A DNA stretch of 64,000 bases from a virus, in IMG/VR virus record IMGVR_UViG_3300030333_006551, positions 32,001 through 96,000 of that record; one strand, 5' to 3'. Made by a program: the position numbers and the translations under genes. The notes under the pieces were generated by a model that searched no databases, was not told the origin of the DNA, and was given only the letters and a program-made list of their open reading frames with translations. Positions 1-64,000 of this stretch are shown in pieces. Within the stretch, counting starts at the first letter, position 1; the number at the start of each line of letters is the position of its first letter.

Positions 1-30
1 AAAAAAAGCTGGAGTTAAGGTTGAAAAATT

Positions 31-405
31 ATGATGAATAGTTCAGTAGAATCCACAAAAATGTATGTTAGTGGCCCGATTACTGGTAATAGCACTTGTG
101 AAAAAGATTTTGAAGATGCTACTAAAAGTTTATCGTCCGAAGGATATGATGTAGTGAACCCGATGCTTATTTGCCCTCCTGAAAAACTCAAGTTCGATCA
201 CCAAAGGGAACAGGCGGAGAATCGCGGTAATTGGAACTATTATATGCGTGAAGCTATTAAAAAACTAGTCATATGTGACGAAATTTATATGTTGCGCGGA
301 TGGGCAAGTAGTAAAGGGGCAGTTTTAGAGAGACACATAGCACAAGAACTTAACATGCCTGTAAGATATCAAGAAGCAGAAGAATTAAAGAAGTTAAATG
401 GTTAA
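31..405 (+). CDS. DUF4406 / nucleoside 2-deoxyribosyltransferase-like protein
   Basis: YVSGPITG...VVNP...CDEIYMLRGWASSKGAVLERHIA motif pattern. Confidence 0.8.
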   Translation: MMNSSVESTKMYVSGPITGNSTCEKDFEDATKSLSSEGYDVVNPMLICPPEKLKFDHQREQAENRGNWNYYMREAIKKLVICDEIYMLRGWASSKGAVLERHIAQELNMPVRYQEAEELKKLNG

Positions 406-562
406 GAAACAACAAAATAAGCAACCTTATGAGCATTGGCTTGGTTGGTTTCATAAACAAGCTGATGCAGTAGAGTTCGCCAAAAAGCATGGAGGTTCCG
501 TAGTCTGGAGAAAAAGACAGCGTAACAAATGGAAGCATTGGGCTGTCGTGGAGTTTAAATAA
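398..562 (+). CDS. small hypothetical protein (54 aa, below ORF-track cutoff)
   Basis: ATG overlaps upstream gene end and TAA overlaps next ATG; MVKKQQNKQPYEHWLGW... Confidence 0.55.
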   Translation: MVKKQQNKQPYEHWLGWFHKQADAVEFAKKHGGSVVWRKRQRNKWKHWAVVEFK

Positions 563-936
563 TGACGAAAGTATTAAAAACAATTTTTGGTCTGACCGTA
601 ATAGCCTGTATGATGATGCTTATGATGAGCATGGACAGGCCAGTAATCAAGAAGCTAGGCACATACAGAGGGGATCATTTCCCAGGTTTTGCAGAGTTTC
701 GGGTGCAAGAGATTGAGTGGGATGATTATGGTGATCTTATGCTTATGGGAGAGCCTTACGATGTCCTCCTCAATGTAAACTACATCACCAAAGCATATCG
801 TTTCGAGGATGCTAAGGAGACGGACTACTCTACTCTTATCTTCACCGAGTATAGTGAGAAGCCCATCCTTCTTCGTCAAGAGTACAAGGATGTTGTTAGT
901 TCAATCAGGCGTGGAATGGAGGCCCAAGTTAAATGA
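562..936 (+). CDS. hypothetical protein with N-terminal TM/signal segment
   Basis: Hydrophobic N-terminus; coupled start/stop junctions. Confidence 0.6.
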   Translation: MTKVLKTIFGLTVIACMMMLMMSMDRPVIKKLGTYRGDHFPGFAEFRVQEIEWDDYGDLMLMGEPYDVLLNVNYITKAYRFEDAKETDYSTLIFTEYSEKPILLRQEYKDVVSSIRRGMEAQVK

Positions 937-1240
937 GCAGTAATTATAAGTTTAATATTGGAGTCTTGATTGGTGCTTTTCTTTTTGCGGCTCTGCTCTT
1001 GTGCAGTAGTTGTATCTTTGTTAGAGTTGTGAAGCCTACTGAGCAGCCTGCTCCTTGTTGTGAAGAAGAACTCCCTCCCTTGAGTCCCTTTGATCTTATC
1101 TCCGAGGAGTAAATAATGAAGATTGAAATTGAAAGTAAGAAAATGCAGTTTCTGCTTGGCCTGTTTTTAGGTTGCGGAGCTATGAGTTATGGAATCATGT
1201 TTGTTACTTATGTTTTATGGTTTTTGGGAATGATTGACTG

Positions 1241-1438
1241 ATGGAAGATCTTAAGAAGAAAAGAGAAGAACTGGAAAAGAAGTATCGTCGTATGTTCGAC
1301 GCTCACTCATCTAAGTATAGTAAGCATATTGCTAGTGAGGGAGAGTATAGGGACTCTGCACAAAAGATAAAGGATCTTTATAAGGAGCTTTACGAAGTCG
1401 CTCTACAGTTGGGAGATCCCCTTCCATATTGGGTGTAA
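1241..1438 (+). CDS. hypothetical protein
   Basis: ORF in tightly packed plus-strand run. Confidence 0.55.
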   Translation: MEDLKKKREELEKKYRRMFDAHSSKYSKHIASEGEYRDSAQKIKDLYKELYEVALQLGDPLPYWV

Positions 1439-1668
1439 TGGCACAGCAATATTGGCTTCACGATTGCGCTTGCGAAATGTTACAGGTAAAAGAACTGCCT
1501 ATAGCCTTGCGTAATCATCTTGATGATATAGAGTGGTATGCTAGTTCAATGTTAGGCTCTATACAGTCACGGCAAGTAGTCGCTACTATATTAGCACAGT
1601 ATGTGATGACTCAACGACTGGAAAGAAAAGTCAAATTATTGGAGGATAAAATTAATGAAACAGAGTAA
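1438..1668 (+). CDS. hypothetical protein
   Basis: TAATG coupling with upstream ORF. Confidence 0.55.
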   Translation: MAQQYWLHDCACEMLQVKELPIALRNHLDDIEWYASSMLGSIQSRQVVATILAQYVMTQRLERKVKLLEDKINETE

Positions 1669-1969
1669 TAAGTTTGCAGATATTGCAGATAGTGTAGCAC
1701 ATACAGTATATGTAAAACAGGAAGCGTATGGTGATTCATTTGGAAAGAGTGGCGAATGCCTCAGACAGATGTACCCAGATGGGATTCAGTCCGAACAATA
1801 CGATGATCTCCTCACTATTACGAGGATTCTTGATAAACTGTTTAGGATTGCCAATAATCCTACTGCTTTTGATGAAAATCCCTATCGAGATATTGTTGGA
1901 TATGGATTATTAGGTATGAATCGGCACTATAATAAAAGTGACCAGTTAATGGAGGAATATAATGACTAA
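1655..1969 (+). CDS. nucleotide-modification-associated (Nmad1-like) helical protein
   Basis: KQEAYGDSF...RILDKLFRI...DIVGYGLL pattern. Confidence 0.6.
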   Translation: MKQSNKFADIADSVAHTVYVKQEAYGDSFGKSGECLRQMYPDGIQSEQYDDLLTITRILDKLFRIANNPTAFDENPYRDIVGYGLLGMNRHYNKSDQLMEEYND

Positions 1970-2183
1970 AGAAGAAGCAAAAGATCTTATTGATCGGATT
2001 GATGAGATGGGTATTATGAACCCAGCATATTACAAACTTGGTTTGAATGATGAGCCTAATAAGCTACGGTTTATGGATGACTATGCCAAGCAAGCACAAT
2101 GGATTACTGATGCCTATGCAGCCTTATCGTCTTATTGGAATAGTAGTGCAGCAAAGCCTTCGAAATCCACTAAGACAAACTAG
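1962..2183 (+). CDS. hypothetical protein
   Basis: GGAGG RBS upstream. Confidence 0.55.
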   Translation: MTKEEAKDLIDRIDEMGIMNPAYYKLGLNDEPNKLRFMDDYAKQAQWITDAYAALSSYWNSSAAKPSKSTKTN

Positions 2184-2590
2184 CAGTTCCACTTACGGAG
2201 TGCTTTATTAATACGAGAGTCGGGATTATTGGCAGTTTTCGCACCAGTAAGCCTTCTCTTCATGCCACCCATCCGAGCGCAGAAGGACTTTCTGCGCTTG
2301 GCTTTTTTACTACCTTTCTTTAGTTTAGAAGGCTTGGTAGTAACAGCCATGCTTAATTTAGAACCGGGATTAGCTTTTCTATAAGATGCAATACCTTTTT
2401 TATTCAACCCGCCTTCTGGGTTTTTTCCTGCCTTTCTCTGCCATGCTGGTGATTTTTCTACAAGGAGGTTAAACACTCTTTCGAGGTATGTTCCTTCTTT
2501 TATGCATGATCCGGGTGAGTAAGGAACTGACCCAGGTTTAGGTTTGTAGCCTCTCCAACAGCGAGATTTTTTCTTTTTTTTGTTTGCCAT
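2180..2590 (-). CDS. basic protein conserved in T4-like phages (DUF6321-like)
   Basis: SPAWQRKAGKNPEGGLN...RRKSFCARM...SRINKALRKWNC; also CWRGYK and LLVE motifs. Confidence 0.75.
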   Translation of the reverse strand: MANKKKKKSRCWRGYKPKPGSVPYSPGSCIKEGTYLERVFNLLVEKSPAWQRKAGKNPEGGLNKKGIASYRKANPGSKLSMAVTTKPSKLKKGSKKAKRRKSFCARMGGMKRRLTGAKTANNPDSRINKALRKWNC

Positions 2591-2618
2591 TTGTGACCTC
2601 TTCTGTTATTATATAGGC

Positions 2619-3119
2619 ATGAACATTTTCGTACTCGACAATAATCCCTCTATCGCAGCCTCCATGCATTGTGATAAACATGTTCCCAAGATGATTCTTG
2701 AGACAGCCCAGATGCTGTCCACGGCTCACCATGTTTATGATACACCACAAGCTCCTCTTGTCTACAAAAAAGCGCATCTAAATCACCCCTGTACCGTCTG
2801 GATTCGTGAATCAAAAGCTAACTACGGCTGGGCTTGGACCTTGTACCATGAGCTTCTGGTTGAGTTTAGGAAGCGTCGAGGCAAGTATCACAAGTCTGGG
2901 GAGCTTATTCATGACCTTGCCCACACGCCCTCTGAGATGCCCAACATAGGCCCCACGCCCTTTGCCCAAGCCATGCCTGACGAGTACAAGCAAGAGGACG
3001 CTGTGGAGGCTTACAGGGCCTACTACATGGGCGATAAGGCTGTCTTTGCCAAGTGGGAGTGGCCCACAGCCAAGACTCCCTACTGGTGGAAAAATTCTGA
3101 AGTTTCACTTGCATCTTAA
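2619..3119 (+). CDS. pyrimidine dimer DNA glycosylase / endonuclease V-like
   Basis: MNIFVLD...HCDKHVPKMILETAQMLST...HLNHPCTVW...FAQAMPDEYK...AYRAYY. Confidence 0.85.
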   Translation: MNIFVLDNNPSIAASMHCDKHVPKMILETAQMLSTAHHVYDTPQAPLVYKKAHLNHPCTVWIRESKANYGWAWTLYHELLVEFRKRRGKYHKSGELIHDLAHTPSEMPNIGPTPFAQAMPDEYKQEDAVEAYRAYYMGDKAVFAKWEWPTAKTPYWWKNSEVSLAS

Positions 3120-3136
3120 GGATCCTGTGGTATAAT
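3109..3136 (+). promoter_or_regulatory. sigma70-type early promoter, leaderless transcript
   Basis: TTGCAT-16-TATAAT with extended TG; ATG at 3143 is 6 nt downstream. Confidence 0.7.
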
Positions 3137-3142
3137 AGGCGC

Positions 3143-3331
3143 ATGACGAAAACGAACGAGCAAATGCTGAGAGAGAAGTGGCCTGATAGGGCCAAGAAGG
3201 CAGCTAACGGCAGTCGCAAGGAGGCTATATACCTCATGTGCATCAACTGTATTGGCTCCTCTCAAGAGGCAAGAAAGTGCGAAAGCGTCGAATGTTTCCT
3301 TCACCCCTACAGACCTGGGAGTAACCGATGA
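3143..3331 (+). CDS. small Cys-containing (Zn-binding?) protein
   Basis: CxxC...CxxxxCxLHPYR. Confidence 0.65.
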   Translation: MTKTNEQMLREKWPDRAKKAANGSRKEAIYLMCINCIGSSQEARKCESVECFLHPYRPGSNR

Positions 3332-3507
3332 AAAAGTACATGGTTCTAGTTCCTGAAGTACATGTCTCTTACCGAGAGGTGGAGGCAGAAAACGAGGCGG
3401 ATGCCATAGAGTTAGCTATGGGAAATATCGTCAGTACAGAAGTTGATTTTAGTTATTCTTACACCTTAGAAAATGATATCGAAGTTCAGGAGCGAACCGA
3501 TGAGTAA
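3328..3507 (+). CDS. small acidic protein, paralog of 4573..4752
   Basis: MKKYMVLVPEVHVSYREVEAENEADAIELAMG matches MKKYEVCVPEVHNSYRIVEANSEEEAIELGMG. Confidence 0.7.
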   Translation: MKKYMVLVPEVHVSYREVEAENEADAIELAMGNIVSTEVDFSYSYTLENDIEVQERTDE

Positions 3508-3691
3508 AGAAATCACCAAATCTTTGTACGAGAAAGCATCCTGCTGGATGGCAGACTTTGAGGACTCGTCTCTTTTAGAGGAGAATATGCCCAAAGAAGA
3601 TGTTGAGCAATTTCTTCTAGACGAAGCGTTCGACATCATGTACCAACTTTATCTCATCTACCAAGAGGAGGAGGATCAGAGCGATGACTAA
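3500..3691 (+). CDS. hypothetical protein, paralog of 3684..3899
   Basis: Shared ITKxLxxKAxxWM and LxxEAxDI motifs. Confidence 0.6.
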   Translation: MSKEITKSLYEKASCWMADFEDSSLLEENMPKEDVEQFLLDEAFDIMYQLYLIYQEEEDQSDD

Positions 3692-3899
3692 AAAGTTAGA
3701 AGAGAAGATTATCACTAAAGAACTCCATGCCAAAGCCATGGCATGGATGCAACAGGAAAGGCTAAGGGGAGTCGAGCAAGTACCCGATGCTTGGCTTGTG
3801 GAGGAAGCTGCTGATATTCTGTTTGAGTTGAATCAATGCTATAATGGAGCCATGAGCAGTTTTGTATACGACGAAGAGACAGGAGAGGTTTATTACTAA
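3684..3899 (+). CDS. hypothetical protein
   Basis: GGAGG RBS; paralog of preceding ORF. Confidence 0.6.
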   Translation: MTKKLEEKIITKELHAKAMAWMQQERLRGVEQVPDAWLVEEAADILFELNQCYNGAMSSFVYDEETGEVYY

Positions 3900-4327
3900 T
3901 GAGTAAACTTAGGAATGGAAAGCTGAATCATGGTGATCGTGTTGAGATCTACCGCAACCTTCACAACGATACCTTCTCTATTCGCAGAAACGGTAAGGTA
4001 GTAAAACACCTTGCGAACTGGCAGAGAATCTTCCTGAAAGATGTTAAGTTCGCTGTGCAACCTGCTGGTAGAGAAAAAGTGCGTCGAGAAGGAAAGAAGA
4101 ATGTTCACGCATTTATTAGAGGGACTTACCTCGCTCCTTCGACCTTCCCGCACACTACCTCTGAGTTCAAAGCTAAGTGTACTGAGTGGGTTACTTACAA
4201 CCCGTACCAGAACGATCATTTTACCGCTACAGTTACTGACCCTGAAACCACTTTTACCAGTTACCAAGATGTGCATGAGGCCAAGTTGGTAACTCTTACC
4301 TACGGATATGTTTATGCCGCACTCTAA
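3899..4327 (+). CDS. conserved phage hypothetical protein
   Basis: YRNLH...FSIR...GREKVRREGKKNVHAFIRG...VTYNPY motif seen in many phages. Confidence 0.75.
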   Translation: MSKLRNGKLNHGDRVEIYRNLHNDTFSIRRNGKVVKHLANWQRIFLKDVKFAVQPAGREKVRREGKKNVHAFIRGTYLAPSTFPHTTSEFKAKCTEWVTYNPYQNDHFTATVTDPETTFTSYQDVHEAKLVTLTYGYVYAAL

Positions 4328-4586
4328 ATTACCCCTAGACCAAAGAGCTACCCAGATCCATGAAAGGATGGGATTTCATTGGGACGCTCTGTGTAATGCT
4401 GCTTCTGAGTTGTACGCATTAGAAGAACACTATGATCTGCGTGAGGACTCTATCCAGATGATAGAAGAGACTTACAACAGTATGTATGAGCAACTTCAAA
4501 ACTTGAAGTACGATATTGATGACGCTGAGAACTGGATGTTCAATGGCTACAGCCTACAGGAGATTGATGAAGATGAAGAAGTATGA
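4308..4586 (+). CDS. acidic hypothetical protein
   Basis: ORF in packed run. Confidence 0.5.
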   Translation: MFMPHSKLPLDQRATQIHERMGFHWDALCNAASELYALEEHYDLREDSIQMIEETYNSMYEQLQNLKYDIDDAENWMFNGYSLQEIDEDEEV

Positions 4587-4752
4587 AGTATGTGTTCCCG
4601 AAGTTCACAATTCTTACAGGATTGTAGAAGCTAACTCTGAGGAGGAAGCTATTGAGCTTGGAATGGGAATGGACGATCATTTCTTTGAGTATTCTCACAC
4701 TTTAGAAGAAAATGTTACAGCACAGGAGATTAGTGAAGATGAAGATCAATAA
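4573..4752 (+). CDS. small acidic protein, paralog of 3328..3507
   Basis: See paralog. Confidence 0.7.
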   Translation: MKKYEVCVPEVHNSYRIVEANSEEEAIELGMGMDDHFFEYSHTLEENVTAQEISEDEDQ

Positions 4753-5119
4753 TTGTATTCAACTCTTAGATGAGTGGAGTGGGGGAGGTCAAGCTGATGC
4801 TGAGTGGCACGCTAAACAAATCATGGAAAAGTATATCTTCAAGTATACTGAGTGTGGTTGTGTTTTTGATGCTGACGATGATGGAGTGACTGTGTGTGGC
4901 TATGCAGAAGGCTCTGACGCTGATCTCGCTCCTTATTACTTGAAGTGGGGCTTCACTATTGAGGAATTCAATGAAGCTCTCAATGAGGCAGACATTGATG
5001 GAGTAGAGGAATGGGAACGAGTAAACCAATGGGATGATGAAGATGATCTTGCAGAGGTCATGGGATACGAGGGACAAAAAGAGAACTACGAGGACCACAA
5101 AGATAAGGATGGAATGTAA
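4739..5119 (+). CDS. acidic hypothetical protein
   Basis: ORF in packed run. Confidence 0.6.
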   Translation: MKINNCIQLLDEWSGGGQADAEWHAKQIMEKYIFKYTECGCVFDADDDGVTVCGYAEGSDADLAPYYLKWGFTIEEFNEALNEADIDGVEEWERVNQWDDEDDLAEVMGYEGQKENYEDHKDKDGM

Positions 5120-5379
5120 TGGATACTGAATTATCAAAATACAAGAAGGCGTTAGAGCTATTCACAGAGGATCTGAAGCATTTAGGTGAGGTAGATCATA
5201 GTCTTTCTGTATTCCTTACTGATGAGACTGAGTGCTTTGATGACTGCCCAGAGATTGATAAGGCTAGAACTTTAATTCAAGAAGCATACGAGATTATTGA
5301 GGATTACCAAAAACTACAACTCTTATGGGTTGAGGATCAAACTTTATGGGTTGAGGAACAAACTAAAGATGAACATTAA
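5119..5379 (+). CDS. hypothetical protein
   Basis: TAATG coupling. Confidence 0.55.
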   Translation: MDTELSKYKKALELFTEDLKHLGEVDHSLSVFLTDETECFDDCPEIDKARTLIQEAYEIIEDYQKLQLLWVEDQTLWVEEQTKDEH

Positions 5380-5704
5380 CGAAAACAAGTGGATTGAAAA
5401 CCATACCGAGGATACTATGGATTTTTACAACATGAGAAAACCGATGATTGACGAAACACTATTTAACACAGAGCGTTACGATGTTTTGCGTGAAAAAATG
5501 GTAGATGAGCTTATGGAAGATCAGATGGCTATGCCTACTCACACTCTTCTGTCCATGCTGGAGGAATTCGTTTGGGATATGTTTCACAATATGGATGACG
5601 ATCAGTTGCAGGATATGTTTGATAACTTGAAGCAAGATGAAGTGGACCCTGATGGGATTACAGATATGTTTGAACCTACAGTAGTGGAGGATAAGACGGA
5701 ATGA
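5369..5704 (+). CDS. acidic hypothetical protein
   Basis: ORF in packed run. Confidence 0.55.
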   Translation: MNINENKWIENHTEDTMDFYNMRKPMIDETLFNTERYDVLREKMVDELMEDQMAMPTHTLLSMLEEFVWDMFHNMDDDQLQDMFDNLKQDEVDPDGITDMFEPTVVEDKTE

Positions 5705-5991
5705 ACATCTTTGTAGATATAGATGAAACAATATGTTTTTATGAGGGAGAAAGATCTTATCCTGATGCAACTCCTTGGTACGAAAGCATAGCTAAAATAA
5801 ATAAATTATATGATGAAGGGCATCATATTGTCTATTGGACTGCAAGAGGATCAGCAACAGGAGTTGATTGGAAGGATCTTACTGAAAAGCAACTCTCTGA
5901 CTGGGGAGTAAAACACCATGAACTTCGTATGGGGAAACCCTCCTATGATCTTCTCATTTGTGATAAAACAGATAGAATAGAAAACTTATGA
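5701..5991 (+). CDS. HAD-family (capsule biosynthesis-type) phosphatase
   Basis: VDIDETIC motif I, WTARG, GKPSYDLLICDK. Confidence 0.85.
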   Translation: MNIFVDIDETICFYEGERSYPDATPWYESIAKINKLYDEGHHIVYWTARGSATGVDWKDLTEKQLSDWGVKHHELRMGKPSYDLLICDKTDRIENL

Positions 5992-6383
5992 AAAAGGTCT
6001 GGGTTAACGGTTGCTTTGATGTCCTACATCGTGGACACATCGAGCTATTTAGATTTGCTAGTGTGTTGGGCGATGAGCTAATGGTAGGTCTTGATTCTGA
6101 CTCTAAGGTTACGCAAGACAAGGGAGAGGGTAGGCCCATAAACATTCTTAGTGATAGAATATTTATGCTACGAGCTATTAAATATATTGATGCAGTTACT
6201 TACTTCGATTCAGCAATTGACCTAGAAAGAGCCATTAAGTATTATTCCCCAGATATTATGGTTGTAGGATCAGATTGGAAAGGTAAGACAATTGTAGGGG
6301 AACAATATGCTAAGAAGGTAGTGTTCTTTGATAGAGTGGGAGACTACTCCACAACTAATATTATAAATGGAGCTAGTAACTAA
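5988..6383 (+). CDS. cytidylyl/adenylyltransferase (RfaE domain II / TagD-like)
   Basis: NGCFDVLHRGH (HxGH), KGEGRPIN, VGSDW, YSTT. Confidence 0.9.
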   Translation: MKKVWVNGCFDVLHRGHIELFRFASVLGDELMVGLDSDSKVTQDKGEGRPINILSDRIFMLRAIKYIDAVTYFDSAIDLERAIKYYSPDIMVVGSDWKGKTIVGEQYAKKVVFFDRVGDYSTTNIINGASN

Positions 6384-6385
6384 TC

Positions 6386-6604
6386 ATGATCTGTCATGTA
6401 ACTCTCCTAGATATGAGTATGGGACTTATTATACTAGCCAGCATCATGCTCATCACTAACATAGTTACGGTATACTTTACTTTCACTACATGGTATAGTA
6501 GAAATGACGGGAATTCACGCAAGAGAGAAATACCCGTTTACTACAATGAACAAGGTAAACTAACTATAGATGATAAGGAGATAAATAAGGATGCAGATAT
6601 TTAG
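6386..6604 (+). CDS. small membrane protein
   Basis: Single TM segment. Confidence 0.5.
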   Translation: MICHVTLLDMSMGLIILASIMLITNIVTVYFTFTTWYSRNDGNSRKREIPVYYNEQGKLTIDDKEINKDADI

Positions 6605-6833
6605 ATACTTAGTTATCTTCTTCTGGTTAGAAGCAATTATAGTATTATCTCTAGGATGCACCGCGCCTAGAGAGCGTAGAGGTGATTGGATGGAGCATTT
6701 AAACTCCAAAAAATTTACTTATAATCCTCCTATGATCCATTGGGATAGAAACAATTACTACTCTCATGAGGAGTTAAGGGCGATCTGGAAAATAAAAATG
6801 GATAGAATTCTTGAGTCTTACTCGGAGGAGTAG
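6591..6833 (+). CDS. putative lipoprotein
   Basis: Hydrophobic leader ending LSLGC. Confidence 0.5.
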   Translation: MQIFRYLVIFFWLEAIIVLSLGCTAPRERRGDWMEHLNSKKFTYNPPMIHWDRNNYYSHEELRAIWKIKMDRILESYSEE

Positions 6834-6844
6834 CTAAATATAGT

Positions 6845-7336
6845 ATGCGATGGGTATTAGTACATTTTTTAGCTTTTGTTGTCATAACACAATTCTTGAT
6901 GGGATGCACAACTCCTACCAAGGCTCTTAACTTTCTCACTCCTGATCGAATTGGGATAGGAAGAACAAAGGGCGTTATGTCTATGGAAGGTTTCTCTCAT
7001 GGACATTATAGTGGTGGTTATGAAGATGGATGGCATCATGGAGAAGAATGGGGAGAAACATGGTCTCGTAGTGAGTTTTCAGGAGAGTCTGAAGCTGATA
7101 TGATTTGGTTTGAGTGGGATTTCCCCCAATGGGAAGAGCCTAACGACTATGACCTTTATTTGCGCGAGAGAGTTAGGACACTTAGCTTAGAAAAAGACCT
7201 AATAATTGCAGAGAGGCAGTTAGAGAAAAGAGATAAAGCAATAGATAAAACCATTAACAGAATAGATAACATTCTCGACTGTACTCCAGCAGAGAGGGAA
7301 GCTGAAGGTATGTGGCCTAAGAAGCTAACGGAGTAA
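6845..7336 (+). CDS. putative lipoprotein
   Basis: Leader ending LMGC; CTAAATA motif at 6834-6840 upstream. Confidence 0.6.
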   Translation: MRWVLVHFLAFVVITQFLMGCTTPTKALNFLTPDRIGIGRTKGVMSMEGFSHGHYSGGYEDGWHHGEEWGETWSRSEFSGESEADMIWFEWDFPQWEEPNDYDLYLRERVRTLSLEKDLIIAERQLEKRDKAIDKTINRIDNILDCTPAEREAEGMWPKKLTE

Positions 7337-7340
7337 AATA

Positions 7341-7961
7341 ATGGTAGATCCTAGTACAAGAGTTCAGTTTGGTCAATCAGATAGAGATCTTGGAGATAAG
7401 ATATGTTACAAGATTCTAACTTTTCAAGGTAAGTATAAGCAAGAGGTAATTTCTGTATCACCAAATGGATATACCAAGTACAACCTAGTATTTACAGACT
7501 TAAAATTTGTGTGGGAGTGTACATGCTTAACTCCAGAGGAGCGGGATGAGATGAGAAATCGGTATAGAACAAATCTTGTTCCTCTTCCACCAACAACTGG
7601 ACCTACTGCACAACCCGCTGGAGAGAACTATTGGCAGCAGAGAGAGTTCTCTTATGTTATGGAGATTGAGCCTACTGATGTTTTCTGTGATCCTAATCGC
7701 CGCGCTGACTTCCTCTCGCCATGTGAAGGTAAAATAGAGTGTAGTTTGCCTGATAAAACTATGGAACTTCCTGGAATGTGTGAAGGTAAGAACTGCGTAG
7801 ACAGGCACATTCCTATAACTTTGGGAACTATGTTTTTTAGATGTAACTGTAGAGACAGGGTAATTGATGTTGCGAGAGAACTTCGTAGAGATAACTCATG
7901 TCCTAAAGGCTTTAATGATGGTTCTGATTTAGAGTGTAAAGCTCCAGAAGACAGTAAGTAA
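7341..7961 (+). CDS. Cys-rich hypothetical protein
   Basis: Many Cys including WECTC and CNC. Confidence 0.6.
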   Translation: MVDPSTRVQFGQSDRDLGDKICYKILTFQGKYKQEVISVSPNGYTKYNLVFTDLKFVWECTCLTPEERDEMRNRYRTNLVPLPPTTGPTAQPAGENYWQQREFSYVMEIEPTDVFCDPNRRADFLSPCEGKIECSLPDKTMELPGMCEGKNCVDRHIPITLGTMFFRCNCRDRVIDVARELRRDNSCPKGFNDGSDLECKAPEDSK

Positions 7962-7975
7962 TTTTCACTTTGTCC

Positions 7976-8004
7976 TTGCTTTCGTAGAGCATCTATGGTA
8001 TAAT
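7976..8004 (+). promoter_or_regulatory. sigma70-type promoter
   Basis: TTGCTT-17-TATAAT with extended TG. Confidence 0.7.
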
Positions 8005-8060
8005 AGTGCCTGAAATCAGGAAATCACCCGAATACACAAATAACTTTCCGCGCATAATAT

Positions 8061-8627
8061 ATGACCACAATCACTAGCGATCAATGGGATCTCATTGAAA
8101 AGAAGTACGGTAGACTCATTAGTAAGATCTGCCATAACATTACAGGCGATATTGCAATTGCCAATTACGACGATAACCTTCAAGACCTAAGACTAGCAGC
8201 TATGGAAGCAGTTAATGGCTTTGCAAGAAAAGAAGGATTAGAGTTCGATGAGTTTTGGGATACAGAAGGTTTTAATAAGTATCTCAAGACTTGCCTCTGG
8301 AACTTGAAGAACAAGAAAGGAGCCAATATCACGAAGAAGTATCCTGTAACCAAGAACACGGTGGATATTAATAAATTCGCGGAGATCTTGATAGACGAGA
8401 GACAAGATACTAGTGGTATTGATCTAGGTATATCTATCGACCAGATTGCTTATAAGTTTACAGATAGACAAAAGATAGTAGTAGATGCAATCACTAAGGA
8501 TCCAACACTACTAAAGCCTAATGGTAAGGTAAACATCAAGAAACTATCTGAACAACTGAATCTTACATGGTTAGAGATCAGAAAAGAGATTGTTTCCCTA
8601 TCTGAGATCCTCCAAAATAAACTATAG
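8061..8627 (+). CDS. phage RNA polymerase sigma-factor-like protein
   Basis: Region-2-like DDNLQDLRLAAMEAV...FNKYLKTCLWN and C-terminal HTH-like segment. Confidence 0.65.
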   Translation: MTTITSDQWDLIEKKYGRLISKICHNITGDIAIANYDDNLQDLRLAAMEAVNGFARKEGLEFDEFWDTEGFNKYLKTCLWNLKNKKGANITKKYPVTKNTVDINKFAEILIDERQDTSGIDLGISIDQIAYKFTDRQKIVVDAITKDPTLLKPNGKVNIKKLSEQLNLTWLEIRKEIVSLSEILQNKL

Positions 8628-8670
8628 GTCATAAAGGACCAAAGGTAAAAGTCAAATTAGAGAACCAAAT

Positions 8671-9024
8671 ATGATGTATTTTATATACGATGAGAACTAC
8701 TTAGATGAGAATGATGACTTCAATTATGTGATGTCCCCATGCTTCGAGAGCTTTGAGAAAGCAGCTAGTTATGGTATACGCCAAGCAATAAGAACAGACA
8801 AGAAGATAGTCACACTCATAACAGACCAAGGTATGATAATTACCTTCTGGAACCCACACCTAGAAGACCCACAAGAACCTGGACATAAGATGGGTACTAT
8901 CAATCATACCTTTAAGGAGTACCTACCCAAATGGTATAAAAGTTATAAGAAAAAGGAACAATTGAAGGATAAAATAGATCCTACTGATATTCCCGATGTC
9001 TGTCCTGAATTTGATGTAGATTAA
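8671..9024 (+). CDS. hypothetical protein
   Basis: ORF. Confidence 0.5.
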   Translation: MMYFIYDENYLDENDDFNYVMSPCFESFEKAASYGIRQAIRTDKKIVTLITDQGMIITFWNPHLEDPQEPGHKMGTINHTFKEYLPKWYKSYKKKEQLKDKIDPTDIPDVCPEFDVD

Positions 9025-9145
9025 ATAAAAGGTACGATTTATTTAGAATCAATACATAAAAGTCAAATTACACATAGCATATATTATATAATATAAGTAT
9101 AGTGTATTGTTTTTGCTTTACCCAAACACACAAAATAATCTCAGT

Positions 9146-9340
9146 ATGTCCGATATAAAAGTCAAATTAGAATTTAGTTGGAACTTTAATAAGCGCGATT
9201 GGAACGCTAAATTAAAACATTTCAATGAGTTTAAAGCAGAGTTAGAGAATAAGTCTGACTATGATCCTGTTAGTATGTTCTTCTTTCTTAATGATATGGT
9301 GTACCCTGAGCTAGAGCATATAGATGTAACACCCACTTAA
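9146..9340 (+). CDS. hypothetical protein
   Basis: MSDIKVKLEFSW...; last plus-strand ORF before the gap. Confidence 0.45.
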   Translation: MSDIKVKLEFSWNFNKRDWNAKLKHFNEFKAELENKSDYDPVSMFFFLNDMVYPELEHIDVTPT

Positions 9341-9465
9341 GAAAAGTCAAATTAATACATACTTACATACAACTAACATATAAGAAAAGTCAAATTGATG
9401 TGAAATTATATCACCGATGGCCTATCATATAGTGGCAATGATCTGATAAGATCATGGTTATCTCC

Positions 9466-9501
9466 TAAGCACAATCATTTTATTTTAAATGATTGTGCTT
9501 A
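9466..9501. repeat. perfect 15-bp inverted repeat
   Basis: TAAGCACAATCATTT-tatttt-AAATGATTGTGCTTA. Confidence 0.9.
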
Positions 9502-9667
9502 TTTATGTGTACACTCTGACTATAATAAGATCCCAAAGCTACCCTCTACCTAAGGCATCATTCTCAATTTAGAGAGTGGTGTCTTTTTTTATCTCATTCT
9601 CAAATAATCTGATTTGCTCTAAACCATTGTCCCTACGGACTTTAGTTAGAACTTGCATTTACCATAT

Positions 9668-9696
9668 ATTTTATCATGCCAAGTTTAGATAATCAA
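9668..9696 (-). promoter_or_regulatory. sigma70-type promoter firing into the non-coding gap
   Basis: TTGATT-17-TAAAAT on the minus strand. Confidence 0.5.
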
Positions 9697-9788
9697 GAAC
9701 AAAGTCCGATTTATTTAGAACCCGTTGTCGTAAGTCCTTGTCGATTCTACACTTATGGCGGGACGGGCCGCCCCGCGAAGGGGGAAAA

Positions 9789-9986
9789 TCAAGTCTTTTC
9801 TGGGTTTTTTCTAATGGGGGAGCATTGTTCGTCACAATCGTCACACCAGTAGGAATCCAATCTTTGCAGCCAAGAGGCTTTGTCCTCAAATCCGACTTCA
9901 TCGCGAGCACCGAGGGCATTCATAGGGAGGAACATGCTCCACTCTTGGCTCACATTCTCCCCGTTACACTTTTCACATATCCACAT
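9789..9986 (-). CDS. small Zn-ribbon protein
   Basis: CEKC...CDDC; GGGGGA RBS upstream. Confidence 0.6.
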   Translation of the reverse strand: MWICEKCNGENVSQEWSMFLPMNALGARDEVGFEDKASWLQRLDSYWCDDCDEQCSPIRKNPEKT

Positions 9987-9994
9987 GATTCCCC

Positions 9995-10636
9995 CTAGTG
10001 AGATAGGAACTTGACGGTCTTTTGAGTGGTCCAGCATAGCGCACAGTCAGCACAGCTCTTGACCTTTCCAGTTTGCTCAGGGCAAACAAAGTGCTCACCC
10101 TCAAAGGATTCATCCGCAGCGAATAGGTGGTCCGCAGCATACGCTTTGTTCCGAGAGAATCGGATCACACAACGCTCAGAGAATCGGTTGTTGATGAGCC
10201 AGATGCGCTCACCGATGATGCTATCCTCTTCTCTAGCCGTATAGCCAAAGAGAGCCAGCTTGGGATATTCAAGTAGCATCTCTTCCCAGAACTTCACATA
10301 GTCCACAGAAAAGAAATCACCTAGAACATGCAGACGGATCACGATACCGTCCTTGTGCTTTTCCATGAGCTTATCTATCTCACGATGCAGAAAGAGGTCG
10401 ATGTTCTGGATCTTATAACGGTGTGCGAATGGCATGTTATCACCGTAGCAGTCGTTCCAATGATGGCAGGACTCGGGGCAAGTTGTCCTCTCTTCTAGGG
10501 TGAGAGAATATAGACGCTTCCCTGCCCACTTACCACGGGTAATGCGGAATCCTAGCTTTTTGTTGTTTGATCCAGGCTTGAGGAGACCAGTCCTAGGGTC
10601 CCGCAAGCTCTTCTGATATCGGCTCTTAGTCTTCAT
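9995..10636 (-). CDS. Gp88-like phage protein (Cys-rich, radical-SAM-related fold)
   Basis: TCPxxCxxWxxCY, IRLHVLGDF, FGYT, CPEQ...CADCALCW. Confidence 0.8.
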   Translation of the reverse strand: MKTKSRYQKSLRDPRTGLLKPGSNNKKLGFRITRGKWAGKRLYSLTLEERTTCPESCHHWNDCYGDNMPFAHRYKIQNIDLFLHREIDKLMEKHKDGIVIRLHVLGDFFSVDYVKFWEEMLLEYPKLALFGYTAREEDSIIGERIWLINNRFSERCVIRFSRNKAYAADHLFAADESFEGEHFVCPEQTGKVKSCADCALCWTTQKTVKFLSH

Positions 10637-10643
10637 GGCGTAC

Positions 10644-10672
10644 ATTATATCAGGTCATCAGGGGTATTGCAA
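10644..10672 (-). promoter_or_regulatory. sigma70 early promoter (leaderless)
   Basis: TTGCAA-17-TATAAT, 7 nt to ATG. Confidence 0.8.
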
Positions 10673-10767
10673 CACAAAACAGGAAAAACTTTTCGCCGTA
10701 AGTGCTTGTGGATTCTACACTTACACGCGAACGCGCCGCCGCGCAAATGCGATTTGCAAGGATAAAA

Positions 10768-10848
10768 TGGTGGAGGTGCAGGGAATCGAACCCTGGTCCG
10801 AACGAGTGCCGTGTAGGCTCTAGCCCGTCGAAACTCCTTTACACCCCC
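10768..10848 (-). ncRNA. ssrA: minimal tmRNA: tRNA-like domain only, no mRNA-like domain
   Basis: GGGGGTG-TAAAGGAGTTTCGAC...GAC-CAGGGTTCGATTCCCTG-CACCTCC-A-CCA: acceptor stem with G3:U70, stemless D-loop ending TTCGAC, T-arm, encoded CCA. Confidence 0.8.
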
Positions 10849-11190
10849 AAGGTAGGGTGGGCTAGATGTCGCCACCTAGCCAACTGGCCCGAGTTCAGAA
10901 CTCTTGCACCATCACCCCGAAGGGCGGGAGGCCACACTCAGCGGAGTGTTTCCGTTTACCATCTCTTTATAGGTGTGGCCTCCCTGCCTGTTCCCGAAGG
11001 CTACTCGCTTTCTTTTACTTCGTCCCTGATCAAAGGGCGAAGGTGGGGAGGGGGCTAGGCATAAAGTTTGCGATCACCCCTCTCCGAAGGTGGGGAAGGG
11101 GATAGGCTTCTATGGTTTGCATCACCCCTCCCCGAAGGTGGGGAGAGGTAGCAAGACGGTAAACCGCACTTTTACATGCTACCCCTCCCC
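10849..11190 (-). ncRNA. structured RNA / tandem hairpin array upstream of the mini-tmRNA
   Basis: Repeated GGGGAGGGG-loop-CC(C)TCCCC stems joined by ACCTTC linkers; 11-bp loop-loop complementarity. Confidence 0.6.
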
Positions 11191-11196
11191 GATCAC

Positions 11197-11418
11197 TCAG
11201 CTAACCCCTTGGGTAGCCTTGTGGGCAGCCGTAGCTCCCTGATGCCTACCTGTCCACTCATCGGTGGGAAGAAGGCGACGAAGAGACTTGTAAGCCTCAA
11301 GCGCATGGTCAGACTCGTAAGAGCCCTGCTTCCAGAGGTCAGCGAACAGTTCGCCAACTTGAACGGAAAGACCTTGAATTTTGGCCTCCGTGGTGTTGTA
11401 CTCAAAAGATGAGCGCAT
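11197..11418 (-). CDS. hypothetical early protein
   Basis: GAGGA RBS before ATG at 11418; promoter TGGACA-17-TATAAT at 11489-11517. Confidence 0.55.
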   Translation of the reverse strand: MRSSFEYNTTEAKIQGLSVQVGELFADLWKQGSYESDHALEAYKSLRRLLPTDEWTGRHQGATAAHKATQGVS

Positions 11419-11527
11419 AGTGAAATCCTCTTGCAAGAGAGAAACTGAAGTGGGAGTAACTAACACAGACTCCCGATCTGTGAGCCCTATTATACCACGG
11501 GCTAGGTGGATTGTCCAGCGAAAAACG

Positions 11528-11836
11528 CTAGAAATAATACTCATCGGTTCCCATCCCAGCAGAGCCTAGGGCGTCATCATCAGCCCACTCATTGTCCCAC
11601 GGGTCAGACTCAGGCTCCTCCTCACCTCCGAAAACCTCATCTTGGCAGGACTGGCACATACCAGAGATCTGGTACTCCTTGCGGGACACATCATCCCTAA
11701 AGGATGTTGCAATGATGCCTTGGGCATCACAGGTTACACATGTGCCCTCACGGACACAGGTGGCACGGTCCTTGCCGTTGAAGATGATTTCAGAGAGGAG
11801 GGCGTCGATCTGCGGTGCTTTGTATGTCGGTTCCAT
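11528..11836 (-). CDS. Zn-finger early protein with acidic tail
   Basis: CVTC...SGMCQSCQD; leaderless promoter TTGATC-16-TATAAT at 11844-11871. Confidence 0.7.
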   Translation of the reverse strand: MEPTYKAPQIDALLSEIIFNGKDRATCVREGTCVTCDAQGIIATSFRDDVSRKEYQISGMCQSCQDEVFGGEEEPESDPWDNEWADDDALGSAGMGTDEYYF

Positions 11837-12052
11837 GGAGACCATTATACCAGAACACAGGGGCGGATCAAGAGAAATTTTGAGAAACTTTTTGGCCTAA
11901 GTCCTTGTCGATTCTACACTTACGGAGGTTGCCGCCGTCGCCCAATCGGCCAATAGAGGCCAACTGAGGGGGGTTATTAGCTGATTCGAGCGTCTAACCA
12001 CATGAAAAGGAGCCCCATGCAGTAGACGAAGAGGATGAACCAGTAGGGACCT

Positions 12053-12382
12053 TCAAGCATTTCCGCGCATCTCTCTACCTTCTTCGGTGAGGGAGAACTT
12101 GAACTCCTCATCCTCGTCACACCAAGACATCTGCATAATGCCATCGTCCACCAGTTGAGAGAGGGTGAGGTCGATCTGGTGACTACCTGCCCTCTCTGTA
12201 ACTTCAGAGAGAAGCTGCTGAGAGCCTTCAGGGAAATCACGCAGAGCCATACGAGCAGCCCATTCGGAAAGCTCTCCAAGCTGGCCCGTGTAGGGCTGGC
12301 CCTCGATGTTCCACTTCTTCATCTCATCCGTGACGGGAGGATGATCGGGGATGGTGATGTATTCAGGTGTTTCAGGAAACAT
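12053..12382 (-). CDS. hypothetical early protein (possible winged helix C-terminus)
   Basis: LSQLVDDGIMQ...FSLTEEG. Confidence 0.55.
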   Translation of the reverse strand: MFPETPEYITIPDHPPVTDEMKKWNIEGQPYTGQLGELSEWAARMALRDFPEGSQQLLSEVTERAGSHQIDLTLSQLVDDGIMQMSWCDEDEEFKFSLTEEGREMRGNA

Positions 12383-12587
12383 AGGGAGGCTCCTCCATGT
12401 ATGAGAATTCTTTTTTGAGTTCGATCAGTTCGACAGCCTCAGCCACCTCAGCAGCGCAGAAGCCATCCCAGTACATCTCTGTCGCCAGAGGGCCATGCTC
12501 CACCATGTCGATACCAATCGACTGGCAGATGCGTTGAAACTCAGAGAGCTTCATTTCGAGGAAAGTATCCATCAGGAAAGACTCCAT
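12372..12587 (-). CDS. hypothetical early protein
   Basis: Overlapping operon arrangement. Confidence 0.5.
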   Translation of the reverse strand: MESFLMDTFLEMKLSEFQRICQSIGIDMVEHGPLATEMYWDGFCAAEVAEAVELIELKKEFSYMEEPPYVS

Positions 12588-12763
12588 TCAGGGGTTGCGT
12601 TGTTTGCGTCAGCTTCCAGCTTCTCAGCCAGCTCCTCAGCGTAAAAGGTTTCGAGGTACTGCCTAGCCACCTTCTCAGGGTCAGGGCAGGGGAGGTTATT
12701 GTGATTGGTGGAAGTAAGGACACCGCAGAGATGCCAAGCGAACACATTGTCCGACAGTTCCAT
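12572..12763 (-). CDS. hypothetical early protein
   Basis: MELSDNVFAWHLCG... Confidence 0.5.
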   Translation of the reverse strand: MELSDNVFAWHLCGVLTSTNHNNLPCPDPEKVARQYLETFYAEELAEKLEADANNATPEWSLS

Positions 12764-12780
12764 AGCGAGATTGAAGTAGC

Positions 12781-12924
12781 TCAAGCTACGACCTCGAAAG
12801 GGATGTCCCACACTCCGATAAGACCACGGAAGTAGGAGAGGAAGGAGGTAAGCTCAGACGCATCGCAGCGCACAAGCTCGTCACCCGTGTAGGGATTCTT
12901 GAGGAGGTATTGAGTTGCTTTCAT
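12781..12924 (-). CDS. small early protein (47 aa, leaderless)
   Basis: ATG 7 nt after TATAAT of promoter TGGACA-16-TATAAT (12932-12959). Confidence 0.6.
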   Translation of the reverse strand: MKATQYLLKNPYTGDELVRCDASELTSFLSYFRGLIGVWDIPFEVVA

Positions 12925-12973
12925 GGTGTCCATTATATCAGGTTTTTGGGAAATGTCCAGAACTTTCTGGGAT

Positions 12974-13099
12974 TTATTTGCTCGCGTCGTAGCAGGGCTG
13001 GCAGATGAGGAGAGCCCACACTAGGCTATCGACCATGTGGGAGAGGGGGAATCGTCGGTCACAGCAGATACAGCGGACCATGTTGTCTTTGTCGCTCAT
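12974..13099 (-). CDS. small Zn-finger protein (41 aa)
   Basis: MSDKDNMVRCICC...ICQPCYDASK. Confidence 0.5.
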   Translation of the reverse strand: MSDKDNMVRCICCDRRFPLSHMVDSLVWALLICQPCYDASK

Positions 13100-13243
13100 A
13101 CATGTATAAGGGGCAAAACTCGGCAAACCGAAGGTGATTTCTCTGATTTCTTTTGGGTAATCCTAAGGTTTTTTTCGACCTAAGTGCTTGTCGATTCTAC
13201 ACTTACAGCGGGAGCTGCCGCCCCGCAAAATGCGGCTGTCAAC

Positions 13244-13611
13244 AAAAAAACCCCTCGTTCGCAACCTTTTCTTTCCATGGATAAGTGCGTAGAAAAGAAG
13301 CGGGGCGAACCAGGGGCGAGAGGAAAAGGGAGAGAGAGGGACAGGGCTTAATGTATTACCTGCAAGGCTCCATGTTACTGGTTCTGATCACCTACGACAA
13401 ACGGCTATTGCCTTGACCATACCTCACGGATTTCCGCATCGGGTTCTGGCCTGTCTGCACTAGAGAGCAACAAAACTCTTATTATGCGACCCGCATCAGG
13501 ATGCCTCCCGATGCCTCTCCGAATTTCCAACCCCCTGAGAAGGATATCACTCCTCAGAGGCGCTCTGGGCCTAATGTCTATTTATACTCGCCCAGACGAG
13601 TGCCTAGCGTC
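13244..13611 (-). ncRNA. candidate structured ncRNA ending in a terminator-like hairpin + U-tract
   Basis: ORF-free ~370 nt with several nested stems. Confidence 0.45.
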
Positions 13612-13830
13612 CTAGGCAGTTAGGTAACGGTGATTACCCTTCGCCACATACTGGCGAGAACGCTTGTACTTGCGGTTCCAAGCGGACTTGGCTCCAGCAA
13701 GGGTGCCAACGAAGCTGTTGCTCCGTGTCGAGAGGTCGAAGATGGTGTAGACAGCGTTGCTGTCCGAACCAACCCGAACCATGACCGCGCTCTGGTTTGA
13801 GCGCACGATAGAAGTGATGTTGTTGAGCAT
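13612..13830 (-). CDS. hypothetical early protein
   Basis: AGGAGA RBS; promoter TTGACC-17-TATAAT at 13869-13897. Confidence 0.65.
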   Translation of the reverse strand: MLNNITSIVRSNQSAVMVRVGSDSNAVYTIFDLSTRSNSFVGTLAGAKSAWNRKYKRSRQYVAKGNHRYLTA

Positions 13831-13893
13831 TTGCTCTCCTAGTAAGGGGTTTCGTTGAATGAGGGGCCATTATACCATGACCCCCCATGAAGG

Positions 13894-14286
13894 TCAAGCC
13901 TCAAGTGCGAGAAAAACATCTTCCTCGCTGATTTCCTTTCCGCTTGCAATATCCGAAGTGAGAGTAGACAAGGCAGCACGAAGCGCAGCCTTACGAGCCT
14001 TAGACACAGCGATCACCTTCTCAGCGTTAGCCTTCGCATTCTCAATAGATGCGATACGGGCCTCCGCCTTGGCGATGCGGGTGTCGAAGTTCTGCGGACC
14101 CTTAGAGAATCCTTTACGAGCCATAAGCTCGACCTTCTCAACCTCCTTGATCTCCTGAAGGAGAGGGGTGAGAAGCGGGTTAGATTTGGCCTCAGTCTCG
14201 GCCTGTTTGGCTTGCAGCTTGGCAAGCCGCGCCTCTGTCTCAGCGATAAGCTGATCGGGCGTTTTGCGTTTACGGGTTTCGTTCAT
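13894..14286 (-). CDS. coiled-coil early protein (leaderless)
   Basis: Ala/Lys/Glu heptads; promoter TTGATC-16-TATAAT at 14294-14321. Confidence 0.7.
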   Translation of the reverse strand: MNETRKRKTPDQLIAETEARLAKLQAKQAETEAKSNPLLTPLLQEIKEVEKVELMARKGFSKGPQNFDTRIAKAEARIASIENAKANAEKVIAVSKARKAALRAALSTLTSDIASGKEISEEDVFLALEA

Positions 14287-14410
14287 GTGGAGCATTATAT
14301 CATAATCTGGAACGAGATCAAGACCTAATCCAAAGAAATATCGGTCCTAACCCCTTGTGGATTCTACACTTACGGCCAGCCGCGCCGCCCACCCAAATGC
14401 GACATGCAAG

Positions 14411-14474
14411 AAAAAAAGGGGAGAGGATTGATGAAAGGTAGAGCCAGTAGCCTAACCTGAGGCCCCCTCCCCCC
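14411..14474 (-). terminator. large-loop GC hairpin followed by T7
   Basis: GGGGAGGGG...CCTCTCCCC-TTTTTTT on the minus strand. Confidence 0.5.
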
Positions 14475-14479
14475 GAATG

Positions 14480-14803
14480 CTATGCCTCCATCGTGTTCCA
14501 CTCATCGTGGAGGTGGGAGTTCACGCAGATATCACGCTCGATACCTAGGCCCATGGGGAGACTGAGAGACTGAAGCTCAGAGAGGCTGAAGTAGCCCCAC
14601 TCTGCGCCACCGAAGCCCAGATCCACACGACCGAAGAAGAGCCAATCGCCCTCTGCATTCTCGGAGCCTTCGTAGACTTCCCAAGTGCCCACACCTACAG
14701 GGTTGAAGAACTTGACCACGATCTCTTTCTGATCGGTGGGGATGTCTTCGGTGGAGTAGAGAGGGGGAAGAGCCTTCTTGATTTTGTCTGTGAGTAGTTG
14801 CAT
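14480..14803 (-). CDS. DUF2958-family protein
   Basis: LPPLYSTE...VVKFFNPVGVGTW...FFG.VDLG...EWGYFSLSEL...GLGIERD. Confidence 0.85.
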   Translation of the reverse strand: MQLLTDKIKKALPPLYSTEDIPTDQKEIVVKFFNPVGVGTWEVYEGSENAEGDWLFFGRVDLGFGGAEWGYFSLSELQSLSLPMGLGIERDICVNSHLHDEWNTMEA

Positions 14804-14894
14804 TAGAGAATACCTATAAGGGTGAGAATTGCGCCACTTGTGATGGCAAGAAAGAAAATTGCGCCTTCGATGGCGTCTCGTCTTGATCGGGTCA

Positions 14895-15104
14895 TTATCC
14901 GCGCTCCTTGTCGTTCCAGAAGTCTGCCCAGATCTCGCGCTCTTCACGCGCAAGCTCATCGCTGAGGTGCTGATACCAATCATCGTAGTCAGCATCTCCC
15001 ATCTCGGACTCGTCAGCCATGGCCTCTAGGACTTCGCGCTCCTCACGCACATCGTCCACCATGTCTCCTAGGATCTCGTTCCATTCTGTGCTGTGCTTGA
15101 TCAT
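14895..15104 (-). CDS. acidic early protein (leaderless)
   Basis: Promoter TTGCAG-17-TATAAT (15111-15139), 6 nt to ATG. Confidence 0.65.
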   Translation of the reverse strand: MIKHSTEWNEILGDMVDDVREEREVLEAMADESEMGDADYDDWYQHLSDELAREEREIWADFWNDKERG

Positions 15105-15128
15105 GGGTGTATTATACCTTGTTTGGAG

Positions 15129-15368
15129 TCAGTCTGCAAGAAATTTCTTGCGAATTTGGATAGCTCCACGGTGGTCCTGCCACTCACGCAGCAGTTCGTT
15201 CACCGTGATATCTTTGTCGAAGTGGATATCTTCCCAGACTCCACCTTCCACCTGCATTATCTCATGAGCAGAGGCTAGAGCCCCTGCATAGGTCATATGG
15301 AGGGTCTGAACCAGAACACCTTCATAGTCCTCACGAAGCTCAACAGTGTAGATTTCTCTGTTTTCCAT
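15129..15368 (-). CDS. hypothetical early protein (leaderless)
   Basis: Promoter TTGCCT-17-TATAAT (15375-15403), 6 nt to ATG. Confidence 0.65.
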   Translation of the reverse strand: MENREIYTVELREDYEGVLVQTLHMTYAGALASAHEIMQVEGGVWEDIHFDKDITVNELLREWQDHRGAIQIRKKFLAD

Positions 15369-15540
15369 GCGTGTATTATATCAGGACTAGGCCCTAGAGG
15401 CAAGTACAAAGCATGATTTATATTGAGACATCCTAAGCACTAGGAATACCCAATGTTTGGCGGAGGATTTCGCAAAGGACTATAGGATTCCCCATTTGCG
15501 CCACCCGTATACATCGTACAAGTATTTCTAAGTTAACACT

Positions 15541-15614
15541 AAAAAAATTTTCAAAAAAAATTTTCAAAAAAATTGGACTTAGTTTTTGGGACTCCTAATT
15601 TGTTGGGACTCCTA
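15541..15614. repeat. tandem A7-8/T4 tracts and duplicated TGGGACTCCTA at the strand-switch point
   Basis: aaaaaaattttc aaaaaaaattttc aaaaaaatt ... tgggactccta x2. Confidence 0.8.
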
Positions 15615-15623
15615 TATAACTAT

Positions 15624-15998
15624 ATGAAAGCATACGAAAAAATTTATAGGTTTTTAACGGAAGACACCCCATCTAAAACTGAGGTTTCTGTTAAGAAGGC
15701 TTTAGGTTGGAAAACAAGACCTGAAGATGATCCCAACATCGATCCAGGTACAAAAAGAGTTAGAATTCGAAAACGCAAGAAACAAAGACTTGGATCTATT
15801 CTAGCTACGGGGGGCGTAAAAAGACTTGCAAGAAAGGCTAAGAGTTCAGTTTACACTGATACTGAAGCAGAAGCAGTAGAGCACATGCTTAAACATAAAA
15901 AGGAACAAGGAAAAAAACGAAAGGCAGAAAAAGCAGAGGCTTTCGCGCGAACGAAAGCATTTACGTCTGGATCTTATCCACAACAAAGAGGTAAGTAA
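15624..15998 (+). CDS. basic protein, YExIYxxLTE-leader family
   Basis: MKAYEKIYRFLTE; K/R-rich; CTATATA upstream. Confidence 0.7.
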   Translation: MKAYEKIYRFLTEDTPSKTEVSVKKALGWKTRPEDDPNIDPGTKRVRIRKRKKQRLGSILATGGVKRLARKAKSSVYTDTEAEAVEHMLKHKKEQGKKRKAEKAEAFARTKAFTSGSYPQQRGK

Positions 15999-16390
15999 TG
16001 AACGCATACGAAAGAATTTATACATTGTTAACAGAAGCTAAAAGCCCAGCTTCTCATGGCGCAGATGTCTTTCATAAGAAGCTAGGTAATGCTGGTCCTG
16101 GAGAGACCAAAAGAGCCGAGGCTGCTCTTAAAGCCAGCAAGGAAGCAACGGAGCGAAGAAGAAAAAGACAGGAAGCAGTTAAGTTTAAAAGAGGTCAAAA
16201 GATCTTTGGAAAGTACAAAGGATTTGTTCCTGGCACACCTGAAAGTAGACCTACTGCTGCATCAGAACCAACGAAACCTCGTATTAAGGGAGGGCATCAA
16301 GATTGGAGTTATAAAACCACTACGACCAAAGGTGGGGAAAAAATTAAGTGGAAGAGGCTTGGAAATAGTGGTCAATGGATTAGAGCATGA
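15998..16390 (+). CDS. basic protein, YExIYxxLTE-leader family
   Basis: MNAYERIYTLLTE. Confidence 0.7.
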   Translation: MNAYERIYTLLTEAKSPASHGADVFHKKLGNAGPGETKRAEAALKASKEATERRRKRQEAVKFKRGQKIFGKYKGFVPGTPESRPTAASEPTKPRIKGGHQDWSYKTTTTKGGEKIKWKRLGNSGQWIRA

Positions 16391-16665
16391 TGAACGCATA
16401 CGAAAGAATTTATAGTCTATTAACAGAAGAAGGCAGGTCCAACCCACAACTAGACTATATTCTCAAGTCTAAAGAAAATGTAATGAGTGGAGCTACTAGA
16501 GCATTCCGTAGAGGAGCCACACAAGCTAAGAAGACAGGTAAAGGCAACAGAGGAGAGGATAAAATTCTTAATGTTCCTAGAACCTTTAAAGCAATGTTAA
16601 GAAGAGGTCGTAAGGCTAGACAACAAGGTAAGATGAGAAAATTTGTAAAGGATGTAACACCATAA
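16387..16665 (+). CDS. basic protein, YExIYxxLTE-leader family
   Basis: MNAYERIYSLLTE. Confidence 0.7.
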   Translation: MMNAYERIYSLLTEEGRSNPQLDYILKSKENVMSGATRAFRRGATQAKKTGKGNRGEDKILNVPRTFKAMLRRGRKARQQGKMRKFVKDVTP

Positions 16666-17231
16666 TGAATACATACAAAAAAATTCGCGGCCTCCTAACG
16701 GAGGCGCAAAACATTCCTAGGAGAGGATTTGTGCAACAGCATCGTGATGACACAAGAGGAAAGGGTCAACCAAAAGGAGCTTTCTCTGTGCAAATGGCGA
16801 AAGATGATATGGCTGTTGACGCTGAAAAGGATGCGCTAAAGAAGCAGGATAGAATGAGAAACTTTATTTCTAAGTTGGGTAGCGCGATGTTCAGAACAAA
16901 AAGAAGAGCACACTTGCAAAAAATGAAGGCTGCTGGTATTGCTGATGCTAAGGAGAGTAATATGAAAGGATACGAGAGATTATATGAGATGATTCTTGGA
17001 GAAGGTAAAATGCAATCACGCGATTACGCTGGTCATGAGGGAAGAATGAAGGGTCATATGGCTAGAATCCAAAATGATCCTAGATTTGAAGAGCCTGATC
17101 CTAAAGCAAAAGCCCGAGGTGCAAAGGGTGCCCAAAAAACAAATAAGAAAGGTAAAAGCCAAAGTCGTGGATCGAATCCTCAAGAATATGGCGATTTTGG
17201 TGGTGAAACTAGAGGGGAAACACGAAGGTAA
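16665..17231 (+). CDS. basic protein with two leader motifs
   Basis: MNTYKKIRGLLTE and internal MKGYERLYEMILGE. Confidence 0.7.
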   Translation: MNTYKKIRGLLTEAQNIPRRGFVQQHRDDTRGKGQPKGAFSVQMAKDDMAVDAEKDALKKQDRMRNFISKLGSAMFRTKRRAHLQKMKAAGIADAKESNMKGYERLYEMILGEGKMQSRDYAGHEGRMKGHMARIQNDPRFEEPDPKAKARGAKGAQKTNKKGKSQSRGSNPQEYGDFGGETRGETRR

Positions 17232-17713
17232 TGAAAAACCTTTTAATAGTCTCAACTTTGCTTTTTCTAACTAGTTGTAGCACTATTAAACATGCTATCG
17301 GCGGTGCTGTAGGAGGGGGAGCAGTTGCTGCGTTTATTCCTGAACCTGCGGCTGTAGCTGCTGGTGCTGCTGGAGGCGTGATGGTGACAGAGCTTATTAT
17401 GCCTTCACAAAGTCCTGCTGCTGTAGTTGCTCAAGTAGCAGGTGCAGGTCCTGTACAAGGGACTACTGCTTCTACTTTACACGAAACAGGCGGACTGATT
17501 AAAACAATAGGCTATTGGTATTTAATCCTCTTTGTATTCTTACCTCTCTTTAGTAAGAAAGGTCGGACTTGGTTTAAGAAGTTTGGTTCTATTCATAATA
17601 CTGTATCACAAGCTGATATTGATGCGCGAGACGATGAACAAGATAAAGTTATGAAAGAGAATATAAAGCGTATCGAAGCTTTAGAAGAACTTGCCAAAAA
17701 AATGAGGGGTTAA
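17231..17713 (+). CDS. lipoprotein with glycine-zipper and TM segment
   Basis: LTSC lipobox; GGAVGGG; TM helix; C-terminal coiled coil. Confidence 0.65.
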   Translation: MKNLLIVSTLLFLTSCSTIKHAIGGAVGGGAVAAFIPEPAAVAAGAAGGVMVTELIMPSQSPAAVVAQVAGAGPVQGTTASTLHETGGLIKTIGYWYLILFVFLPLFSKKGRTWFKKFGSIHNTVSQADIDARDDEQDKVMKENIKRIEALEELAKKMRG

Positions 17714-17714
17714 A

Positions 17715-18185
17715 ATGCGCTCTACTTGGCGAGAAACTATTGAACCTAGATTTAATCCTTGTTATCAAAAAGTGGATTCTCAAGCCTGTGCTATTGTATC
17801 TATTTACACTCAAATTATTAACGGTTTAGTTGTTCAAGGAACTGAAATTACTGTTGAAGTTCATAGAGAAGGGAAGTGTACTTGTGAAGGTCCCGAGAGA
17901 AGTGATTTATCCCCTGGATTACCTTTAGATGCTCCATCAAGAACAAAATTGGCCGAATGGTGTTTTTCTTGGACTGATGTTAAAAAGAATGGACAATTTT
18001 GTTCTTGTCCTGATAACTGTAAGGGTGAGTTTCCTATGTCTACCTGGAGTGATACCGTAAGAATTGCGGGTCTTGTGGGAAAAACTTTTGCTGATGTTGA
18101 TAGTACTGGAATAGTGTCTGGTTGGGTTGAGAAACTAGCCAAATTATCTATACCAACTCTCATATGTTGTGAGAACCCCTTATAA
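17715..18185 (+). CDS. Cys-rich hypothetical protein
   Basis: KCTC, CSCPDNC, ICC. Confidence 0.6.
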   Translation: MRSTWRETIEPRFNPCYQKVDSQACAIVSIYTQIINGLVVQGTEITVEVHREGKCTCEGPERSDLSPGLPLDAPSRTKLAEWCFSWTDVKKNGQFCSCPDNCKGEFPMSTWSDTVRIAGLVGKTFADVDSTGIVSGWVEKLAKLSIPTLICCENPL

Positions 18186-18287
18186 CTAAGGGACTATTAA
18201 AAAAATCGGCGGCCCTACGGGCTATGTAAATGTAAAAATAATACGACTGTAATATATCAAGGAAACATATATACAGTAGGTTAGATT

Positions 18288-18449
18288 ATGAACGAAGTTA
18301 GAAAACAACGCACCCTTCCTTTGGCATGGCTTAAAAAAATTACTTGGCCTGAGGATCAGACGGATATTAAGAGAGCTTTTGGTAGTGCAGAATCCGTTGT
18401 ATGGCATGCTATTTATGAATGGCATCCTAGAAGAGCGTCAGGAGGCTGA
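18288..18449 (+). CDS. small hypothetical protein (53 aa)
   Basis: Open frame MNEVRKQRTLPLAW... followed by a hairpin. Confidence 0.4.
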   Translation: MNEVRKQRTLPLAWLKKITWPEDQTDIKRAFGSAESVVWHAIYEWHPRRASGG

Positions 18450-18484
18450 GGGGGCAATTAACCCCTCCAGTTGGAGGAACATTT

Positions 18485-20137
18485 ATGAGTTGGGGAAATG
18501 TAAACGAGAACGCACCTTGGGGCAGTGAAAAGCAAACTACAAGCCCAAATTGGGGTAGTGAAACCGAATCTTTAGGGTGGATTGCAGCAGATGAGCCAGC
18601 CCCAGATAGAACAACAGCTAAAAAATGGTGTTGTTATAAGCATGGTAGATGGGTTGTTGTAGGGTGTGGTCCTGGCATGGGTTGTGGGGGTCCAGGGCCT
18701 ACGGAAGTTAAGTGGGATGAAAGTTGGTACTGTAAAGAGTGCATCCCCAGCGATAATTGCGAATGTGTACATCGTAGTAAAAGTGCTTGCGAAGCTGCCT
18801 GTAAGGAGGAAGATGATGATAGAACACGAATTCCTGATCCTTGGTATGGTGGAGGTTATAGTCCAGACAACTATGAGGATTGGAATTTAGGCTATTGTAT
18901 TCCTTTTAGATGTATGTCCTTAAATGGCGGAACTAATGGGGAAGGATTTAATCCATTTGGAATACATCGCGGTGAGGGGATAGAAGATCTTGAAGCTCAA
19001 CGACAGCATTTGGAAAATCAGATGACAGTTTTACGAGCTTTAATGAGACCAGAAAGCCAGATGAATGAGAGGCCATGCAATCAAGGTTGGCCCAATAGAC
19101 CTCCTGGACAAGGTGTTAATGGAGAGGGCGGTCCTTGTTCCCCTAATGGTTATTATGGTGTGAGAGGCGATCCTGGTCCCGTAGATCCTGGATTAAACCT
19201 GAATGGTACAGCGCATGGCTGCTTACAGATTAGACAACCTTATTGGTTTGATGCTCAAAAGTTTTATGCAAAAAAAATCGGAGCGCCTACAGACTCTCAA
19301 AGGCTAAATGGACCTCCTTCTTGTCCTCAAAGGTATGATTATCCTGATCCTGAAGAAACTAACGGTCGGCCTGAAGGTTATGCGTTTATAGAAGCTTATG
19401 AAATTAGTTGTGGTAAACTATGGAGTGGGGCGTATAAAGATATAAGTCCTAATGCAACCGCAGCGCAGCTTAGATTTGCAATTCCCCCTGGAACATTTCA
19501 TATGCCTTATACTAATCCGAATATTGGCTCCTATAGAAATAGAACCATTCAAGTCCAAAATTGGAATCAAAGGCATGAAAGTTGTGATTTTGTCCCAGGA
19601 CCCTTAGATGCTGCTTGGGTTAATCCTAGAACAGGTAAGGATGGAGATCAATACCCTGTTCCTGAGTATAATGATAATACATACAATGATAAAAAACATT
19701 GGTCTTTCAAAGCAGGTATGGGAGAATGGAGTAAACAGTGCGCTTGTGATTATAGTTTCTGGATTGCTGGTTTATACATGATGGAGTGGGAAGGCGAAGG
19801 GGTTCATCGAGGCATTTCCTATTGGTGGAGTGATCCTGGTAAATTTTCGCCTTCGGATATTGTTAGATATCACCATTTAGGTGGGACGGATGCTAGAAAA
19901 GGCCAACCTTCAGCGGGATGGAACTCTATCGGAAAAGGGAATGATGATTGGCATCAGTGGCAAGCTCTACTACAATACGAAGAAGAAAAATGTGGCGAAG
20001 CTGATCTTACTAGTGATTCTTGGAAAGCTTGCGCGGACGCAGCTAAAGCACAATACTTTGGTAATAGTAGAAGTGAGGATCTTCCTCGGACTCAAGGGGA
20101 GAACTACGGTTCTCTATATAGACCTCACCACCACTAA
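18485..20137 (+). CDS. Cys/Trp/Gly-rich hypothetical (virion?) protein
   Basis: 550-aa ORF; GGAGG RBS; N-terminal Cys cluster. Confidence 0.7.
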   Translation: MSWGNVNENAPWGSEKQTTSPNWGSETESLGWIAADEPAPDRTTAKKWCCYKHGRWVVVGCGPGMGCGGPGPTEVKWDESWYCKECIPSDNCECVHRSKSACEAACKEEDDDRTRIPDPWYGGGYSPDNYEDWNLGYCIPFRCMSLNGGTNGEGFNPFGIHRGEGIEDLEAQRQHLENQMTVLRALMRPESQMNERPCNQGWPNRPPGQGVNGEGGPCSPNGYYGVRGDPGPVDPGLNLNGTAHGCLQIRQPYWFDAQKFYAKKIGAPTDSQRLNGPPSCPQRYDYPDPEETNGRPEGYAFIEAYEISCGKLWSGAYKDISPNATAAQLRFAIPPGTFHMPYTNPNIGSYRNRTIQVQNWNQRHESCDFVPGPLDAAWVNPRTGKDGDQYPVPEYNDNTYNDKKHWSFKAGMGEWSKQCACDYSFWIAGLYMMEWEGEGVHRGISYWWSDPGKFSPSDIVRYHHLGGTDARKGQPSAGWNSIGKGNDDWHQWQALLQYEEEKCGEADLTSDSWKACADAAKAQYFGNSRSEDLPRTQGENYGSLYRPHHH

Positions 20138-20158
20138 ATAAACATAAGGAGATATTTC

Positions 20159-20866
20159 ATGGGATCAACAAGTTTTGGAACTGCTGCTACAACACAAACT
20201 ATGGTTTGTTTTGAAGATAGGTATTGGGAAGGAAGCTGGGAAATTCAACGGCAGTCAGTAATAGATAGAAGAGGTCGAAATGTTATATGGACATACGAGA
20301 TGAAGCTTGAAGGAACATTTCATCAAGAATGTTATTGCGTACCTGGAGATGAGGCAGAGAATCCACAACCACCTAAATGGAAAGATAAAGATGTTTATAA
20401 TGACGTTACAGACGTAGAGTTTGAAGAAGGTTCAAATGAAACTGATCCTTTTGAGGTGGGAACATTAACAACTGCGAAAGGTGAAATACGTTTCCGTCCC
20501 GCTGGTTATCCTAAGCGTAAGGGTGATTGCATTGTACTTCCTGAAAATCCCTATGTTGGCGCTCCAAGAAGAAAAAATTGCAATTGTTTTAAAGATCAAC
20601 GCTGGAATTTCAGGTGGGTGTTTCAAATCGACGAAAATCCAGAAGACCGCTCTCTCCACCGTAGTACTTCAGAACGCGCCAAAAGAAGAATACAGATAAA
20701 AGTTTATGAAGCCAGTAGGGAGGGAGCTGCTGATCTTAGCTCTGAAGCTGCTGATGCTAATGATGATCCTTTTAACCACCCTAATAATGGTGGAAGTTTT
20801 TCTGACCCTAACAGTAATTTCTTAGGTTGTAGCTGTACCGAATTTGTTGATGTTTTCGGAGTTTAG
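20159..20866 (+). CDS. Cys-containing hypothetical protein
   Basis: CTAAATA and AGGAGA upstream; ECYC, CNC, CSC. Confidence 0.65.
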   Translation: MGSTSFGTAATTQTMVCFEDRYWEGSWEIQRQSVIDRRGRNVIWTYEMKLEGTFHQECYCVPGDEAENPQPPKWKDKDVYNDVTDVEFEEGSNETDPFEVGTLTTAKGEIRFRPAGYPKRKGDCIVLPENPYVGAPRRKNCNCFKDQRWNFRWVFQIDENPEDRSLHRSTSERAKRRIQIKVYEASREGAADLSSEAADANDDPFNHPNNGGSFSDPNSNFLGCSCTEFVDVFGV

Positions 20867-20868
20867 AC

Positions 20869-21204
20869 ATGAGTGACTATGTAGTTTTGCAATTTCAAGG
20901 TGGTGGTCCAAGTGAAGCCACAATGATTGATGTTACAGATGCCTATCCTGGTGTAGGTGAGAAAAAAGGCGATAGAATCTCAGAGAAGAGCAATAAACAT
21001 AGACCTTATTCGAATTGGTTAAGTGGCAGATATGAAGGAGGAGCGCAACCCAAAGACATTTTTGGATCGGACTGGAATTCTAATACTTATGAGTATGAGC
21101 AAGGCCCTACAATTTATATTGTAGTTGCAGGAGAAAAAAACAGTAGAAGACGTAGGTTTACTAGAATCAAGGGAACAGGTAGTCATAATCCAAGAGGTAA
21201 TTAA
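20869..21204 (+). CDS. hypothetical protein
   Basis: ORF. Confidence 0.55.
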   Translation: MSDYVVLQFQGGGPSEATMIDVTDAYPGVGEKKGDRISEKSNKHRPYSNWLSGRYEGGAQPKDIFGSDWNSNTYEYEQGPTIYIVVAGEKNSRRRRFTRIKGTGSHNPRGN

Positions 21205-21280
21205 ATTTATAAGTAACAATATTTAGAGCTTGCCTAAATATATTGGTAGGGTGCTTAGAGAAAATTAAATAGGTGTTATT

Positions 21281-21667
21281 ATGGTAGACAAACCAATGGT
21301 TGACAATAAAGGGTATATAGATGTTCAATCTGCTCTCAAATTAAAAGAAGCAGAGGGACGAGTAGAAGTTGATAAGTTAAATGCAGAATCAGATGCTAAA
21401 TTTAGAGAACTATTAATTCGTGAAAGTGCAAAGGAAACAGCTTCAAAACACTTAGCAAAATTTGCAGGGTTTTATTTAACTTTCCTAGTTTGCACATTTA
21501 TTTTTTCAATACAATTTGTTCCCGAAACTAGTATCGCAGTTGTTGCTGGTTTAATTACGCTTGTCGTGACTAATTTATCGACCATTCTTAAAGGAATTGT
21601 TGAGAATGGCGATAAAAACGAAGAAGAGCTTCATGAAGAAGCCAAGAAAAGAGGATATATGAAATGA
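21281..21667 (+). CDS. two-TM membrane protein (holin-like?)
   Basis: Two hydrophobic helices with charged termini. Confidence 0.55.
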   Translation: MVDKPMVDNKGYIDVQSALKLKEAEGRVEVDKLNAESDAKFRELLIRESAKETASKHLAKFAGFYLTFLVCTFIFSIQFVPETSIAVVAGLITLVVTNLSTILKGIVENGDKNEEELHEEAKKRGYMK

Positions 21668-21864
21668 ATTGGTTTTGGGGATTTTGGTTTAAAGATAAAT
21701 TTAGAACACCATTTTCTGTTTATAAAATGAGCTTTGCAGAACTTATTATTTTAGCAGGTATGTTTTTCGGTGTGGGTTATGCTTTAACACTCGGTGTGCA
21801 GAAGTTATTAGACTTACGCACATCTTTTAAAGGAACTGCTGTTGAGGCAGTAGAAGGAGAATAA
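21664..21864 (+). CDS. small membrane protein
   Basis: Single TM segment. Confidence 0.55.
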   Translation: MNWFWGFWFKDKFRTPFSVYKMSFAELIILAGMFFGVGYALTLGVQKLLDLRTSFKGTAVEAVEGE

Positions 21865-21865
21865 T

Positions 21866-22081
21866 ATGAATTGGCAAAATAAATTATACAAGAGTTTAAC
21901 TGAGACTCGTGCTAGGTACGGTGGTATGGTCGGATACTCAGGTGGCGGTGGCAGCAATAAGCCTGGAGTAATCATGAGTATTGAGACCGATAAGGATGGA
22001 AACAAGTTTGTAGTTAAAAAAGATAAAGAAGGAAATGTAGTTAGTAGAAAACCAGCAAAATCATTACCTAAAAAGAAATAA
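21866..22081 (+). CDS. basic protein, MxWxxKL..LTE-leader family
   Basis: MNWQNKLYKSLTE. Confidence 0.65.
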   Translation: MNWQNKLYKSLTETRARYGGMVGYSGGGGSNKPGVIMSIETDKDGNKFVVKKDKEGNVVSRKPAKSLPKKK

Positions 22082-22087
22082 ATTGTG

Positions 22088-22237
22088 ATGCATTGGGAAC
22101 AAAAAATACTTGAAAACATTTTAGATGTAGCTACTAGTAAAAAACCGATAAAAAGATCAAGAGGTTCTATTCGTGACAAGCTATCTCCTACTATGCAAAA
22201 AGTATGGGATAAGGCACAAGCTCGTAAAAAAAATAAA
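22088..22237 (+). CDS. basic protein (49 aa), MxW leader family
   Basis: MHWEQKILE... Confidence 0.6.
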
Positions 22238-22392
22238 TGAAATGGCAACAAAAACTTCTTGAGAGAGTAAAAAATCCCTGGGCTATATGTACAGACTCTG
22301 TTGAGAAAACGGCTGGACCAGGAAGAAAAACCTGGTCAAAAGCCGCAAAATCTCGTTATGAGAGATGTGTTAAAAAAGTGAAAGCAAAATGA
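22237..22392 (+). CDS. basic protein (51 aa), MxW leader family
   Basis: MKWQQKLLERVKNPWAICTDSV...RYERCVKKVK. Confidence 0.65.
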   Translation: MKWQQKLLERVKNPWAICTDSVEKTAGPGRKTWSKAAKSRYERCVKKVKAK

Positions 22393-22721
22393 ATTGGAAA
22401 GATAGATTATTAACTGAGATTACAAAAGCGGAAGAACAGCCAGAAAGAAAAATGTCAGGAGCTACACGCGCATATAAGAGAGCTTTTTCTAAATCTTGGA
22501 AACAAGGAGGGAAAGCAGGAAAACTTGTTTACAAGGCAGGCGAGGGAGAAAAGTCAGGAAGCTATATAGGAAAATTGCATGCCGCTACTATGCGAACGGT
22601 GGCTGACAGATTAAGAGCACAATCAACAAAAAATTTAGACACTGCGATTAAATTGAGACCTCTTATACCTCAATCAAGAACAAGACAGCAAATAAGATCA
22701 AGAGATGTTAAGTTACGATAA
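22389..22721 (+). CDS. basic protein, MxW leader family
   Basis: MNWKDRLLTE; shares MSGATRA with 16387 ORF. Confidence 0.65.
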   Translation: MNWKDRLLTEITKAEEQPERKMSGATRAYKRAFSKSWKQGGKAGKLVYKAGEGEKSGSYIGKLHAATMRTVADRLRAQSTKNLDTAIKLRPLIPQSRTRQQIRSRDVKLR

Positions 22722-22964
22722 TAGTTGGAGTCAGGACAATAATATGCCAATAAGAATGCGAATAGAGATTGCTTTATCTGATTTAATAAACAATTGTATT
22801 TCATTAGAAAAGAAGCTAAAAGAAGAAGGCTTCATTACTAAATAAAATAGAGGATTATTATGAAACTAAAAAGATTTATGATTCCCCGAGTAGCCAATTG
22901 CTGAAAGGGAGCATAGTTGTTTAGTTAAACAATAATTTATATTAGTTTTTGTCTATTTTAACGC

Positions 22965-22971
22965 CTAAATA
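22965..22971 (+). promoter_or_regulatory. representative late-promoter-like motif CTA(A/G/T)ATA
   Basis: Also at 6834, 15612, 20134, 21234, 22838, 23889, 27607, 35639; TATAAATA at 42761; resembles T4 gp55-type late promoters. Confidence 0.55.
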
Positions 22972-22992
22972 AAATAGATATGGAGATAACAC

Positions 22993-23859
22993 ATGACTAG
23001 CACAAAGACAGCAGCACCATTTTATAAAGCATGGCCTGGAGGAGTAGATCAGACAACGCAGTCTCTTGCGACTTCTGGTGATACTTCGGGTCTTGGGGAT
23101 CTTTCTGGTCCTTGGTTTATTGAGACACAATCATTAAATTATAACTACTTACGAGTTCCTATTGGAAGTGTATCTTCTATGTCAGTAGGATTAAGCAGCA
23201 TAACTATGGAAGGAAAAATTGATAAAACTGTCCTTCTTATTATTGCTGATTGTAACTACACCGCAGTAAGCAGTAATACCTTTTTTGCAACTTCAAGCTT
23301 CCAGCAAGCGCAAGATTTTATTGTGCAATCCGTGAGTGCAGACGCTAACGGGGAAACATACGGAAGTTCACTAGCTGTGGGTGCTTTTGGTCCCAGGGGT
23401 CGTGTAATTACAGACCATCCATACTACTCAAGAAAGCCTTATGTGGAGGGTAGGGATATTATACAAACTCAAAGTTCTAGAGGAGCAATGAATTTTGTAG
23501 CCGTTTCTGTTTCCTCAAATAACGGAGTTTCAATCCCTGTTATTTTAAATGAGTATCAGTCACTAGAGGATCTTATGACGCCTGAACATGCACATTCTTG
23601 GAACACTATGATGGGCGCAAAAGGCACTCTTCTTGGTGTTGAATCACAACCTCAACTTGGTCTCAAGTTTGGTGGATATAGTGTACAGTTAGATACAATT
23701 GACGATGTTCGTGTTACAACAGATGAAATTGGAAGATTATTTAAAGATGGGCACTTAACAGATGGCGCAGGTAGACCAGCAGGTACTGAACATCATGGCG
23801 CTGGAATGCATAATGTTTCGGTTAATATGTATGATTATACACATCACAACTGGACATAA
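22993..23859 (+). CDS. virion protein paralog 1 of 4
   Basis: Shared SGP..IETQSL..RVP, SVSAD..G.TYG and C-terminal HxW motifs. Confidence 0.7.
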   Translation: MTSTKTAAPFYKAWPGGVDQTTQSLATSGDTSGLGDLSGPWFIETQSLNYNYLRVPIGSVSSMSVGLSSITMEGKIDKTVLLIIADCNYTAVSSNTFFATSSFQQAQDFIVQSVSADANGETYGSSLAVGAFGPRGRVITDHPYYSRKPYVEGRDIIQTQSSRGAMNFVAVSVSSNNGVSIPVILNEYQSLEDLMTPEHAHSWNTMMGAKGTLLGVESQPQLGLKFGGYSVQLDTIDDVRVTTDEIGRLFKDGHLTDGAGRPAGTEHHGAGMHNVSVNMYDYTHHNWT

Positions 23860-23923
23860 TAATTTACACAAAATAAAGCTAGACAACACTAGATATATTA
23901 GGAGAACAATTTAGGAGACTTTC

Positions 23924-24766
23924 ATGGTATCACCACTAATTAGAACCTCAGCCCCTACAAACGCCACTGGAGCAGGTTTATTTATGAGTTCGGGCATTGG
24001 ACCTGTTTCTGGTGTTTCTGGCGTTGGAGCATTTTCAGGTCCTTTCCTTATTAAGGAGCAATCATTAAACTATGATTATGTTAGAGTTCCTTATGGTTAC
24101 TTAAGTAGCGTTGTTTTAAGTTTAAGCGGTTCAACCTGGACAGCAACTAATACAGGTTCTGTTCTTATGATTAGAGCTACCGCAAATGTAAATACAAGAA
24201 AAAGCTATGAGTGGTTTGAGACATCATCTTTTGTCCAAGGACAAAGATTCTCTATAGAAGCTGCAAGTGCGGATTCTCAAGGGAACACTTATTGTAACCA
24301 AACTCCATCCGATTGTGGGTTATCAGTGTTCTCCAGCACTTATGGTCCTGTTGGTAGAGTTTATACTAGCCAAAAATACTATAAGAGAGAGCCTTGGATT
24401 GAAGGGCAACACGAAGAATATGATGATACTGTTGTAGGTTATAATTATCAAGCTTACAATGATAATGAAGGCGTTCCTGTAGTAGGGAGTGTGAGAAATC
24501 CTGTAGATGCAGAATTTGTTTGGGGAGATTTTAAATCCACTTTTGCTACGGATACCATTGATGGAGAGTCAGGGTATACAGCACAGATGTGGACAGAAAT
24601 TGCATCTAAAACAGGCCCTTATTCCTACGGTCAGGATCTTGTAGATGATGTAATTTTAGGAACAGATGCAATTGGCGATGCTTTAAATTTAGGTGGATTG
24701 TTTTCTCAAACAGGTGAACAAGTCGCATTATTCAATTATCGTTGGTTACGACACGATTGGACTTAA
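23924..24766 (+). CDS. virion protein paralog 2 of 4
   Basis: Same shared motifs. Confidence 0.7.
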   Translation: MVSPLIRTSAPTNATGAGLFMSSGIGPVSGVSGVGAFSGPFLIKEQSLNYDYVRVPYGYLSSVVLSLSGSTWTATNTGSVLMIRATANVNTRKSYEWFETSSFVQGQRFSIEAASADSQGNTYCNQTPSDCGLSVFSSTYGPVGRVYTSQKYYKREPWIEGQHEEYDDTVVGYNYQAYNDNEGVPVVGSVRNPVDAEFVWGDFKSTFATDTIDGESGYTAQMWTEIASKTGPYSYGQDLVDDVILGTDAIGDALNLGGLFSQTGEQVALFNYRWLRHDWT

Positions 24767-24778
24767 TAGGAGATTTAT

Positions 24779-25888
24779 ATGGCAACATTAGTTAGAACAC
24801 CTGTAGCAAAAAAAATAAACGCAGCGTTTTCCCCTGGATTTTTAACTTTTTCCAGTACAGGACCTGTCTCTGGTGTTTCTGCTGTTGGGTATTTTTCTGG
24901 TCCACACTATGTTGAGACACAAACTTTAGAGATTTCCTACAAAAGAGTACCACGATTTAAATTTGATCATGAAACTTTAAATTTAAGTTCAGTTACACTT
25001 TCTCCTCATTACTTGGGTACACATTTGTTACTAAAAATCAGACCCAGAGTAACAAAAGAAAAAGTTTATGATTGGTATGAAACTTCTTCTTATACACAGC
25101 CACAAAGATTTACGGTTTATTCAGTAAGTGCAGATGATCAGAGTGGTCAAACTTATGGAACTCCAGCCGCTGGGACACTTTCTGTTAAAGGAGATATATT
25201 AACAACTCAGCCTTGGTATTTTAGAAGACCATGGACAACTAAAGATGATACTGATAGTGCAACTTGGACAACTAACGGGGTCGTAACTCCCCAGAGATAT
25301 GCAGAAGCATTAAGACCCCATCCAAACCATCCAGGGTATACAGGACTTCCTGGAGTTACAAGTCCAGGCTACGCACTCCAAGCATTTAGCTATAGACCTT
25401 TTGCTAATGATATGACAACCGATTGCTATAAAGATGCTTTAATTGGTCCTGAGTACCCTAACTCTACGCATCCACCATTCTTTGATGTTGTCGGTTTAAC
25501 TAATGTTAATTTTTGGCATACTATTGCGGGTGAAACATTAGGAGACTCCGAAGTTCAAACCACATACGGCACTCCTACCAGGTCTGGGGATGACACATGT
25601 CTTCCTCCAGGTCAGATGGGGCCAACTTTTAGAGCGAATGCTATTGTAGATAACCATATGCTTGGTAATAAATTAGGAGCCTACAGTAGTGAACAAGATA
25701 ACACGGCAGATGTACAAATACTAGTTGACGGTATTGCTGATATTATTGCAAAACAATGGAATGATGGTTCTGTAGCTTTTGAATCTAATTACTTTGTTGG
25801 TCCTTTGTTACAACAACCTTACACTGGGCGTTGGCAAAGTTTAACAAATACTGAATATAGTAAATCAAGACATTATTGGGGTAATTAA
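24779..25888 (+). CDS. virion protein paralog 3 of 4
   Basis: Same motifs; ends RHYWGN. Confidence 0.7.
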   Translation: MATLVRTPVAKKINAAFSPGFLTFSSTGPVSGVSAVGYFSGPHYVETQTLEISYKRVPRFKFDHETLNLSSVTLSPHYLGTHLLLKIRPRVTKEKVYDWYETSSYTQPQRFTVYSVSADDQSGQTYGTPAAGTLSVKGDILTTQPWYFRRPWTTKDDTDSATWTTNGVVTPQRYAEALRPHPNHPGYTGLPGVTSPGYALQAFSYRPFANDMTTDCYKDALIGPEYPNSTHPPFFDVVGLTNVNFWHTIAGETLGDSEVQTTYGTPTRSGDDTCLPPGQMGPTFRANAIVDNHMLGNKLGAYSSEQDNTADVQILVDGIADIIAKQWNDGSVAFESNYFVGPLLQQPYTGRWQSLTNTEYSKSRHYWGN

Positions 25889-25891
25889 ATT

Positions 25892-26878
25892 ATGGCAACA
25901 GTAGTAACAAGTCCCGTATCAAAAAAAATAAACACAGCGTTTTCACCTGGATATTTAAGTTTTTCTAGTACTGGTCCAGTATCAGGTGTTTCTAGTGTTG
26001 GGTATTTTTCTGGTCCACACTATGTAGAAACTCAAACATTGACATTTGCATATAAGCGAGTTCCTTACTTTAGATTAGTGGAAGGAAATGTAAGTCTAAG
26101 TAGTATGAATTCTGAGTTAGATTGGATGAACACCGTACTTCTTATTCAACTTGACAAGGTTCTCGTAACAAAAGAAAAGGTATACGACTGGTACGAAACT
26201 TCCTCATATATTCAACCCCAAAGATTTACACTATATTCTGTAAGTGCAGATGAAACGGGTCAAACTTATGGAACTCCAGCCGCTGGAACGATGAGTGTTC
26301 AAGGCATAGTTGATACCACACAACCTTATTATTACAGAAGACTTTGGGATGATAGCATTGATAATGAATCTGATATGGGTACTTTCCCCTTAATGGTAGA
26401 ATCTGGGGCGTTTGGAGGGTCACTAGAAGCCTATCAGGGTGATGGATATAATTACCTTATGGCAAATCACCTTAACTGTGGAGTTAGTGCATCACCCGAG
26501 CATCCAATGGATTGGATCAATATAAATGAGCCTCAATTTCGACATTCTATAACCCAATCACAAGGAAATATTAGCTTATTAGCTGCTAGTAACAAATGGA
26601 CTGGACATAGAAATTGCTTTGGAGATCATTTCCCTAACGGTGGATATATTCCTACAAATATAGGAATAACTACCGTTCTTGGTTTGAAACCAGGAACATA
26701 TTCCTCGGATCAAGATGACCCAGGGGATGTTCAGGTTTTAGTTGACAGTATCGGACAACAAATATCTGTTGATATAAGTCAAGGTGGTAATAGCATTGTT
26801 AGATTTGTCAGATCACCTGATGCATTAGGGGTTTGTAACCCTGAGTATGTTCCTGGAAGACATTACTGGGGTAACTAA
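25892..26878 (+). CDS. virion protein paralog 4 of 4
   Basis: Same motifs; ends RHYWGN. Confidence 0.7.
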   Translation: MATVVTSPVSKKINTAFSPGYLSFSSTGPVSGVSSVGYFSGPHYVETQTLTFAYKRVPYFRLVEGNVSLSSMNSELDWMNTVLLIQLDKVLVTKEKVYDWYETSSYIQPQRFTLYSVSADETGQTYGTPAAGTMSVQGIVDTTQPYYYRRLWDDSIDNESDMGTFPLMVESGAFGGSLEAYQGDGYNYLMANHLNCGVSASPEHPMDWININEPQFRHSITQSQGNISLLAASNKWTGHRNCFGDHFPNGGYIPTNIGITTVLGLKPGTYSSDQDDPGDVQVLVDSIGQQISVDISQGGNSIVRFVRSPDALGVCNPEYVPGRHYWGN

Positions 26879-26996
26879 ACTGCGGCGAAGACTTCCCAGG
26901 AATAAAGATCCTCGGTACTGGGAAAAGCGTAATGCTTTTACGAAAAAACTCAAGCGAATTAGGATTGCTGAGTCGAAGAGAAAGTTAGGTAAGCAC

Positions 26997-27686
26997 TTAA
27001 ATAGAGACAGGAAGCCTACCTTCTGTCATTTTTAGAAATGCTGCTCTATTTTGATGCCAAGAATCTCGCCCTGCTAACTCTCCTCTAGATTGATGTAGAA
27101 CTGTAATAGGTACAGTATAGTTTCTTAATCCTCTATTATGGGCTTTGTATGTGTATAAAATATCATAAAAATCCCATTCACCTATAAATCTTTTTGGTTT
27201 TTGTAACCCTATTAACTTTAGTGTTTTTGCAGTTGCTACCAGAAATAATCCATCCATAACAACTGCTTGCCCGTAATTACCATAAAAAGTGGCATCAGCG
27301 GAGGATATATCTTCCCCATGTAGTACATAACCAGTGTGTCTATGTTGTTGCCACAAAGATTGATCCCACCACACAGCGGTTTGTCCTAGTGTTTTTGTCC
27401 CTGCAACACCTAAAAAGCCAGTTTTGGGGTTTTTTAGGTTACTTTCGATTATCTCTTTAAATACTTGAGGACTTGTTGTTATTTTTATATCATCATGACA
27501 GAGTATAATAATATCAGAAGGATCAAGTTTCTCACTATGTAGCGCATTATCATATGCAGCAAAGATAGAGTCTTCGCCCACTAAGATTTTTACCTTTGTA
27601 TCAATACTAGATAAATAGGAGACTAATTCTTTTGTAGTGTCTGTTAAGTCACTAGATCTAGTACAAATAAAGGCGTAATACTGCAT
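26997..27686 (-). CDS. GT2-like glycosyltransferase
   Basis: SIFAAYD, ILCHDD, DGLFL, WDFYD, HQSRG. Confidence 0.8.
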   Translation of the reverse strand: MQYYAFICTRSSDLTDTTKELVSYLSSIDTKVKILVGEDSIFAAYDNALHSEKLDPSDIIILCHDDIKITTSPQVFKEIIESNLKNPKTGFLGVAGTKTLGQTAVWWDQSLWQQHRHTGYVLHGEDISSADATFYGNYGQAVVMDGLFLVATAKTLKLIGLQKPKRFIGEWDFYDILYTYKAHNRGLRNYTVPITVLHQSRGELAGRDSWHQNRAAFLKMTEGRLPVSI

Positions 27687-29244
27687 GTCATATAATAGAA
27701 GCGAAGAAGAACTTTTACTAGAGGAATTTAATAAATGTAAAGAAGACCCCATTTATTTTATTTGTAACTATATAAAAGTTACACACCCTGTTCGTGGTTT
27801 AGTTCCTTTTGAATTATATCCATTCCAAAAGTTAATTTTACAGAATATAGAAAAACACAGATTTAATATTTTAAGAAAGTTTAGACAGGCAGGATGCACT
27901 ACTATTTCGGCTGCCTACTCTTTATGGATGGCAACCTTTCAGACACACAAATCAATTGTTATTTTGTCGGTAGGTGATACGGAATCCACAGAGGTTCTTG
28001 ATCGAATAAAGATTATGTATGAAGAGCTTCCTTTATTTTTACAAGCAGGAATTGTAGAAAGTAATAAACACACTTTAAAATTAAAGACACATTCAATAAT
28101 TAAGTCGAGGCCCTCAGGCAAACAGTCAGGACGATCACTTGCGGGATCGTTCTTGGTTATTGATGAAGCGGCATTCATTGAAAATATTGATTCTATTTGG
28201 GCTGCTGTGTACCCAATTATTTCAACGGGTGGAAGGGCCTTTGTTCTGTCTACAGTTAATGGCGTAGGTAATTGGTATTATGAAACATATAATGATGCCA
28301 TGGCAAAACGCAACTCATTCAATGCTATTGACATTAATTGGAAGCAACACCCTGAATATAGTCGAATTTTAGGGTATGACCATTTGTATGAAGCTATGGA
28401 GCGTCGGGATCCTCCTATGAATATTGATGATTGGGAGAAAGTCACACGATCAAATATGCCATTAAAAAAATGGCTGCAAGAGTATGAATGTGAGTTTTTA
28501 GGAACAGGAGATACATTTATTGAAGGTAGTATTCTTACATCATTACGAGATAATGTAAGCGAAGATTACTATAGAAAATATAACAACCGTATGCGTATCT
28601 GGCAGGATCCAGATCCTTCTTATGAGTACATTATAGGGGTTGATACCGCTTTAGGTCGAGAATTAGATTATTCAGCATTTCAAATTATGAATACTTATAA
28701 TGGCGAAGTTGTAGCTGAATTCTATAGTAATAAAACTCCAATCAATGAATTTTCAAAAATTTTAGCAACAGAAGGCATGCAATATAATACAGCGTTAATG
28801 GTTATAGAAAGAAATACCATAGGAAACAATGTTATTGATTGGCTATATAATCAATATGAGTATGAAAATCTATGGCATGACGAAAAAGGCCATCCAGGAT
28901 TTCAAGTAACTCTTAAAAATAGGGACCAGATTCTTGCTGAATTAGAAGAAGCCATCCGAACTAACATGATTAAAATTAACTCAGAAAGAACCCTAAAAGA
29001 GCTTAACTCTTTTGTACTAACTGAATCAGGTAAAGTTGCTGCTGAAAAAAATAGCCATGATGATCTAATTATGAGTTTAGCTTTAGCTGTTCATGGACTA
29101 AATATATATGTAGAACATTCGCATGTTGAATTTAGAAGAGAAAAACCGTTTAAAAAAGATCCCTTATTCCCTTCTAGTGGAAAAGGTAAATTTAGAACCT
29201 TTAATGGTATGACAGAGGAAGATATAAAATGGCTGATAAGCTAG
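27685..29244 (+). CDS. terL: terminase large subunit (T4 gp17-like)
   Basis: KFRQAGCTT Walker A variant, VIDEAAF Walker B, STVNG, QEYECEF, GVDTA, HDDLIMS. Confidence 0.95.
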   Translation: MSYNRSEEELLLEEFNKCKEDPIYFICNYIKVTHPVRGLVPFELYPFQKLILQNIEKHRFNILRKFRQAGCTTISAAYSLWMATFQTHKSIVILSVGDTESTEVLDRIKIMYEELPLFLQAGIVESNKHTLKLKTHSIIKSRPSGKQSGRSLAGSFLVIDEAAFIENIDSIWAAVYPIISTGGRAFVLSTVNGVGNWYYETYNDAMAKRNSFNAIDINWKQHPEYSRILGYDHLYEAMERRDPPMNIDDWEKVTRSNMPLKKWLQEYECEFLGTGDTFIEGSILTSLRDNVSEDYYRKYNNRMRIWQDPDPSYEYIIGVDTALGRELDYSAFQIMNTYNGEVVAEFYSNKTPINEFSKILATEGMQYNTALMVIERNTIGNNVIDWLYNQYEYENLWHDEKGHPGFQVTLKNRDQILAELEEAIRTNMIKINSERTLKELNSFVLTESGKVAAEKNSHDDLIMSLALAVHGLNIYVEHSHVEFRREKPFKKDPLFPSSGKGKFRTFNGMTEEDIKWLIS

Positions 29245-30998
29245 AAGAAGAACAACTTAATGAAACTGTAGGTGAAACCACATTTGATGTAGGTTCTGGG
29301 CGTGTAGGACCATATTTTTATCCTAGAGGATTTCTTGGGAAGTTTTTCGCAAGATTTTTTGCTACAAGAGCCCAGCCTGCTGTTGTAAAAGAACTTGAAT
29401 ATGACAAACCTTCAGCATCTAAAGGTGATACAATTATACATGATGCACCTGGACTTAAGCCACAACCTGGGGTGCCACTTGCAATCAGTAGGGCTACACC
29501 TGTATCACAAGAGGCAGAGTTAAACCGTAAAAAACGATATAAATCATATGAAAGTATGGATGAGTACCCTGAAGTAGGGTCAGCATTCGACATTTATGCT
29601 GATGATTGTACGCAAAGAAACACCAAAAATGAACGCTGGTCAATTAAATCGGATAGTCCTGAGGTAGTCCAGGAAGTAATGGAGTTATTTGATAGAATTA
29701 GACTAGATCGAGTGTATTGGGATGTTACCCGTAATGCGGTAAAATTTGGTGATTGCTTTTTAGAAACTATTGTGGATGAAAATAACTACACCGCAGGAGT
29801 TCAAAGAGTTAAAATTCTTAATCCTAATTTTATTGTAAGAGTAGAAGATAAATACGGCTATTTAAATAATTTTCTCCAAGAGATCCCAGAGAAATCTAGT
29901 TGGGAGGGTATGGTAAATAATTCGTATGAGTCTCAAAAAACCCAAAAATATATTGAGCTTGATAAGAACCAGATTGTTCATTTTAGATTATTTACTTCTG
30001 ATCCTAAATTTTATCCATACGGCAAATCTATAGCGTCTATGGCAATCCAAACCTTTAAGTCTCTTAAATTAATGGAAGATGCTATGCTTATTTACCGATT
30101 AGCACGGGCACCTGAAAGGCGAATTTTCTACATTGATGTAGGAAACTTACCCTCTGGTAAAGCAGAAATGTTTATTGAACGAGTTAAGGAGAAATTCAAA
30201 AAAGAAAAATACTTTAACCGTGGAGGCTTAGATGAGCGTTATAACCCATTAAGCGCAGATGAAGATTTCTTTGTTCCAGTAAAAGGGAATAACCAAGGAA
30301 CAAAAATTGAGACCCTACCTGGAGCGCAGAATTTGGGGGAAACTGGTGATGTTCAGTATTTCCGTGATAAGCTCTTAGCAGCCCTTAAAATACCTAAAGA
30401 TTTCGTTGTTGAAAAAGATAAGTCTCCTGAGCGAAAAGCTAATCTTTCTCAGTTAGATGTTAAATTTGCTAGAACAATTTCTAGAATTCAACATGCGATG
30501 GAATTGGGACTAGAGCAGATCGCTAGAACTCATTTAGGGTTTAAAGGATTTCCAGATAGCCTTGTTAAAGACCTTAGAATAGAATTACCTGATCCTTCTG
30601 ATATGTTTACTAAGAGGAAGTTGGAAATTGATGAAGCCAAACTTAGAATTATTCAAGGAGTAACTTCCACTGGTTTATTTCCTAAAGAGCATATCTATAA
30701 AGAATACTATGATATGAGTGAGGGAGAAATTAAATGGATCAAAAATCAGCTAAAACAAGAAGCAAAAGAAATGGCTGAACAGCAGGAAGAGATGAATACA
30801 ATTTCTCCTGGCGCAGGTGATCTCAATCAAGGGAACCAGCCAGCAGCAGTACAAAATACGCAACCTATGGCTGGTCCATCGGAAGATAAGATAGATTTGT
30901 CATCTATAAAAAAACGTCTAATCACTGAGAAAGGCGTAGACAGTGCAGAGGTAAAAACCATAAATCGCATCATAAAAAGATTAAACCAAAATAAGTGA
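29229..30998 (+). CDS. portal protein (T4 gp20-like)
   Basis: LMEDAMLIYRLARAPERRIFYIDVGNLP, EDFFVP, IETLPG, ALKIP. Confidence 0.95.
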   Translation: MADKLEEEQLNETVGETTFDVGSGRVGPYFYPRGFLGKFFARFFATRAQPAVVKELEYDKPSASKGDTIIHDAPGLKPQPGVPLAISRATPVSQEAELNRKKRYKSYESMDEYPEVGSAFDIYADDCTQRNTKNERWSIKSDSPEVVQEVMELFDRIRLDRVYWDVTRNAVKFGDCFLETIVDENNYTAGVQRVKILNPNFIVRVEDKYGYLNNFLQEIPEKSSWEGMVNNSYESQKTQKYIELDKNQIVHFRLFTSDPKFYPYGKSIASMAIQTFKSLKLMEDAMLIYRLARAPERRIFYIDVGNLPSGKAEMFIERVKEKFKKEKYFNRGGLDERYNPLSADEDFFVPVKGNNQGTKIETLPGAQNLGETGDVQYFRDKLLAALKIPKDFVVEKDKSPERKANLSQLDVKFARTISRIQHAMELGLEQIARTHLGFKGFPDSLVKDLRIELPDPSDMFTKRKLEIDEAKLRIIQGVTSTGLFPKEHIYKEYYDMSEGEIKWIKNQLKQEAKEMAEQQEEMNTISPGAGDLNQGNQPAAVQNTQPMAGPSEDKIDLSSIKKRLITEKGVDSAEVKTINRIIKRLNQNK

Positions 30999-31056
30999 TT
31001 TTTTCTGGTTTAAATAAGCATATATAACATAGTGCTTTACATTAAGGAAATTAATT

Positions 31057-32916
31057 ATGTTTGACCATATTTTTGAAAATCGCAATAAGAAGCTCGTTAA
31101 TATACTAAAGATAGCTGATTATTTAGGCAGATCTCTTAGAGAGAATATTGAAGTATTCTCTATTAACGACTCCACTCAGGAAGCTATCTTTATCACGGAA
31201 AGTGACAAAATCGTAAAAGGTAATTACGATTTCTCTCAGGGCATCTCTCTGCAAAACATTATAATTGAAGATTCAGATGTCTTCCTTGATGAAGAGCAGT
31301 TCGATACTTTTGTATCCTCAAAGGTTTCTAATTTTATTCAGAATATTTATGAAGAAGATTTCGCAGATGCAGATGATTCTTTTGATAATATTCTTAGCCT
31401 TTGGGAAAATAGAGCGAAATTCTTTAAAGTAAGAAATAATCTTCTTGAAAAAACTGCAAAGTTACATGAAAGACAAGGGATTATTCGTTCTGACAGCTAC
31501 CAAAAGCTAGTTGAGGTTGCTCCTTTAGTTGTTGAATTTTTAGCAGAAAATAGAGAAGCTATAGAAAGTATTCCTGAGGTTAGAAATTCAATTATTTTAT
31601 CAAACACTATATCTAAAGCCTTCGATTGCCCTAGAATTGAGTACGATAATTTACAAGAACAGCAAAGTTATGTTGTTGATGAAGGGCATCAAAAAAGTAT
31701 TTATGAGATGATTTGCAGTCAGGAGCTTGTTCGTAAAGAGTTGTACGAAACAAAGCAAAATTTCGCCTCAATCTGGGTTAATGAGGAAAAGATTTCGAAC
31801 TTAGCAGGGTGTATTTTTGATCCAAATGAAGAGACAATCGAAAAACATCTTGTAGAGGCCATAGAGCAGGTTCCATATTTGGCCTTAGCATCTAAAAAAG
31901 AGCTTAGAACTGTGATAATGAATAGTTTAGAGCTTAGAGAATCCTCTTTAGTTTCTAAAAAGGATCTAAACAGCTTTGTTTCTTACCTTTTTGAAGCTAA
32001 AAAGCCAGTAAAAGCCATGTTTATCCGTTCTTTAAATGAAAAGTACGGTGTTAATGTTCAAAATCTAAAAGAAATCCCCTCTTTTAAGAGTTTAGCAAAT
32101 ACACAAGTAGTTCTTTTCGAATGCCTTGCAAAGGTCGCACCTAAAAATAGTGCAATTAAAGAAATATTAAAGGAAACCAGCAAATTATTACGCAACAGAG
32201 ATGGTGTTGAGTGTTTAGATGTTAATGAAGATATTAAAGTTATCTTTACCGAAGCTGGATTTGAAGGTTTTGAGCCTGAAAATGACATTGAGACACTAAA
32301 CTTTAGTGATATCTCAACTTACTGCTCAAATATTAATGAACTTGTTGATCTTTTAGCCGAAAGACGGGAAAACCCCGAAAGCGTTAACGAGAATGACCTG
32401 CCAGAATACGATGAAGATGCTGTGGTTGATCCTGTTGAAATAGCAGATGAACGTGACGAAGAAGAAACAGAAGAAATTCCTGAATATGATGAGAAGAGAA
32501 CCGTTATTGACGGAGCAGAAATCCATAATGTTTACCCTGAAGAGGATCCTGAAGCTTTGGAAGAAGACGAAGATGAAGGTTATCCTGAAAAGGGTATCAA
32601 GGGAGGCACTAAAGAAGCAGAAGCTGAAGCTGCAAAAAGAAAAAAATCTAAGAAACCTCTTACCTCTAAGCAAAAAAAAGTTATGGATGTAGAGCCTGCT
32701 CCTGATGGAGATGGTGACATTGATGCAAAAGATTTAGCTAAATTACGGCAAAATGAAGAAGCACCTGTTGAGACTGAAGAGCCTGAACAAGAAGAAAAAC
32801 AAAAAAAAGAAAAAAAAGAGGTCAACCCTGAGGAGTACATGAATGCTTTAAAGGAATTAGAAGATGCTCTAAGTAATTTAGACATCTCAGGTACTGAGGA
32901 AGAGGAAGAAGAGTAA
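31057..32916 (+). CDS. putative prohead core/scaffold-like protein with acidic C-terminus
   Basis: Follows portal; Glu-rich tail; EF-hand-like DGDGDIDAKD. Confidence 0.5.
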   Translation: MFDHIFENRNKKLVNILKIADYLGRSLRENIEVFSINDSTQEAIFITESDKIVKGNYDFSQGISLQNIIIEDSDVFLDEEQFDTFVSSKVSNFIQNIYEEDFADADDSFDNILSLWENRAKFFKVRNNLLEKTAKLHERQGIIRSDSYQKLVEVAPLVVEFLAENREAIESIPEVRNSIILSNTISKAFDCPRIEYDNLQEQQSYVVDEGHQKSIYEMICSQELVRKELYETKQNFASIWVNEEKISNLAGCIFDPNEETIEKHLVEAIEQVPYLALASKKELRTVIMNSLELRESSLVSKKDLNSFVSYLFEAKKPVKAMFIRSLNEKYGVNVQNLKEIPSFKSLANTQVVLFECLAKVAPKNSAIKEILKETSKLLRNRDGVECLDVNEDIKVIFTEAGFEGFEPENDIETLNFSDISTYCSNINELVDLLAERRENPESVNENDLPEYDEDAVVDPVEIADERDEEETEEIPEYDEKRTVIDGAEIHNVYPEEDPEALEEDEDEGYPEKGIKGGTKEAEAEAAKRKKSKKPLTSKQKKVMDVEPAPDGDGDIDAKDLAKLRQNEEAPVETEEPEQEEKQKKEKKEVNPEEYMNALKELEDALSNLDISGTEEEEEE

Positions 32917-33446
32917 TGGGTCAAAGAGAAGTAATCCTACCTGTAACCAAAGTATTTACAATGGTATCAGGCGCTACTCAAGTTATTACTTTAGAAGACA
33001 CTACAGGAACTTCTGTTGACGTTACTTATGCTACTTTAATTGATCTTTCTGGAGGACCACAAAATCCTGACGATGATTTAGGTAGTACTGGTTGGATGAG
33101 ATTAGTTCCTGGACATTTCTCAGCCACTAACTGGCAATATAAGGCTTGGTCTTCAGGGGTAGGTTACACTGAAGGTGCTGCTGGCGCACAAGCGGGGGGA
33201 GTTTACAAGACTGATGCAGATGCGGCGGCTGGGGCTGTTGTTTTTGCTTCCTCAATAGATAGTGGTAAGGCAGTTCCTGGTGTTGTTGGCCCTATGGGCA
33301 CTTCATTAGTGTTAACTACTATGGTTCCTTTTGATAGAGTCACTATCGGAAATCACAGTGAAGATACAAAAGTATTTGCTCTAACTTTTGGTAATATTAA
33401 AAACGCTAACAGCCTCAAAGATCAAGAGCAACCCTGGGGTCCTTAA
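32916..33446 (+). CDS. virion protein, tandem paralog A
   Basis: Closely similar to next ORF. Confidence 0.7.
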   Translation: MGQREVILPVTKVFTMVSGATQVITLEDTTGTSVDVTYATLIDLSGGPQNPDDDLGSTGWMRLVPGHFSATNWQYKAWSSGVGYTEGAAGAQAGGVYKTDADAAAGAVVFASSIDSGKAVPGVVGPMGTSLVLTTMVPFDRVTIGNHSEDTKVFALTFGNIKNANSLKDQEQPWGP

Positions 33447-33994
33447 TGTCGCAAAGAGATGTAATATTACCTGTAACTAAGATTTTTACTGTTGCTTCTG
33501 GAGTTACTAAATCAGTTTCGTTAGAGGATACAGCAGGAGCATCAGTTAATGTTACATACGCTACTTTGATTGATTTGTCTGGAGGTGTAGCAGTAAATGT
33601 AGGTCCTACACCCGATGTAGATCAAGCGTCAACCTCTAGCCTTGGTTCTACTGCATGGATGAGACTTGCTCCAGGAAACTTTTCTGGAACGAACTGGCAA
33701 TATAAAGCCTATACTTCTGGTGTAGGATACTCACAAGGATCAGGGACTTTATTTTCTAGTGTCGCACTTAAATTAGGTGCAGGGCCAATATTTGCTTCCT
33801 CAATAGATAGCGCAAAATCCGCGCCTGGTGTTGTTGGCCCTATGGGCACTTCATTAGTGTTAACTACTATGGTTCCTTTTAATGTAGTAACAGTAGGAAA
33901 CCACAGTGAAGAATTACGAATCTTTGCTCTGACTTATGGAGTTGTAAAACAATCTAATAGTATTAAGGATCAAGAGAGGGCTTGGGCACCATGA
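33446..33994 (+). CDS. virion protein, tandem paralog B
   Basis: Closely similar to previous ORF. Confidence 0.7.
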   Translation: MSQRDVILPVTKIFTVASGVTKSVSLEDTAGASVNVTYATLIDLSGGVAVNVGPTPDVDQASTSSLGSTAWMRLAPGNFSGTNWQYKAYTSGVGYSQGSGTLFSSVALKLGAGPIFASSIDSAKSAPGVVGPMGTSLVLTTMVPFNVVTVGNHSEELRIFALTYGVVKQSNSIKDQERAWAP

Positions 33995-34449
33995 AAATAA
34001 TTAATATAGGTACTGCTAATTCCTTATCTTCTAAAATTGATGGTCTTGTTCAGCCCGGTCGTAGAACAATGGCTACAGCAAAAAGATTTGTTAATGCTGT
34101 ATGCATTTTAAGAAGTGGTGGAAAGCCTTATATGAAAATAACCATAAAAAACTCAAGTACTGCCTATCGTGGTATGAAAGGGAATGATCTGAGTTTTCAC
34201 GCAGTTTATAACTCAAATAGATATTTTATGGAGATTCATGATAGTAAATCTAATACCGATAGGTTTGGGCCTAGACTAAATAGTGGTACTAACAAAGATT
34301 CTATTCAAGATATGGTGGATAAAGCTAATAGTAATTCTACTTGGAATCCTCATTTTACTTTTTCAGTTATTCAGGACGCTGATGATGTAACTTTTGATGC
34401 TGATTTTGACGGGCGTGGAACCAGGTTTAGAGGAGGAAGAGGGAGGTGA
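33991..34449 (+). CDS. hypothetical protein
   Basis: ATGA overlap with upstream stop. Confidence 0.6.
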   Translation: MKIINIGTANSLSSKIDGLVQPGRRTMATAKRFVNAVCILRSGGKPYMKITIKNSSTAYRGMKGNDLSFHAVYNSNRYFMEIHDSKSNTDRFGPRLNSGTNKDSIQDMVDKANSNSTWNPHFTFSVIQDADDVTFDADFDGRGTRFRGGRGR

Positions 34450-34452
34450 GTT

Positions 34453-35409
34453 ATGGCTGATTACCGTCCTCTGGTTGTGTCGGGGACTGCATCTAATAGC
34501 GTAATAACGGAGCTTCCTACAAGCTCTATTTTAATAGCTGACGGTGTTCGTTTAGGTGCTTCCGCTCTTTCTATTAGCGGTCATTTAGAGCTAATAGGTG
34601 GTCTCTCAGGTACGCCTTCAGTATCATCTACTGCTATAAATTCACCTGCATTCACTGGTGGAACTTTTACAGGAACAAGTGTTTCCGCTACTGATATTTC
34701 CTCAGTAGGGGTTTCCTGTGTTGGAGGTGGAGGAGCCCACCTATTCATTAGACGGGATGATGGGGCTACATACCCAAATCTTATTAGAGCGACTGATGGG
34801 ACAATAACTCTTCAAACTGAAGATGACATCCATTTTAAATCTAATAATGGCGAAGATTTTGCTAGATTTAATGAAAATGCGGCTGTTTGGTTATATCACA
34901 ATGATTCTAAAAAAATAGAAACACATGCAGGTGGTGCTGTAGTAAACGGAACTTTAAGCGCAACAACGGGTATGGAGTCTAGCGGTTGTCCTGTCCCTCA
35001 GCCTTTTGGTTATATGCAACTCGACAGTGACGGTACAGATAGTGTAGATGAAACTAACTTAGGGGCAGGAGCGACTGTCACTAATATTGTATCCAACACC
35101 GACCATATTAGCTGGAACGATACTGCTAAATACTTTAATGTTAGTGCTGCTGGCGTTTATGAAGTATTGGGAGTTGTTATTCTTGAGGGGGGATCAACCC
35201 TGGTCGATCTCTCTATTCAAAAAAACGGATCGGATGTCTTGGTGGGGCAGCCAAGAGTGCATTCAACGGTTGATCCATTGGAACACACTATTCGAGCAGT
35301 ATTTACATGTGCCGCATCGGATTATGTTAGCATCACTTATGATGCGACTGCTTCAAACTCAGTAAAAGCCATTACGGGCTCTACCATGTCCGTTAAGAGA
35401 TTAAAATAA
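34453..35409 (+). CDS. fibre/decoration protein with C1q/TNF-like C-terminal domain
   Basis: LYHNDSKKIET fibre motif; YFNVSAAGVYEV, IQKNG, DYVSI C1q-like motifs. Confidence 0.65.
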   Translation: MADYRPLVVSGTASNSVITELPTSSILIADGVRLGASALSISGHLELIGGLSGTPSVSSTAINSPAFTGGTFTGTSVSATDISSVGVSCVGGGGAHLFIRRDDGATYPNLIRATDGTITLQTEDDIHFKSNNGEDFARFNENAAVWLYHNDSKKIETHAGGAVVNGTLSATTGMESSGCPVPQPFGYMQLDSDGTDSVDETNLGAGATVTNIVSNTDHISWNDTAKYFNVSAAGVYEVLGVVILEGGSTLVDLSIQKNGSDVLVGQPRVHSTVDPLEHTIRAVFTCAASDYVSITYDATASNSVKAITGSTMSVKRLK

Positions 35410-35642
35410 TGATTACACAAGATAAAAAAAATATACTCTCTAAAGAGACTTTAATGCCGATGGGCATGGTGCTAGTTCTTTGTGGAGGTGTAGTTTGGAT
35501 TAGTAATCAACTAAGTTTAATTCATAATAAGTTAGAGTTATTAGAAGCAAGTTTAGAAGATCAATGGACTAGACGAGATATGGAAAACTGGGCATTAAAA
35601 TTAAAACTAGAAAACCCTGACATTACACTTCCACTTGACTAG
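35409..35642 (+). CDS. small membrane protein
   Basis: TM segment followed by coiled coil. Confidence 0.55.
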   Translation: MITQDKKNILSKETLMPMGMVLVLCGGVVWISNQLSLIHNKLELLEASLEDQWTRRDMENWALKLKLENPDITLPLD

Positions 35643-35662
35643 ATATTTAGGAGGGATTACTT

Positions 35663-36229
35663 ATGAGTAAACTTATTTTAGTATTATTTTGTTTGGTTAC
35701 TTTTAGTTCTACAGCTTTATCCCAAGATAGAGGTCGCATGGATTTAGATGCGATAAAGACCCGTGTAGAGGGTGCAGTAGAATCAGGTAGAATGACTCAA
35801 AAACAGGCAGATGCCTTATATAAGGAGTTAAAAGGGCGTAAGGCTCTTGAAAAAAAAGACGATGGCGTACAGCGAAAAGGTTTTAGATCATTACCACAAT
35901 CCAAGGAATGTGGGAAGTTTCAAAAAGGGCGAAAAGGATGTAGGAACGGGAGTAGTCGGGGCTCCAGAATGCGGAGATGTAATGAAGCTGCAAATAAAGG
36001 TAGAAGGGGATCTCATCGTGGATGCCAAGTTCAAGACTTTCGGATGTGGCAGCGCAATCGCTTCTTCCAGTCTCGCCACGCAATGGATCAAAGGCAAGCG
36101 GCTGGACGAGGCAAACGCGATCACAAACTCCCAAATAGTGAACGAGTTAAGCCTTCCTCCCGTAAAGATTCATTGCAGCGTTCTGGCAGAGGACGCGATA
36201 AAAGCCGCAATAAAAGACTACAAAAATAA
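35663..36229 (+). CDS. secreted protein; true C-terminus uncertain (overlaps iscU)
   Basis: Sec signal peptide; GGAGAGG RBS; frame stays open across nearly all of iscU. Confidence 0.5.
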   Translation: MSKLILVLFCLVTFSSTALSQDRGRMDLDAIKTRVEGAVESGRMTQKQADALYKELKGRKALEKKDDGVQRKGFRSLPQSKECGKFQKGRKGCRNGSSRGSRMRRCNEAANKGRRGSHRGCQVQDFRMWQRNRFFQSRHAMDQRQAAGRGKRDHKLPNSERVKPSSRKDSLQRSGRGRDKSRNKRLQK

Positions 36230-36236
36230 TAACTAA
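35862..36236 (+). CDS. iscU: Fe-S cluster scaffold protein IscU
   Basis: YSEKVLDHYHNPRNVG, APECGDVMKLQI, FKTFGCGSAIASSS, LPPVKIHCSVLAEDAIKAAI. Confidence 0.97.
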   Translation: MAYSEKVLDHYHNPRNVGSFKKGEKDVGTGVVGAPECGDVMKLQIKVEGDLIVDAKFKTFGCGSAIASSSLATQWIKGKRLDEANAITNSQIVNELSLPPVKIHCSVLAEDAIKAAIKDYKNNN

Positions 36237-36460
36237 TCAATCATATGATTTTGTTTTAGCAGTCTAATTAGTCTCCAGGTGTAATTATTTCTAAAAATTT
36301 CTAACTCTGATAGACAGTTTTCTAACACCCTAAGCCCATCCTCAGAAACGGTGGGCTTTTTTTGTATGTTAGTTAAATTATTTTGTATAGCTTTTAATGT
36401 AGTAATTTCAGTTTCAGATAATTTTGCTACATGTTTTTTTATATCTTTTATATCTTTCAT
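36233..36460 (-). CDS. hypothetical protein
   Basis: Coupled to helicase stop. Confidence 0.55.
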   Translation of the reverse strand: MKDIKDIKKHVAKLSETEITTLKAIQNNLTNIQKKPTVSEDGLRVLENCLSELEIFRNNYTWRLIRLLKQNHMID

Positions 36461-37827
36461 AATACTTTTACATCATGTCCTTCGCGTTCATAGTGTTTTT
36501 TTCTTGCTCTGGAATGCTCGTTTAAATACTTTTCTTTGTCTAAGAAATCGTAAATATAAACACACTCTTTTGAGTCATGTCTTCTGAGAGCGCGGCCTAG
36601 AGCTTGGAGAGTTGCTATCTCAGATTTCATTCCTCGCGCATTTATAAAATGTGTTATTTCCTCAATGTTAACCCCTGTTTGCAGGATTTTAGTACCAATG
36701 AGGATGCTAGATTCTCCACATCCTCTGAATCTAGATATAGCTTCATACCTTTCTCCAACTGAATTGCACCCTTGGAGGAATTCACAACTCCCTCCAAGTA
36801 AGTCTTCCAAGGTTCTTCCGTGATCAAGTGATTTGGTAAGTATAAGTATACGGGCTTGTTTATTTCGTTTTCTGATATCATCTACAATCTCTCTTATAAT
36901 TTTGTTTCTTAGGTCATTGTTAATAATGTATTCATCATATACTTCTAAGTAAGACATATCCTCATCTAGCCCACTAGCAGTGTAACTTCTATCAATTAGC
37001 TGTATTATGGGTTTTGCAAGTTTTCCATCATCTATTAGATTTGCTGTATTTTTAGATTCAATAATTGGTCCTAATGCGCCCTCCAAATTATATTTTGGAA
37101 TTGGATCTTTTGGGGGCGTTGCGGTAAACCCAAATCTATATTCTGCTTTTGGGAAAGCCTGAATTGCAGGTAATGTAGTTTTTCCATTTGCAAATTCGTG
37201 ACATTCATCAATCATCAACACTTCAGCATCGTCAAGGTGAGTATCTAATATTTTTTCTATACTTTGAACAGTACAAAGCATTATATCCCCATGAATATAA
37301 CCCTCCCCATAACACAAACCAACTCCTTTAAAATTACAAGTTTGTGTTAGGAACTCATAGGTTTGAGTTAGTAGTTGTTTTGCATTAAACAGAATCACCA
37401 TTTTTTTGCCGAATAATCCCTTAATTAACCCTGCCATAATTAAAGTTTTTCCTGATCCTGTAGGAGATTTTATAATTCCCCTCAATTGATTCAGACCTCG
37501 CATAATAAGGTCCTCTTGATAATCATAATAAGTAAACCCTTCAATTTGCCAATTGTGTGGGGTTACAGGTAGGTTAGTTTTTTCGTACTTTATTTCTGGT
37601 GTACAGTCTATCTTTTTTAAATCGTCTAAGATTCTAGGTAAAAGACCTGTCCTAAAAGTTCCAGTATTTGTTATAAATTTTTTCTCTCCAGACCATCTCC
37701 TGGATCTATACGCTGACGAAAATTCACTCCCAGGGACTTTAAAGGTATATAGTTTTACTAAGGCTTTAAGTAATTTGGGATTATCAGTTATTAATTTAGA
37801 TTTAATATTTGATACTTGTATTTCCAT
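36457..37827 (-). CDS. uvsW: SF2 DNA helicase (UvsW-like)
   Basis: SPTGSGKT, DECH, TATP, QALGRALR. Confidence 0.9.
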   Translation of the reverse strand: MEIQVSNIKSKLITDNPKLLKALVKLYTFKVPGSEFSSAYRSRRWSGEKKFITNTGTFRTGLLPRILDDLKKIDCTPEIKYEKTNLPVTPHNWQIEGFTYYDYQEDLIMRGLNQLRGIIKSPTGSGKTLIMAGLIKGLFGKKMVILFNAKQLLTQTYEFLTQTCNFKGVGLCYGEGYIHGDIMLCTVQSIEKILDTHLDDAEVLMIDECHEFANGKTTLPAIQAFPKAEYRFGFTATPPKDPIPKYNLEGALGPIIESKNTANLIDDGKLAKPIIQLIDRSYTASGLDEDMSYLEVYDEYIINNDLRNKIIREIVDDIRKRNKQARILILTKSLDHGRTLEDLLGGSCEFLQGCNSVGERYEAISRFRGCGESSILIGTKILQTGVNIEEITHFINARGMKSEIATLQALGRALRRHDSKECVYIYDFLDKEKYLNEHSRARKKHYEREGHDVKVL

Positions 37828-37855
37828 ACATCCTATAATAGTCTAGAGGTAAAAA

Positions 37856-38620
37856 ATGAATACGAAAGAAACCACCCCAGAAGCTTTTTCTCTGACTGAG
37901 GAGGAGGAAATTGCTAGTATCTTAGAGCATCTTCCAAGTGATGTTGAGATACAGGTAGAAGTCCCTTCCAGGGGAAAGTTTTATGGATCGAATTTTGATG
38001 AAACAAAAGTCTCTGTTCGTCCTATGAGTTTTGAGGATGAAAAGGCAATTATTACAGCGCAAAACGATCCTTCAATAGATGGAGCTAACCTACTTCTATC
38101 TAGATGCGTACAGGGCTTAGATGTTGAAAATTTGCTTTTAATGGACAAATTGTTTCTTATTTTAAAAATTAGAGAATTATCTTATGGCTCTGAATATAAA
38201 GTCATGTCCTTATGCTCTAAGTGTAATGCTGAAAATAAGCTATCTATTGAACTTGATAAATTAATCAATGTTAGTATCCCTGATGATTTTACGGATCCTC
38301 AGGAGATTTATCTTCCAAAGATCAAAAAAAATTGTAAGGTAAGAATGCCTAGGGTTACTGATGAGGCTTATCTTACCAACCCTGACAAAACACTTGACCA
38401 ACTCTGGAGGTTCGTTCCAGAAATAGGAGGCAGCAAAGATAAAGGTGTCATCGCCAAAGTGATTAAGAGATTACCCATCTCAGATCTACATACAATAATT
38501 AACGCAGTATCGAATACTGAATATGGTATTCAAACTGAAGTTAAATTTATTTGTTCAACTTGTAGTGAGCACAACGCGATAGCCTTGCCGATTACGCCAA
38601 ATTTTTTCTCTCCGAATTAA
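37856..38620 (+). CDS. baseplate hub / tail assembly chaperone (T4 gp26-like)
   Basis: VPSRGKFY, VRPMSFEDE, IRELSYG, two CxxC, ends NFF. Confidence 0.8.
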   Translation: MNTKETTPEAFSLTEEEEIASILEHLPSDVEIQVEVPSRGKFYGSNFDETKVSVRPMSFEDEKAIITAQNDPSIDGANLLLSRCVQGLDVENLLLMDKLFLILKIRELSYGSEYKVMSLCSKCNAENKLSIELDKLINVSIPDDFTDPQEIYLPKIKKNCKVRMPRVTDEAYLTNPDKTLDQLWRFVPEIGGSKDKGVIAKVIKRLPISDLHTIINAVSNTEYGIQTEVKFICSTCSEHNAIALPITPNFFSPN

Positions 38621-38799
38621 CTGATGGATTAACTTTAAAAGACCTAATTCAAGAAGCCTATATACTAATAAAGCATGTGGGCTTAAGTTATAGCGATGTT
38701 CTACACTTAACTAGGTCTGAAAGAGTTATATTTATGAATCTTCTTATGGAAGAGCAGGAGCGAGAAAAAGATGCCATTAGTAAATCAAACATCAGTTAA
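38602..38799 (+). CDS. -1 frame extension (gp51-like), no own start codon
   Basis: QEAYILIKHVGLSYSDVLHLTRSERVIF; overlapping slippery heptamers at 38599-38608. Confidence 0.65.
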   Translation, partial: FFLSELTDGLTLKDLIQEAYILIKHVGLSYSDVLHLTRSERVIFMNLLMEEQEREKDAISKSNIS

Positions 38800-39799
38800 T
38801 GATCGTCATAATAGACCAAGCGTACTTTCTAGAGTGCTGCTTAGATCCTTTTTTATAGATGATGGGATTCCTAGAAACCCTTATGCTATTAGATCAGTAC
38901 ACATTTTTAACAAGAATGACCATATAGCCCCTAACACAGTTTTAGGCGAAGATGGTCTAATTTCGGAGGAAGGTGCTGAGAAGTCCTTAATGGTATTTGG
39001 ACCTGCGGCAGAGGATGGTGAAACACTAACTGCTAGTAATTTTGATGAAGATTCCTACACAGGAGAAGTAAATCCTGCTCCTACTGAAGGACAGCAAGAT
39101 ATTACTAATGTCGGTACAAGCGGCATCTATAATTTAGGTAAAAAAGTTGGAGAATACGGCGTAGTTTTAGATGGCTTTAATGCCGGGAACATTTCAGGTG
39201 TTGATAGAGTAAATCAGTTTATTGTTCAAAACACAGCATCATCAACCGCAAAATACATTGATGTTTGGACAGTAAAGTTTAGCCCTAATTCTGATTGGCA
39301 GGTTGTTATAAATGACTTTGAGCTTTTTGCTGATACTTTTGTAACTTTAACTCAGCCTTTACTTCTCACTGCAAAAAATAAACTATTTAACAGACGCATA
39401 AGGTTAGGTTCTGATGTTTCTATTAAGGTAGGAACTGAAATCACGATTCAAAATCGAGATATTGACGAAGCTACTAAAAATGCATTAAAAGGCTCTTCTG
39501 TTAGTGGTGTAGAGATCAAAATGCATAAGCATAATGAAGATGTAAATCTTCCAGCTAGAGTGTTAGTTGCTTCTTCAACCGATGTTGAAGTAACTTCAGA
39601 TAACACAATAGTTTGGAATTTTGATACAACAGACCTTAGAGGTAAACGACCAGGAGACACCTACGATGAAGGCGAGGAGGTTCCAATTTTTGATGATGAT
39701 GATTTAGGGTCAAGAACTGGTACTTATTCTATTCAAGTTTCATATGATTTAATTGATCAGCACATAGTTAGCCCACTATTTTATCTAATAATTAGTTAA
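38771..39799 (+). CDS. hypothetical virion protein
   Basis: 342-aa ORF. Confidence 0.6.
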   Translation: MPLVNQTSVNDRHNRPSVLSRVLLRSFFIDDGIPRNPYAIRSVHIFNKNDHIAPNTVLGEDGLISEEGAEKSLMVFGPAAEDGETLTASNFDEDSYTGEVNPAPTEGQQDITNVGTSGIYNLGKKVGEYGVVLDGFNAGNISGVDRVNQFIVQNTASSTAKYIDVWTVKFSPNSDWQVVINDFELFADTFVTLTQPLLLTAKNKLFNRRIRLGSDVSIKVGTEITIQNRDIDEATKNALKGSSVSGVEIKMHKHNEDVNLPARVLVASSTDVEVTSDNTIVWNFDTTDLRGKRPGDTYDEGEEVPIFDDDDLGSRTGTYSIQVSYDLIDQHIVSPLFYLIIS

Positions 39800-39841
39800 C
39801 TTATTAGATTCGTAGAGTATATAAATTAGGAGATACACCCA

Positions 39842-40396
39842 ATGGCTATTACAAAATACACAATAAGCAAAGGAAGCTTCGGGGACGCGGAAAATGGCGA
39901 AACATTTGCAGCATCAGGAAGCACCTTCGATAACAGTGGAATCACTGGAGATTGGAGAGTACATATTCAAAATATTGAAATCATGTACCGCAGAAAGACT
40001 CAGTATAAGCCTGAAGATGGTACAGAAGATTTTAATTACATCGAGGCTAGTTATACTATTGAAACTTCTAGAGAGCATATTTACGCAACCGCAAGTGGTG
40101 GCGACTTCTTTAAACCCCATGTTTTAGAGCTTCAGAGTGACTCCTCGACTGGTGGTGTAGGCTTAAGTGGCACCATTAGAACCCAAGAGATGGGGTTCAT
40201 GCGAAGACTTGTGCAAGAGGATGATGTTGAATCACAAACCAGAACAACTGCATCAGTTAATGCATGCAGGCTTCCTGGGGCTTACAATGCAAGTTTCGAT
40301 ACTTCCACCACGGTAAACGGGACAATATTTGATATTTGTCAGGCAGCAAAGCAAAAATCCTGTCCTGAATTTGAATTAGCATTCTTAGATCTCTAA
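39842..40396 (+). CDS. hypothetical protein
   Basis: AGGAGA RBS. Confidence 0.6.
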   Translation: MAITKYTISKGSFGDAENGETFAASGSTFDNSGITGDWRVHIQNIEIMYRRKTQYKPEDGTEDFNYIEASYTIETSREHIYATASGGDFFKPHVLELQSDSSTGGVGLSGTIRTQEMGFMRRLVQEDDVESQTRTTASVNACRLPGAYNASFDTSTTVNGTIFDICQAAKQKSCPEFELAFLDL

Positions 40397-41403
40397 AAGG
40401 TTTGGTTTAGCTGCTGATTAGCGATGGTTTCGTAGGTATAATCGTACTGATTTTCATGAATCCAAGAACTTAAGTTTTCCTCCTTAATATGTGCTTCATT
40501 CCAATCTTTTGATGTTTGTGGGGGAAACACTACACTAAATTCAGGCATTAAATACTGCCGTCTTTGAGTTTCGAACTTAGCCAAACCCCGAACCCCTGCG
40601 TCATCATTGTCATATGCAAGAATTATCTTACCTGAAAACTCTTTGAGCATTTGCATTTGGACCCCCGAGATTGAGCTTCCGACAGTGCAAGTAGCATTAA
40701 AGCCATGTAGGTTTAATGTAATAGCGTCTAGGGGACCCTCGCAGATAATTAGGTGATCAGCGTCATAATCAAATGGGTACAGAATATTACTGGCTTTGAT
40801 TCCTTCGTCAACAGAGGGATTTAGGTACTTGGGTTGTATGTCAGGTGATAAAGCACGGGCCTGGAAAAAGAAAATTTCACCCATGTCATCCTTGAACGGG
40901 ATAATTAGACGATCCTTATACCTCCCTTGTGTAGCTAGATAGTATGGAGCCTCTTCAAATTTAGAAGTATTGAAGAGCCCTCTGGACATAAGAAAGTTCC
41001 AAGCTTTTATCACCTGATCATTCTTTGATTCATAACTATTGATGTTTATAGGGATGAAACCTTGTAGATCTAAGGTTGATTCTACTTCAGTACTTTCTTT
41101 CTTTTCAGATGTTCTTTCCCACGCTGCATAGTTATTATCCTCTAACTCACGAAATAAAAGGGCCGACTCCGCTCGTTTATACGAAATACCTTCTAAAATC
41201 GAGTATAAACGGATGAAATTTCCTGTTTTACCTGTTTTGAAGCATTGCCACAAACCTGAGGTGAGATTGACGCTCATATGTTTTTTGTAGTCATTTTCGA
41301 TGAAAAAGGATGGGATTATAAGCTCTGCATGGTTGGATGATTCTTTATAATCGCTGCCCACTTTTTCAATGAGGTAGTCTTTAATGAACTGAGGATTTAT
41401 CAT
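40393..41403 (-). CDS. DNA primase (DnaG/TOPRIM)
   Basis: WQCFKTGKTGN, RLIIPF, FQAR, KYLNP, CEGPLDA, YDNDDAG, KDWNE. Confidence 0.9.
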   Translation of the reverse strand: MINPQFIKDYLIEKVGSDYKESSNHAELIIPSFFIENDYKKHMSVNLTSGLWQCFKTGKTGNFIRLYSILEGISYKRAESALLFRELEDNNYAAWERTSEKKESTEVESTLDLQGFIPININSYESKNDQVIKAWNFLMSRGLFNTSKFEEAPYYLATQGRYKDRLIIPFKDDMGEIFFFQARALSPDIQPKYLNPSVDEGIKASNILYPFDYDADHLIICEGPLDAITLNLHGFNATCTVGSSISGVQMQMLKEFSGKIILAYDNDDAGVRGLAKFETQRRQYLMPEFSVVFPPQTSKDWNEAHIKEENLSSWIHENQYDYTYETIANQQLNQTF

Positions 41404-42169
41404 GTTTATAAATACAATAAGTAATTCGAAACGAGACACATTTAAGCAGTGCAAGCTCAAGTACCGCTACAAGTATGTAGACAAACTTGAGGAGCCTGAC
41501 TCATTAAATACCGACGCTCTTCATTTTGGCTCATATATCCACAAAATCTTTGAGGATGGAGTCCAAAGCACTACTTTTGAGCAACTAAAAGGTATATCAG
41601 AAGACTTAAAAGGAAATTATAAGTTTTCCAAGAGCTATAACAACAAAATAGACCCTTGTTTAAAGAATTTTCTACGCCTAAATGCTTCTTTTTCAGAAGT
41701 AGGTACAAGTGAACAGCATTTTAACCTAGAGATTGCGGAAGGTATCACCATTAACGGATATATTGATAGGATTATCAAAGGGCGTAACGGTGGATATCTC
41801 GTTTTAGACTACAAAACATCTAAAAGAGAGAAAAGTAAGATAGACCTCTTCCAAGATAGCCAAATGAAAGGCTATGTATATGCCGTGCATAAGCTCTACA
41901 ATATTCCGATTGAGAGTATTACTGCTGGTCACTACTACCCTCTGTCGGATAACTTAGTGACCGTGAAATATACCTCTGCTCAGATACGAGCACACATTAA
42001 GAGTGTGCTAGATGATGTATGGAAAATCAGAAAGGCTAAGAAAACTGATTTAACTCCCATGCAGAATCAGTTCTGCAATTGGTGCGCGTATAAAAGCTAC
42101 TGCACTGAGTTTAATGAGGGTTGTGTCGTTCAACAACGACTAAGCGAGGCTAAGAAGCGGAGCGGTTAA
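41402..42169 (+). CDS. PD-(D/E)XK (RecB/Cas4-like) nuclease
   Basis: GSYIHKIFE, GYIDRI, DYKTS, Q..GY, CNWCAYKSYC. Confidence 0.9.
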   Translation: MFINTISNSKRDTFKQCKLKYRYKYVDKLEEPDSLNTDALHFGSYIHKIFEDGVQSTTFEQLKGISEDLKGNYKFSKSYNNKIDPCLKNFLRLNASFSEVGTSEQHFNLEIAEGITINGYIDRIIKGRNGGYLVLDYKTSKREKSKIDLFQDSQMKGYVYAVHKLYNIPIESITAGHYYPLSDNLVTVKYTSAQIRAHIKSVLDDVWKIRKAKKTDLTPMQNQFCNWCAYKSYCTEFNEGCVVQQRLSEAKKRSG

Positions 42170-42431
42170 AGAAGTTATAAAGCATCCAACTTGTACCAGA
42201 GCCTAAAGCTCCGTCAAGTAAAAGGCAATTTGTGGGCGAAAGGTATGTATACCCTAAAAGAACGCCAACCCAAAAACCAAAGCAAAGAGGGCAGCTAAAG
42301 AGCTTGCCTAAAAAATCGCTTCTATTTCTAATAGCAGTTCTCCATTTCTCAAAAATGGTGCCATCGGTAACTATGAGGGTGAGGCTAAAGCAAACCAAAA
42401 CCCACATAAAAAAGCTGTGTAAATCTGTCAT
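42150..42431 (-). CDS. DUF1360-like membrane protein
   Basis: IFEKWR...LFSCPLCFGFWVG. Confidence 0.7.
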   Translation of the reverse strand: MTDLHSFFMWVLVCFSLTLIVTDGTIFEKWRTAIRNRSDFLGKLFSCPLCFGFWVGVLLGYTYLSPTNCLLLDGALGSGTSWMLYNFFNRSAS

Positions 42432-42442
42432 TTGAATATCAA

Positions 42443-42742
42443 TCATAATAAGTGTTTCGTTAATTTCCCTGTCAATAAGGGTCTGTAGATATCTATATCT
42501 ATTGTCTCAAAAAAGTTAAGGACTTGATCTCTTGAATATTTACATTTCTTAGTTAAATATAAGTATAAAGTATTTATTTTCAATACTTTACCTTTATTTA
42601 TAGTATGTAATATTTTTAACTGAAAATGCTTAATAAATTTTTCACTATACTTATGTCTCCATTTCTCCGTAAATTCATTACTTAGCGTATGATTAAGGAG
42701 ATCAAGAAAATCAATTAACTCGATGTCTACTGTATTACTCAT
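42443..42742 (-). CDS. hypothetical protein
   Basis: ORF. Confidence 0.55.
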   Translation of the reverse strand: MSNTVDIELIDFLDLLNHTLSNEFTEKWRHKYSEKFIKHFQLKILHTINKGKVLKINTLYLYLTKKCKYSRDQVLNFFETIDIDIYRPLLTGKLTKHLL

Positions 42743-42777
42743 TGTTTAACCATTAATATATATAAATATAGACAGAC

Positions 42778-43272
42778 ATGGCTAAATTCTCTAAAACTTT
42801 CTTGAATAAACTTTTGGACCTTGTTTTGGCAGGGTCTTTCGGTAATCCCGAAACTGTTGAAAAAATGGGACTACGGGAAAATACTACCCAGCTATTTAAA
42901 GGTAGTAGCCTTATTGATGCAGGGGATATGGTTTATTTTAGTTATACGGGAGAAGAACGACTTCTTTTCGTAACTAAAGCCAGGGGAGGTGGTGGTATTT
43001 ATAATACTCCCCAAAATAATAAAGTAATCTCTGGATTTTTAGTTAATGATGTACCTGTAGAAGTAATTCATACTGTTCTTACAGGGCTATATAAAAATGC
43101 ACAGAGGTACGGGTTTCCCGTCAGATCGCTATTTACTTATAAAGCAACAAAAGGACTATCCAGGGTGTTTAGATCTGAAAATTTTAGAACTTTTATGACA
43201 ACCAAAGTTGATGGTAATATAAATCAACTTAATATGGAAATAAATCCGAACGCAGAAATTACTGAGCAATAA
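42778..43272 (+). CDS. hypothetical late protein (possibly DNA end-protector-like)
   Basis: TATAAATA at 42761; GDMVYFSY...FRTF pattern only weakly suggestive. Confidence 0.4.
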   Translation: MAKFSKTFLNKLLDLVLAGSFGNPETVEKMGLRENTTQLFKGSSLIDAGDMVYFSYTGEERLLFVTKARGGGGIYNTPQNNKVISGFLVNDVPVEVIHTVLTGLYKNAQRYGFPVRSLFTYKATKGLSRVFRSENFRTFMTTKVDGNINQLNMEINPNAEITEQ

Positions 43273-44885
43273 TGGTAAGTCAGAACCAAAACACTTTTTT
43301 CACTCTAAATGAGTCACTAAATCTAGTTTATACAGGTTTAGATGGACTCAGAAAATCCATGGATATGGGTCATTTGGCTTTTAACGCTTTAATAACACCA
43401 GTAAAGGAATTAGGAAGAGCAGTTCAAGAAGCTAATAATCTGCAAAAACAATCGCTTGCAATAGATAAAACTTTAGCAGGGTTAACCGAAGGAAATAATG
43501 CAGCACTAGCGTCTTTACGAGGGGGCTTTGCCGAAAATACTCAATCTCTTATAGAACTAAGAAGCGCGGGTTTTGATAAGTTAAACCCTGCAACGCTCCA
43601 ATTAGCGACTTTTATGAGAAACACTGGGCAAAGCACTCAGGGTCTTATGAAATTAAATCAGCTTCTCTTTAATCAGGGAGGGTTAACTGAAAATTCATTA
43701 AACAGCTTATCTGAAAATTTGATGTATACTTCTACTGCTTACAATATCACAACTACTGATTTAATTGGAGCAGTCCAGGAACTTTCGGGTAAAATGGGAA
43801 CTTTCGGTCAGTTAGGTATTGCTGGTCCTTTATCTGATGCTGTAATTGAATTAACTGGTCGAATGGGAGCGCAGTTCGGAAGCACTATTGGAAAGTTTGC
43901 CTCTGTACTTGCAGATCCCGCAACTAGCTCTTCACTGCTTCAACGATTAGGATTATTAGAAATTGCTAGGGATATTAGAGCGGGAACACTGTCACCCTCT
44001 CAGATGACTGAGAGACTGTCAGACGCAATCTCTATCGGTGCTAGACAAACTCAAGCTCTTACAGGTGGAGCAGGAGGGGAGTTAGGTGAAGTATTCACTG
44101 CGTTACTTGGTATCGCAGGTGGAGAAGGTGGTTTGGGGCAGATGGCTTTACAGTTAAATAGAGCAGGCATGGCACCTGAAGGACCAGAACAGGTCTTAGC
44201 AAATCAGATGCGAGAGTTAAATATATTATTTTCTGAAATAGGTGAACCATTAAAAGAAATGGGTGCTATTTTATTACCACCTATAGTAGATATTTTAACT
44301 ACACTAAAAACTCCACTAAAAATTCTAGTAGCAACACTATTCCCTGCTCTTATTGGAGTAGCTACAACTTTATTAACCGTTCAAGCTACTAGATTTGCCA
44401 TAACAACGGCACAGTGGGTGGCTACACAAATACAGGGGAAAACCTTAATCGGTGCCATAGGTAGCTTAATAGGCGCTACTCATGGGAATACAATAGCACA
44501 AACTAAATCCGCTACCGCTGCACTTGCTGCGGGTGGAGTAATAGGCATTTTACTTGGCGCTGTTGTAGGTATAGGTACGATGGCTGCATCAATGTCAAGC
44601 ATAGCAAAATCAAGTGAAGAAAGCCTTCAAATGGAGAAGGATAAATTCCACAACGAACAGAGAAGGCAGCAGATGGATGTTGCAAGTACAAACTCCTTTT
44701 TACAAATGGCAAAAGCTATTTCATCCGATGCAGGAATTGCTATGGCGTTCCGACCTGATTTATTAGATCCTATTCGTAGAGATGAAGTAGCTAGATCAGT
44801 AATTGATTACTTAGATGAAATAGCCCGAGGTGTTGCAACTCCAGCACCAACTGATGTTGGTTTAATTATAGGAGCGACCCCATAA
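43272..44885 (+). CDS. tape-measure-like protein
   Basis: Helical Ala/Gly/Leu-rich with hydrophobic segments; precedes baseplate genes. Confidence 0.65.
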   Translation: MVSQNQNTFFTLNESLNLVYTGLDGLRKSMDMGHLAFNALITPVKELGRAVQEANNLQKQSLAIDKTLAGLTEGNNAALASLRGGFAENTQSLIELRSAGFDKLNPATLQLATFMRNTGQSTQGLMKLNQLLFNQGGLTENSLNSLSENLMYTSTAYNITTTDLIGAVQELSGKMGTFGQLGIAGPLSDAVIELTGRMGAQFGSTIGKFASVLADPATSSSLLQRLGLLEIARDIRAGTLSPSQMTERLSDAISIGARQTQALTGGAGGELGEVFTALLGIAGGEGGLGQMALQLNRAGMAPEGPEQVLANQMRELNILFSEIGEPLKEMGAILLPPIVDILTTLKTPLKILVATLFPALIGVATTLLTVQATRFAITTAQWVATQIQGKTLIGAIGSLIGATHGNTIAQTKSATAALAAGGVIGILLGAVVGIGTMAASMSSIAKSSEESLQMEKDKFHNEQRRQQMDVASTNSFLQMAKAISSDAGIAMAFRPDLLDPIRRDEVARSVIDYLDEIARGVATPAPTDVGLIIGATP

Positions 44886-44888
44886 GTT

Positions 44889-45818
44889 ATGACTATATTA
44901 AGAATAGATTCACATATTGAGGAAAGATCAAGACTTGTTTTTGTGTTCCCAACTCATGATAAAGATGTTAAGAGAATATTACCTTTCTTTGAGAATGTAA
45001 CAATTAAGGAGTCTAAGTCTGCTAAATTAGTAAAATATAACCCTATCGGTAGATCATCAAATTCTTTTGGATACACAGGTGCTGACTCTAGAAAATTAGC
45101 ACTAACTTTTAACATGACTTTGCCAAACATTCAAAGTTTTGTTACAGCAGGGATTGGATCTAATTTAGGCATGAGAAGAAGAGATAAGTCAGTTGAGAAT
45201 TTACAAAAATCTTTCTTCCAAGACTTTACCAATCAAGAACGACTGGGGCCTGCTCGTTCAAGTAAATATGAAAAACAGTGGGAAGAAATTTTAGGAAAAG
45301 ATCCTACTGGATCAGGGGGAGAAAATAACGAGGAATACGATCTTTTAAAGTATAAAGAAAAAGTAGAAGATAGTCCTTTACTTGGAATGGATGAGATGAA
45401 ATACCGCATAATTGATGCGATTGTATATTGGGCCAATTTAATTCGATCAAGTGTTTTAAATAACGCACAAAATCCTTTCTATGGACCTCCAATTGTTCGC
45501 TTAACCTATGGTGTACTATATCAGAACATACCTTGTGTATGCACTTCTTATCGAATATCTGCTGATGATAAAGCAGGTTATGACCAAAGAACTATGCTTC
45601 CTAGAGTGATAGGTGTTAGCATGGACCTTTTAGAGGTGCGAGAGGGAGACAGAGGAGCTTATAAGCAAGCGGTTCCAATTAGTCGAGATAACTTAGCAGG
45701 TTGGGAGTCTATTGTTCTTAGCGACTACCAATCTACTGATCCCATGATGAGCAGTTCGGATGTAGTCCCAGGAAAACCGATGACAAGCAGGGATGACGAT
45801 AAACCTAGATGGAGATAA
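44889..45818 (+). CDS. baseplate tail-tube initiator-like protein
   Basis: YNPIGRS...YTGADSRKL; GPPIVRLTYG...PCVCTSY. Confidence 0.7.
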   Translation: MTILRIDSHIEERSRLVFVFPTHDKDVKRILPFFENVTIKESKSAKLVKYNPIGRSSNSFGYTGADSRKLALTFNMTLPNIQSFVTAGIGSNLGMRRRDKSVENLQKSFFQDFTNQERLGPARSSKYEKQWEEILGKDPTGSGGENNEEYDLLKYKEKVEDSPLLGMDEMKYRIIDAIVYWANLIRSSVLNNAQNPFYGPPIVRLTYGVLYQNIPCVCTSYRISADDKAGYDQRTMLPRVIGVSMDLLEVREGDRGAYKQAVPISRDNLAGWESIVLSDYQSTDPMMSSSDVVPGKPMTSRDDDKPRWR

Positions 45819-45821
45819 TAA

Positions 45822-46127
45822 ATGATTGGAGAAAGTAGAACTAGCATTACTCGATACGGGCATGGAGTTAGAGCACTATTCCATAAAGGCCGAAATATAA
45901 CTACTTCTGTAGGGTCACAAATAGATGCCGTCTCAGAAAATATTACAGACGTGCAAACAAAAATTGGCAGAGTTCCAGCAGGATTTGAGCATAGACCTGA
46001 CCTTATCTCAAATGTTTTCTTTGGAACTCCAGGATACTGGTGGTATTTAATGTTAGTAAATGGAGTTACGGACCCTTTTGAAGGCTTTAATAGTGGGGAT
46101 CAAATACTTATACCAGTAATCTCGTAA
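45822..46127 (+). CDS. baseplate wedge gp53-like (LysM) protein
   Basis: RPDLISNVFFGTPGYWWYLMLVNGVTDPF...GDQILIP. Confidence 0.85.
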   Translation: MIGESRTSITRYGHGVRALFHKGRNITTSVGSQIDAVSENITDVQTKIGRVPAGFEHRPDLISNVFFGTPGYWWYLMLVNGVTDPFEGFNSGDQILIPVIS

Positions 46128-46131
46128 TGCT

Positions 46132-49100
46132 ATGGCTAGAACCAACAATAGAACTATTGCAACTTATAATGTTATAATAACATTAGATCAAGCTCTAGCT
46201 AGGAAGTTTTCGAAGCAAAGTAGTAGGGCAGAGTTTGCGTCTCTTCTTGAAACTAAGGCTGCTGGTTTATCTAATACGGCTGTTCTTAATAATAGAGATG
46301 AAAGTTTTTTAAGTCTTGACCATAAGGTAGCTTTTGGTGAGGGAGCAGACGATAAAGGTCTTACAATTAAAATTGAAGTATTAGAGCCTGAGCTTTTATT
46401 CTTAAGAACATTATTAGATACTGGCTTGTCCTCCAGATTAGCTAGAGTTGTAGAGCAAAGAAATCAGTTAGTAGAAGAAGCAGAGTCGAAAGGCGATACA
46501 TTAGACGCGAGCAGCGTGAGACATACTTTAACGGACAACCTGCCTAAGTTATTTCCTAAAGTCTATATTATGTACGGTGTAGGAGATGATCTAAGCCATT
46601 GGGCTGGACCATTTGAGTCGGTTCTTATTGATGTAACTTATGCTAACAACATGAAGAGCCTGGAGACTACAAAATATACATTTGTAGCCACACCAGAGGT
46701 TAAGAAGCTAAACCCAGAAAAAGCAGATCCGACTGAGGAAAAATTTGAATTCGCAGTCAGGGTTCCTTTGTTTGAATATAGAATGATAGACTTAACAGGG
46801 GGCGGTGAGGTGATGGTTGACGGTCTCATAGTCTCGAAGCCCACCTATCAAACCTGGAAACTTAAGCAAGAAACCAATAGAATTGCAGATTTAGATAGAA
46901 ATATTACTGAGTTAATAACACATTACCTCAAAGAAGTAGGTCTTCCAAATAGTTTGGTGGTTCTGCCAGATTTAGATAAGTTGCTTGAACGCTATTTGAA
47001 AAATAAAAAGGCTTCAGTGTACGATAGACTTACAGGAAGTGAACTAGGGACAGAGGAGTTTGTGACCTCTGACTCCGCAGGACTTAGCCCTAGATCTGCC
47101 AGAATCAGAAGGGCAGAGAGTACACCAAATTTTGCGGCTGAGTTAGCAAGAGATATTTATGGGGAGTTAGGTTTAGATGTAGTTGCCATGTCTCCCGTTA
47201 AAGGAATTTCAGATTCCCCCGTCGTAAATAATGAAGAATATATAGATTTAGCAACACCTCACAGAGGCGCTCAACATTGGCTTGCTTTTAAAATTGATAA
47301 TGAGATGGCAATGCAGATAAACCAAGGCAACAGGTTAGCTCCAATAACTGAGTTGCTTAGAAAAGTATCCACTGCCACTTCGGAAGAACTTATGCAACCT
47401 TATTGGTATTGGGAAAGTAATGTAGAGCTAATTGATATTTACAAAAAGATGATAGGAACTTCTTACTCCTTGTTAACTGGCTCTTTACCATCTAGTGAGC
47501 CTGGGTTATTTGTAATTGGAGCTAGAAAATATATAAAAAACTATTTACAAGGTGGTATTTTTGTAAATAATCCAACATTAGATAAAAAAACACAACAATC
47601 TCTTCTTCGTGGAACCGCTAAACATATTAAATATATTCCACCTTCAAATGACCCTCGCGTAGGGAGAGGTGGAGACCCTTTCTGGAATAGGCTAATTGAT
47701 TTAAATGACCCAACTACTCCTGCATATACTTCGAATCCTGTGCTAAGTAATTTTGCAGATACAGGATTACCTTTTTTTGCGTACATTCAAAGCATAATAA
47801 CTAAAAAGTTTAAAACTACTAGTTTCTTCGATCCTGATTTAGCGATAAACAAAATACCAGATGAATTTAATTACTCACAGGAAGCGAAAGAAAAGATTGC
47901 TAATTTCGGTATTCCTGTTTTTAGGTGTAATACTTCAAACCCTAATGTAATTCATCTAAACATCAAGACTGAAGAGGGGTTTTTTCCACTACTTAATTTA
48001 AGTTTTAGTGAGCTACAATGGACCTTAGCTAACCAAACAGCAGCCATCCCTCATAAGCATATTAAAGCTTCAAGTAAAACAATTACTTCTGCTGATGTTT
48101 TAGCTTTATACACAAGAATTTTAGAAGATTATAGTAGTTCTGACCCTTTATTTGCACATGCTAGAGCAATGATGGGCAAACCTCCTGTTAGCGTAGGATC
48201 TTTGGCTAAAAATTTAGCCACATTGTTGACAACTACAACGGGCCTAGGCATGTCAAAGATTCATAAAAAATATACCAAATCTTCGTCTTTGTCTTTTTTG
48301 CATTTCTTTTTTAAATTATTTAATTTTAGATTTTCGGGGCAAATAAGAACTCTTCCAATGTTTGAATATTCAGATGGTGCTATTTTAAGTAGACCTTCTT
48401 TGCTTTTTGTAAATAGATTAAATCAAGTTAGGCAATTATACGATGGAAAAACAAATAGAAACCCAGTAAACAGTTTTTATTCAGGTCTTTATAGAATCTT
48501 TGGTTTTAGACATTATATATCAAATCGTGATGCCTATTCTGAATTCCTTGTCATAAAGGATCCTATAGAAATGGACGATCAGAAACTTGGAGCTGGAGGT
48601 GCCCTTGGTTTAGCTGCGCGAACTGCATCAATGGCTGGTATAAAAATTGCAGGAGCTATGACCGCTGCATGGCATGCTGATCTTCCTACTGACCCTGCAC
48701 ATTCTGGCAAGCCTGCACCAGACCCTAGGATTGATCCATTCTATTCTGACCCTGCTGCCGCTGATGTCCCACCAGATATAGATCCTTGGACACTGCCACC
48801 TCTACCTGAGTATACTACTCCTACAGACCCTGTAAGTACTCCTAGTACACCTACAGATCCCGTAGTTATACCTCCAACAAAAGACGCAGGTGATTCAGTT
48901 CTGGATACGGAACCAGTCAGGGCTCCGATGCATACACCCACACCGATCCCTCTCCCCGATGACCTACCCCCTACCTCCGTCGAAGATGAATCGCCTGATA
49001 CTTTTGAAGGAGAATTAACTCCTATTATAACATATAATATAGATGTAAGAGATTGGGTGGAAAGAAATACAGATTGGAATCGTGTTTCTAGTGATAATGA

Positions 49101-49305
49101 TTGGGAAGGATTAGCCGCTAGTGTTATAGCTAGATGGAGAGCACAGAATTCCGAATACGGACATGATGCTTACAACGATTATTTAGGACATTCAGATCTT
49201 TCTACTATGAGTAAATCAGAGGAAGAAGTTTTAGAAGGATACTGGCGTTCAATGGGTTATACCCACCCAGACTCCAGCCCAGGAATGATACCAGCTATTG
49301 ATTAA
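46132..49305 (+). CDS. baseplate hub protein with Pro-rich linker and extra C-terminal domain
   Basis: Position between gp53-like and spike genes; YSGLYRIFGFRHYIS hub-type motif. Confidence 0.6.
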   Translation: MARTNNRTIATYNVIITLDQALARKFSKQSSRAEFASLLETKAAGLSNTAVLNNRDESFLSLDHKVAFGEGADDKGLTIKIEVLEPELLFLRTLLDTGLSSRLARVVEQRNQLVEEAESKGDTLDASSVRHTLTDNLPKLFPKVYIMYGVGDDLSHWAGPFESVLIDVTYANNMKSLETTKYTFVATPEVKKLNPEKADPTEEKFEFAVRVPLFEYRMIDLTGGGEVMVDGLIVSKPTYQTWKLKQETNRIADLDRNITELITHYLKEVGLPNSLVVLPDLDKLLERYLKNKKASVYDRLTGSELGTEEFVTSDSAGLSPRSARIRRAESTPNFAAELARDIYGELGLDVVAMSPVKGISDSPVVNNEEYIDLATPHRGAQHWLAFKIDNEMAMQINQGNRLAPITELLRKVSTATSEELMQPYWYWESNVELIDIYKKMIGTSYSLLTGSLPSSEPGLFVIGARKYIKNYLQGGIFVNNPTLDKKTQQSLLRGTAKHIKYIPPSNDPRVGRGGDPFWNRLIDLNDPTTPAYTSNPVLSNFADTGLPFFAYIQSIITKKFKTTSFFDPDLAINKIPDEFNYSQEAKEKIANFGIPVFRCNTSNPNVIHLNIKTEEGFFPLLNLSFSELQWTLANQTAAIPHKHIKASSKTITSADVLALYTRILEDYSSSDPLFAHARAMMGKPPVSVGSLAKNLATLLTTTTGLGMSKIHKKYTKSSSLSFLHFFFKLFNFRFSGQIRTLPMFEYSDGAILSRPSLLFVNRLNQVRQLYDGKTNRNPVNSFYSGLYRIFGFRHYISNRDAYSEFLVIKDPIEMDDQKLGAGGALGLAARTASMAGIKIAGAMTAAWHADLPTDPAHSGKPAPDPRIDPFYSDPAAADVPPDIDPWTLPPLPEYTTPTDPVSTPSTPTDPVVIPPTKDAGDSVLDTEPVRAPMHTPTPIPLPDDLPPTSVEDESPDTFEGELTPIITYNIDVRDWVERNTDWNRVSSDNDWEGLAASVIARWRAQNSEYGHDAYNDYLGHSDLSTMSKSEEEVLEGYWRSMGYTHPDSSPGMIPAID

Positions 49306-49307
49306 AA

Positions 49308-50378
49308 ATGGAAAATATTAAAGTAGGAACAGTAACAAGTAATGCAGATCCAACCCGCCAAGGAATGATAGCAGTTCAATTCGACGGTGAGCTTCCTGGA
49401 TCCGTATGGGTATGGTATGGAACTCCATACGGTGGAGGTCATCATAGTGGCTTCGGCGCTATTCCTGAAGTTGGCACTAGAGTTCTTTGCTGCAAACCAG
49501 AGAATGACCCTTCGTACCATTTCTTATCCTGTACAACTGCACCAACACAAAATTCAGAAATCCAAGGTAGACCTGTATTTGAGGATGAGGCAACTAGCAA
49601 AAATATAGGATTTAATCCAAAATTATATAATTTTGCTGCCGTTCCCATGTCCTATGGCATTACAACTCCCCTAAAAAACCAAATTTTACTTAAAGATGAC
49701 CGAAATTCAGCAAGGATGAACCCAGGGATACGCTTAAAATCGGCAACTGGTAAGGTTGTAGCTCTAAATGATGCTCCTGGAGTAGATGCTATCGTACTCA
49801 AGACTGGAAATGAGATGGCAGGAATAAAAATAACGGAAAATAAGGTTAAAGAGGGAATTGTAGGCCCAAATTCCATTTATTCTGCTTGTAAAGGCTCATC
49901 AACAACTGTAAGTAGGGAGGGAAACATAACTTTAGAGGTTGGAACTAATGGAAGAGAGATTCAACTAGTAAATAAGTCCAGTGTAAAGCATGGTGAGGCT
50001 CCTTATAACAAATCTTCTGGAAATATTAGGATTATTTCTGATAACGGTAACATTATTATTGAAACTTATGATGTAGAAGGTGGAGTATTCATAGATACTA
50101 AGGGTGGAGATGATTCTACTGTACAAGTTCGTAGCAGAGGGAATGTAGGAGTATTTGCTTCTAAAGGAATTGCAATGAGAAGCGCAGGTGATGTAAATAT
50201 AAAAGGAGCCAATGTTAATATACAAAGTGATGCAGGCGGTAAAATTGAATTAAACCCTACATTTGATGTTGATGATAATATGAGCATACAATTAAACAAT
50301 TACGATCAAATGAAAAATGAAGATGGTAACTACAGCTTCTTTGACGAAGACAAGTTAGAGGATTTAAGCGAGACTTGA
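49308..50378 (+). CDS. baseplate spike (gp5/VgrG-like OB-fold + beta-helix)
   Basis: GTVTSNADPTRQGMIAV, IPEVGTRV, beta-repeat C-terminus. Confidence 0.8.
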   Translation: MENIKVGTVTSNADPTRQGMIAVQFDGELPGSVWVWYGTPYGGGHHSGFGAIPEVGTRVLCCKPENDPSYHFLSCTTAPTQNSEIQGRPVFEDEATSKNIGFNPKLYNFAAVPMSYGITTPLKNQILLKDDRNSARMNPGIRLKSATGKVVALNDAPGVDAIVLKTGNEMAGIKITENKVKEGIVGPNSIYSACKGSSTTVSREGNITLEVGTNGREIQLVNKSSVKHGEAPYNKSSGNIRIISDNGNIIIETYDVEGGVFIDTKGGDDSTVQVRSRGNVGVFASKGIAMRSAGDVNIKGANVNIQSDAGGKIELNPTFDVDDNMSIQLNNYDQMKNEDGNYSFFDEDKLEDLSET

Positions 50379-50379
50379 T

Positions 50380-53148
50380 ATGGTTAATTTTCCAAAGCTA
50401 GACCTAAAAAACGGACTGTTTATCCAAAATTTAGATAACCCTGTAGAGGGATATCTAATGGAATGGGGTGTGCCTACCTGCATGATTGAGCTTGGAAAAG
50501 ATGTACTATCCCTTATCCCAGGGGATACCTTAGGCGGCTTTGCCCTAGGTATCCAAGAAGGTAAGGAAGCAGCCCAAAATGCAATAGCGGACGCTATGGC
50601 TTGGGCTTTTAGGGATTTAGGTATCATGGAAATAGATGCTGATACTGGAAAACTAAAGTTCCTTTCTTCAAGTTCTCGGTACGGAATCGACGCGCAATGG
50701 GCAGAGTATGCAGGGTACGCTTTCGGTGTAGCCGATGCTTTGGCTGATTTATATGGTCAAGGTAGCGAGATTTACGAAAATATAAGTAAATGTCTTGATG
50801 ATACAGAGGCTTGGTTTAGGTTAGTTGATGGAGAAGAGACAGGAAGCGCACAACTCGTTTTAGATGGTGGACCAGGAGCAGGAGGTGATCCAAATGATCC
50901 CACTGACCCCGCAAACCAGTCTCCATTCCAAAAGAACAGACAGGGGGAGTTTTTAATTATGAAACAGCAGGTACAAACTGCTGTAAACTTCTCCAATAAA
51001 TGCACTAGTGCTTTAAATTTAATTTCGGAGGTACTAGCTGAACGGGAAGTAGAAGCGGCTAGAGTAGCAGAAGAAGAGGAAACAAGACCCGTATTTAGGT
51101 TAGTATTCGGACCTCCCACGGCAAAAAAAGGACAATTCCTACTTTCTAGAGATGGTCTCTATTATGATTCTCAAAATAGATCCTACACTGATGGAGGGCC
51201 AATTCCAACTAGCGCAGATTTAGGAATAGTAATTCCAGGCGATAAATGGGGTTTAGAACATGATCCCAACTTAGGTGGTAAAGGAACCACTGTTGCTTTA
51301 AGCGAGCTAGGCAAGTATGTGGATACCTTCTTTGATGTTGATCAGGTAAACAATACGCCTTCTATGGCTACACATTACACGGAAGATCATTTCTTACAAG
51401 TACTAGAGAATCAAAAGAATAAAGAAGTATATGACCTTTCCAGTCATGTAAACAGCCTCGTAGCCTCAGGATATGATGCTAAGTCTGCATTAGTAGTTAA
51501 CTTCCAACAAAGTATATTTGCAGCAATAGATAGGCATACTCAGAGAATTAACAAAAGAAAGAAGCAAATTGAAGTAGCAGTATTAGCTAATCAAATGTTC
51601 GGTGCAGATCAAACTTTCCTTCCAGGCACTGTTCCTATTAACGACTTCTCTTATCTTAGTGGGATAAATCTAGATGTTGATATAAAAAAGCAACGCAACC
51701 TAACTTTTGAAGAGGGTGAGGTTGAAGGCATAGTCTTGCCTATTAGACCTAAATTTGTTCGCTCTGCTAGGGCGGAAGCGCAAACATTAGCACCTCCAAT
51801 GATAGTCCCTCCTGTTGGTGCGGGAGGAATTATTAACCTAGGTGAGTTTAGCTCTACTGACGCCCCCGTATTGTCCCTAACAGATAACATTGTAACAGAC
51901 AATCTGTTCGCTGTTTATAATTTCTTAAATTCTGATATCGTTGGCACAAATTCTAATGATTACAAAGTGCTTAACTGTGCGAATAATTCAGCTAATAATG
52001 CTCAATTAGTAGCATCGGATGCAGGTGATGTGTTTGATAAAGGTTTAGGTCTTGCTAAACTTAAAGGGATAACCAGACAGCAATACAAAAATACGGAAGT
52101 GTACACAAGTGCATTAGGTAGTTTTGTTAAGCTACCAGACTCCATCGACTTCCAAAATTTATTATATAATCAAAATGGAGCTAGTATAGATGCGTGGGTG
52201 CATATCCCTCAATATGGAACTTCTTTTAGTGGTGCTGAAGTTTATGGTGAAGCCTCTAGTACAACAGTGGATACTAATTCAGGGGATTGGGCAGACTACA
52301 ACTACTATAAATTGTTGTTAGCTTGTGAAAATACAGGAGGATCTCTTGTAGCTAATGCTGATAACATGATGTTAGAAGATAATACTACCGTAACAACTAA
52401 AGGTTTTGTTATGGGCTTTAGTAGGGATCCTCAAATTTATTCATCAGAACGGGTCACTCCAGGCAGCGATACAGATCCAGCTAGTTCTTTAGGGTTAGCT
52501 GCGAGCGCAACTGCTGCATCTAGCTGCTTCTTTTTAGCCACTACGCAATCTCTAAATGCTTCTGATGTTGAATTTGTATCTGTTAGCTCTGTAGATAACG
52601 GTCTCCGATATTCTAAAATGACGGTTGATTCTTCTACTACTGTAAATAGTGTAAAGTTTAATGATGTGTCAGGTGATTTTATGCATATTAATGTGTCATT
52701 TGATCCTAATGTTGATGAAGTTCGAATACATTTGGACGGTAATTTGATGGCTACCTCCGCAATGTCTGATGTATTTGGTATAGCTAAAAATAGTATGCCT
52801 AGAATTCCTACCTTTATTACACCCGCAGATGCTACAACTAGTAGTTTTTACTACTATAGCGGAACTGTAAATCAACTAGGTACAAGTGCCTTTAATGAGG
52901 GACCAAATAATTACAACAATACAATAACAGGTAGTCTGTATACTCCTTGGATTGTTGGTGGGGGCTGGACTGATGGTATGAAAATTACAAGTTCTTCTGG
53001 TGGCTTTATGTCAGAAAGGCACGGATACAGGAGTGCTCTAGATGGTTATGTTGGAAGTTTAAAGTTCTATTCGAAAGCCCTAACTACTAAAGAGGTAGTA
53101 ACTAATTATAAAGCACAAAAAGACTTTTTCAAAAACATTAAGCTATGA
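50380..53148 (+). CDS. virion protein with C-terminal LamG/concanavalin-like domain
   Basis: SIDAWVH, HINVSFD..VRIHLDG, GYVGSLKFYSKALT. Confidence 0.7.
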   Translation: MVNFPKLDLKNGLFIQNLDNPVEGYLMEWGVPTCMIELGKDVLSLIPGDTLGGFALGIQEGKEAAQNAIADAMAWAFRDLGIMEIDADTGKLKFLSSSSRYGIDAQWAEYAGYAFGVADALADLYGQGSEIYENISKCLDDTEAWFRLVDGEETGSAQLVLDGGPGAGGDPNDPTDPANQSPFQKNRQGEFLIMKQQVQTAVNFSNKCTSALNLISEVLAEREVEAARVAEEEETRPVFRLVFGPPTAKKGQFLLSRDGLYYDSQNRSYTDGGPIPTSADLGIVIPGDKWGLEHDPNLGGKGTTVALSELGKYVDTFFDVDQVNNTPSMATHYTEDHFLQVLENQKNKEVYDLSSHVNSLVASGYDAKSALVVNFQQSIFAAIDRHTQRINKRKKQIEVAVLANQMFGADQTFLPGTVPINDFSYLSGINLDVDIKKQRNLTFEEGEVEGIVLPIRPKFVRSARAEAQTLAPPMIVPPVGAGGIINLGEFSSTDAPVLSLTDNIVTDNLFAVYNFLNSDIVGTNSNDYKVLNCANNSANNAQLVASDAGDVFDKGLGLAKLKGITRQQYKNTEVYTSALGSFVKLPDSIDFQNLLYNQNGASIDAWVHIPQYGTSFSGAEVYGEASSTTVDTNSGDWADYNYYKLLLACENTGGSLVANADNMMLEDNTTVTTKGFVMGFSRDPQIYSSERVTPGSDTDPASSLGLAASATAASSCFFLATTQSLNASDVEFVSVSSVDNGLRYSKMTVDSSTTVNSVKFNDVSGDFMHINVSFDPNVDEVRIHLDGNLMATSAMSDVFGIAKNSMPRIPTFITPADATTSSFYYYSGTVNQLGTSAFNEGPNNYNNTITGSLYTPWIVGGGWTDGMKITSSSGGFMSERHGYRSALDGYVGSLKFYSKALTTKEVVTNYKAQKDFFKNIKL

Positions 53149-53612
53149 CTGTAACTGAATCTATTACTTACGGGTTTGACACACCTAAGCATCATAACGA
53201 AGCTATAACTTCGGTAAAGAAGACTCCTAGAGTAATTGGGATTAATTACCCTCCAACTAATAACGAAGGTTATGGTGCATTCAATAAAGCTACGGATCGA
53301 AATTTGCTTCGTAGCATGGTATATCAATTTCTCAACACGCAGACGGGCGAACGCCCTATGCTTCCTAACTATGGAATAGACTTAGAGCAGTTCTTGTTTG
53401 AGCCTTTAGACGAGCAGCTTCATGAGGAGATTGTTGAAGAGGTTTATACCGCAGTGGCTACTAATCACCCAGAGTGGGAGATACTTAAACTTTCTGTTTT
53501 TCAAAGTAATGAAACTTCTTCATATAAAGGTATTCCTGGAATCGTAATTATTCTAAACATACGGATAAGAGGCGATGAAGGGTCAGCAATAGAGGTGCAA
53601 GCAACAATATGA
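53145..53612 (+). CDS. baseplate wedge gp25-like
   Basis: TQTGERPMLPNYGIDLEQFLFEP. Confidence 0.9.
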   Translation: MTVTESITYGFDTPKHHNEAITSVKKTPRVIGINYPPTNNEGYGAFNKATDRNLLRSMVYQFLNTQTGERPMLPNYGIDLEQFLFEPLDEQLHEEIVEEVYTAVATNHPEWEILKLSVFQSNETSSYKGIPGIVIILNIRIRGDEGSAIEVQATI

Positions 53613-55282
53613 CAGATTCATATAATTTACCAGATTCAATCCCCTTTACAACCGCAGCGTCTGATTTTGAAAAGCTGTTACCTTATGGTGATGGTTTTGA
53701 GAGAAAAGAGGATTTAATTGATTATGCTGCAACGGACTTTCTTTCTCTTAAGAATTCTCTAATAAAGTATTTACAAGCAGTATACCCCTTAGATTACCAG
53801 AACTATTCGGAGTCTGACTTTGGTATAATGTTTTCTGAGTTAGTGGCTTATATGGGCTCAGTCATGTCCATGAAGGCAGATATGCTCGCAAATGAAAACT
53901 ACATAGCTACTGCACAAAATCGTGCAAATGTAAATAAGCTGCTTCAATTGATTGGTATTAAAATGAAGGGTCCAATCTCTTCAGGAGCAAAAGCCTCTCT
54001 TACACTTGATGATCGAGTAGGCACTTTTGATGAAGATGAATATGTAGAGATAGATGTTTCAGATAGGGTGTTTACAGTGACATCTCCTGAAGACGGATCG
54101 CCACTAACTTTTATACTGTACAAAACCAAGGATGGTAAGCTAACTGACTTGAATGCCGAGTCTTCTTTAAAATTATATTCCACCGAATCTGTAGAGTATG
54201 TCGCTTCTGGCACTGCGGAAAACGATGTAATTGCTAACGCTAGAGTCTGGGATAATTTAGCTCTTGTGGAAGGTTCACTGAATATACAAAAAGGTGTTTT
54301 TGATGCTAGAGAAAGTGTAAAAAAAGTGCTGCTAGAAAAGGGTCCTGTTTGTGAGAACAGTGTTCAGGTATTTGTAAATGCAGATAACAGTAATGCGTCA
54401 GGGGTGTATAGACAAGTAGATAATCTATTTCAAGCTTCAGGGTATGAAGACAAGGTTTTTGAAGTTAGCTATGATGAAAGGTTTAACGCAGTACTGCTCT
54501 TTGGCGATGGCGTACTTGGCGTTTCTCCACCTGCAAATGCTAACTATGTAATAAACTATAGAACAGGTGGAGGTATTCGAGGGAACATATACTCCCAAAG
54601 CATCTCCGCACCTATATCTGCAAGAGTTAATACTCTTAACGAAACTAGAACATCTAGAGCAACAAATACAAGTGTATCTTTAGGTGGAGCCGATGCTGAA
54701 ACTGTTGCCCATGCCAAACGATACGGTCCTATGGACTTTAAGAGGCAAGATAGATTAGTTACTTTAGAAGATTACGAGGCGTTTGGAAACAGATTTGTTA
54801 GTACCGCAGGTACAAGTGCGAAGCTTACTGCCGCAACCAGAAAAGCATATAGCTCTGCAAATGTTATTGATCTCTACGCCTTAGAGGTAGCTTCTCCTAC
54901 TCAATTAAAAAGAGCAACTGTACAATTTAAAACGGAACTACTAGAAGCTATTGATGATAAAAAGATGTTAACCGATGATATCGTGGTTGCCGATGGGTTA
55001 ATTAGAACTTTGGATTTGGTTGTAACAATTCATGTTGATGAGAAGTTACAAAAAGAGGAAGGGACAATTAAGGGATTAGCTTTTGCTAAGATTCTTGATT
55101 ACTTTAGTGTTGATAAAATGTCGTTTGGTGCTAGGCTTATATCACAGAACCTAAACAAAGAACTACATAAGATTCCACAGATACGGTATGCAACCATAGA
55201 TAATATTCCTGATATTATCGAAGTTTCATTTAATGAAATCATCCAGCTAAACAACCTAACGATTAACTTTGCATTAATTTAG
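53609..55282 (+). CDS. baseplate wedge gp6-like
   Basis: DFLSLKNSL, FGDGVLG, YRTGGG, GGADAET, RLVTLEDY. Confidence 0.9.
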   Translation: MTDSYNLPDSIPFTTAASDFEKLLPYGDGFERKEDLIDYAATDFLSLKNSLIKYLQAVYPLDYQNYSESDFGIMFSELVAYMGSVMSMKADMLANENYIATAQNRANVNKLLQLIGIKMKGPISSGAKASLTLDDRVGTFDEDEYVEIDVSDRVFTVTSPEDGSPLTFILYKTKDGKLTDLNAESSLKLYSTESVEYVASGTAENDVIANARVWDNLALVEGSLNIQKGVFDARESVKKVLLEKGPVCENSVQVFVNADNSNASGVYRQVDNLFQASGYEDKVFEVSYDERFNAVLLFGDGVLGVSPPANANYVINYRTGGGIRGNIYSQSISAPISARVNTLNETRTSRATNTSVSLGGADAETVAHAKRYGPMDFKRQDRLVTLEDYEAFGNRFVSTAGTSAKLTAATRKAYSSANVIDLYALEVASPTQLKRATVQFKTELLEAIDDKKMLTDDIVVADGLIRTLDLVVTIHVDEKLQKEEGTIKGLAFAKILDYFSVDKMSFGARLISQNLNKELHKIPQIRYATIDNIPDIIEVSFNEIIQLNNLTINFALI

Positions 55283-55286
55283 TATT

Positions 55287-58200
55287 ATGTCTGATAGAAA
55301 ATACTTTAAAAGAAATTATGTCGATGTTCTAAAGGTTATCACTCCAAAGGTCTATCTTCAGGATGATATAAACCTTGCGGGGTTAGCATCAGATATTAAT
55401 CAAGATTTGATTAATAGTCACATTATTTCTTCGAAGTATATCACATACCTAACAAAGGAAAATGAAGTTAGCGGGTTGCATGTATCTGCGACTTCTAATT
55501 TAGAGGACATTGATAATATTAAAGGTATTTCTAAATACTTTATTAAGCAGAATAATCTAACCAATATTACACCTAAGTTTTTTGATGATGTTATTCTTAG
55601 GCCCTTAAATACTAGGCTTACTAATTACAAAAGTAAAGATGATTTTGCGGACTATGTTAGTGGAACGCTTCTTCCTTCTATTCATCCAAATACTGATATC
55701 ACAGCGAACACTGCCTCTGCATTTGGAAATAATAATACAGAGTCACATGAATTTCTTACAAGTTCCCTGAACTGGTTGTACTTTCTTAATACATCAGGGC
55801 TTATTACGCGATCCAAAACAGGGGAAGAGCTTGTAGGGTTTTCCCCATCTTCATTAGTATTCAGTGCTTTAACTGACATGATCTTTGAAGGTAAAGATAT
55901 TACTTTGGATTATGCAATTAAAATGTATCAGGAATATGTCTGGAAGAATTATAATGCTTTAAGTTCTTTAGATGTTAACGTAATTCCTCCCAACTTTATG
56001 TCAGGAACAGGCACCTATACTAGCGGAACTCAGAATTTAGATAAACTAAAAACTTTAATTGATATAGAATATTCTCCACTATACACAGATAAAAATAATA
56101 CTAAGGTTAAAGATTCTTTTGAAAACTATTTATTATTCAACTCTGTGGAAAGTGAAAAAGTAGAAGACGGTCCTCTACATAAGCTTCTCCGTGCTGTTGC
56201 ATACAGTATGTACGATGTAAATGATCAAGTCGAAAGCATTAAACTTTTAACGTCAATCGAGAGTTGCCCAAAAGACTACCTTCCTTTCCTTGCCGACTTA
56301 GTTGGTTGGAGACTTTATGGAAGTGATGAGGCTGCATGGCGAAGACAACTTAGATCGGCTGTAGATCTTTACAAAAAGAAAGGAACAAAACAAGGTCTAA
56401 TAGATGCACTTCACGCGGTCATTCCTAATAGCCCTCTTGATCCAGAAAATTCTATAACTGAATTTTACGAGTCATATGTTCCTAATTTAATTTTCTACTT
56501 ACTTAAGACAGACTCTCCTTTATTTGAAAGTCTAAGTACTTGGACTCAAGATAAGGCTATGACTTTTGGTATTCCAGGGTATGATCCCTCGGACTTAGAT
56601 CTTAATATTAAGTATGTAGTAGATGAAATCCTTAAACGCTGTGTAACTGAGTTCCCAACACAATTCCGTATAGGTAATGAGCCTTTTAGAGTTCATACTT
56701 TAGACAGCGGAAAAGCTTGGTTTGATGATTATGATTCCCCTCCAGACGGTCTAGGAGATGTACACCAAACGCCTCTCGGTGCTCCACATTATGGTCGCTG
56801 GATGACCTATAAGGCTCCTAACCCTAATTCTGAGTATGTTGCTACCTTAGGTGATCCAAACTTTGTGTTTAATTATAGAGGTAGATTATATCCAATTCCA
56901 CCATGGGAAGATGAAAGGTACTATGCTGACACTGCAATAACAGAAGATTTATTAGATTTTATAATTAATGAATTGAATTGTTTAGAAGTTGCTTTATCTA
57001 GTACAGAAAAATTAAAATCTTTTATTCAGGATAATACAACAGCAAAACTGTCAACCTCTAAATCTAGGCAATCTGGCTTTTTATTCCTAACCTCTTCCTT
57101 AGAGCTACCTCCAAACTATGAAACAATAATTAGTAAGCATCAAAGAGATAAGTATGATTACATAAGTATGTGGAATGGAAAATCCTCAATGTTCAATTTT
57201 GAGGTTGTTGGTGGTGATTTTGATGTACTATATCTAACAGATTCACGATATACTAAGCGTGATGTTTTTGATAGTTTAAAGATAATTGATGATTTCGCTC
57301 CTGCAAAGTCGAAACCACAAGCTGATTTCGTTTTGCGCCATGTAGATTACTTGAGTAGTATTGGTAATACTGCAATTTCATATAGGTTGAATTTGAACGA
57401 TTTACACACCTCAGGAGCCTTAGGAGGTTATGAGGCATCATCGGTCAACTTGCGCGGCGAAGGGATGAGAGGCCAGGATTTTCATAGCGGATTCGACGAT
57501 TCTAAAGGCAACCACATACACGACACTCTTCCAGTGTTCAAAAGAGAACAGGTAGATTCATTTACAGACACAGCGATGGGGTCTACTTCCGCTATTGCAA
57601 TCCCACGAAATTCTATCCGAAGAAGGAATTTTAAAAATGTAATAACTCAAAAGGGAGGAGGGTGGTATTCTAGGCGAGGCGATAGTATGCCTGTCTACTT
57701 TAATACATCCTCCTCGTACCCAGAGAAGAGTTTCGATTATACCCTTTTAGGCTTTGTACCTTCATCATTAAATTTTCATCCTGTAGACGATGTTACTAAT
57801 ACATCTAGTGTTTACAATGTATCCAATGATCCCAATTCGGTTAATACTTATTTTAATGTTGATGTGAGTAATACATTCCCTGTTCGAGGGGATACCTCTA
57901 TTTGGGATGTTTCTTCTCAGGATGATTATATACGAAGAGATGCTGCCCCTGATATTATCCGTGTCCTTCACGCGCTTACTGAACGAATTGAATCTGAAAA
58001 AGCAAAAATTGAAAGTGATCATAATGCCCAATACTTTAACGCCTCATCTGCATGGTGCAACATAGTCGAAAGTTTAAAAAATCAGAAAGCATACTTAGGT
58101 ATGAATTTTGATGAATTCTTTAATAAGCGGCTAGATCAAAGACAAAGTGTACGCTATCTTAGCGAAGATAAATCAGGCAATAATAGAAAGAATATAGGTA

Positions 58201-61200
58201 AAGGGATACACTCACTATACAGGGATTATATTGAGCATTTTTATTCAGATGGATTGAGTGGAAAGTTAATTGATTCAAGACTTGATGGTGGAAAAAACTT
58301 GTTATCTCATGTTTACGGCCCTTTGTTTTATAATGGAAATTTAAGGGTTGATGGCTCTGGTATAGCAACAAGCGGTATTTTCCAAGCTTCATCATATGGA
58401 TCACAATATGAGTTAAATTTAGCGAGGGACTATACCAGTAGTGCATTGTCTGGAATAGGAGTAAGTCTTCACTCTGCTGATAAAGATTTATATGTTAGAG
58501 TTCCTGAGTATAGAACTCAACATATGGTTAGTGGGGTCGAGCTTGTCGATGGGTCCGCTATCGAGGGGGTGGTTCCTAAAAATTGGTTCTCCATTGTCGA
58601 GCTTGATCCCACCTTGTCTAGACCTAACTCTGATGGTTACTTTGCAGGAAACAAGTTTATTCTATCTAAATCTAGGAGTCATGGGGTTCCTAGACTAAGA
58701 CTTAACTTAAGTGCTACCGAAAGCAATAACAACTTTTTAATACCAGAACATTATCTATCATTAGCAGTTAATTGCATTCCCTTCAAAGATGATACTCCTG
58801 AAATTGGAGGAGCTTCTGTTGGAGTTTGGATTCATACTGATGTGGAGAATGATGTAGATAATAAAAAGGTTTTCTGGAACTATATGCCTGACGGTAGTTG
58901 GAGCATGCAAGACGCTTCTTCTGTTACAGATATTGAAATAGGAGAAACCACGGTTTTAGAAAAACTAGCTCATAAGTTTACATTAGATTCTTCTAGCCTA
59001 GAGGGAGAAACGCAAACAACTACCTATTGCACTGAGGGTGTTGAGTATGATACTATTGTTGATTTGCCTACATTAGAAATCTTACAAGAAAAACATGTAC
59101 AGTGCCTAAAGCTAAACTTTGATACCCATAATTCTAAAATAAATGTACCTATAAATTACTTTAGTAAATTAGTGGGGACGAAACAAGGACACCAAGTACA
59201 CAGAAAAGCTCAAAACTATATTGTAGAAGTTTTCTTGTATCCAACAAACGAAGATACTACTACTATTCTTTTTGACAGCGTAAGCATTGTTGATGAAACA
59301 CAAAGAGATAGAGCATTTATTGCTGAAGAGTTTATACTGCCTGATTTCTCTCAAACGGATGAGATCTTCCATGAGTCTCCTGGAGCGTTAGTTGATCTTT
59401 CAGCAGGATTCTGGAAACAAGACGGATCAAAAGTTGCTGTAGAAACATCAACCACTACCGCAGAGTTCTCAGACATGCCATCACTCCTTAACTATAGTTT
59501 CCCAGATTTTGGATACAACACTTATATTAATAATTATTGGTCTGATGATGAAGAGAAGGGAGTAGAATTTCAACGACAACTCAAGCCTTTTAATGGTGAT
59601 CCTCTCCCTGGGTGTGGTTATTGTGGCGATGGACCTGATTGGGGTCATTTCTTGCACCACCCTAACGGAGACTATGATTCAGCACTTTGGGATGATGATG
59701 TATTTGCGAGAGGGATGTGGTTTGACGGTTGGAGTTCACCATTACACTATGCAAGCGATGATGGCCTGACCACTTATTCTACAGGGATAGAGCGGGTAGC
59801 TATGGCTGAGGATGATATAGCTGACCGTCCTGTATCTTTTGGAGACTCAGCAAACTTAAACTATATCTTCCCAATCCAAACATTTAGACATACAGACCCC
59901 AGACATTTTAGCCCAGAAGGTGTTCAAAATCCTTGGATTCCAGGAACGGTCTATGCAGGAGAACAGATGTTTAGTGGAGAAGAATATTTACACCTTAACG
60001 AAATGTTGCAGTACGGCATTATTGCCTTCTCTACTAATGAGCTTTATTCCCTAGGATGGTTAATTTATCAAGGTGAAAATAGAGAATCGATTAGAGAAAC
60101 TATTTTTGATCCTACTGGGACTTATTTTAATGCAGCAACTAGAGCAGCATTTGATAATAATCCCACAGACTTTACTAATATTAATAGGGCGATTCAAACT
60201 AATTACGGAGCAGGGTCTATACCACCAAATGGTATAGTTCAAGATATTCCCTATACAGAACTAGAAGATGGAAAAGAATATACCTTTTCTGTTTACTTTA
60301 AGCCTGGATTAGGTACTTCCGGTTTGGCGGTGGATAATTGGGGTGATGTTATTGATACTGATTACGGTTCATTCCTATTAACACTTAATTACCTTAGACC
60401 TAAGCACGACGAAAGTTGGTTTATATATAATACTAGTGGAAATGCAGCAACGCAACCCACAAACCCAAACACAGGTGTTGTAAATGAGGGAAATACAGCG
60501 CATTGGGACGCTGCATCATCACTTCCATATACTACTATTAAAGTGACCCCTGGAAATGCAGTACAAGGTCAAGCTATGGTTTCTAGCTATGCGGTTAATG
60601 GCCCAGCGTTTTACGATGCGACGAGTCCTGCTGTAGAAGGTGAACGGTGTAATGTTGTTGAGTTAGAAAATGGTTGGTTTAGAGCTTCAGTATCTGTTCA
60701 TTGGAGGAGTTCTTGGATTAATAGAACGATAGATGCTCCTAATAATCCTGGATTGTGGGATAATAAAGAAGAATTTGCATTCCATAAAAACAAAGTAAAT
60801 GGATTAAGGATTACTATGCAGATGCAGAAACCACATTCTTATGACTATGCGACTCCCCAAAATGTTAATTGGTATCAGACAAATTCTATTAAAGTTGTAA
60901 ATGACTGGAAAGTTTGGGGTTCTCTTTTCCATGAAGGTAATGCTTCAGAGCTTAAAGATTTCCAATATATGGGAGGAGATCTCTTTGTAGGCGATACAGA
61001 CACGATAACAAAGATTGATAAAGAACTTTGTTACATGGACACCTCAGGTAGTATGTTTACAGGCACCACTAAAGTTAAAGATGCTTCTTCTATCGGTGAG
61101 TGGAGTGGCATCCAAAGAGTTACTGCTTCTGTCCAAAACCCGCTAACTGGTATTATTAAGTTAAATACTCAAGTATCGGCACATAATTATGCCAACACTA

Positions 61201-61559
61201 ATTTTAGTGGTGGTTACTTCTACCTAGATGAGAATGCAGTCCCACGAGATATTGATGGTTCAGCCTTTGTAGGAATTACAAGCTCAACTTTAGGTAGTTA
61301 CATAGAAAAGAAAGAAACAGCATATGCACAGATAGAAGAAGATGAGCTTTTGGTTATTTTGCGGTACTTTAATAGTTTAACGAATAACTTAGGTTCTAGG
61401 AATGCAGCAGTAACAGCATCAAACATGGAGACTAGTGGCGGAGGTAGGCTTAATTACCGACTTCACCCATACCAAATGGATGGTCAAAACTCTCCAGGGT
61501 TATGGACTGTTAGGGATTCTAACTACGAGCAGGTTACAAAACTAGATATTACTAACTGA
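55287..61559 (+). CDS. giant baseplate wedge protein (gp7 / P2 gpI-like domain plus inserted modules)
   Basis: YLPFLADLVGW...LYKKKGT; 2090 aa; follows gp6. Confidence 0.7.
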   Translation: MSDRKYFKRNYVDVLKVITPKVYLQDDINLAGLASDINQDLINSHIISSKYITYLTKENEVSGLHVSATSNLEDIDNIKGISKYFIKQNNLTNITPKFFDDVILRPLNTRLTNYKSKDDFADYVSGTLLPSIHPNTDITANTASAFGNNNTESHEFLTSSLNWLYFLNTSGLITRSKTGEELVGFSPSSLVFSALTDMIFEGKDITLDYAIKMYQEYVWKNYNALSSLDVNVIPPNFMSGTGTYTSGTQNLDKLKTLIDIEYSPLYTDKNNTKVKDSFENYLLFNSVESEKVEDGPLHKLLRAVAYSMYDVNDQVESIKLLTSIESCPKDYLPFLADLVGWRLYGSDEAAWRRQLRSAVDLYKKKGTKQGLIDALHAVIPNSPLDPENSITEFYESYVPNLIFYLLKTDSPLFESLSTWTQDKAMTFGIPGYDPSDLDLNIKYVVDEILKRCVTEFPTQFRIGNEPFRVHTLDSGKAWFDDYDSPPDGLGDVHQTPLGAPHYGRWMTYKAPNPNSEYVATLGDPNFVFNYRGRLYPIPPWEDERYYADTAITEDLLDFIINELNCLEVALSSTEKLKSFIQDNTTAKLSTSKSRQSGFLFLTSSLELPPNYETIISKHQRDKYDYISMWNGKSSMFNFEVVGGDFDVLYLTDSRYTKRDVFDSLKIIDDFAPAKSKPQADFVLRHVDYLSSIGNTAISYRLNLNDLHTSGALGGYEASSVNLRGEGMRGQDFHSGFDDSKGNHIHDTLPVFKREQVDSFTDTAMGSTSAIAIPRNSIRRRNFKNVITQKGGGWYSRRGDSMPVYFNTSSSYPEKSFDYTLLGFVPSSLNFHPVDDVTNTSSVYNVSNDPNSVNTYFNVDVSNTFPVRGDTSIWDVSSQDDYIRRDAAPDIIRVLHALTERIESEKAKIESDHNAQYFNASSAWCNIVESLKNQKAYLGMNFDEFFNKRLDQRQSVRYLSEDKSGNNRKNIGKGIHSLYRDYIEHFYSDGLSGKLIDSRLDGGKNLLSHVYGPLFYNGNLRVDGSGIATSGIFQASSYGSQYELNLARDYTSSALSGIGVSLHSADKDLYVRVPEYRTQHMVSGVELVDGSAIEGVVPKNWFSIVELDPTLSRPNSDGYFAGNKFILSKSRSHGVPRLRLNLSATESNNNFLIPEHYLSLAVNCIPFKDDTPEIGGASVGVWIHTDVENDVDNKKVFWNYMPDGSWSMQDASSVTDIEIGETTVLEKLAHKFTLDSSSLEGETQTTTYCTEGVEYDTIVDLPTLEILQEKHVQCLKLNFDTHNSKINVPINYFSKLVGTKQGHQVHRKAQNYIVEVFLYPTNEDTTTILFDSVSIVDETQRDRAFIAEEFILPDFSQTDEIFHESPGALVDLSAGFWKQDGSKVAVETSTTTAEFSDMPSLLNYSFPDFGYNTYINNYWSDDEEKGVEFQRQLKPFNGDPLPGCGYCGDGPDWGHFLHHPNGDYDSALWDDDVFARGMWFDGWSSPLHYASDDGLTTYSTGIERVAMAEDDIADRPVSFGDSANLNYIFPIQTFRHTDPRHFSPEGVQNPWIPGTVYAGEQMFSGEEYLHLNEMLQYGIIAFSTNELYSLGWLIYQGENRESIRETIFDPTGTYFNAATRAAFDNNPTDFTNINRAIQTNYGAGSIPPNGIVQDIPYTELEDGKEYTFSVYFKPGLGTSGLAVDNWGDVIDTDYGSFLLTLNYLRPKHDESWFIYNTSGNAATQPTNPNTGVVNEGNTAHWDAASSLPYTTIKVTPGNAVQGQAMVSSYAVNGPAFYDATSPAVEGERCNVVELENGWFRASVSVHWRSSWINRTIDAPNNPGLWDNKEEFAFHKNKVNGLRITMQMQKPHSYDYATPQNVNWYQTNSIKVVNDWKVWGSLFHEGNASELKDFQYMGGDLFVGDTDTITKIDKELCYMDTSGSMFTGTTKVKDASSIGEWSGIQRVTASVQNPLTGIIKLNTQVSAHNYANTNFSGGYFYLDENAVPRDIDGSAFVGITSSTLGSYIEKKETAYAQIEEDELLVILRYFNSLTNNLGSRNAAVTASNMETSGGGRLNYRLHPYQMDGQNSPGLWTVRDSNYEQVTKLDITN

Positions 61560-63466
61560 TGATTGGAATAGTAGAAATTTATAGTGGTTTTGGCACTAAT
61601 GACCAAAAGCTTCTTCATACAGAGCAAAATCTGATTGTAGATGGAGCAGGAGAAGCTATTGTTGATTTATTAATGACCCCTTCATCTATTGTTTCATCTG
61701 TTTCAGGTATGAATGATACCTCGAACTATACTGTCCAAGCCATAAGTTTCGGAAAAGCAGCGTCTGCATACACACAGTATGGACATTACTGGGCTCCAAC
61801 AGCAGGGGATCATTTTGGAACGAGTTCTTTAATCACTCGTATTCAGGATGATCAAATTATGCGGGTTATGGAAATGAGTAGCACTTGGAACCACGGGGAT
61901 GACCTCCAATTGTTAGCTTCATCCTATGCTGCTCCTGCAAGGGATAGACTTAAAAATTCTTTCCCTAATCCCGTAGATACAGTCTTAGAGGCAGGTACGG
62001 ATACGGCAATTGATTTAAGCGGTGGTGAGTTCCACTATGATGAATCTGGCAAGTTAGTGGCTGGAAAGTACACTCCTGTTGGGCATAACATGAATGTCAC
62101 CCAGTTCGATTCTGCCGCTTCCTCTATTTTTAGGGGGTGCTGGCCTTTATCGGGGACTGGATCAAGTGCTATCATAGTAAGCTCGCAAACTTATGGACAC
62201 ATGGATGATGTAGCTGGGCATGGCGCAGCAATTTACCCCAATCCCCAAGATGCAGGGCAGGTGTCTTCCATTCATTATGGTGGTAGTGTATATGGTGGAC
62301 CATTAGGGGGTGGTTATAATAACGCACAAGCTATGGATATGTCTGGGTATGTCAAGGCATATAATTTATGCTTAGGTGAGTTAAGTGGTATAAAGAAAGA
62401 GCCTGGAGTTCAAACACTTGGATCATTATCAGGGCTATTGGTATCTGCTCAAGAAGGGACAGATACATTACCTGCGTTTGCAGTTCCTGGAGATACAGAC
62501 CTAACTCATATAGTAGGCAAGACCACCCCTCTAGAGAATTGTGAAGTTATATATGTAACAACTCTTGCTTCAGGTGATGTAGGGTACTCAAACCTATTTG
62601 GAGGGATAACAACTCTAGGCTTGTGGACGATTGATTTAGAGAAAACATTAGATGGTCTAAGCGCAACAGCACATACTGAAACTGATAACTTATTATATTA
62701 TGCAGATGGAAGTACCGCATCAGGCGATCCATACCAGTTCCAAAATACTTATGGTTGGGTTAAAACAAATTTAGGTATTACTGCTGATCCCGTTAGTGGT
62801 AATCAAAGAGATCCATATGGTGGACATGCATGGCAAGCGATTGCTGGCGCAGGCGAGGCAAGCACAGTAGCTAAAGTTGCTATTCCAACTTTGACCGCTT
62901 CTGGCGATTATACTTTCTCAGTTTACTTCCAAGGTTATCAGAATCCAGGCGCACTTTATGGATCCTCGATTGGATTACATATGACTGCTATGACTAGTGC
63001 AACTGATCTTCATTATGGTTTTCCAACCTCAGGTGGGGCTGCACTAGGACAGAGGGGGTCCTTATCTTCGCTGACAGGTTCTATCCAGGATGATGATTTA
63101 AATAATTGGACAAGAGTATCTCATACTGCCAAATTCCCTGATGGAACTAGTGCAATTAATTGTCAGATAGTTCTTAGTAGCTTGGGTTGGGGAGTTCCTA
63201 GCGGTGTTTTCTACGAAAGTGGAAAATATGTTGCTGTGGCTCATGCTAAGTTAGAGGAGGGTTCGACTGCTACAGATTTCGTTGCAGGAAGAAACGAATA
63301 CCCACCCTTCCGCTTTAAGGCAGAAAATAACCCGCTAAGATATAAACTATTTGCCAAGAGAACATTAACGGATAACTTAGCCAAGATTAGTGATAAAAGT
63401 ATAACTGAACCAGGAGCTATTGGATACCAAGATTTAACCCTGGTGTGGAGGATTAAGTTCGCATGA
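61559..63466 (+). CDS. baseplate/tail fibre-attachment protein with inserted CBM-like module
   Basis: NLIVDG N-terminus, LVWRIKF C-terminus, internal YTFSVYF...WTRVS. Confidence 0.6.
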   Translation: MIGIVEIYSGFGTNDQKLLHTEQNLIVDGAGEAIVDLLMTPSSIVSSVSGMNDTSNYTVQAISFGKAASAYTQYGHYWAPTAGDHFGTSSLITRIQDDQIMRVMEMSSTWNHGDDLQLLASSYAAPARDRLKNSFPNPVDTVLEAGTDTAIDLSGGEFHYDESGKLVAGKYTPVGHNMNVTQFDSAASSIFRGCWPLSGTGSSAIIVSSQTYGHMDDVAGHGAAIYPNPQDAGQVSSIHYGGSVYGGPLGGGYNNAQAMDMSGYVKAYNLCLGELSGIKKEPGVQTLGSLSGLLVSAQEGTDTLPAFAVPGDTDLTHIVGKTTPLENCEVIYVTTLASGDVGYSNLFGGITTLGLWTIDLEKTLDGLSATAHTETDNLLYYADGSTASGDPYQFQNTYGWVKTNLGITADPVSGNQRDPYGGHAWQAIAGAGEASTVAKVAIPTLTASGDYTFSVYFQGYQNPGALYGSSIGLHMTAMTSATDLHYGFPTSGGAALGQRGSLSSLTGSIQDDDLNNWTRVSHTAKFPDGTSAINCQIVLSSLGWGVPSGVFYESGKYVAVAHAKLEEGSTATDFVAGRNEYPPFRFKAENNPLRYKLFAKRTLTDNLAKISDKSITEPGAIGYQDLTLVWRIKFA

Positions 63467-64000
63467 TTAGAGGTAATGTAAAAGTAACTAAAATTTATTC
63501 TAACGGAGATAAAGAATTAATCTTCGATGATAGTAACATTGTTACTGATGGACTTGGGTGCTCTTTAGTTAATATATTTACTCAAAATGGGTCAACTGAT
63601 GTTGAGGACCACCAGATCGGTTATTTTCAGTTAGGAGATAGCAGAAGGGATTTATCCTCTGTAAACTTTTTCTTGAAGAATAATTTCTATACTTTAAGTT
63701 CAGCTTTCAGTTTATCAGAGTATGGCAATGAAAGTCCTCTCATGCTTCAGACCACTCCCCAAGTGATGGTGGATGATGATTTTATTCCTGCCAATGATTT
63801 AGTTTACTTCGTATCTTCAGGGTTGTTTGCCAAACTTGACAGGCAAGCTTATACTTCATTTGATAATAGTGATGTAATTAAACATAGAATTACCCTCGAT
63901 GAAGACACTGCAAATGGGCAAAGTATTCGAGAGTTAGGTCTTTTTATGAAAAACCCTGAGGGAGCTAAAGGTAAAGATAGAGTTATTTTAGCTGCTTATA
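63463..64000 (+). CDS. paralog of preceding gene, truncated by window end
   Basis: MIRGNVKV...SNIVTDG...ANGQSIRELGLF. Confidence 0.65.
   Translation, partial: MIRGNVKVTKIYSNGDKELIFDDSNIVTDGLGCSLVNIFTQNGSTDVEDHQIGYFQLGDSRRDLSSVNFFLKNNFYTLSSAFSLSEYGNESPLMLQTTPQVMVDDDFIPANDLVYFVSSGLFAKLDRQAYTSFDNSDVIKHRITLDEDTANGQSIRELGLFMKNPEGAKGKDRVILAAY

Follow-up and report, generated by a model that had tools for sequence, protein, structure and literature searches.

The hairpin array upstream of a phage mini-tmRNA is one allele of a conserved, modular RNA region

Message-less mini-tmRNAs appear in many phages, where they are thought to interfere with host ribosome rescue. At the locus described here, a gene of this kind is directly preceded by a tandem array of GC-rich hairpins, which raises the question of what the array is and what it might do for the RNA that follows it. 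The locus lies in a 64,000-nucleotide stretch of DNA (the window), corresponding to bases 32001–96000 of a 129.9-kb IMG/VR virus record; the window's close DNA relatives come from marine metagenomes. The array is part of a GC-rich island at about 10–16 kb (GC content 0.48–0.52, versus 0.35–0.45 in the rest), the genes of which are carried by the minus strand, each with its own sigma-70-type promoter; five copies of an intergenic repeat of 72 nt or more (family D1) lie between them. Rfam places two RNAs in the island, a Pistol ribozyme (13526–13601) and a tmRNA match (10768–10848) comprising the tRNA-like domain only; ARAGORN found nothing. The hairpin stretch, 10849–11196 on the minus strand, fills the interval between the stop codon of a 73-amino acid ORF and G1 of the mini-tmRNA (position 10848). 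In the direction of transcription, the features are the following, where handles beginning with L denote related loci.

11489–11517, minus strand: sigma-70-type promoter upstream of the small ORF (TGGACA, 17 nt, TATAAT, with TG; 11 of 12 matches)
11197–11418, minus strand: conserved 73-amino acid gene, its stop codon 6 nt before H1
11140–11190, minus strand: H1, an A-type hairpin with 14-nt arms GGGGAGGGGUAGCA / UGCUACCUCUCCCC (93% complementary) and a loop with GUUUACCGUCU
11092–11133, minus strand: H2, an A-type hairpin followed by ACCUUC; also in L054–L057
11045–11085, minus strand: H3, an A-type hairpin and paralog of H2; in the window only (1 of 98 sources)
11018–11042, minus strand: B, a hairpin with the invariant base CUUCG/CGAAG (invariant alignment columns) and a variable tip
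10985–11017, minus strand: C, the invariant purine linker UAAAAGAAAGCG, then a hairpin GCCU/AGGC with loop UCGGGAAC (covariance-model match, pairing)
about 10926–10985, minus strand: D (H4), with 17-nt arms (88% complementary), internal loop CUAUAAAG / CUGA and apical motif GAUGGUAAACG
about 10854–10918, minus strand: E (H5), a Y-shaped optional module after GCCCUUC, defined by its fold; recurs only in L047 and L075
10849–10853, minus strand: ACCUU, the end of a pyrimidine-rich leader before G1 of the mini-tmRNA (consensus of relatives, RCCCUUC)
10768–10848, minus strand: mini-tmRNA, tRNA-like domain only, with G3-U70 and an encoded CCA (Rfam, 63.6 bits, E = 1.3e-23)
10697–10768, minus strand: intergenic repeat copy, one of the five of family D1 (GC hairpin, GUAAGU..ACUUAC hairpin, T run)

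The promoter at 11489–11517 is likely to be the start of a transcript that comprises ORF, spacer, and mini-tmRNA, and the repeat copy at 10697–10768, which adjoins the 3′ end of the mini-tmRNA, is likely to be its end. A promoter scan found no minus-strand promoter-like site between this promoter and position 10672. With one promoter upstream of the ORF, no promoter-like site inside, and the last hairpin 5–7 nt from G1, co-transcription of the array with the mini-tmRNA, as a sequence-only reading of this DNA had proposed, is probable. The protein encoded by the small ORF aligns across 24 sequences with 14 invariant columns, and its structure model is a helical hairpin (pLDDT 77). It matches no Pfam or PHROG family and nothing in the Atlas, and a search with the model returned no PDB fold at E ≤ 0.001.

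All five tandem hairpins of the sequence-only reading are present at the 5′ side of the mini-tmRNA, on the minus strand. The common stem type and variable loops of H1–H3 are likewise present, as are the ACCTTC joins that follow these hairpins (11134–11139, 11086–11091, and 11039–11044) and the ACCTT just ahead of G1. Together, H2 and H3 constitute a 48-nt tandem repeat of 2.3 copies with 83% matches. Rather than an array of equivalent units, however, the stretch is a mixture of at least five module types, and the gap that had been left between H3 and H4 holds two conserved elements, B and C. The units were also said to end CC-ACC in the manner of an acceptor end. Four of the five hairpins do end in stem-ACC, but H4 ends CCC-GCC and is followed by the linker GCCCTTC. 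The comparison with an acceptor end is itself not supported, as the ACC belongs mostly to an A-to-B junction in which the stem of hairpin B begins at the second C: in the relatives, the ACCUUC that follows an A hairpin consists of AC and then the 5′ strand of B.

No named phage matches the window at the DNA level. Related loci were gathered via the neighboring GP88-like protein (at most 36–40% identical to proteins of Roseobacter, Sphingomonas, Ruegeria, and Rhodobacter phages) and then by alignment of the small ORF. Viral contigs gave 11 and 17 loci; in metagenome contigs, 341 relatives were detected, of which the best 80 were analyzed. The order ORF-spacer-mini-tmRNA was found by script in 71 loci, and at least seven further loci share this order but carry T-loop variants that lie outside the search pattern. 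Only three loci (L018, L019, and L020) have long downstream sequence without a mini-tmRNA. Small ORF, spacer, and mini-tmRNA stay linked from locus to locus. The 71 loci hold 58 distinct spacers of 37–348 nt, that of the window being the longest among those examined. Spacers start 6–8 nt past the ORF stop codon, the last hairpin stops 5–7 nt short of G1, and the number of hairpins ranges from 0 to about 9 (minimum free energy folds have 1–9 hairpin loops). The spacers of L004/L011, L016, and L023 contain no hairpin, so the module can do without one. A search of viral contigs with the junction pattern gave 0 matches; a search with the leader pattern gave 16 loci, of which five were already known, ten are unrelated, and one, L039, is a GC-rich phage with a look-alike hairpin and without a tmRNA.

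Alignment of the spacers resolves them into recurring modules. The A module, to which H1–H3 belong, is a hairpin placed 6–8 nt past the stop codon with arms GGGGAGGGG / CCUCUCCCC. Its tip varies freely, from a UUCG tetraloop (L024, L025, L050, and others) up to 53 nt, and the shortest hairpin-bearing spacers (L024 and L025, 37–38 nt) consist only of a 10-bp G/C stem and UUCG, the closing pair changing from U-A to C-G between the two. In the B module, the base CUUCG/CGAAG is invariant across relatives and the tip is variable. The C module comprises the invariant linker UAAAAGAAAGCG followed by a 4–6-bp hairpin with an invariant GGGAA loop, the stem of which takes the forms GCCU/AGGC, GGCU/AGCU, AGCU/AGUU, GCCCCU/AGGGGC, GAGCU/AGCUC, and GAAGGA/CCUUC. 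B and C together share 17 invariant bases (CGAAGUAAAAGAAAGCG) and are conserved beyond their surroundings. A covariance model of B-C gives 62 matches in 98 sources, one per locus and all on the sense strand, of which one is weak, partial, and outside the spacer (L025, 22 bits). In the B-C alignment, which was fitted to the model, 96.8% of cells are paired and both sides change in six of nine pairs (0 of 500 shuffles). When RNAalifold was given the raw MAFFT alignment, in which the variable tips were misaligned, it found no more than the invariant base of B, and the model-guided alignment was used instead. Outside the spacers, the invariant 17-mer has at least 120 matches in bacterial genomes and 42 in viral contigs, with flanking hairpins in none of those listed, and it occurs there as expected by chance.

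The D module was aligned from 14 distinct long-form sequences. It has 12 pairs, five of them with compensatory changes, and 99.4% of its cells are paired; none of 500 shuffles and no slid register came close. The D tip motif GAUGGUAAACG is found in 30 of the 58 distinct spacers and is missing from 28, and the B-C anchor is missing from 14. Among the homologs, structures are conserved, and there are compensatory changes in them. RCCCUUC forms the last seven bases before G1 in 30 of the 58 distinct spacers. L004 keeps ACCCTTC although it has no hairpin, which indicates that the pyrimidine run belongs to the leader of the mini-tmRNA and not to a hairpin acceptor end.

The 348-nt stretch has a minimum free energy of −155.3 kcal/mol, compared with −125.4 ± 5.6 for dinucleotide shuffles (z = −5.3, 0 of 100 as good). 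Its plus strand folds equally well (−155.4, z = −5.1), so folding energy alone cannot choose the strand here. Across the family, 44 of 58 distinct spacers fold more stably as the sense strand, the mean difference being 5.2 kcal/mol; since these sequences are related by descent and are not independent, a p value for this count has no meaning. In the A-type stems, the 5′ arm hardly changes and the 3′ arm switches between C and U, so that G-U pairs are frequent, commonly at positions 5–9. This pattern marks an RNA stem carried by the tmRNA strand. The earlier proposal of a minus-strand RNA is accordingly upheld by the frequent stem G-U pairs, the compensatory pairs, and the greater stability of the sense strand in most spacers.

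Hairpin content varies between phages that are otherwise nearly identical. The set is H1-H2-H3-B-D-E in the window, H1-X-B-D-E in L047, H2-X-B-D in L054–L057, and X-B-D in L048, L049, L051, and L080. The small protein is 88%–99% identical to that of the window in loci with differing hairpin sets (L013, L050, and L075 are outside this set), and L013, at 95% identity, has a 75-nt spacer with the D hairpin only. H1 recurs in L047 and in DNA run X2, where a contig has 33 other letters in place of 11051–11124, which is the L047 form. The A-hairpin tips are exchanged between phages like cassettes, and a D-like tip is found inside B in L050, L065, and L069. L048 and L049 have identical spacers in front of different mini-tmRNA types. 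The repeated purine and pyrimidine arms and their junctions thus serve as sites for duplication and recombination. Differences in spacer length are mostly not multiples of three, which, with the lack of a conserved frame, argues that the spacer is non-coding.

The sequence-only reading further proposed that the loops of the array kiss. The complementarity on which this was based is real: positions 11154–11164 in the H1 loop match 10954–10964 in the D loop over 11 nt with one G-U, and a match of this length was reached in 6 of 2000 loop shuffles, which is rarer than chance in a test that was post hoc. Among the 30 distinct spacers with the D motif, however, only two have a complement longer than 6 nt, the other 28 having 6 nt or less. 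These two, from the window and L047, are the sole spacers with the loop-loop match and share one H1 allele, so there is no covariation that supports kissing loops. L013, the nearest relative, has an exact complement of the H1 loop in its D hairpin and has no H1. By visual comparison, the similarity between the D tip and the reverse-complemented H1 loop extends past these 11 bases. As modules move elsewhere in the family (the D-like tip in B), an inverted copy is a simple origin for the match. Pairing of H1 with D may matter in this lineage, to which the match is specific, but a multi-part kissing-loop RNA system is not supported. A search with the loops against the phage's own sequence found no above-chance exact complementarity either, the best complements in the rest of the 130-kb genome being exact over 10–12 nt and no better than in shuffles.

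We compared the stretch with known RNA classes. In Rfam 15, the only match in 10849–11196 is a chance match on the plus strand (17.7 bits, E = 1.2), and in 16 relatives nothing was found inside the spacers at E ≤ 5. The view that this is an undescribed RNA is therefore sustained for the window and these relatives. The spacer is not a copy of tmRNA (RF00023), for which there is no Rfam match inside 10849–11196 at E ≤ 10. Nor does it appear to be a decayed mini-tmRNA: a model of 44 mini-tmRNAs gives H1–H3 5–12 bits, all from the acceptor stem, and the plus strand scores equally weakly. Compared with 45 mini-tmRNAs, H5 scores 17, whereas its shuffles average 17.2 and 109 of 200 of them do as well; in the comparison of B-C with the mini-tmRNAs, only 1 of 23 cores beat 59 of 60 shuffles. 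A hidden tag frame that would begin at the conserved GCG after the A-rich linker, in the manner of a tmRNA message domain, was rejected by inspection, as frames and stops differ between variants. We also considered a CRISPR mini-array or RNA anti-CRISPR with CCCCUCCCC-ACCUUC-GGGGAGGGG as the repeat and the loops as spacers. The stretch is not CRISPR-like: the loops, at 6–53 nt, are not near-constant in length, and single-unit relatives hold one 5′ and one 3′ arm, which make a hairpin only. The arms covary across the loop (GGCGGAGGGU/ACCCUCCGCC in L027, GGGGAGUGG/CCACUCCCC in L117, and GGGGAGACC/GGUCUCCCC in L013), and no CRISPR-DR family of Rfam matches in the window.

Traces of expression were sought in four sequence runs in the form of contigs, which carry no RNA-end information. 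A 167-nt contig of a metatranscriptome run covers an L050-like spacer from A to C, and other contigs from RNA runs contain the small ORF of relatives; DNA carry-over is possible for both. The remaining RNA-run coverage is of the conserved T-arm region of the tmRNA only.

The array is best explained as an expanded allele of a modular, structured, non-coding spacer that, in this family of marine phages, joins a small gene to a mini-tmRNA on one transcript. For its role, we tentatively favor, at a probability of roughly 45%, a structured 3′ UTR and leader that would insulate and stabilize the co-transcribed mRNA-mini-tmRNA precursor, expanded by duplication and recombination. Judging from the anatomy of the locus, transcription would begin at the promoter of the small ORF and continue across the hairpins and the mini-tmRNA; the latter would then be freed by 5′ cleavage at G1, presumably by host RNase P, as in an ordinary pre-tmRNA. 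On the upstream fragment, the stable G/C hairpins would stop 3′ exonucleases and shield the mRNA, and they may also prevent upstream sequence from mispairing with the G-rich 5′ acceptor strand while the mini-tmRNA folds. The near-identical arms and CCCCUCCCC-ACCUUC-GGGGAGGGG junctions favor tandem duplication and unequal recombination as the probable source of the three A hairpins. However, a plain stabilizer leaves the 17 invariant bases CGAAGUAAAAGAAAGCG, the GGGAA loop, and the GAUGGUAAACG motif unexplained, and it treats the rarer-than-chance H1-D loop match as a by-product. The constraint on both sequence and structure of B, C, and D points to a specific role for these modules, such as a protein or nuclease site.

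Because a stabilizer does not account for the conservation of B, C, and D, an alternative stays alive in which the spacer, and above all these three modules, is a working part of a larger mini-tmRNA particle, attached or associated, either as a platform for the 73-amino acid protein, SmpB, S1, or Hfq or as a regulator of mini-tmRNA folding or charging. That each locus has a single B-C, in sense orientation throughout (62 matches in 98 sources), with its 17 invariant bases, would fit such a role, as would the compensatory changes in D and the joint travel of small ORF, spacer, and mini-tmRNA; the linker AGUAAAAGAAAG can moreover be read as four A-R-N triplets, a candidate Hfq-type motif. We nonetheless consider it unlikely, as 14 of 58 spacers are without the B-C anchor and 28 of 58 without the D motif, L048 and L049 combine identical spacers with different mini-tmRNA types, no reading frame is conserved after GCG (by inspection), and B-C does not resemble the mini-tmRNA interior to a significant degree (1 of 23 cores). 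A long 5′ extension would also be likely to interfere with what a tRNA-like RNA does at its acceptor end. Processing of the array into separate small RNAs is possible by analogy with RNase P substrates, and a model built on it, which follows the sequence-only reading and which we regard as doubtful, would have RNase P cut each hairpin at the G after (A/G)CC(C)UUC, with 3′ trimming to ACC and base-pairing loops, in the manner of the P1/P7 C4 antisense RNA; the H1 loop would pair with the D loop. RNase P substrates present a stacked helix of ∼12 bp from G+1, and the stems here run to 9–14 bp plus inner pairs, all starting with G and, in the array, with G runs. The enzyme uses a 3′ RCCA and cuts hairpin-like non-tRNA substrates (excerpts of PMC4919922), and single-stranded RCC(A) may have a counterpart in the stem-ACC ends of four of the five window hairpins and in the ACC after a 9-bp stem in 29 of 51 units of the family. 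The cassette-like swapping of A tips between phages and the 11-bp H1/D match, found in just 6 of 2000 shuffles, also speak for this model. At the A-to-B junction, however, the second C is paired in B, the family ACC being AC plus the first paired C of that hairpin, and L004 has ACCCTTC without a hairpin. The loop match is confined to 2 of 30 distinct D-motif spacers, the rest of the 130-kb genome offers no above-chance complementarity to the loops, and the minimal A hairpin, having only a UUCG tetraloop, has no loop to present.

The two remaining alternatives take the RNA out of the argument or make it a brake. The palindromes could be a DNA-level element, recombination-prone G/C runs left by cassette shuffling in a hyperplastic island and without RNA function. 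The cassettes of the island are indeed bounded by five promoter/terminator-type repeat copies, spacer length and hairpin content differ between near-identical phages, both strands of the window fold equally well, and PeSL cassettes drive modular shuffling in T4-type phages (excerpts of PMC2839356 and PMC4122927). Yet the G-U asymmetry and the compensatory changes bespeak selection on a minus-strand transcript, and the invariant single-stranded linker is left unexplained, which together make this reading quite improbable. Terminators or attenuators that limit read-through into the mini-tmRNA are very improbable. The window hairpins have the GC-rich stem-loop of an intrinsic terminator, and the same A-type stem with a run of seven T forms a canonical terminator at 14418–14473, where it ends another gene of the island, and also in L020, which is without a tmRNA. 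But a U tract is missing after all five window hairpins (ACCUUC, GCCCUUC, or ACCUU follows instead), so the array is not an intrinsic terminator; a scan of 10849–11196 found no terminator-like site on the minus strand, and because the mini-tmRNA has no promoter of its own, termination in the array would silence it.

Considered together, these data identify the array as one allele of an undescribed, conserved, modular RNA region tied to phage mini-tmRNAs. In this widespread marine family, for which 341 metagenomic relatives were detected, the mini-tmRNA never stands by itself but is the 3′ end of a unit in which a small protein gene and a conserved structured RNA precede the tRNA-like domain, and the structured spacer is a hot spot of structural variation between near-identical phages. 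The cassette could be cloned, and would then bear on how phage mini-tmRNAs are made and controlled and on roles of hairpins beyond processing and stability. A more far-reaching reading, which we hold only as a speculation and would not expect to stand, is that of a new modular phage RNA family in which a B-C-D core binds a factor, the A cassettes give rise to sRNAs, and H1 regulates the core through the D loop. If this were true, the partner of the core would be a host or phage factor, the A hairpins would be cut at tRNA-like ends, and their exchangeable tips would act on the host or on rival phages as decoys or antisense guides.

In the literature, supplementary files aside, we found no account of a structured array upstream of mini-tmRNA or TLD-only tmRNA genes, and the region is best placed by comparison with systems that share some of its parts. 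Full two-piece tmRNAs are known in marine phages (excerpts of PMC9004378). Mycobacteriophage DS6A has a TLD-only (CDS-less) tmRNA of the same kind as the downstream mini-tmRNA here; when expressed in E. coli, it reportedly inhibits the tmRNA of the host, and the excerpted text of its two reports describes no structured upstream array or linked small gene (PMC4131195 and PMC11915505). The PeSL cassettes of T4-type phages, as portrayed in excerpts of the reports cited above, are repeated stem-loops on either side of small genes in hyperplastic regions, where they drive shuffling, comparable to the five repeats and the gain and loss of cassettes here; in contrast, the array lies inside one transcription unit and is without promoters. 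Like 3′ UTR stabilizers and intrinsic-terminator stems, the hairpins are GC-rich and stand just past a stop codon, but they are tandem, lack a U tract, and have a functional RNA gene downstream. Pre-tmRNA and pre-4.5S RNA are among the substrates of bacterial RNase P, as are phage regulatory RNAs such as P1/P7 C4, a phage hairpin RNA cut from an operon transcript (excerpts of PMC4919922). The G-run starts and RCC of the enzyme's hairpin substrates (pre-4.5S RNA and the P1/P7 C4 precursor) are also seen in the candidate substrates here. Counterparts in position are the leaders of pre-tmRNA and pre-tRNA, in which a tRNA-like RNA is likewise embedded in a longer transcript to be freed at G+1. In those cases the leader is a few bases, whereas here it is a conserved modular structure of 37–348 nt, with its ACC partly taken up in the next stem.

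The gene for a 73-aa protein (window 11197-11418, minus strand) always lies 5' of the spacer, the run of hairpins between its stop codon and the mini-tmRNA, a message-less tmRNA comprising the tRNA-like domain only. The protein is well conserved, an alignment of 24 sequences containing 14 invariant columns; modeling predicts a helical hairpin with a basic tail, and a search for a family or fold match found none. In two related loci, L009 and L022 (L022 1720-1880), duplication of a hairpin along with roughly the final 25 nt of the small ORF has given two A-type hairpins (the type of H1-H3 in the window), each preceded by an ORF tail.

The mini-tmRNA varies among relatives. The 180-nt spacers of L048 and L049 are identical and the mini-tmRNAs behind them (1603-1683 and 1080-1162, respectively) are of clearly different types, so recombination takes place at the junction between leader and G1, the first base of the mini-tmRNA. 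In L054 (~1660-1720), the mini-tmRNA has lost its T arm, leaving one acceptor strand connected straight to the other; the H2-X-B-C-D spacer in front of it is otherwise intact. The mini-tmRNA of L097 (1600-1680) ends in CCACTT rather than CCACCA.

The stem type of the array is also found elsewhere in the window: the terminator of the DUF2958 gene (14418-14473, minus strand) is an A-type hairpin, GGGGGGAGGGGG..CCUCUCCCC, with seven T directly behind it. Immediately 3' of a gene in L039 (~4520-4570, minus strand) stands GGGGGAGGGG-UGAU-CCUCUCCCCC-ACCUUUC-GGGGG, with no tmRNA after the hairpin; this is a look-alike from another lineage, L039 being an unrelated GC-rich phage contig.

Window ~10000-16000 forms a minus-strand island with a GC content of 0.48-0.52, against 0.35-0.45 for the remaining, mostly plus-strand phage genome. 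Besides the mini-tmRNA, the island holds a Pistol ribozyme directly 3' of a small ORF, and this ribozyme is also close to the mini-tmRNA module in relatives.

Pistol ribozymes, intergenic repeats, and promoters
Window 13526-13601, minus strand: Pistol self-cleaving ribozyme (69.6 bits)
L004/L011 6024-6115: Pistol ribozyme
L007 2388-2451: Pistol ribozyme
L105 261-349: Pistol ribozyme
Window 9729-9800, 10697-10768, 11896-11967, 13179-13250, 14346-14417: intergenic repeat
Window 10626-10652, 11826-11852, 12914-12940, 14276-14302, 15357-15383: repeated TATAAT promoter

Because an ATG lies just 6-8 nt 3' of the TATAAT promoter at the five window sites, several genes of the island appear to be leaderless. 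Loci L006-L009 have a TATAAT promoter with a similarly close ATG. The gene cassettes of the island are bounded by the five copies of the intergenic repeat, spaced ~1-1.3 kb apart, in which a GC hairpin is followed by a GUAAGU..ACUUAC hairpin and then a T run. Similar-looking promoter-terminator cassettes, called PeSL, are known from T4-type phages.
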